From Heptranchias perlo (Eukaryota): a stretch of 64,000 nt of DNA. Position 1 is the first letter of the stretch. Each line of letters starts with the position of its first letter. The stretch lies in contig NC_090339.1 of the NCBI RefSeq assembly GCF_035084215.1, positions 58,900,001 through 58,964,000 of the forward strand, in the 5' to 3' direction. Shown here one piece after another: positions 1 to 64,000 of the stretch. The notes beneath the pieces are model-generated. The model saw nothing but the letters and a program-made list of their open reading frames with translations, ran no database searches and had not been told where the DNA came from. Made by a program: the position numbers and the translations under genes.

Positions 1-11709: not shown

Positions 11710-11947
11710 GGGGGTGATTTTAAACCCCAAGAACGGGTGGGTTGGGGGCGGGTGAGAGTTGAAAATAGTTGTTTTTTTGGGTCGCAACCGCAAAACTTTC
11801 GGACTTTGCATTCCCAGTGGGAAGCCTGGACTTTTACGCCTCGATGTTAAACCCAGAAATAAAGCCGGGTTGCGGTCGCAAAAAACAACTGTTTTCAACT
11901 TCGATCTGACCCCAACCCACCCGTTCTTGGGGTTTAAAATCACCTCT
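11710..11947. mobile_element. MITE (PIF/Harbinger-like), copy 1
   Basis: Long TIR GGGGGTGATTTTAAACCCCAAGAACGGGTGGGTTGGGG; 3-bp flanks TTT/TTT; near-identical copy at 32875-33117. Confidence 0.8.
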
Positions 11948-12174
11948 TTTATCTCTCTGTTTACAACCATATCCACATGAGTGCAAATCACACCTGGGAC
12001 TATGGCCGCTGTGCTATTTTGCTATGTCTTTCAAGAGACTGGCCACAACATGCAGCAGAATGCACAAAGCTATCCTGCTCAGATCTTGTACAATAGGGTT
12101 CAGTGTCTGCCTAGCTACTATATTAGTCATAACCAGAGTTCATTGCATGAGGTGGGTTTTTAAACGAAACTAGA

Positions 12175-12472
12175 ATTCATAAAAAATAACACAGAATCTT
12201 AAAGCACAGAAGGAGGCCATTCAGCCCATCGTGCCTGTGACAGCTCTTTGAAAGAGCTATCCAATTAGTCCCACTCCCCCTGCTTTTTCCCCATAGCCCT
12301 GCAAATTTTTTACTTTTCGAGTATTTATCCAATTCCCTTTTGAAAGTTACTATTGAATCTGCTTCAACCGCCCTTTCAGGCAGTGCATTCCAGATCATAA
12401 CAACTCGCTGCGTAAAAAAAAAACTCATCTCCCCCTCCCCCCCCACCCCAGTTCTTTTGCCAATTATCTTAA
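12175..12472 (-). mobile_element. CR1 3' end fragment
   Basis: ORF FFFTQRVVMIWNALPERAVEADSIVTFKRELD. Confidence 0.8.
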
Positions 12473-12899
12473 ACAGGAGCCTGACAAGTTCCTGAGAGAG
12501 GAGGGTGATTCAAGTTCTAAAGATTAAGCTTGCGGGATTAGCTGGAAATAATGATACTCGTGAGTTAATGCAGTCCCCTGGAACCTGCAGGGACCGGGGA
12601 GGAATTTCCCAGTGTTTTTCCTCAATTGTCCACAGGTCTTTCCCTCTGGCTTTTTCCTTCTCCCAGAAGATTGCGTGATGAGGGGTTGATGATGTGCACA
12701 ACTCCGCCACGTCTGGATGGATGGTCTGATGGTCTTCTCCTGCCTTTCTCGTATGTGCGTACGCAAGAGGAAAAGGAAATGGCAGCTACAGCAAACAGAA
12801 CAAGCCCCTTACACCATGACCACTCACGCCTATGGTCTCCACAAGAGTTACCTTGTATATTATTGAAATAAGGAGCAAAAAAACAAAGGCAAACTTGAG

Positions 12900-13340
12900 A
12901 AGTATTTCAGAACGATACCAGGGCTTAGAGGGTTAAATTGTGAGGACAGGTTGCACAAATTTGTCTAGTATAGGAGACTGAGGGGTGATCTGATTGAGGT
13001 GTTTAAAATGTTGAAAGGATTTGATAGGGTTGATACAGAGAAACTATTTCCTCTGGTGGGGGAAATCAAGAACCGGGCCATGTAGGAGGGAAATCAGGAA
13101 GCACTTTTTCACACAAAGGGATGTAGAAACCCGAAATTCTCTCCCCCAAAAGGCTGTGGATGCTGGGAGACAATTGGATCTTTCAAGACTGAAATCGATA
13201 GATTTTTGTTGGGCAAAGGTATCAAGGCATAGAGAGCAATGGAGGGTAAATGGAGTTGAGGTACAGATCAGCCATGATCCAATTGAATGGCGGAGCGGGT
13301 TTGAGGGGCTGAATGGCCTCCTCCTGTTCCTATGTTCCTA
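12900..13340 (+). mobile_element. CR1 3' fragment
   Basis: RRLRGDLIEVFK-like segment, KHFFTQR, 3' end GAATGGCCTCCTCCTGTTCCTATGTTCCTA. Confidence 0.8.
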
Positions 13341-14224
13341 ATTAGGTGCACCATCTTTGAAAGGAAATGTTGTACAAGGTGGGTCTCCTGGAAAGTGAGT
13401 TAAGAAATTGAGCATAGGTGGGGAGACAGGAAGTCATTTTAATTCACTGCCACAAATCCATGTGTCCAGTCAATTTGTATACCCATGAGAATTGAACATT
13501 AAAAAAATTTGGAGTAAATGGGAGTTTGAGGCCAACCAGATGGATTGAAATGGTCCTTTCTGGTCCTGTACATTCTTATATTTCTCTGAACAGATGTGTT
13601 CAGTGTTTATTTCGAATTATCTGAATGTCTGAAGTGTTTATAAGGGCAAGTGTAACTGAGTCTGCCTTCAAAAAGCAAGGCGTCGGTTTGGCCGTGTCAG
13701 ACAGTGTGCAAAATGGAAATGTCCACCAGTGCGGTAGGGGATGCTCTCTGATCATGACAAATTGGGCAAGATTGCCTTACCCACAGGCATTGCAGGACCA
13801 GATTTCCTTTCAGCGACACACTGGCCAAAAACCCAGCACCAGCCAATTTAATTATTGCATCCTGGTGGCAGCACAATCAAGCGCCTGGGAAAGAAGCCAG
13901 TGATGTGCATGTGTTCAGCTCATCCTTCTACTGCATTTAATGTGATGAGAGGTCCAAATGGGCAGACACCAAGGTCACGATCAGCCATTCGCAGCTATTC
14001 ATTTCAAAGCACTGGGGGTAGATACACCTGTTTGTATTACCCTTAAGGTGCTTTGAGAATGTGTTTAAGTGAAAGAACAAACAGGTTCCTTATAAACTTT
14101 CAGAACAGCATCAATATTTGCACTGGTACTTGGTGAATGAGATATACTGATACAGTGTTAATAGAGCTTTCTAAGCCATATAACTCATCAGAATGCAAAC
14201 AAGGGATAGTAGTACATAAAAATG

Positions 14225-14330
14225 GAAAGGATGGGAGGGAAAAAAAGGAAGGAAGAAAGGAAAGGAAGGAAAATAAAGAAGGAAGGGAGGGAGGGAGGAA
14301 AGAAGAAAGGAAAGAAGAGAGAAAAAGAAA
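14225..14330 (+). repeat. GA-rich (GGAA/GAAA) low-complexity repeat extending a SINE tail
   Basis: Purine-only run GGAAGGAAGAAAGGAAAGGAAGG... Confidence 0.85.
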
Positions 14331-14346
14331 GAACTTTCATTTTTAT

Positions 14347-14580
14347 GATGTGGAGATGCCGGTGATGGACTGGGGTTGACAATTGTAAACAATTTTACAA
14401 CACCAAGTTATAGTCCAGCAATTTTATTTTAAATTCACAAGCTTTCGGAGGCTTCCTCCTTCCTCAGGTAAACCAACATTTTTCCACATTTACCTGAGGA
14501 AGGAGGAAGCCTCCGAAAGCTTGTGAATTTAAAATAAAATTGCTGGACTATGACTTGGTGTTGTAAAATTGTTTACAATT
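14347..14580. mobile_element. Penelope-like element remnant forming a 92-bp hairpin
   Basis: Arms 14381-14472 / 14489-14580 (1 mismatch); 34-nt tail; TSD TTCATTTTTAT at 14336-14346 and 14581-14591. Confidence 0.85.
14488..14528 (+). ncRNA. Minimal type I hammerhead ribozyme motif (mirror copy on the minus strand at ~14433-14472)
   Basis: ATTTAC-CTGAGGA-A-GGAGG-AAG-CCTCC-GAAA-GC-TT-GTGAAT; stem I 6 bp with one G.U, stem II 5 bp. Confidence 0.75.
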
Positions 14581-15623
14581 TTCATTTTTATAGCAGCTTA
14601 TCAAATCTCAGAAGATATCCCAAAGATTTTCACATCCAATTAATTACTTTATAAGTCCAGTCCCTGTTATGTCAGCAAATGTGGCAGCCATTTTATGCAC
14701 AGGAAGATCCCACACACAGCAAGGAGGTGGATGATCTGTCCAATCCTTTGGTTGAGGGAAAAATGTTGGTTAGGGCACTGGGAAAATTCCTTGCTCTTCT
14801 TCGAACACAGTGATGGGAAAATTCCTTGCTCTTCTTCGAACAGAGTGATGGAACCTCTGGGACAGTCAGACAGGATCTGGTTTAACATACCAACCAAAGG
14901 GCAGCGCCTCTGGCAATGGAAGACTCCTGCTTCTGTGACAGGTCATCCGAGATTCTGTGGCCCTATCCTGGACTGGGGCTCAAACCCACAGCCTCCTGAC
15001 TCAGGGCCCAGATCGCAATACGCACAAATCAATTCAAATAAGACATGAAAAGATTTAAGTTCCAATCACGTTTATTGCGTTCATGGTTGACTCTTAACTG
15101 CCCTCTGAAGTAGCCCAGCAAGCCAATCAGTTGTACCTTCACCTTTTCAGGGCAACTAGGGATGGGCAATAAATGCCAACCTTGCCAGCGATGTCCTATT
15201 CCAATGACATGCGAAACTGAGAATCCTCTGCCTGGTTAAATGGACATGAAAGGTCCCATGGCATTAAAATCAAATCAGGATATCTCCTGAGGGCTGATTT
15301 TCCTGGGCACTGTTTGGCGGGGGCAGCGCACCAGAAGTGTGCTGTACTCGGGAAGCACAGGGAGGTTGGAATCTCCTGGCGTTCCTCATTATAATGAAAA
15401 GGGCAGAGTTCTGGTGCTGATGGAGAAATTCCATTTAGTGCCTGCCCTTGACCTGCTCCCGTTGTTATTACAGGAAATCTGTGTGCAGAGGTCTCTGACG
15501 TTCATTTTCCTGCAGTTGCTGTTACTGTGCCCTGTTCAGGTGCAATAACCATCTGCAAAGCCGTATCGGAAATTCAGCTGCAGTGCTATTCAGGTGCAAA
15601 AATGGATTAGTGCCCCTTTTTCC

Positions 15624-15958
15624 TCCAGTCCTACAACTCTCCGAGATCTCTGCGCTCCTCCAATTCTGGCCTCTTGCGCATTCCCAATTTTAATCGCTCC
15701 ACTATTGGCGGCCGTGCCTTCAGCTGCCTAGGCCCTAAGCTCTGGAATTCCCTCCCTAAACCCCTCCGCCTCTCCACCTCTCCCTCCTCCTTTAAGATGC
15801 TCCTTAAGACCTACCTCTATGACCAAGCTTTTGGTCACCTGTCCCAATATCTCTTTATGTGGCTCAGCGTCGAATTTTGTCTGATTACGCTCCTGTGAAG
15901 CGCCTTGCGACGTTTTACCACGTTAAAGGCGCTATATAAATGCAAGTTGTTGTTGTTG
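15624..15958 (+). mobile_element. L2-type LINE 3' fragment, low divergence
   Basis: ORF RSTIGGRAFSCLGPKLWNSLPKPLRLSTSPSSFKMLLKTYLY; tail GGCGCTATATAAATGCAAGTTGTTGTTGTTG. Confidence 0.85.
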
Positions 15959-16309
15959 CACAGCACCCGTTTTTTTTTTATCAGTTGTTATTTGGGTGAG
16001 TAGCCGAGGGAAATCGCCCCTCTGTGTCCTGGCCAGCATTCCTTCAACAACCAACACCACCAAAAACAGATGAACTGCTCATTCCTATCATTGGCCGTTG
16101 TGGGACCTTACTGTGCAGACTTCCCTACTAAACAACAGTGAATACACTTTGCTGGTTGTGAACCACCCTGGAACATACTGAAGACATGATACGGCACATT
16201 ATAAATGTCACTTCCTTCTTTCCAAAAACTCTACTTGAAACTGTTGGAAATGACAACATTGCATTAAGTCTTCAAAACGCACTTCAAAGAAGTATCAACT
16301 TGCACTTAC

Positions 16310-16360
16310 TCCCATCACCAACGGAGAGAATAAGGGAAGCGTCGTTGTAAATCGTACCAT
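16310..16360 (-). CDS. Candidate alternative first coding exon of a short AFF2 isoform (MVRFTTTLPLFSPLVMG)
   Basis: ATG at 16360, 17 open codons, then GGA|GTAAGT in phase 0, in non-repetitive intron-3 sequence. Inference only. Confidence 0.3.
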
Positions 16361-18279
16361 CAAAGTGGTACCAGTCGCAAATGGTGTCAAGTCTCAGGGG
16401 CTGCCTGTCACTCACACTCACTCATCCCGTCTCACTCGGGGCAGTTTCTTCCCTTCTCAGTGGAACAGCACCTCAGAGAAAGGAAGACTTTGACAAACAC
16501 CATCTAGCTCCCTCCAGCAGGCCTCCTTCTAGCTGACTGGGAAAGTTCTAGAGGAACCTGTCACTGCCTATCCTTCTAGCAGAAAGGCTAATTCGTGCAT
16601 GGTATCAAATGACCAGCTGAAGGGAAGGGAAGGGGAGGGCAGGAGAGCAGGCTGGAAGAAAACCAGGAGATAAAATACCTCTTTTAAAAATAAAATCTCT
16701 ATCAAGTTATTTTGTTCTAAATTCCGGTTGAAATTGATTTAGTCACTTACTGTTCAATGACATGGTTTGATTCGACAAATCAAGAGGCCAGTTGGGATTT
16801 TTGATATATGCTGAGGTAAGTACAGACGATTTTGGATCACTAATTAAGTCCACGTGGTTTTACGTACCAGTTCTTTTCTGAGTACTGGTAATGCATAGTC
16901 AATCGGACTTTCATCTACTGGGGAACTTCAGCTAGTCTTGTAGACAGAGACACACATCACATCACACAGCCTCATCAATGTAAAACAGCGTGACATTTTA
17001 TGTAAACAGGGCTTATCTGATTTCACCGAGTTCCTGTGTGCACTTACTAGTTTAGTCACTACTAGCACAGCATATTGGTACAGCACACTCTGTACCTACA
17101 GCGTTTATTATTTGGCAGTTACATTTGTAACTTGTAACCCTGCCAGTCTGACTCTGTTCCCAGTTAAAAAAAAATTCCTGTCAATGACTCAATAGCTCTG
17201 CACTGACTGAGAAGACCTTCATTGAGATTTGTTAGCAATTCTTGTTGTCACTGAAAGTGAGACATCAATTACATGCCAAGCTTAACAATACTTGAAGGTG
17301 CAGTACCATTTGAATATTTATTTAACGTACAGGGGGTCCCATCCATTACACTTCCCATTTGTAATCTTCACTTTAGTATTAGTTTTCATTTTAAATTAAT
17401 AAGATTACGCTTTTTATGGCAGGGCAGCTGAATGTATCAGTCATGAAACATTCAGGGGTCATCCAAGGTCACGTACAATGAAGTGTGGAGCATGCTTGGT
17501 AGGAACAGGTGACTTTGGACCTATGTTTCCCAAAGCTCTCCACCACTGGGGGTTTTACTCACCTCATGTCTGGGTCGGTTGTAGACTCATTGAGAGAGAC
17601 TGTTTGCTATGATTAGTCAACAACTCCATTATCGTTGTTATCGTGCGAACCAGACAGACCTTGGTCTTCCTTCGTCCAGCAATTCCTATGAAATTCACCT
17701 ATTTAATTAGTAAGTGTATCAACACATCAGGAAAAGGGGAAGACAAGTCTATGTGGATTCAAAATGGCAGACTTTGGACCACTTTCATAAATAAAGTGTA
17801 TGTTTAAAAATGTCAGCCTGTTTTGGTTAGCTGGGTGTCCCATATATGCAGAAACCCAAAACCACGTTTAGGAATCTCCAAATCAAGCTACTGACAAATG
17901 TACACGGGAAGAGTTTCTGTTTGCCTGATACGGAGTGCGCCCCCCACTCCTCCATATTTATGTATCTCACTTGACTAAGTCCAGAGAGCTTGGGCACAGG
18001 ATGGCAAGTGCCAGGGCCTAGGGATCCCCAGTGTGTGCAGGGTTGCTCCTGGCGTTTAATCAGCTAAAACTGCACAGTTGACCAACACAAAGCCTTGGTG
18101 TTGTCCAGCCAGGACCACACTCCCTATTAGGGCACTGGCTGGTAGGGGTTATCAGAGCCAAAGTGGGTAGAATGCCAACCCTCAGTGACAAGTCTAGTCC
18201 TCCTCGGATTGTACCAATGGGCAAGACTGGCTGGCCAACAGTACCCTCGATTACTGCCGGAATATAACCATAAATGTAT

Positions 18280-18460
18280 AAAGAAAGAACTTGCATTTAT
18301 ATAGAGGCTTTCATGACCTCAGGACGTCCTAAAGCACTTAACAGCCAATGAAGTACTTTTGAAATGTAGTCACTGTTGTAATGTAGGAAATGTAGCAGCC
18401 AATTTGCGCACAGCAAGGTCCCACAAACGGCGATGTGATAATGATCAGATAATCTGTTTT
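18280..18460 (-). mobile_element. DeuSINE 3' half
   Basis: AAAGAAAGAACTTGCATTTATATAG...AGCCAATTTGCGCACAGCAAGGTCCCACAAAC. Confidence 0.8.
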
Positions 18461-19619
18461 TTTAAAACATAATTTAATAGTTGACATAATTTAATAACAA
18501 ATGATCATGCATGCTAATTTGTTATTAAATAATGTTAACAGTCTAATCACTATATTCTTGATTTTTAGTCATTACAAATCCAATGAGTATTGTACCCTGA
18601 AAGCCTCTAATGTGTATACTTATCAGATTATTATCTTTTTCTGTATACTGCGGTGTTCCCATAGTCGATTTTTACCAGGAACAACATTTTCCAGATCCTC
18701 TTCCCTAGTGCGAGACCAAGTTAAAGAGAGAGGGCCCCCACTTTCATTAAGTGAGTCCGTGTTTATCCCCAACTAGGAACCCTCATATGTCACTTTAAAA
18801 AAAAAATATGTATATAAATATAAATAAAAACCTGCCATTTTTGTGCAGCCTCATCTTTCTGTTGATTTGGAAAAACAAAAATCCAAAGTGACCAAAATAT
18901 TCTTCCTGCTAACTTTGTCAATATGCAATCTCGCTTATATTCGCCTGGTGTTTATTTGTAATTCAAGAATTAATATTGACAAAATTTACCGAGGCGTGAA
19001 AAATGCTCGGCAGCATATTTTGTCCCGAAGTAAAAATAAACAGTAACATCTGCAGCGCAAACTGGTAAATGCTGTATATAATAATAAACCCTTTTTTTTT
19101 CTAACAAAACACCATCTGCAATCATGTGCGAGTCTTCAGTGGATATAAATAGCCCTTTGTACCATTTCCTCAGATGCTGTGCTCAGAAAATTCTTTCTTT
19201 TAACAGAACACACCAGCCTCTCTGTAAGTGCGCCTTTCCCTCACAGTTATGGGCCTAGCTGTACGATCATTTGCATATTTTACACCCTATTAACACGATC
19301 ATTCAACAAATGAATCCTCGGGGACTAATAACTACACATTGTTTCCCTTCACTTCCTAAACTGTTATGTATTTTTAAAAGCACTATATACAGATTGCAGA
19401 TATTAATCTACCAATAAAATACACTCTTGTTTCATGGACTGAATTCCACGTTGCTCTGACCAACTGCAGGAAACTAGTCGACACATTGTCCATTTTTTAA
19501 AGCTGTCTGTCAGAACCTACACTGTGTTCTGAACTGCTGATTGCAATATGGGGAGGGTGTTTCCTACTTCTCCTTATGCACGAATATCAATAAAACTGAG
19601 AAAGCTTAAACAGTTTTTG

Positions 19620-19948
19620 CAGAAAGAAAGACTAGCACCTTTCACGGCCTCAGGACTTCCCAACGTGTTTTACAGCCAATGAAGTACTTTTGAAGTGTAG
19701 TCACTGTTGTAATGTAGGAAACGCAGCAGCCAATTTGCGCACAGCAAGGTCCCACAAACAGCAGCGAGCTAATGGCCAGATAATCTATTTTTAGCTGTTG
19801 GTTGAGGGATAAATATTGGCCCAGGACATTGAGGGGAGAACTCCCCTCTCCCTCAGTACTCCACTGGGAGCGTTAGCCTAGATTTTGGGACTATGAACCC
19901 ATAAGCCTTCTGACTCAAAGGCACAGGTGCTACCCACTGAGCCACAGC
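19620..19948 (-). mobile_element. DeuSINE with internal deletion
   Basis: Tail, Deu-domain segment and head complement CCCACTGAGCCACAGC. Confidence 0.8.
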
Positions 19949-20787
19949 AGATATCTAGAATATTAAGTGCCTTCCCCTTATTAATCTGTCCTAGAACCAA
20001 AGAATTTTAAACTGTATCTTTAATACTTTTTTTCTCAACAAGCTTCTGAGTTTCAAGCATCAGAAAATAATGATCCAAGTTGATGGATTTCTTGCTAGAT
20101 ACCAATCCAACAGGCTCCATTATTTAGTATTCCGGGCATGCAGTAACACGGGATTTTAACAAGTTTTGATTTCAACAAAGAAATAAATAAAAAATGTGCA
20201 AAAGAAATAAACAAGCCAAACACGATTTCTTCATGTTAACCTAATTTTGAAATGCCAAACGTGTTTTTTTTTAATATATGTATATATATATAACTGACAC
20301 CTAAGGGGACATTTCATTGCGAATGTGACGTGACACGAGGAAGGGGAGAAATGGAGAAGTGGTAAATATTAATAGTTCACTCACCAGCACGGGCTTCTGC
20401 CAGCTGTTTGCGACCGTGTGCTGCTCTGGTTTGTGTGGAAGGGCCCCAGTGCAATGCTTTCACCACCAGAGGTGCTGCATTCCCTCTCTTTCTTGCAGTG
20501 CTTTCTGGGTAAGGCCACCAGATGACTACTTTTATTCTGTTTCTAAATGTGTCATCAAACTTTCCACAGAACGCTGGCTCATAAGTGAAGGGGCCGTGCG
20601 TTACTGTATTGCTGTAAACTGCGAATCATGGCCGGACCTAGTCGAATAGCAATACCATAGGAACATCAGGAACAGGAGTAGGCCATTTCAATTTAGATCA
20701 TGGCTGATCTGCACCACAGCTTCATTTTCCCGCCTTTTGCTCCGTAATCCCTTGATAGCCTTACCTCACAAAAAAAAACTATCTATC

Positions 20788-20950
20788 AAATGCAGAGTAC
20801 TGTGGATGCTGGAAATCTGAAATAAAAACAGAAAATGCTGGAACTACTCAGCATTGATGACGAAAGGTCATCGGCCTGAAACTTTAACTCTGTTTCTTTC
20901 TCCACATATGCCGGCTTGCTGAGTATTTCCAGCATTTTCTGTTTTTACTT
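20788..20950. mobile_element. Second Penelope-like family remnant with a degenerate hammerhead, inserted in a CR1 3' fragment (~20655-21040)
   Basis: Inverted repeat AAAAACAGAAAATGCTGGAACTACTCAGCA / TGCTGAGTATTTCCAGCATTTTCTGTTTTT around (A)TGACGA-AAGGTC-ATC-GGCCT-GAAA. Confidence 0.6.
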
Positions 20951-21044
20951 TATATCGTATATTATAAAAGAAACTAAGCATCTCAGTCTTGAAAGCTCCA
21001 ATTGTCCCCCAGCATCCACAACCCATTTGTCGGGAGAGAGTTAA

Positions 21045-21412
21045 ATAAGAACATAAGAAATAGGAGCAGGAGTAGGCCAATCGGCCCCTCGAGCCTGCTC
21101 CGCCATTCAACAAGATCATGGCTGATCTGATCCCAACCTCAAATCTAAATTCATGTCCAATTTCCTGCCCGCTCCCCGTAACCCCTAATTCCCTTTACTT
21201 CTAGGAAACTGTCTATTTCTGTTTTAAATTTATTTAATGATGTCGCTTCCACAGCTTCCTGGGGCAGCAAATTCCACAGACCTACTACCCTCTGAGTAAA
21301 GAAGTTTCTCCTCATCTCAGTTTTGAAAGAGCAGCCCCTTATTCTAAGATTATGCCCCCTAGTTCTAGTTTCACCCATCCTTGGGAACATCCTTACCGCA
21401 TCCACCCGATCT
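21045..21412 (-). mobile_element. CR1 3' fragment, low divergence
   Basis: ORF RMFPRMGETRTRGHNLRIRG..MRRNFFTQRVVGLWNLLP; terminal (TAAGAACA)n. Confidence 0.85.
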
Positions 21413-22048
21413 ACACTTCTGCTACCCAAGAGACAACGCTAACTTCAAAGCCTGACCAGCTCAGAGCAAACTCAAATCCTGCCCTCTCCTTGCCTCTTGT
21501 TAAGGACCTCCCCCCCTTCCAACCACAGCAAATATCACAGCAAAGATAACTCACACAACCATGGCTGGCCTCCAAAAATAGTTAGTAATGAGATGTAAAC
21601 ATTCAGCAACAGTTCTGATAATACGTGGACATTTTTTGTTTGTAAACTCGTGGTGCCCAGTTGCTATGGGAGCTGATTTTTCAGAGTTCGAGATCCATCG
21701 GGCAATGTACCTCGAGAATTAGCCAGAGCAAGAACATCTGAACATATGAAAATGCCAAACAATAAACGATTATCCGGTCCATCGAGCCTGCCTCACACAG
21801 TTGTGATGTCTGAAGCATCATGATTAGAAACCCCCTCCCCACTAGCAGTTATGTGACCTCCTGGGAGAGGCAAAAAAAAACAGATATAAACCCAAGGCCA
21901 ATTAAGGAAAATCATTTTAATGGATGGACTATCGAGGGAAGTATACCCATCATTTCTTGATATGTGCACTGGCAGGCTAGACTTCCCACCCGTCTAAACT
22001 GGTTACTCTTTCTATACATCCAGTGCCAGTGATGCTTAGCATTGAAAT

Positions 22049-22458
22049 GTCAGCCGTGGCCCAGTGGGTAGCACTCTCTGCTTTGAGTCAGAAGATTGTA
22101 GGCGCAAGTCCGACTCCAGAGACTTGAGCACATAATCCAAGCTGACACTCCAGGGAGTGCTGCTCCATCGGAGGTGCCGTCTTTCGGACGAGATGTTAAA
22201 CTCTCAGGTGGACGTAAAAGATCCCCTGGCACTGTTTCAAAGAAGAGTAGGGGAGATGTCCCTCAACCAACATCACATCATTAAATTATCTAGTCATTTA
22301 TCTCATTACTGTTTGTGGGGCCTTGCTCTGGCCAAATTGGCTGCTGCATTTCCCTACATTAAAACAGTGACTACACTTCAAAAGTACACCATTGGCTGTA
22401 AAGTGCTTTGGGATGTCCTGAGGTCGTGAAAGGTGCTTTCTAAATGCAAGTCCTTTGT
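22049..22458 (+). mobile_element. DeuSINE (SacSINE1-like), near full length
   Basis: Pol III A/B-box head GTCAGCCGTGGCCCAGTGGGTAGC; Deu-domain GGAGGTGCCGTCTTTCGGACGAGATGTTAAA; tail AAATGCAAGTCC. Confidence 0.85.
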
Positions 22459-23741
22459 TTCTAACAAGTTGTAATGCATGACCATCATCCAAGTGTTCAC
22501 CACTGTAGGTAATTTTGTAAAAAGAATTGTGTGAATTTTGTGCCTCTAAATTATTGTTGGTTTGTTTTGAACTAATAAATACCAGTTCATGTATAAGCAA
22601 ATATTCCTGTAATCAGTGCCTAAATAATGGTAAATCACTGAATCCGCAATGGTATTGCCCTAACCACAATGCATAAGAGGCAAGGGGAGGAATCTTGATT
22701 CCCTGACATTGAACAATACAGTGTTGTCAAGTAGGACCACTCCTGTACGCAGCGGCCTATACTTTGCTGTCACACGGGATTCTGTTTGCGACTGAGACGT
22801 TGTCGTCTGCAATGCTTGGAAATGTTACATCCCATTTCAAAGCGCTGAATTAGAACCAGCAGAATGAGGGTGCCTCACACATCACGTTCTGCAAAGTATG
22901 GCACTGACCGCAAAGTAACTATGCAAGTGGTCGGTGCAATCGCTGAGGGGACAGTTCGCCCATCACGAGTTCCAAGTCCTATTTTTGTTGGCTGGGGAAA
23001 AAAAAAATGAGGAGGCTAGAACTCTGCTGCAGACAGAGACGCATTGTTTGCCTTCAATTACACAAAGATATAGTACCAGTCGATATGTAAACCACAACAC
23101 TCAGGGCAACAGCAAGGGCTCGTAACAGTGGAATTAATGTCGAGTCCAAATCGCTGAAACATTTCAGGGAAGAGCACTTATGTATTGTAACATGTCATCT
23201 ATTAATATGAAGTGATCACTTTATGATCTTTTGTCTTATTCCACATAATTTTACCCAAGTGGCATCTTCAGTTTACAAAGCTGTTGAAAAAGGAATAAGG
23301 TTCTTCACAAGGTTTTTAGTGGACTGGGATTTTCCAGTCCACTAAATTGGGTTTGAAGAATTAGGACATTATAACAAAGAGTAACAGTTGACAATTTAGC
23401 AGGAGGAGCTGGTTAGTTCCCTTCGATCTATCATCTAGAGCTTCGCACTCTCAGTGTTGTCTGCCACTGGGAACCTAATTCAGGAATGCTTGGTACCGCG
23501 AACTGCAATCATCTGCAAGCCTCTCTCTTGTCAAAGAAAAAGAAAGAACTTGCATTTATATAGCATCTTTCACAACTACAGGACACCCCAAAGCACTTTA
23601 CAGCCAATTAAATACTTTTTGAACTGTAGGAAATGGAGCATTTGTCCTAAAAATGAATTCTAAAAATGAATTTGATAAAATAAAATGATTAACATGCTCG
23701 ATATTGTTGGCTGCCTTTGGACTGAGAAGTTGGAAAACTAC

Positions 23742-24180
23742 TAACAACAGCAACAATTTGCATTTATATAGTGCCTTTAACGTGGTAAAACCTCCCAAGG
23801 CGCTTCACAGGAGCGTCATCAAACAAAATTTGACACCGAGCCACATAAGGTGATATTAGGTCAGGTGACCAGAAGCTTGGACAAAGAGGTGGTTTTAAGG
23901 AGCGTGTTAAAGGAGGAGAGGGAGGTGGAGGGATGGAATCCCACAGCTTTGGGCCTAGGCAGCTGAAGGCACGGCCGCCAATGGTGGAACGATGAAAATC
24001 AGGGATGAGCAAGAGGCCAGAATTGGAGGAGCGCAGAGATCTTGGAGGATTGTAGAGCTGGAGGAGGTTACAGAGATCGGGAGGGGTCAGGCCATTGAGG
24101 GTTTGAAAAACATGGATGAGGATTTTTAAAATCGAGGCATGCCGGACCGGGGAGCCAATGTAGGTTCAGTGAGCACGGGG
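23742..24180 (-). mobile_element. L2-type LINE 3' fragment
   Basis: ORF RSTIGGRAFSCLGPKLWDSIP; (CAA)n tail. Confidence 0.85.
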
Positions 24181-24786
24181 AAAGAAAGAACTTGCATTTA
24201 TAAACTGTCTTTCACATCCTCAGGACATCCCAAAGTGCCTCACAGCCATTTTTTTTTGTGTGTACTCATTGTTATTATGTCCAATTTTTGTCAGGTAAGA
24301 GTATCGAGGGATATGACGCAAAGGCGGGGAAATGGAATTGAGGTGCAAATAAGTGATGATCTAATTGAATGGCGAAGCAGGTCTGAGGGGCTGAATGGCC
24401 TACTCCTGGTTCCTATGTTATGTAGGCAACAGCCAAAGAATTCAAGTTTCGTAACCTTTAGTACAAATGATGTTTCTCCAGTTCAAAACCGAGTTATTAT
24501 TATTCTTTGTGCTTTCAAGTAAACTCCAATGATTGAAAATCTATTTTGGGTCCATTAAGCACAACTCCACATTCTCAAGCATTGTAATCCTTCACTGTAA
24601 TCGTTTCTGATTGACTTCTGACATCAAATAGGTTTCTATATAACTATACACAGCACAGAACACAGGCCTCACTATATCACAGTATAATCTGGGGTTCTAA
24701 ATGAAACCATGATATGGGGCTAATGTTCTCCTTTCACCTGCGTGGCTTATTTTGCTAGATTTGAAAATGTTGAGGCATCCACTTAC

Positions 24787-25716
24787 CTCGCCAGGTTGAG
24801 GGAGTGTCAGCTTGGGCAACTTGCACTTGGCACTTGCTGTGCTCGGCTTTCCATCCAAGAGGCTCCCAAATGACTGGCTGCTAAAAGCATCCTCAATTTC
24901 CATTAGTGGCTTCAGCTCAGGCGACTCAATCGGGGCTTGATCTTGCCCATCCATAGGTCTCACGTAAGCAGTGGGTTTCTGCTGTACCATGCTTGACTTA
25001 GAATGAAGTCCTGGAGGGAAATTCTGAGCGGAGAGTGCGCTGCTACAAGGTATCAGGGATGTAGAAGGGGCCGGGGATCCACAAGCATGAGAAGTAGCGT
25101 CACTTTCAACAGGGGACTTTACGTGGCAAGTGTCTTTATAGGAATGATCTGCACTAGTGGGCTTGGAGTGGCTGTGCCTTTTGGAACGTGAAGTGGTATT
25201 GGGACTGGGTGACTGCGACTTAACACATTCGTCGACGCCAGCCTGGTGATCACCTTTGTGCAGCTCAGTCTGACTGCTGTATAGGTCACTGTACCTGTCC
25301 TGGGCTTGCTCGTGTGTGGAAGGATGCTTTCCTCTGCTCTGCTGATTGCTGGGCTGGCTATTAGACTGCACACTGTGTCCACTGCCAGAGCCATGTCCAC
25401 TGCGAGACCAGTCCATCCTGGATTTCTTGTTGCTCTGGTGTCCATGTAACAAAGTAGAACTCAACGACAAAGAAGAGGAAGGTGGAGGCATGCATGATGA
25501 AGAATGACTGCTACTTTGGTGGGACGGCGCCATTTTGGTTCTTGGCTCGGTGAAGAAACTCGGCTCCATTTTTTCGACAGGAGTCTGTGGAATCAAAGAC
25601 TTGGGGATCCCCACAAGGTGACTCTGGTTTGAACGGTTCGTTAACAGATCCTTCATCTCGTCATAATTCCCTAGCGTACTCTGCACACGATTTGAAAGAG
25701 CATCGCCCTTGCTGGT
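24787..25716 (-). CDS. AFF2: AFF2/FMR2 coding exon 3 (930 nt, phase 0/0), AF4/FMR2 N-terminal region including the SIAH degron KPTAYVRPM
   Basis: Translates TSKGDALSNRVQSTLGNYDEMKDLLTNRSNQSHLVGIPK...QNFPPGLHSKSSMVQQKPTAYVRPMDGQDQAP...SFGSLLDGKPSTASAKCKLPKLTLPQPGE, closest to AFF2 among AFF paralogues as I recall them. Acceptor TTTCTTTCAG at 25726-25717; donor GAG|GTAAGT at 24786-24781. Confidence 0.93.
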
Positions 25717-27939
25717 CTGAAAGAAATTAGATGGCATACAAAACTAAACAATAATTATTTTAATATAGCACAATGAAAAATCCTTGTATTACATAGGATC
25801 CTGATTCAGCTATCCTGACCAGGAATCATTTGTTCACCACATGACTTCAGATTATCTAGCTTGTTTTGTATATTGTGTAATAGTTACGGTATTGAACTGA
25901 TAACCCAAAAATCAATAAATCTGATCATTTGTGGGGGTAGGGTAGTCATAAAAAAAAACCCAATTGGTTTGCTAGTGCCCTTCAGGGAAGGGAAGATGCC
26001 ACCGCCACCCATCCTGGCACACACGTGACTTCAGTCTCACATGGTGCGGTTGACTCTTAATGCCCACTGAAGTGGCCAAACAAGCTACTCAGCTGTTAAA
26101 ACAAATCGCTATGTTGAAGAAGGACCCCATCTCCCTTACCATGGACGGGCAATAATTAAGGGCATCGCGGGCATCACCAGCATCTTGAGACCAAACAGAA
26201 AAGTTGATTTGGGATTCGCCAACTGTCTGTTTGAAACAGACTATCCAGAGCAAGGCATCCCACTTCTGCCATGTTACTGATAATGCCAGAGGATGTAAAC
26301 CCAATCCTTCGAAGGTCATTCACTTAGCCCTCTGGTTAGTTGCCAACAGCACAATTCTCTTTGAAGATCGCATGCAAAAAGGCAGCAGAATAAACACCCA
26401 GTGAACCAGTCTTTGATTTTCTACCTTTTAAGTGTGGGAACAATACTGCTAAGGATTGAGAGGTTGGGGTTAAACATTAAACACTTGGCTACATAAATTG
26501 TACTTGTTAGGAAGAAAGACTTAAAATAAATTTTTAAATGTGTGTATTTATCAGCCCTGAGTCAAATGATATGACAGTCATATTACAATCAATAAAGTGC
26601 TATTTTTGATACTTTCTTTCTATTCATCATAAGCTCAGAAGATTTGTGCTGCAAATAATACAGTCACATTGTAAAAATACTTCAGTAGTACTACTTACCC
26701 ACTTACTAGGACTAGATAGCACTGGAATCGGAAAAGATTGGTGGGGGCTTTCAAATGATGGACATGTAACTACACTTTGCTATCAGCAGTTAAACACACG
26801 CCAGCAGGAAAATTGGACAGCTTGTTACACGCACACTAAAGCTACTATTTGGGTGTTTTGGTCGATAACTGGTAGGTATGAGAAAATAACTATCCTACAC
26901 AAGCCGAACAAGTTGATCAAAGTGTAAGAGATGATTTTTTTTTTCTTGTTGAACTTGTCAGCCCTTCACTTCTTACAGGAGTAAGAATGCTGTTTCAGTC
27001 AGGGCTTTTTTTTTTGTTGTTGTCTCCAACACAAGGACCAATAGATTGGATCCCTGTAGAATCTTCACTCCCAGCCTGTTTTTGAGAAGCTAGTGTCAGG
27101 CCACGAAGAGTGATGGACAGATGTTGAGCTGTGCTGATCTGCACTCCGGGTGTCCCTGGTATTAGTTTCTGCCCTGCACCCACCCCCCCCACCACCACCC
27201 CTCTCCCTTTGCTATGCTGCAACTCTTGACACCTCAAAGATAGAACTTGCTGATAAGATCCACCTCCGAAATGTTGGTTAAGCTCCGCAAATTTAATGTC
27301 AAAAATATTACTTACAACCTCAGACACGGATCAACATTGGCAGCCACAATATTCTGTGTCAATATGGGGAGGGCAGGCCACTGTATTTTTACACCCACTC
27401 CGCAGTGTATCCCTCTCACCTACAAGTGAAGCCGTTAATTCATTGACACCTTCTTTAAATCCAATTTTTTTTTCCCTCTGTGCAGCAGCTAGGAAGAAAA
27501 TATTGCTTTCACCTAAAGAGGCCTGGCATCCTTGAATGCCCCAACAGTCTGCTCGATTCCTCTAATTCAGAGCTGGGAACCATGAGGGCCTTGGTTCCTT
27601 GGCTCTCGTTTTCTTAGTTCTAACTCCGATCGAAAATGTTGCAATTTGGTCACCAACAAGGAATTTTATTCAAAGCCGATCTTGTAACGTAAATTAGCTA
27701 AATTTGGGAACTGGATATGTGGTGATTTTCTCACACATTGCCCGAATTTAACAGAAATTGCTGCAAATTGATTAATAGATGGCATGATTCAAAGGGAATC
27801 AGAGTATTAAAATTCTATCACTAAAATTTTTCCGTTCTTAATGTGCAAACAAGGTAAAAGTAAGGAACAGCCAAACACCTCTAGAAATAACACCAAAGTT
27901 AAGCTGAAATAACTTTTTAACGCATTTGGACCAGGCTAC

Positions 27940-28060
27940 CTTGTAGGGTTCACTGAATAGATTAAAACTTGAAGCAAACAGATCTTCATCTTGATGGGCT
28001 TCCTGGTTCCGTCTTTCCCACTCCTTCCTTCGCAGCGCATTCCGATCCTGTTCGTAGTGA
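27940..28060 (-). CDS. AFF2: AFF2/FMR2 coding exon 2 (121 nt; not in the ORF track)
   Basis: T+CAC TAC GAA CAG GAT CGG... = [40 protein letters not shown]. Acceptor TCTGTTGCAG at 28070-28061; donor AAG|GTAGCC at 27939. Ends in phase 0, in frame with exon 3. The HYEQDR start matches AFF2. Confidence 0.93.
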
Positions 28061-28234
28061 CTGCAACAGACATTGGGGAGAGGACATTTAAAGACACGAA
28101 TGCGGAGCGTCAGTTAGCCAAGAGCTTTGCGGAGCTGACAGACTAGCGCGACAGATGATAGATCAAATTTTATGTCTGTCGAGTAAAGTGCCAAAGCATC
28201 AGGTCCCTTGATGCGCTGAACAACTCATTTTCAT

Positions 28235-28290
28235 GGGAGGGGAGGGGAGGAGGGGGTGGATGGGGGGAGGGGAGGGAAGGGGGCGGTTTG
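28235..28290 (+). repeat. G-rich tract (potential G-quadruplex) ~180 nt upstream of the AFF2 exon 2 acceptor
   Basis: GGGAGGGGAGGGGAGGAGGGGGTGGATGGGGGGAGGGGAGGGAAGGGGGCGG: at least 7 G-runs of 3 or more. Confidence 0.6.
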
Positions 28291-28964
28291 GAGGAAGAGA
28301 CAATTAAAACCTTGAAGAAAAATAAAAAAACAAAGAAGGATACAGGCTCCAACTTGCAATGACAACCCTCAGGAGACATGCAGCAAGGGACACTTTTGTG
28401 CATTCAGCCTACATTGATTTGTTATGAGCTTTTGGCTGCATTTGGTATCAGTTAATTAGTGAACAAATTCGAGATGACAATTTAAATAGTGGATTGCACA
28501 CACTGATGTTATCTGTCGCAAGTAAAACCCAACATCTGCTGCCTTCTGCACAGCACAAATAACTAATATTAATATCTGTGGCAAAAGTGAGGCACTTAGT
28601 CTCTGCTGTGGTCAACGGCAGTTTAAAGATAACTAAAGAACTCCAACCAATTTACCAGCATTGTAAATAGATCTACTGAAGGCTTCGTACAGTGAGCTGT
28701 AATGGGGAATGAACCGTATTGCTCCGAGGATTAGATACTACAGCCATCCCTCCTTCAGCATTAAAACGTAATTTATTAATTTGAAACGGTGGCTAATTAA
28801 ACTTGTGGTTGATCATTTAGCCCATTTGTTCTGTTCGCTGCTGCAATGTTTACAATTATATAAGCATGTCAACTGTAATCAGCCTTTTAGAGTAATCAAG
28901 AGGAGCGTGGTTCTGTTTTGTTCTGATGCATCAGTTTGTCCTTCGCCTTATGGACTGTAACTCA

Positions 28965-31779
28965 GGGCTGGATCTTGCTGGAATAATAACGGCGTGTTAA
29001 CGACGCACGCCATTATTAATGCGCAAATCGGCCAGCGGGTTCAGGGGATTAAGAGATACGCCGTGAGTTGCAAGCCTCCAGAGCTTTGCACAAATAGCAT
29101 CTTGCCCTTAGCCACCCTGTTATTTTTAAGAACTTGCTGGATTTGCACATTAATTGCCCATTAAACTCGCTGCAGAAAGTTATGTCTGGTAATTAAGAGC
29201 GTAAGTACCCTTTTAACGACATGATCGTTGTTAATGCAATGCCAATCAACCTCTGTGGCCCAGAAAGGGAACAATTTAAAGTGTTCCGTCCCATTCCTGC
29301 ATGTAGTAAATTCTTCTTAGAGATTTTAAAAATGTAGCATTTTTTCAGGTTTTTTTGTCTCTCCCTTAACCCAATCTTTCTTTCCCTCTCTTTATTTCTT
29401 TCTGTACCTGATTTGACTCTAATTCACCCTCCTTCTCAGTCCTAGAATCATAGAATGGTTACAGCACAGAAGGAGGCTATTCAGCCCATTGAGCCCATGC
29501 TGGCTCTTTGTAAGAGCAATCCAGTTAGTCCCATTCTCCCGCTCTTTCCCTGTAGCCCTGCAAATTTTTTCCCTGCAAGTGTTTATCCAATTCCTTTTTG
29601 AAAGCCACAATTGAATCTTCTTCCACCACCCTTTCAGGCAGAGCATTCTAGATCGTAACTACTCGCTGCTTAAAAAAGTTTTCCCTCATGTCGCCTTTGG
29701 TTCTTTTGCCAATCACCTTAAATCTATCTCCTCAGGTTCACGGCCATTCTGCCAATGGGAACAGTTTCTCTTTATTTGCTTTATCTAAACAATTCATGAT
29801 TTTGAACACTTCTATCAAATCTCCTCTTAACCTTCTCTGCTCTAAGGAGAACAACCCCAGCTTCTCCAGTCTATCCACGCAACTGAAGTCCCTCATCCCT
29901 GGAACCACTCTAGTAAATCTTTTCTGCACCCTCTCTAAGACCTTCACATCCTTCCTAAAGTGCAGTGCCCAGAATTGAACACAATACTCCAGTTGTGGCC
30001 AAACCATTGTTTTATAAAGATTCAGCATAACTTCCTTGTTTTTGTACTCTATGCCTCTATTTATAAAGCCCAGGACCCCACATGCTTTTTTAACCTCTTT
30101 TTCAACCTGTCCTGCCACCTTCAATGATTTGTGCACATATACCCCCAGGTCTCTCTGTTCCTGCACCCCCTTTAGAATTGTACCATTTAGTTTATATTGC
30201 CTCTTCTCGTTCTTCCTGTCAAAATGTATCACTTCGTACTTTTCTGCATTAACTTTCATCTGTCAAGTGTCCATCCATTTCACCTGCCTGACTATATCCT
30301 CTTGCAGAAAATTAATATCCTCCTCACTGTTTACTACACTTCCAAGTTTTGTGTCATCTGCAAATTTTGAAATTGTGCCCCATACGCCCAAGTTCACGTC
30401 ATTAATATATATCAAAAAAAGCAGAGATCCCAGTACCGACCCCTGGGGAACACCACTGTACACCTCCCTCCAGTCTGAAAAACAACCGTTCAACATCTAT
30501 TTCCTGTCACCTAGCCAATTTCGTACCCATGCTGCCACTGCCGCTTTTATTCCATGGGCTTCAATTTTGCTAACAAGCTCATTATGTGGCACTTTATCAA
30601 CCGCCTTTTGAAAGTCCATATACACAACATCAACCTCATCAATCCTCTCTGTTATCTTATCAAAAAACTCAATCAAGTTAGTTAAACGCGATCTGCCTTT
30701 AACAAATCCGTGCTGGCTTTCCTTTATTAATCCACACTTGTCCAAGTGACTATTACTTTTGTCCCAGATTATCGTTTCTAAAAGCTTCCCCAGCACCGAG
30801 GTTAAACTGACTGGCCTGTTGTTGCCGGGTTTATCCTTACACCCTTTTTTGAACAAGGGTGTAACATTTGCAATTCTCCAGTCTTCTGCCACCAACCCCA
30901 TATCTAAGGAGGATTGGAATATTATGGCCAGCAACTCTGCAATTCCCACCCTTACTTCCCTCAGCAACCTAGGATGCATCTGGGCCTGGTGACTTTTCTA
31001 CTTTAAGTACAGCCAGCCTTGTTAGTACCTCCTCTTTATCAATTTTTAGCCCATCCAGTATCTCAACTACCTCCTCTTTTACTGTGACTTTGGCAGCATC
31101 TTCTTCCTTGGTAAAGACAGATGCAAAGTACTCATTTAGTACCTCAGCCATGCCCTCTGCCTCCATGCATAGATCTCCTTTTTGGTCCCTAACCATCCCC
31201 ATCCTTCCTCTTGCAACCTGTTTACTATTTAAATGCCTATAGAAGACATTTGGATTCCCTTTTATGTTAGACACCAGTCTAATCTCATACTCTCTCTGCC
31301 GCTCTTATTTCCTTTTTCACTTCTCCTCTGTAGTTTCTATGTTCAGCCTGGTTCACACTTGTATTATCAACCTGACATCTGTCATACGCTCCCTTTTTCT
31401 GCTTCATCTTACTCTCTATCTCTTTCGCCATCCAGAAAGCTCTGGCTTTGGTTGCCCTACCTCTCCCCCTCGTGGAAATGTACCTGGACCGTACCCGAAC
31501 CATCTCCTCCTTAAAGGCCGCCCATTGTTCGATTACAGTTTTGACTGCCAATCTTTGATTCCAATTTACCCGGGCCTTCCTCTGTTTATTTCTCAATCCT
31601 TAAATCTCCTTGGTTGAGGAGATAGACTGTTGGTCCCGCCATTCACTAAGGTCCCAGATGCTCCTTTGCCCCCGTTATCAGCTCGCACTGCGCAAAAAAA
31701 TTGCGAGCTGAAGGGCGCAGGAAAAAGTCTAACTAACGACACACACCGCGAGATGCCCCACTCCAGCAAGATCCGGCCC
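28965..31779. mobile_element. ~680-bp non-autonomous DNA transposon split by a CR1 insertion
   Basis: TIRs GGGCTGGATCTTGCTGGA (28965) / TCCAGCAAGATCCGGCCC (31779); halves 28965-29442 and ~31576-31779 are collinear with the uninterrupted copy at 46479-47100. Confidence 0.75.
29443..31575 (-). mobile_element. CR1 LINE, 5'-truncated, disrupted ORF2
   Basis: KSPGPD, HPRLLRE, WRIANVTPLFKKG, QHGFVKGRS, GVPQGSVLG, KFADDTKL, RRLRGDLIEVFK; (TTCTATGA)n-type 3' end. Confidence 0.92.
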
Positions 31780-32496
31780 ATAAACTTTTCAAGAGAATAG
31801 CGAAAGAAAATGAAAGGGTGTTGACGCGTAATAGCGGACAGGTGATCATCGGCAAATGAATGCTTAATGCGTCCCCGTGACATTCCTCTGTCCGCTATGG
31901 TGACACAGGCATTAACCCGTTTGTTCTGAATGGGTTAATGCCTCCGCCAAAAACCGCAGACAAGGGGATTGTCTTACGAGTACGTTAAGCTTAGACCTGT
32001 TGACAGTAATTTCTATGATCAGACATTTTAAGAAAAGCTGCCTGCCCATCCGAGGCATTTTTGAAATAGTGAAACCACATTTAAGGGATAATGAACACGA
32101 CGATGTGCAATAATTAGTGAGTAATATACCTGAGGATTAGATCGGGCATGTTCCAAAGTCAAGTACTTAAAATACCTTCAGGAGTGCATTCATCATTTTG
32201 TCACATCATTGATAAGTGTTGCTGTCTTCGTGGTTTACCCAGTTTGAGCTCTTTGCAGAATATGTTTTAAATACATTAGGATTTTGACCAATGTTTGCAT
32301 CCTCTCCAATAACGGTGCTGCATCAAATCCCAGTTTTCACGGTGTCAAATATTGTTTGGTAACGTTCCTGTGAAGCACCTTGGGACATTTTACTATGTTA
32401 AAGGTGCTATATAAATGCAAATTTTTGGTGGGTGGTGCTTTCCCCAGAGAACTTCTCACCGAGCCTAGCTGAGTCACCTGAGAAAGAGACCGAAAT

Positions 32497-33195
32497 AAGA
32501 AAGAAAGACTGGCATTTATATCATGCCTTTCACAACATTAGGATGTCCCAAAGCGCTTTACAGTCACTGAATTACTTCTGAAGAGTAGTCACTGTTGTAA
32601 TGTAGGAAACGTGGCAGCCAATTTGTGCACAGCAACGTCCCACAAACAGCAATGAGATAAATGACCAGATAATCTGTTGTAGTAACGTTTGTTGAGGGAT
32701 AAATATTGGCCTCAGCGAGAATTCCCCTGCTCTTCTTCGAATAGTGCCATGGGATCCTCTATGCCCACCTGAGAGGACAGACGAGGCCTCAGTTTAATGT
32801 CTCATCCGAAAGACGGCACCTCTGACGGTGCAGCACTCCCTCAGTACAGCACTGGGAGCATCAGCTGAGATTATGGGGGTGATTTTAAACCCCAAGAACG
32901 GGTGGGTTGGGGGAGGTGGGAGTTGAAAATAGTTGGTTTTTTGGGTCGCAACCGCAAAATTTTCGGACTTTGCATTCCCAGCGGGAAGCCTGTACTTTTA
33001 CGCACCGACGTTAAACCCGGAAATAAAGCCGGGTTGCGGTCGCCACCCAAAAAACAACTATTTTTAAATCCCACCGCCCCCCCAACCCACCTGTTCTTGG
33101 GGTTTACAATCACCCCCTATATGTTAAAGTTTCTGAAATGGGACTTGAACCCAGGACCTTCTAAGCGAGAGGCAGAGCACAACCCACCGAGCTAG
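32497..33195 (-). mobile_element. DeuSINE, full length, interrupted by a MITE
   Basis: Tail AAGAAAGAAAGACTGGCATTTATAT; Deu domain CATCCGAAAGACGGCACCTC; head resumes GGACTTGAACCC after 33120. Confidence 0.85.
32875..33117. mobile_element. MITE (PIF/Harbinger-like), copy 2
   Basis: Same TIR as 11710-11947; 3-bp TSD TAT/TAT (32872-32874, 33118-33120) confirmed by the interrupted SINE. Confidence 0.85.
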
Positions 33196-34127
33196 GCAGT
33201 GGTGTTGATGGTGTGGTGTCTGTGGGGAAATCCATGGGGTTAGGACCATCCTTCTAACCTACTTGAAGAAGAAAAGGACGAGGACCTGTTGTTTGACTAA
33301 TGTTGCCAAGTGGCTTTGGTTGCCTGCTATGCTATAGCAAACGTTTTGAGTTTGACAAATATTAACATTTGTGATGTATTTGTATATTTGTTATAGTTAA
33401 TGTAAGATGTTTGACCTTCTACTCTTCTAACTGAGAAAATACCAACACTGTAAGAGGGTGACTTAAGTAGGAGAAAATGTGGACCCATGGGAAGGGGAAT
33501 GGGAGGGAAAGAGAATAAATCACCCAATCAGGTGCGGGTACAATGGATTCCGAACAATACTCTTGCATTTATAACGATATTTATTTCAACTTTTAAGGAT
33601 TTCTCATAGCAAGATACAAATCAAAAATAATCCTCTAATACAGGAACACCAAAACCGTACACACAAAACAATAACAAGGAAAATAAATTGAGCAGACCGA
33701 ATCAAAGCACCACAGCCTAGAAAGTACTATTAGCAACATTAGCAGGCAAATGCATAACACATTCAAGTGTTGTTTCTCTGCATTCTTAATGTTGGTGCTG
33801 CCACCATTAAAATGCACGACAGCCGAATGTCATACAAATGCATTCAGGGTTTGTACGATAATATTGACAACGGTCGTTTCTGATATCCTGCAACGTGTAA
33901 GCCAGAATGAAGCAAAGGGTCGGTGCCAGCGCTCCGCGATGCTGTGGTAATATTACCTAGAGGGAGTGTCAGTAAATCAAATTATTCCACCCTGAACCAG
34001 ATCCAAGCTTCACCTTCGATGGAGACGCTCCAACTTTTTATAAATAGAATTAAAATAACTAACTCAATTCCACAGGCCTGGAGAAAATCAGATCCAACTG
34101 CAATCTCAAGGAAAGGAACAAGTCTTA

Positions 34128-34646
34128 TCTATATATATAAAATATACCTACATTTTACATATTTATATAGTTTATAAATATATTAAAAATATAATTATAT
34201 TTCAAAATATATATGAATACATGCTTTTTATCCATCTATATGCTTTATATATATCTATATACTTTATAAATATATTTTATATATATATTTATATATATAT
34301 TTTTAGTATACATATATATATATATACATATACACACATAAGTCTTGCACCTAGTTTGCATCTGTCACACTCGAGATGCCACACTTCAAAGTGTCACACT
34401 TTGTCACCGATGCAAACCAATTTTAAAAAGAAAGACATTCATTTCAAACCAGGTTCTTCTGACTACAAGGAATTGCAATTGCCCTCTGAGTGACCACACA
34501 TGTTCACAAGCAGAGACAATTACCTGGATTTTCAGGGAGTGCCTGAGCATTGGCCTTAAAGGGACAGGTCTGGTTCGCACCAGAATATCACAGCCATGCT
34601 CCAGACTCCAGACTGACCATGACCAACATCACAGGAAATCTGCTAG
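34128..34646 (+). mobile_element. Probable non-autonomous Helitron, copy 1 (with expanded AT microsatellite)
   Basis: A|TCTATATATATAAAA start, AAGTCTTGC, TGTCACACTT repeats, decayed hairpin CCATGA..TCACAGG, CTAG|T end. Confidence 0.55.
34130..34340. repeat. AT-rich degenerate (TA)n microsatellite
   Basis: TATATATA-rich tract. Confidence 0.85.
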
Positions 34647-34769
34647 TATTCACAACAGGACAAAATTATTTCACATTAAAGTATGGCTGGAGATATGGTA
34701 ATGGACATAATCTGTCACAACGCCAATTGCACTTAAATGGGAAAACATAAAATTGTAAGATATCAGTTT

Positions 34770-34885
34770 ATGCAGCGGTTCAAGAAGGCGGCTCACCACC
34801 ATCTTCTCGAGGGCAATTAGGGATGGGCAATAAATGCCGGCCTTGCCAGCGACGCCCACATCCCATGAACGAATTTAAAAAAAAA
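34770..34885 (+). mobile_element. 3' terminus of the third LINE family
   Basis: GCAGCGGTTCAAGAAGGCGGCTCACCACC...GGGCAATTAGGGATGGGCAATAAATGC...AAAAAAAAA. Confidence 0.75.
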
Positions 34886-36736
34886 TGTTTGTTTCTTAAT
34901 GATGGCGAAAACCCAACCACATCATACTAGTTAACCTCACAAAGCTTTAAAGTCTCAATTCATACTCACTGATATGGGGCACAAGCTCACAGGGTATGGT
35001 TTTAGATCAAGATTTCATTGTGTCCTTACGATGTGACCAAATCCATTATTTCCCATGTTGCACAATGTTTCAAAGTCTCAGGGCCCAATTTTCCCCAACC
35101 ATGGGTTAGCAGTTCTACAAATGGGTCAGCAGTTGTACATTTTGAAATGGTGCCTAAAAATACTAGCTGAATTCCCATTAGCGCGTTGACTCGTAGTGAC
35201 CTGTGACACTCCACATGGCTTGGCTCCAACATTTTTTAGCTTAGCTCTCAAATTATATTTTCTATGGACCAAAATGTTATCAAGGCAAAATAATTAACTT
35301 AGAGGGCTCAAGCAACCAAATGATATTTAGCAAAGCGTGCCTTCTGATAAGGAGAAATATGTCATTCACTAATTTGGAATGCTTATACTCAATTGTTTTG
35401 TTTCACAGAAAGCCATTATCTAGTGAAGAATAAATACAATAAACCCTCTGTATCTTCGTGTAACTGGTGTGTTCTAGTGTGGGATGTGCTCCACAGAGGC
35501 TTTCTCTCTTTGGAAGGAGATTATATAAAGATGTTTATTATTTAGTAGGTCATAGTGTATAAGTGTCGTATGAGAACCTCTGTCACCACTAAAAAGGGAA
35601 TTGTCACTCAACGATAATTTTATTATTTTTCTAAATTTGTTGTCAAAATAGGGAATGCAAAGCCTGAAATTAAGGCTTTGAAATTTCGCAGTGTGATATT
35701 AGCATTGGTCCACTTGAAATTCCTCTTTCCCCTATTTGAGCAGAGGCATTAAATGGCTTAGACCTCCATGAAGATGGTGTCGAGGAATTTCAGATGAACA
35801 CATTGACCATTCCCACCCTACTATCCCACAGCATGATTGCAGGGACCAAGCAAAATGAAACGACGACAACAATAAGCAACCACAAAAACAGCAACAAGTG
35901 CCAACACCCAACAACATGCATTTATATCACACCTTTAAAGTAGAAAAGCATCCCAATCTTCCTCTCACGCACAAGTCACCAGCCCAAAAATAATGAGGTG
36001 CAGTACTACTGATATCTGATATGATATAGTTTTCCTCGGGGAAACATCAGAAAAATTAAGGAAGCACAGGTGTTATTTTGGGAACAGTGTAATTCTATTG
36101 CCTACGAGGAGAGGGTTACGGGACATCCGACCAGTGAAACACCAACAAAGCGGAACACCGCAAAACGCTTTAATAAGAAAACGGTGCTCAAAAAGCTGGG
36201 AACGAAATGGAGACAACCACAGATCTGTTTTTGTCCTCGTTGTCTGATCTCGAGGCTACTGCTTTTCATTTGTAAACATTATTTGGTCTCAAGCTTTGCA
36301 GGCCTCCTCAAAAAACAATCAATAAAAGACAAACCAACTGTTGGAAAAAAAAGACTCTCATCTTTTTACGTCTTTTGGTGTGTCACTAAAACCTGAAGCG
36401 GAAGACGGAACACCAATGAAGTGTATTTGTTTATGTTTGCGTCTAACCACAAGATAAAGGGAATGATAGGTGGGAATTAAAAGGTGTCATCTATCAAATC
36501 AACTCGAGAATGAATGAGCAAAGGGTCGAATGTGACAATAAATGAAATGACAATAAGTGGTCTTGACATGAGATAATTTAGAACATGACAATATGGAGGG
36601 AGGAAGTAATTTCTCTTCGCTCTTTGTAGAAAAATATTAAATGTTTTCTTTCTCTACTTTCTTATGATTTGACTACAAACAGCAGAGGAAATCGCTCTCA
36701 ATGGTGTTTGTGCTTAATGCTTAAAAATGGCATCTC

Positions 36737-37085
36737 AGAAAGAAACAGCTTGCATCCTCAAGACATCCCAAAGCATTTTACAGCCAATTAATTATTTTTT
36801 TGACGTGCAGTCACTGTTGTTGCGTAGGCAAATTCTGCAGCCAATCTTCGCACAGCAAGATCCCACAAACAGCATATGAATGAATGACGAAATAATCTTG
36901 TTTTTGATAGTGTTGGTTAAAGGAGGAATGTTGGTTTGGACATGAGGAGAACTTTTTGCTCTTCTATGAATAGTGCCCTGGATCTTTTACATCCAGCTAA
37001 GCAGGCAGGTATAACATCTCATCCAAAAGATAGTACTTCCCACAAAATAGTGTTCCCTCAGTGTTACACTGAAGAGTCAGCTTAC
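36737..37085 (-). mobile_element. DeuSINE, diverged
   Basis: CAGCAAGATCCCACAAACAGC; GGATCTTTTACATCC. Confidence 0.7.
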
Positions 37086-37099
37086 ATCAAGTGAAATCA

Positions 37100-37565
37100 T
37101 ACATGTTATAGGTAAACTAAGATCAAGGTATTCAGAAGCGCAGTGGAGTCAGTGTTGAGATACGGTGCTGACACTTGGACATTTACTTAAGAAACTAGAA
37201 AAGTAACTTGGAAAAGGACGGCATCTGTACAAGAGTATTGAGAAACGCTTTAGATGTCAGATGGAGAGACTACATCCCCAATGAGATATCACATGGAGAC
37301 TTAGACAGAATAACAACAGTACTGAAGCATTAGAAGGCTGAAACTCACTGTCCATTCCTTCAGAGCAAAAGAGGAAACGGCTTCAGAATTATTATTCTGG
37401 GAACCCAGACGTGGAAACAAAAAGAGAGTTCGGCTTAGAATTAAGCGCAATACCCAACTTATACTCGATACAGAAATTGCTATAGAATTACCAAAAAGCA
37501 TGATGAATAAAGAGATGTGGAGGACGGTCACAGGTGCTCCAATGATAGTCAACCGATGATGATAT
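37100..37565 (+). mobile_element. Old RTE-group (RTE-X-like) LINE 3' fragment
   Basis: Reads HSFRAKEETASELLFWEPRRGNKKRVR...QLILDTE...MMNKEMWRTV and ends in (GAT)n; short tail copy at ~53460-53535. Confidence 0.55.
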
Positions 37566-38124
37566 CAAAACTCATGCAATCATATATATGTTATATATAA
37601 ATCCAAGTGGAATCATACATGTGATATATAAGTCCAAATGACTAAGCCTTTTTAATATAGCAAATTTGTTTTATAAAGATAAAAAATAACATTTAGCTAT
37701 TAGGGTAAAATCACAGTAGCGACTTATACATCTGCTCAGCCTAGTTTAATCTGACTGCCAGATCTTCCACGATGTGCAAAAACCGATCAAGTTCACTGAT
37801 CTAAATAATTACCAATAAACTGTGCCGAGCTGCTGATAACCAGCACAACCGCACGTCCAGTAAAGTGATGTCTAGCTCATTTACAGATCCAACTTCACGG
37901 CTAAAGATCATCGTAGGGAGAAACCATTATAAAGCTCATCCCGACACCAGCGAAGGTCCCAGCAGTTCAGGAACCAACTGAACCAGAAGAAAGAAAAACC
38001 TGGAAATGGACAGTATTACTCAGTGGGATTAAAGGGGGCAGGTTGCACCAATGTGAACATGAAGATCTGGCACATGTCACTCACCCTCCATCTAAACTGG
38101 AGAAGCACCCAACATAATTTTTAA

Positions 38125-38440
38125 AAAATTTATTCTCAGGGTGTGGGCATTGCTGGCAAGGCTGGCATTTATTGCCCATCCCTAGTCGCCCTTGAGAAGG
38201 CGGTGATGAGCCTTCCTCTTGAACCGCTGCAGTCTCGTGTGGTGAAGGTGCTCCCACAGTGCTGTTAGGCAGGGAGTTCCAGGACTTCGACCCAGCGACG
38301 ATGAAGGAACGGCTGATATATTTCCAAGTCAGGACGGTGTGTGACTTGGAGGGGAACTTGGAGGTGATGGTGTTTCCATGAACCTGCTGCCCTCGCCCTT
38401 CTAGGTGATGGAGGTCGCGTGTTTGAGAGGTGCTATCGAA
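38125..38440 (-). mobile_element. Third LINE family, 3' part (continues at 41667-41912)
   Basis: CATTTATTGCCCATCCCTAG...GAACCGCTGCAGT...GGAGTTCCAGGA; collinear with 4025-4545. Confidence 0.8.
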
Positions 38441-41400
38441 GAATCATAGAAAGTTACGGCACAGAAGGAGGCTATTTGGCCCATCGTGTCCGTGCTGGCC
38501 GAAAAAGAGCTACCCGGCCTAATCCCACTTTCCAGCACTTGGTCCGTAGCCCTGTAGGTTATGGCACTTCAAGTGCACATCCAAGTACTTTTTAAATGAG
38601 TTAAGGGTTTCTGCCTCTCCCACCCTTTCAGGCAGTGAGTTCCAGACCCCCACCACCCTCTGGGTGAAAAAATTTCTCCTCAGCTCCCCTCTAATCCTTC
38701 TACCAATTAATTTAAATCTATGCCCCCGATCACTGACCCCTCTGCTAAGGGAAATAGGTCCTCCCTATCCACTCTATCTAGTCCTGTCATAATTTTATAT
38801 ACTTCAATTAAATCTCCCCTCAGCCTTCTTTATTCCAAAGAAAACAACCCCAGCCTATCCAATCTTTTCTTATAGCTAAAATTCTCCAGCCCTGGCAACA
38901 TCCTCGTAAATCTCCTCTGTACCCTCTCTAGTGTAATCACATCTTTCCTGTAATGTGGTGATCAGAACTATACACAGTACTAAAGCTGTGGCCTAACCAA
39001 TGTTTTATACAGTTCCAGCATAACCGCCCTGCTCTTATATTCTATGCCTCGGCTATTAAAGGAAAGTATCCCGTATGCCTTGTTAATCATCTTATCTACC
39101 TGTCCTGCTACCTTAAGGGATCTGTGGACATGCACTCCGAGATCCCTTTGTTCCTCTACATCTCTCAGTATTCTTCCATTTATTGTGTACTTCCTTGCCT
39201 TGTTTGCCCTCCCCAAATGCATTACCTCACACTTCTCTGGATTGAATTCCATTTGCCACTTCTCTGCCAACCTGGCCAGTCCATTGACATCTTCCTGCAG
39301 TCTACAGCTTTCCTCCTCACTATCAATCACACGGCCAATTTTTGTATCATCTGCAAACTTCTAGATCAAGCCCCCCACATTCAAGTCCAAATCATTAATA
39401 TATACCACAAAAAGCAAGGAACTTATTACTGAGCCTTACAGAGCGCCACTGGAAACAGCTTTCCGAAAACACCCGTCAACCATTACCCTTAGCTTCTGGC
39501 CACTGAGCCAATTTTGGATCCAACTTGCTACTTTCCCTTGGATCCCATGGGCTTTTACTTTTTTGACCAGTCTGTCATGTGGGACCTTGTCAAAAGCCTT
39601 GCTAAAATCCATGCACACCACATTAAATGCACTACCCTCATCGACCCTCCTTGTTACCTCCTCGAAAAATTCAATCCAGTTAGTCAGACACAACCTTCCC
39701 TTAACAAATCCATGTTGACTGTCCTTGATTAACCCATGCCTTTCTAAATGATGATTAATACTGTCCCTCAGAATCGATTCCAATAATTTGCCCACCACCG
39801 AGGTTAGACTGATTGGCCTGTAATTATTCGGTCTATCACTTTCTCCCTTTTTAAACAACGGTACAATGTTAGCAGTCCTCCAATCCTCCGGCACCACATC
39901 TATAGCCAGGGAAGATCGGAAAATGATGGTCAGAGCCTCCATTATTTCCTCCCTTGCTTCTCTTAACAGCCTGGGATACATTTCATCCGGGCCTGACGAT
40001 TTATCTACTTTCAAAGATGATAATCCCCTTAATAATTCCTCTCTCACTACGTTTATCCCATCCAATATTTCACACTCCTCCTCCTTAACTATAATCTCTG
40101 CATCGTCCCCCTCTTTTGTGAAGATGGACGCAAAGTATTCATTAAGAACCGTACCCACATCTTCCGCCTCCACACACAGGTTACCTTTTTGGTCTCTAAT
40201 AGGCCCTACTCTTTCCTTACTTATTCTCTTGCTCTTTATGTATTGATAAAACATTTTTGGGTTTTCCTTATTTGTACTTGCCAGTATTTTTTCATGCCCT
40301 CTCTTTGCTTTCCTAATTTCCTTTTTAATTTCACTCCTGCACTTTCTATACCCCTCAAGGCTTTCCTCAGTGTTGAGCTTTCGGTGTCTAACATAAGCTT
40401 CCCTTTTTTGCCTTATCTTACCCTGTATGCTCCTTGTCATCCAGAGGGGTCTAGATTTGGCAGTCCCACCCTTTTTCTTTGTGGGAATATGTTTACTCTG
40501 AACCCCTTGAATCTCCTCCTTGAATGCCTCCCACTGCTCTGACACTGATTTACCTTCAAGCAGCTGTTTCTAGTCCACTTTTGCTAAATCACTTCTCAGC
40601 TTAGTAAAATTGGTCTTTCCCCAATTTAGAACTTTTGCTCCTGTTCTATCTTTGTCCTTTTCCATATCTATACTAAATCTAACTGAATTATGATCACTAC
40701 CACCAAAATGCTTTTCCACTGATACTCCTTCCACCTGCCCAGCTTCATTCCCCAAAACTAAATCCAGAACTGCCCCCCTCTTGTTGGGCTTGCTACATAC
40801 TGGCTAAAAAAGTTCTCCTGAATGCTTTTTAAGAATTCTGCACCCTCTATACCTTTTACACTGATTGTATCCCAGTTAATATTAGGGTAGTTGAAATCCC
40901 CTACTATTACTGCCCTATTGCTTTTGCACTTCTCAGAAATGTGCCTACATATTTGCTCTTCTATCTCCCTCTGACTGTTTGGGGGTCTATAGTACACTCC
41001 CAGAAGTGTGATTGCCCCTTTTTAGTTCTTTAGCTCAATCCATATGGCCTCATTTGATGATCCTTCTAACATATCATCCCTCCTCACAGCTGTAATTGTT
41101 TCTTTAACCAATATTGCCACCTCCCCCCTTCTTTTTTATCCCCCTCTCTATCTCGTCTGAAAACCCTGTAACCAAGAATGTTAAGCTGCCATTCCTGCCC
41201 CTGTTTAAGCCATGTTTCTGTAACAGCTAAGATGTCGTACTTCCACATGTCTATCTGTGCCCTTAGCTAATCTGCCTTATTCACTATACTCCTTGCATTG
41301 AGGTATACACCATTAAGCACTGCCAAACTCCTTTGTTGTCTAGTTTCTAACCTTTGTTTCCTCTGCCTTCCAAACTCACTTACTAATTTTCTGCCTTCCA

Positions 41401-41660
41401 TTTCCAGCTCTGCTTCTCTCCCTTCTGAATCCACGCTCAGGTTCCCATCCCCCTGCCAAGCTGGTTTAAACCCTCCCCAACAGCACTAGCAAACCTCCCC
41501 GCGAGGATATTGGTCCCGGCCCTGTTGAGGTGCAACCCGTCCGGCTTGGTACAGGTCCCACCTCCCCCAGAACCGGTCCCAATGCCCCAGGAATCTAAAG
41601 CATTCCCTCCTGCACCATCTCTCCAGCCACGCATTCATCTGCTCTATCCTCCTATTTCTA
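38441..41660 (-). mobile_element. CR1 LINE with essentially whole (disrupted) ORF2 and the C-terminus of an esterase-type ORF1
   Basis: ORF1 DGLHLNRAGTNILAGRF; APE endonuclease YLNARSIVNKAD*, VTETWL, YYRPPN, VGDFNYP, GSDHN; RT QHGFVKGR, DFSKAFDKVPH; TSD GAAGAA at 38438-38443 / 41667-41672. Confidence 0.93.
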
Positions 41661-41666
41661 TAATTA

Positions 41667-41912
41667 GAAGAAGGTTTGGCGAGTTGCTACAGTGCATCCT
41701 GTAGATGGTGCGTGCTGCAGCCACGGTGCACCGATGGTGGAAGGAGTGAATGTTTAGGGTGGTGGATGGGGTGCCAATTAAGCAGACTGCTTTGTCCTGG
41801 ATGGTGTCGAGCTTCTTGAGTGTTGTTGGAGCTGCACCCAACCAGGCAAGTGGAGAGTATTCCATCACACACCTGACTTGTGCCTTGTAGGTGGCGGAGA
41901 AGCTTTGGGAAC
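41667..41912 (-). mobile_element. Third LINE family, upstream part
   Basis: YKAQVRCVMEYSPLAWLGAAPTTLKKLDTIQDKAVCLIG..LNIHSFHHRCTVAA. Confidence 0.85.
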
Positions 41913-42467
41913 CTTTATTTTTTCCAATTGTATTTTCAACTGCAAAGTTAGAATCAGCATGAGGGAGATTTAAGTTGCTTTTATATTGTGTGAGATTGTG
42001 CCAACCTAATGGTCTCATACACCAAGCAAATAAAAAATGGGTTCTTCCTGGCAGTGTCAGAAGATAGTGACATCAGCACAGGTCGTCACCCAGCTGTATA
42101 CCAGTTTAATTATTTTAAAAAATAAAATATATCCTGAGCACTCGACACGAGATTGCATAAGGACAATATTGAAGTGGAATCAAATTCTAGAAATTTCCAT
42201 TGAGGACTCAGCTGGGAAGCCCAGTAACAGGAAGGAATCTCACACCATACAGAACAACAAAAATAGTAGGCAGGCACTGTACTTTTCACCTTGTTCAGTA
42301 CAGTACAGTAAGTGCCAAAGAAGAGCTTCACACTTCATTTGACAGTTCATTAAACATTGTACAAGCAATACAGAAAATGGTGTACTTCATTCACTGCAGG
42401 ACTACGGGCTGTGGTGTTGAGATGTCATGTGAGAAATCAGATAAAAGAGCAGACCACGTGCATGAAA

Positions 42468-42712
42468 ATCATAGAATGATACAGCACAAAAGGAGGCCAT
42501 TTGGCCCATCGTGCCTGTGCCGGCTCTTTGAAAGAGCTATCCAATTAGTCCCACTCCCCTGCTCTTTCCGCATAGCCCTGCAAGTATGGTTCCTTTTCAA
42601 GTATATATCCAGTTCCCTTTTACTGAAATCCAATTGAAGAGCAATCACTGTTATTATGTAGGCAAACATGGCAGCTACTTTTTGCACAGCAAGATCCCAC
42701 AAACAGAAAGAC
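42468..42712 (-). mobile_element. CR1 3' end (~42468-42625) plus DeuSINE fragment
   Basis: AATCATAGAATGATACAGC...CTATCCAATTAGTCCC; GCACAGCAAGATCCCACAAAC. Confidence 0.7.
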
Positions 42713-43439
42713 CAGAGGTAAAACTGCCAGGGATTGGACACATACCTTCCACTGGGCACTTAAAGACATACCAACTAGATGACACTGGACTGGACATGAA
42801 TCTTCCCAATAGACTGCCAAGAATTCTTACACGCACAGACCATTATACTACCAGGATGGGAATGATTACCATCACCGCTAGGTCCTTATGTGAGCCTCCC
42901 TCCAACCTGCCAGATATCAGATACATAAACCCCCTCAACTGAATTGCCCAGAGTGCTGACATGTATCTTATCAAGGATCAGATTTAGGATCTCCACTTGA
43001 CTACCAAGAACCAAAAAAGACCCCCAAACCGTACCACAATACAAACATCCCCACAAAAATGGAAAAATCCTTCCTCCCCACCACACCAACGAGATGCAGA
43101 TGTAATCAACGGACGAGAACAGGGAATACAACCTTGGCGTAACTTGGTGATATCAACAGACATTTAATGCATTTATACGATACTCTTTCATACATCTCTA
43201 GCAGCGATACTAACTCAATTAAAATAATTGTGCTAACAACTGGATGGAAAAGCAGACACAGGAATATCGTAAAAGCTCCATTAAGCGATCGTCTGCTGAT
43301 ATCTCCAACGGTCATATTTGGATTTATCCTGACCGGATCAGCGGAGAAAAGAAAAGAAATAACATTTAGATTTGGTCCCAGAAGCCCAGCAAGTAACTTG
43401 GCCTGACAGAAAATAATGCTGTACCTTCAACAGTGTCAG

Positions 43440-43860
43440 TGTCAGCCATGATTCAGTGGGTAACACTCTTGCCTTTGACTCGGAAGGTTGTGCCTTTAAA
43501 TCCCACTCCAGAGAATTGAGCATGTAATCGAGGTTGACATTCCAGTGCAGTACTGAGGGAGTGCTGCATTGTTGGAGGTGCCATCTTTTGGCCCTGTCTG
43601 CCCTCTCAGGTGGACGTAATAGCTCCCATGGCACTATTTCGAAAACGAGCAGGGAAGTTCTCCCAATGTCCTGAGCCAATATTTATCCCTCAACCAACAA
43701 GCCAGAAAACCCCAGATTATTTGGTCATTATCACGGTGCTGTTTGTGGGACCTTGCTGTGCAATAAATTGGCTGCTGCATTTCCTACGTTACAAAAGTAG
43801 GTCATTGGCTGAAAAGTGCTTTGGGATGTTCTTTGGTCATGAAAGGCGCTATATGCATGC
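43440..43860 (+). mobile_element. DeuSINE, near full length
   Basis: GTCAGCCATGATTCAGTGGGTAAC...CAGTACTGAGGGAGTGCTGC...GAAAGGCGCTATAT. Confidence 0.8.
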
Positions 43861-44667
43861 ACAGTGCATGACTTTTTGAATCAATCCCGTTCAGATAAAT
43901 TCAGGTCTGAAGTTCCTTCCTAAAGTTTACACTGAAACAGATTTGATGTAAAAGAGAACAAAATTACTGGGTTTTTTGTTTCAAACTACATTTTATACAG
44001 GGCACGTCATTAGTTCCAGCTGTAGTTCGCGGCTGGTAGTTTGGAGCCAGCACGCGCTTTAAGAATTTACAGAAAAAAGGTGCAGGAGGAGGAGCAGGAG
44101 GAGGAGGAGCGGGTTCAGCTGGCTTGGATCTGTCTGGTATTTGTTCAAAGCTCGAAACAAGCACATCTGTACATGTGTAGGAGTGCACAAAGTAACGGTG
44201 CATGCACAACAGCACTTTTAACAGACTATGAGATGTTTTTCATGTTGGTTTTTTGTAAGGTGCAACTGCACATTTGCAGAGGCCTGCATATCGGCAGCTT
44301 CACTTCCATTTGAAGTTGAGCTCGGTCATAGGGGTGTGAAGATGAGCCTACCCAAGTGAAATGGCCAAGCATAGGCTGACGTGCATGGTCATCGTTGCAT
44401 CTATGCTGCAGAAACCTCAGACCAAACACTTTTAAAAGTCTGCGACAGGCTAGGATGGTTAAAAATAGCCGCTGGGGCTACGCTCAGATGTCGCAAAGAT
44501 TGAACCGGGCAAGACAACACAATTTGGACCTGAAGTAAGACAAAACCACCAATTTCTGGTCAAGGGGCTATGCAGTGCAAAACACAGGCAGCGAGACTGG
44601 CGGTATAATGCTGGCTGCGACTCACACGCCTCCTTTTTAATATCAAGAGGAAGCGGGCGGCAGCATC

Positions 44668-44865
44668 TAGAATCACACAGCACAGAAGGAGGCCATGCGG
44701 CCCATCGTGTCTGCGCCGGCTCTTTAAAAGAGCTATCCAACTAGTCCCATCTCCGCCCCAACCCTTTCCCCTGTAGCCCTGCAAATGTTTCCTTTTTAAG
44801 CAGAGATCCAACTCCCTTTTGAAAGTTGCCACTGAATCTGCTTCCACCGCCCTTTCAGGCAGTGA
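44668..44865 (-). mobile_element. CR1 3' end fragment
   Basis: ORF EADSVATFKRELD; GGAGGCCATGCGGCCC. Confidence 0.75.
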
Positions 44866-45369
44866 ATGGTTGAGGCAGAAACTATGTCGACATTCTAGAT
44901 TGGATTGGATAGGTGGACGAAGGAAAAGGGATTGAAGGAATATGGGAACGTGTGGGATCTGCTTTGAACTCAGCGCAAAATTTAAAATGGGCTCAGCAGG
45001 TCATCCCGAGCGCTTTTTAAAATCTTATTTATACCCTAGTCGGTCTGAAGCCCAAGTAGTGTAGGATACCCTTTTGGAAGGGCTACTGCCTTTGGGGCAT
45101 TTGGGCTGCTTTTACATTAGTTCAATGATATGCCATTAGCACCAGCCCCTGACTTACTGGTCTCACACTCTGGCAACGACAAGTTAAACTTGCTGGGCTT
45201 GCTAATGCTGACAGGCCCAAGGAAGGTTTATTTTGTTTTTACTGCTAAACCCCAGCCACCTGCCTCATCAAATCCGACGTGTTTATTTTGATGTCACTGC
45301 CAGCTGCATGAGACCTGTCCGTCGGGAGATTGAGATCAGGATCGGACTCCGGAGTTACTTGACGACGAT

Positions 45370-45786
45370 GTCAGCCGTGGCTCAGTGAGTAGCACTCTTG
45401 CCTTTGAGTCAGAAGGTTGGGGTTCAAGTTCAACTCCAGAGAGTTGAGCACATACTGCAGTGCAGTACTGAGGGAGTGCCGCCCTGTTGGAGGTGCCGTC
45501 TTTCACATTAAATATTAAGCTACCCTCTCAGATGGATGTTAAAGATTCCATGGCACTATTTCAAAGAAGAGCAGGGGAGTTGTCCCTCAAGTCCTGGCCA
45601 ATATTCATCACTAAAAACAGATTATCTGGTTGTTATCACATTACTGTTTGTGGGACCTTGCTGTGCGCAAATTGGCTGCTGCGTTTCCTACATTACAACA
45701 GTGACTACAATTCAAAAGTACTTAATTCGTTGTAAAGCGCTTTGGGACATCCTGAGGCTGTGAAAAAATGCAAGTCTTTCTTTCTT
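45370..45786 (+). mobile_element. DeuSINE, near full length
   Basis: A box TGGCTCAGTGAG, B box GGTTCAAGTTC, Deu domain, tail AATGCAAGTCTTTCTTTC. Confidence 0.85.
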
Positions 45787-46478
45787 TTACTTTTGCATCG
45801 ATGTGCCTCCATAAATGGCAGTATAAATGCAGCCTTGGACAGGTCAGTAATGGATCTTTAAAATTTGTGTAGTTCTAACAAATTTAATAACAAATAAGTA
45901 ACATCAAAGTTTTACAATTTTTGAGTTTTGAAAAAGCTTAAAATCTCAGTAATCCAATGGTTTATTCACCTACCTTCGAATAAATGTTATAATTTAATAT
46001 ACACACGTTAACCATTCGCTAAGTGGGAGACAAGGCATTTACACTTTTGACAAGGTGCATTTCATACCTCTACATTATTTAGTTTTTCTTTCTGAACTCC
46101 TATCTCTTTCTTAACCTCCTGACCGATTTCTGCTGCTATCTGCTTCCATTCCACTTTCATGACTGTGAACAGTTCCTCAGCATGTCTCATGGACATACTT
46201 GCACCACTGCAATCTATTCATCCAGAATAGATCATCACAGAAAGTACAGACATCAATAAATCTCAACGTACACAGCTGAAATCAGGAGACCAGACGTTTT
46301 ACTACTGTCGCTGAGGAAATATTTCACGAATGGCTGAACAGAGATCAAGAAACTAGAGTCCAGAAGTCATCTTTGTCTTTTCCTGTACACAAACCACATG
46401 GACCAACTTACCCTGGTAGTTGGAAGCTTTCTTTCACTTTGCTATGTTTCTAAGCCAACAGACCTCTCCATATAATGA

Positions 46479-47100
46479 GCGGGATCTTGCTGGATAAATA
46501 ACGGCGTGTTAACGACGCACGCCGTTACTAATGTGCAAACCGGCCAGCGAGTTCAGGGGATTAAGTGATACGCCGTGAGCTGCAAATCTCCAGAAACTGC
46601 TGGTCGATTTCCGCCGCTCCACCGTTTGCTTCGCACAAACGGCATCTCGCCCCCAGCCTCCCCGTTATTTTTAAGAACATGCTGGATTTGCACATTAATT
46701 GCCCATTAAACTCGCCGCAGAAAGTTAGGGCTGGAACTTAACAACGTAAGTACCTTTTAACTACGTGATAATTGTTGATACAATGCCAACCAATCTCTCA
46801 GACCCAGAAAGGGAACAATTTAAATTGTGGAGTCTCATTCCTTCGGGTGGTAAATTGTTCTTAGAGATTTAAAAAATGTCTTACTTTTCCTTTCTGTCTC
46901 TTTTTTTCTCTCTCTCTTAACTCAATCTTTCTTTCCCTCTCTTTATTTCTCTTTCTATACCTGATTTGACTCTAATTCACCCACCTACTCATTCATTCCT
47001 CTGTTTCTTTCTCAATCCTTAATCTCCTTGATTAAGGAGCTAGACTGTTGGTCCCATCGTTCACTGAGGTCCTGTTTCCCAAACCACCCCGTTATCAGCT
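46479..47100. mobile_element. Non-autonomous DNA transposon, second copy (right end missing)
   Basis: GGATCTTGCTGGA..ATAACGGCGTGTTAACGACGCACGCC.. collinear with 28965-29442 and 31576-31685. Confidence 0.75.
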
Positions 47101-47467
47101 GGGAGAAGACTCCTTGTCTATTCTGGTAAGAATCCAATAAAATATATTTTCTGGTGGCAAGCTCCAATCTGGAATTCTCAGATGCGCTGACAGTTCCTAA
47201 CAAGCTTGTTTTCAAAAGGGATTAAGACGATGATGAAAAGAAATCATTTGTCAAGTCGGGCAAACGTCCAAAAATTACTGTATTTTCCAAAGCGTTGAGA
47301 TGACACTTATTATCTCTTACAGATGTTCAACTGGGACCAATGGACTATTCCAGGCATGACCATTATCAGCGGAATCTCAGCGGGTGAGTGTGCATCTGGT
47401 GGCTGATTGGTGGAGCGATCGCACGCATGTCACTGGCAGGGGGTCGCAACGTTATTTTGGTGATAGG

Positions 47468-47735
47468 GACATTAGGAACAGGAGGAGGCTGTTCAGCCCC
47501 TCGAGCCTGTTCTGCCATTCAATTAGATCACGGCTGATCTGTATCTCAACCCCATCTACCCGCCTGGGTTCCGTAACCCTTAATTACCCTTACCCAATAA
47601 GAATCCATCAATCTCGGTTTTGAAATTTTCAATTGGCCCCCAGCCTCAACAGCTCCAGATTTCCTTTGTGCGAAGAAGTGCTTCCCGACATCGCCCCTGA
47701 ATGGCCTAGCTCTAATTTTAAGATTATGCTCCATT
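47468..47735 (-). mobile_element. CR1 3' fragment
   Basis: ORF HNLKIRARPFRGDVGKHFF; CATTAGGAACAGGAGGAGGC. Confidence 0.75.
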
Positions 47736-47739
47736 TTCA

Positions 47740-48347
47740 ATAGAACTGGCGAGCGGCCAGCACTATATGAGCCCTAACGAGAGGCTCCTCTGCAGAGCCG
47801 AGCTCACAGGGCGACCTTAAAGGGGAGGGTGGAGGTGGGAGTTGGGCAGGTAATAGCCTGGGGGGGGGGGGAGAGAGGAGGGCAATTAGGGATGGGCAAT
47901 AAATGCTGGCCTTGCCAGCGACGCCCACATCCCGTGAACGAATTTTAAAAAAGATAGCCTGCAGGCAGTGGGCAAGATGGTTTTTTGTGGGGTCTGGAGG
48001 AGCCCTCGTGTTTTCCGAGCGGACGTCGGCTGTCCCCTTTGAGGACCCGCTGGTTCGAACGCTCTACGGGTGGGGTCTGCGGGTGGGGCCTGCGCGCTCT
48101 TCCCGGCAGAAGCCCAGAACGGCACCGGCATCCGAAATGCGTCACAGGACCCCCAATTTAAAAATACGTATGAGGCTCCCGCCCGTTTCCGGCGAAGGTG
48201 CCAGTCGCCTAAATTAAGGCACGATCGTAAAACTCGCAACGGGCGGGCGGGCCTTGAGCACAATCTCTGTCGCAAGTTTTGCGTTGCCAAAATTTCTGTC
48301 TAACTACCGTCCCGTTCATGTTGAGGGAGAGTCGAAAATCGCCCCCT
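47740..48347. mobile_element. CpG-rich DNA-transposon remnant with a LINE tail (47879-47952) inside
   Basis: Ends GAAAATCGCCCCC like the GGGGG-terminated MITEs; only one end is recognisable. Confidence 0.4.
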
Positions 48348-61931: not shown

Positions 61932-62477
61932 TATGTTAAAGTACTACAATACGCTGATGCAAAAGCATTTTGTCTTTGCAAGTCCCACACCACAGAGCCT
62001 CATGGACCACATGTGAAGTCTAAATCAAGTTTCCAACAATTTGCATAATTAATCTTAAACTGCAGGTTCCAACAGATCTTGTTGTTCTGGATTTAGAAAT
62101 TATCCACTATTGCGGTAACAGGACTAAGGATGGGTCCCTCTAAACCTCTGCACCCACAAAGTTCAAACAGGGCAAACCAGCGAGGAAGAAATTCCAGCAC
62201 AAATAGAACTGCATCACCTGGGACTTTGTGGGTGGGAATGTCAAGGTACGAGGGTTGTAAATGGCCCATACTTTTTCTTATCCCTAACATAATACACCCC
62301 TGCATGGTGGCTTTTGTGACGCAGGAATGTGAGATATGCACCAGTGAGGGTGATCGTTTGCTTCTCGATAGCCCACCATGAGGAACGCTGGTGTAATATT
62401 TACAGTAGGCCTACTAACCCATCTTTTTTTTAAAACTGTGAGCAACTTGCAAAACGGAAATGTTATCAGTGGAACTC

Positions 62478-62822
62478 TGTAACCTCCTCCAGCCCTACAA
62501 CCCTCCGAGAACTTTGCATTCCTCCAATTCTGGCCTCATGTGCATCCCCAATTTTCTTCGCTCCACCATTGGCGGCCGTGCCTTCAGCTGCCTAGACCCT
62601 AAGCTCTGGAATTCCCTCCCTAAACCTCTCTGCCTCTCTACCTCTCTCTCCTCCTTTAAGACGCTCCTTAAAACCTACCTCTTTGGCCAAGCTTTTGGTC
62701 ACCTGTCCCAATATCTCCTAATGTGGTTCGGTGAAAAATTTTGTCTGATTAACGCTCCTGTGAAGCGCCTTGGAATGTTTTACTACGTTAAAGGCGCTAT
62801 ATAAATGCAAGTTGTTTGTTGT
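62478..62822 (+). mobile_element. L2-type LINE 3' fragment
   Basis: ORF RSTIGGRAFSCLDPKLWNSLPKPL..FKTLLKTYLF; tail GGCGCTATATAAATGCAAGTTGTT. Confidence 0.85.
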
Positions 62823-64000
62823 TTAAGTCGCGTCGTTGTGGATGATTTTATGTTGTCTAAATCTGGTGGTAGTGGGGGGGGGGAGATTTAGCTTTATTTT
62901 TAACTATATTTTAATATGATTTATAGCCTATGTTATATGGTAATTAAATCAAATATGGGGACCAAATTATTTAAGGTTGCCTATCTATGGAATGGCATTG
63001 AAGGGAAATACTGTAACTCTTTCCATCTGAAAGGGGATTTGAGTTAATTAATAAAACATTAGAAAATGTCCAAGTATTTGACTCTGAATCTGTTTACGAC
63101 CGTTCAGTACAAATGTGCGCATTCTAAAGGAAAGCCATTCATATTCATTTAATCTAAAAGCTTCTGACTTCACTTATCAGCTAGCTCGCAGTAAATGGTA
63201 GGAAGACTGGGGAATCTAATTATAATCTTTTTTTTTCTCCCTCTCCCTGCGCTGATAAAAGTGCTTGGGCCATCATGAGGCAGTTTATCAGCAGGCAGCA
63301 TCCGCATTGACACCGGAGGGTCGCCTGCAGCAGTTAACGTGTAGCTATAGCCCCTGTGCGTACAAGCGCTGCTGTCAGAACCACGAGCGTCAAACATCTC
63401 GACGATTATAGCCCACATGATTGAGCCAATGCCTGCCACGCACTTTTTGCAATAATCGGCCGGATGGGGAGTGCGTGGCAGGCCGCAGGATTGATGGCGT
63501 TAAACAATAACTGAATAAAGACGCCCGCGCTGCCCCTCAGACTTGACATAATGAGGGAAACATCACTCAGTTTGTTAAAACCTCCTTCAGCTACGACCTG
63601 TTTTTTTTTCTCTCTCTGTCTGTCACATCTTAAAGTGAAGTCTTTCTCTTTATGTTAATGAGAAATTCAGAGAGAGTTAATAAAAAAAAACAATAGAGGC
63701 TAACCAATTCGAACCACACTAGTAGCAATTCCAGGTATGTTTCAACGACACGCATAAGGTTGTCGCATCAGTGTCTGTCCATTATATTTTAATATTTGAA
63801 AGCATGTAACTTGGAGCATACAAATTATTAAAAAATCTGCCCACAAAAATGTCACGAGCAGGGTTATTTGCTGACTGACTGCCTGTTCATCATGTTCCTC
63901 GAGCAATAAAGCTGAAACAGTCAATCTCCTTTCGAATCCTATCTCTCGTGCTTCCTGCAGGGGCCTGGCAGTTTATGATTCATATTCAGAAAGCTGCCTG

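What the first reader, a model, noticed from the sequence alone, without database searches (positions are those of the whole stretch)
14336..14591. 92-bp near-perfect palindrome carrying a hammerhead on each strand, inserted in a SINE tail
Seen: arms 14381-14472 / 14489-14580 with one mismatch, a 16-nt loop, an 11-bp TSD and a 34-nt tail. Plus strand reads ATTTAC-CUGAGGA-A-GGAGG(AAG)CCUCC-GAAA-GC-UU-GUGAAU; the mirror image lies on the minus strand. Against the 10649 copy, N7 (G vs C), the stem II loop and stem I differ while both cores and the pairing are kept, which suggests selection on the fold in the parent elements. There is an extra A between A9 and stem II. Inference: any transcript contains both the ribozyme and its antisense, so ribozyme folding competes with a long dsRNA hairpin (a possible ADAR or Dicer substrate). 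This is a non-coding, ribozyme-bearing Penelope derivative with at least two subfamilies.
Basis: partly seen in the sequence, partly recalled or inferred. Interest (0 to 1): 0.75.

Follow-up and report, generated by a model that had tools for sequence, protein, structure and literature searches.

The report
Fold-back Penelope stump, flank-copied centre
This palindrome is most likely a short leftover of a Penelope-type jumping gene in a known mirror-image insertion pattern, and its centre matches DNA just beside it, which suggests the two halves were copied separately and then stitched together by DNA repair.

Summary
In detail: 92-bp arms (one mismatch), 16-nt centre, 11-12-bp target duplication, 34-nt tail, and a minimal type I hammerhead motif on each strand. 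It is the known 'inverted truncated copy + tail + duplication' form of a Penelope-like element (PLE). A homologous end lies 3' of a GIY-YIG ORF in metagenome contig L011, whose best protein hit is a shark RT-endonuclease. Opposite-strand minimal hammerheads and the extra A are already published. It is not a palindromic unit that spreads as such: the 10649 copy has the hammerhead in one arm only, and other genomic copies fold back at many different points. The new clue is the centre. In both copies in the window it is the exact reverse complement of that copy's own tail-less flank (15 nt and 13 nt; controls reach at most 11 and 10). Most likely both ends of a staggered cut primed separate cDNAs, and these were joined by templated microhomology end joining. 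In this copy the hairpin is predicted to bury both ribozymes, so the dsRNA is probably a by-product. Editing, small RNAs and cleavage were not tested.

The parts
14336..14346 (.). left target-site duplication (11 nt; 12 with 14335)
   Evidence: identical to 14581-14591; equals the 3'-end motif of the host repeat
14347..14380 (-). 34-nt PLE tail (between the two inferred reverse-transcription start sites)
   Evidence: absent from the right arm; 33/34 identical to the 10649 copy; 98 + 54 contigs of run X1 leave the stretch at 14345/14346 into unlike sequence
14381..14472 (-). left arm: truncated pLTR end, element sense on the minus strand
   Evidence: 14347-14450 identical to a 104-nt contig of run X13
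14433..14472 (-). minimal type I hammerhead motif, C3 at 14467, predicted cut between 14439 and 14438
14471..14485 (+). junction: exact 15-nt reverse complement of 14757-14771; net filler about 14473-14480, overlapping the arms by 2 nt (left) and about 5 nt (right)
   Evidence: element continuation from loose ends
14481..14580 (+). right arm, element sense on the plus strand, no tail; 14481-14488 likely element sequence that the left arm lacks
   Evidence: contigs align from 14481-14486 and run on into shared upstream sequence
14488..14528 (+). minimal type I hammerhead motif, C3 at 14494, extra A 14501, palindromic AGCU at 14518-14521, predicted cut after 14522
14581..14591 (.). right target-site duplication
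14757..14771 (+). inferred template of the junction, inside the host repeat on the tail-less side
   Evidence: only other place in the window with this 15-mer; 0 of 6 other copies of the host repeat carry it
14216..15010 (-). host SINE-like repeat with simple-repeat tail (14216-14335), split by the insertion
   Evidence: about 70-77% identical to other copies in the window
10637..10848 (.). second insertion of a related type: 12-nt duplication 10637-10648 / 10837-10848, tail from 10649, arms 10685-10733 / 10791-10839, one hammerhead (C3 at 10769, minus)
10786..10798 (+). junction of the second insertion: exact 13-nt reverse complement of 10898-10910 in its own tail-less flank

Best explanation
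This is most likely a 5'-truncated, ORF-less insertion of an endonuclease-bearing Penelope-like element (Neptune/Nematis type) whose mirror-image form was likely built at this site: the endonuclease would cut both strands 11-12 nt apart, each end would prime its own short cDNA, and the two cDNAs would be joined by templated microhomology end joining. Inferred steps: (1) one cDNA starts at the outer start site and so carries the 34-nt tail, the other starts 34 nt further in and lacks it; (2) both stop just 5' of the hammerhead, near the element's predicted transcription start; (3) the tail-less cDNA folds back on its own resected flank strand, copies about 8-10 nt, and anneals to the other cDNA by 2 nt; (4) fill-in gives the palindrome and the duplication. 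Shown: the anatomy, the flank match in 2 of 2 copies, varied centres in other copies, the homologous end beside a GIY-YIG ORF. The hammerheads are passengers from the pLTR, are predicted to be locked in the hairpin in this copy, and would need a dimer to cleave. Odds: PLE remnant about 0.93; palindrome made per site rather than inherited about 0.85; two cDNAs plus templated joining at insertion about 0.6.
For: Anatomy matches the PLE pattern in PMC8557442 and PMC3846280 (passages). L011 carries the homologous end (outside the search pattern: 85% over 34 nt and 75% over 67 nt, E 7.6e-6, best other hit among the 17 loci E 0.58) about 275 nt 3' of a GIY-YIG ORF (PF01541, 23.4 bits, cut-off 22.6) with a CX5CXXC linker. 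Its best hit among 7 is shark protein P0001 (59% identity, RVT_1, 54-member cluster). A purified PLE protein cuts and extends both strands and starts at two sites separated by the tail (PMC11167929). Junction matches of 15 and 13 nt: controls reach at most 11 and 10 in 234 overlapping and 58 non-overlapping 1-kb windows; analytic expectation 6e-5 and 1.5e-3. Both are reverse complements and both lie on the tail-less side, the geometry given for hairpin-primed templated insertions in PMC7165422. Each arm at 14336 holds element sequence the other lacks. 13 of the 15 joints shown run arm-to-arm at 13 different point pairs, and the fillers listed differ. A TATA motif lies 39 nt 5' of C3 in L011 and in an X13 loose end about 37 nt 5' of C3.
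Against: Only two junctions could be read with their flanks, and the junction windows were chosen after the matches were seen. About 7 nt of the 13-mer in the second copy are also element-like, and its A-to-G change fits a snap-back from the tail-less cDNA only if priming used very short homology or the base changed later. The templates lie about 180 and 60 nt from the duplication, further than the roughly 15 bp over which polymerase theta finds microhomologies in PMC7165422. No PLE ORF is in the window (tblastn, no hit at E<=1) and no genome is held, so the parent is shown only by a 70-80% identical relative. One symmetrical joint centred on stem II (14450 to 14511) has about ten times the depth of the others, so some centres recur. 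The transcription start is predicted from motifs only; D. virilis Penelope has a TATA-less internal promoter. Element origin of 14481-14488 rests on loose-end consensus rows of low agreement (0.5) plus single X13 contigs.
Confidence: 0.6

Rival explanations
1. Same PLE origin, but the second arm was made by self-priming (fold-back) of one cDNA or RNA, and the flank-copied centre is a later scar from breakage and repair at the palindrome tip.
For: Self-priming is proposed for PLE head-to-head palindromes in PMC3846280. R2 cDNAs snap back on themselves or nearby target DNA (PMC11371274). Perfect palindromes pick up asymmetric central changes that stabilise them (PMC8701086). The joint centred on stem II is what self-priming on the stem II hairpin would give.
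Against: It must stop the copied arm at the tail boundary in both copies (within about 5 nt). A later break has no reason to use the tail-less flank in both cases (only 2 cases, so weak). The PLE protein extends both strands in vitro.
Confidence: 0.25
2. A non-autonomous palindromic family that spreads as a unit, with two hammerheads and an RNA switch between ribozyme and hairpin.
For: Very high abundance (19,004 contigs laid in run X1). Non-autonomous PLE derivatives exist (bioRxiv 10.64898/2026.07.22.740005). One centre recurs at about ten-fold depth.
Against: Centres match each copy's own flank. The second copy has one hammerhead. None of the 13 arm-to-arm joints shown keeps both cores, although copies that keep both would seldom appear as joints. 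The core is predicted fully paired.
Confidence: 0.07
3. The PLE reverse transcriptase itself, not host repair, jumped from RNA to flanking DNA and then to the other cDNA.
For: The templates are further from the cut than typical for polymerase theta. Template jumps are invoked for PLE inserts in PMC3846280.
Against: No direct evidence; size, AT-richness and orientation of the fillers fit polymerase-theta scars. The sequence cannot name the enzyme.
Confidence: 0.06
4. Assembly or chimeric-read artefact.
For: No listed contig spans the whole stretch or the centre. The best DNA runs may be the source sample.
Against: Target duplication, one-sided tail, one arm mismatch and a second independent example. 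A contig of X1 matches 14559-14778 with no difference.
Confidence: 0.02

Closest known systems
Complex insertions of EN+ Penelope-like elements: inverted 5'-truncated copy, 30-40-bp tail, target duplication (PMC8557442, PMC3846280; passages read)
   Same: Head-to-head arms, tail at one end, 11-12-bp duplication, AT-rich target, hammerhead in the pLTR.
   Different: No ORF at all; both arms are about 100 nt; the centre is copied from the local flank, which I did not find described in the passages read.
Minimal type I hammerheads of metazoan PLEs (PMC4209133; results and discussion read)
   Same: Core, extra nucleotide between 9 and 10.1, G10.1-C11.1, palindromic 15.2-16.2; pairs on opposite strands 100-700 bp apart were reported in Schistosoma.
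   Different: Stem II is 5 bp (7-8 bp in the Schistosoma families); the two cores are only 27 nt apart; cleavage of this variant is untested.
Poseidon element of Anolis (PAc; PMC11167929; main text read, supplement not)
   Same: Two start sites separated by the tail, both strands cut and extended, AT-rich targets.
   Different: The relative found here has the Neptune/Nematis linker; no ATG lies between the hammerhead and the tail end here, whereas the PAc ORF starts at stem II; later joining steps are left open in that paper.
Templated insertions of polymerase theta-mediated end joining (PMC7165422) and R2 snap-back junctions (PMC11371274); passages read
   Same: Short AT-rich filler, reverse complement of the flank, short overlaps at both ends.
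   Different: Joins two cDNAs rather than two chromosome ends; templates 60-180 nt from the cut; enzyme not identified.
Non-LTR retrozymes (bioRxiv 10.64898/2026.07.22.740005; first fifth and passages read)
   Same: Non-coding, type I hammerhead, PLE-derived.
   Different: Retrozymes are head-to-tail tandem units; this is head-to-head, which cannot supply the same-strand partner for a dimer.

Membership tests
EN+ PLE insertion | inverted 5'-truncated copy next to the main copy | tested here: met
EN+ PLE insertion | 30-40-bp tail at one end only | tested here: met
   34 nt here, about 36-39 nt at 10649
EN+ PLE insertion | target-site duplication | tested here: met
   11-12 nt in both copies
EN+ PLE insertion | hammerhead motif in the pLTR | tested here: met
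EN+ PLE insertion | RT + GIY-YIG ORF joined to this pLTR | tested here: inconclusive
   none in the window; a homologous pLTR follows a GIY-YIG ORF in L011; host genome not held
Neptune/Nematis clades | CX2-5CxxC linker before GIY-YIG | tested here: inconclusive
   present in L011 and shark P0001, but these are relatives, not the parent; no tree built
Minimal type I hammerhead | CUGANGA / GAAA core, NUH site, stems I and II | tested here: met
   stem I 6 bp, stem II 5 bp, site CUU; 84% of cells paired and 4 pairs changed on both sides in 6 sequences (core and two stem II pairs fixed by the search pattern)
Minimal type I hammerhead | extra nucleotide between 9 and 10.1; palindromic 15.2-16.2 | tested here: met
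   A14501; AGCU 14518-14521
Minimal type I hammerhead | self-cleavage (as a dimer or with protein help) | not testable with these tools
   needs an assay
Rfam hammerhead families | covariance-model match | tested here: not met
Non-LTR retrozyme | two or more head-to-tail units, each with a hammerhead | tested here: not met
   head-to-head here; two tandem-type joints exist at other loci
Palindromic non-autonomous unit (MITE-like) | same centre and ends shared among copies | tested here: not met
   centres differ and match local flanks
Polymerase theta templated insertion | 3-30-bp filler repeated or inverted from the flank, with short overlaps | tested here: met
Polymerase theta templated insertion | dependence on POLQ | not testable with these tools
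   needs a knockout

The most novel reading that the evidence does not exclude
PLEs insert by two-ended target-primed reverse transcription: both ends of the staggered cut copy the short stretch between the tail and the RNA's 5' end (a strong-stop-like run-off), there is no conventional second-strand synthesis, and host polymerase theta-type end joining stitches the two cDNAs, leaving a flank-copied scar on the tail-less side. Shark genomes would then hold thousands of natural records from which the unresolved last steps of PLE transposition can be read.
Probability: 0.4. Interest if true: 0.65.

Novelty: new member of a known kind. Interest (0 to 1): 0.38.

Why it matters
As an object it is one of very many truncated Penelope-like insertions, and the double hammerhead is a by-product. 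It matters as a record of mechanism. How PLEs make their inverted ends is called still undefined in PMC8557442 and left open in PMC11167929. Flank-copied centres on the tail-less side give a simple genome-wide test between two-ended priming with host end joining and the published self-priming idea. If many such hairpins lie in introns they would also be a large source of dsRNA, but nothing here shows that this has an effect.

Tried and rejected
No whole genome is held, so copies could not be collected or tested by R-scape. Rfam gave no hammerhead hit; the sub-threshold microRNA hits are generic hairpin matches. Pattern scans found nothing in viral contigs and nothing for the tail pattern in metagenomes. 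A wider hammerhead pattern gave 17 loci: 4 carry sequence like P0001 (L006, L008, L009, L011), 6 look like chance hits in bacterial genes (L002, L010, L013, L014, L015, L017; five of them have no stem I), and 6 JAAUYG loci form another family that I did not follow. Only 6 sequences went into the covariation count (A, B, L008, L009, L011, L012), chosen by me. No RNA holder was listed; X5 is only guessed to be RNA, its contigs cannot show strand, level or editing, and its A>G count (3) does not exceed that of DNA run X1 (7), which is no test. No difference at 5% or more was listed inside the hammerhead core in X1, but contigs break at variants, so I do not use this as evidence. Unconstrained folding of single arms did not clearly give the hammerhead fold (z -0.3 to -1.7). 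A two-copy cofold kept stems I and II between the copies but did not form the AGCU helix. An 8-nt match of the centre to 14677-14684 is within control range. Recalled motifs for the next AFF exon found nothing in the window. Literature: no paper held Penelope + pLTR + strong-stop; none of the listings (25 of 69 shown), 38, 57 or 61 (13 of 16 shown) suggests flank-templated PLE centres. Subscription journals, older PLE reviews and all supplements were not seen, so this is not proof that it is unpublished.

Full report
Observation. The described structure is there. The arms 14381-14472 and 14489-14580 pair at 91 of 92 positions around a 16-nt centre; a 34-nt tail (14347-14380) precedes the left arm; an 11-12-nt duplication frames the whole. 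The hairpin is far beyond chance (z = -23). Each arm carries a minimal type I hammerhead motif (C3 at 14494 plus, 14467 minus) with a 6-bp stem I, 5-bp stem II, an extra A after A9, a palindromic AGCU in place of helix III and a CUU site. The insertion sits in the last 11 nt of a diverged tRNA-headed repeat, just before its simple-repeat tail. From recall, not from a call, that repeat resembles shark SINEs of the SacSINE1/DeuSINE kind. An AF-4 (AFF) family exon on the minus strand at 24697-25743 ends in a splice donor, so both insertions are probably intronic; this is inferred, since I did not find the next exon.

Second copy. The copy at 10649 has the same plan: 12-nt duplication, tail, inverted arms. 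Its tail-less arm is only 49 nt and has no hammerhead. It is 89% identical to the first over 123 nt, while the two arms within each insertion are 98-99% identical. So each insertion's two arms came from one source type, and two hammerheads per palindrome are not a fixed design.

Parent. No PLE ORF lies in the window and no genome is held. A hammerhead pattern scan of metagenomes gave 17 loci. L011 is homologous outside the pattern too (85% over 34 nt and 75% over 67 nt, E 7.6e-6). About 275 nt upstream it has a GIY-YIG ORF with a CX5CXXC linker, the mark of Neptune and Nematis elements according to PMC8557442. Its best protein hit is a shark RT-endonuclease, P0001, 59% identical, in a 54-member cluster. 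This ties the sequence to a PLE pLTR through a relative, not through the parent itself.

What is known. Inverted truncated copies with a one-sided 30-40-bp tail are the typical PLE insertion (PMC8557442, passages; PMC3846280, passages). Minimal hammerheads with the extra nucleotide, and pairs of them on opposite strands, are in PMC4209133, where a monomer did not cleave and dimers cleaved weakly (results and discussion read). PMC11167929 (main text read) shows that a PLE protein cuts and extends both strands and starts at two sites separated by the tail; the later steps are left open. Two earlier AI notes on other shark genomes reach the same general reading; they are leads, not support.

Other copies. 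Run X1 gave 19,004 contigs on the 447-nt stretch (X1 may be the source sample). Of 15 joints shown (61 more hidden), 13 run from left arm to right arm, each at a different pair of points, mostly at depths of 30-100, and the fillers listed differ. One is a head-to-tail tandem and one an internal skip. One symmetrical joint on the stem II loop is about ten times deeper. Loose ends show that the family runs on upstream of the hammerhead and that 14481-14488 is probably element sequence. A common variant changes the stem I U-G pair to C-G (14470 A>G, 14491 T>C).

The centre. 14471-14485 is the exact reverse complement of 14757-14771, and 10786-10798 of 10898-10910. Both templates lie in the copy's own flank on the tail-less side. 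The same junctions reach at most 11 and 10 nt in 234 overlapping and 58 non-overlapping control windows; rough expectations are 6e-5 and 1.5e-3. None of six other copies of the host repeat has the 15-mer, so the template was this local copy. The centre therefore formed here. Caveats: two cases, windows chosen after the fact, and part of the second match is element-like. Searches of earlier notes for this feature found none.

Mechanism. Most likely the endonuclease cut both strands 11-12 nt apart and each end primed a cDNA, one from each start site. Each arm holds element sequence the other lacks (the tail on the left, 14481-14488 on the right), which a simple DNA fold-back of one cDNA cannot give without later trimming. 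A reverse-complement filler is what a 3' end makes when it folds back on its own resected strand (PMC7165422, passages), here the strand carrying the tail-less cDNA. The overlaps are about 5 nt for priming and 2 nt for the final join. The arms end 5, about 13 and about 15-19 nt upstream of C3. A TATA motif lies 39 nt upstream of C3 in L011 and about 37 nt upstream in an X13 loose end, so the cDNAs may simply have run off the RNA's 5' end; 8 of 12 arm-to-arm joints in X1 have one arm starting within 10 nt of C3, but the reference biases this. The main rival is self-priming followed by later repair at the palindrome tip. The enzyme cannot be named from sequence, and the templates are further away than usual for polymerase theta.

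RNA. A read-through transcript of either strand is predicted to form the long hairpin with both cores fully paired, and a minimal hammerhead needs a same-strand partner, so cleavage from this copy is unlikely. In the second copy the hammerhead lies in the loop of a 49-bp stem but is predicted to misfold. Selection on the fold is not shown by the two copies (hammerhead 32/37, arm 44/52, tail 33/34). Over six relatives, 84% of cells pair against 74% in shuffles and four pairs change on both sides, which fits selection in parent elements, with the caveats of a small, hand-picked set. ADAR and Dicer action are possible from general knowledge but untested.

Verdict. A real but ordinary kind of object, a new member of the known PLE inverted insertions. 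The flank-copied centre is a modest, testable clue to an open step in PLE transposition. Supplements of the cited papers, which I did not read, may already show such junctions.

Noticed in passing
run X13 on window 14347-14450: A run labelled as another organism (E) holds a 104-nt contig identical to the tail and left arm (depth 231) but almost none of the host SINE, while organism F (X14) has the SINE and not this element. Low-level cross-contamination or horizontal transfer; not resolved.
   Followed up: no
joint 14450 to 14511 in run X1: A symmetrical fold-back centred on a variant stem II loop, about ten times deeper than most other joints: a recurring centre, as self-priming or 4-nt annealing at stem II would give.
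   Followed up: partly
L011 1176-1358 and L006 3-491: [quoted passage not shown]
   Followed up: partly
window 14344-14346; L009 1468-1470: More X1 contigs align to 14345 (98) than to 14346 (54), and L009 ends in ATG at the equivalent place: the tail may end at the ORF start codon, with 2 nt shared with the target.
   Followed up: partly
run X5 on 14347-14466: In this run (RNA is a guess) summed depth is several times higher over the tail than over the hammerhead, unlike DNA run X1. Contigs cannot show level or ends.
   Followed up: no
14467-14472 and 10769-10777 (+): The antisense of the hammerhead 5' edge reads like a splice donor in both copies (CAG/GTAAA, CAG/GTGAGT).
   Followed up: no
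24697-25743 (-): Large exon of an AF-4/AFF family gene (PF05110, E 1e-81); the rest of the window below it may be one intron.
   Followed up: partly
14779-14848: 35-nt tandem duplication (34/35 identical) in the host repeat, starting 8 nt after the junction template.
   Followed up: no
11713-11789 / 11868-11944; 10135-10458 / 15621-15956: A 77-nt inverted pair (86%) with a 78-nt spacer, and two inverted copies of another repeat that enclose the 10649 and 14336 insertions.
   Followed up: no
L001, L003, L004, L005, L007, L016: A separate family of minimal hammerhead-like motifs in one metagenome assembly; L004 and L005 show nearby inverted partial copies.
   Followed up: no
5880-6413 (+), 29738-30997 (-), 38980-40569 (-): LINE-type reverse transcriptase fragments (RVT_1 for two of them), unrelated to the PLE protein by tblastn.
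   Followed up: partly
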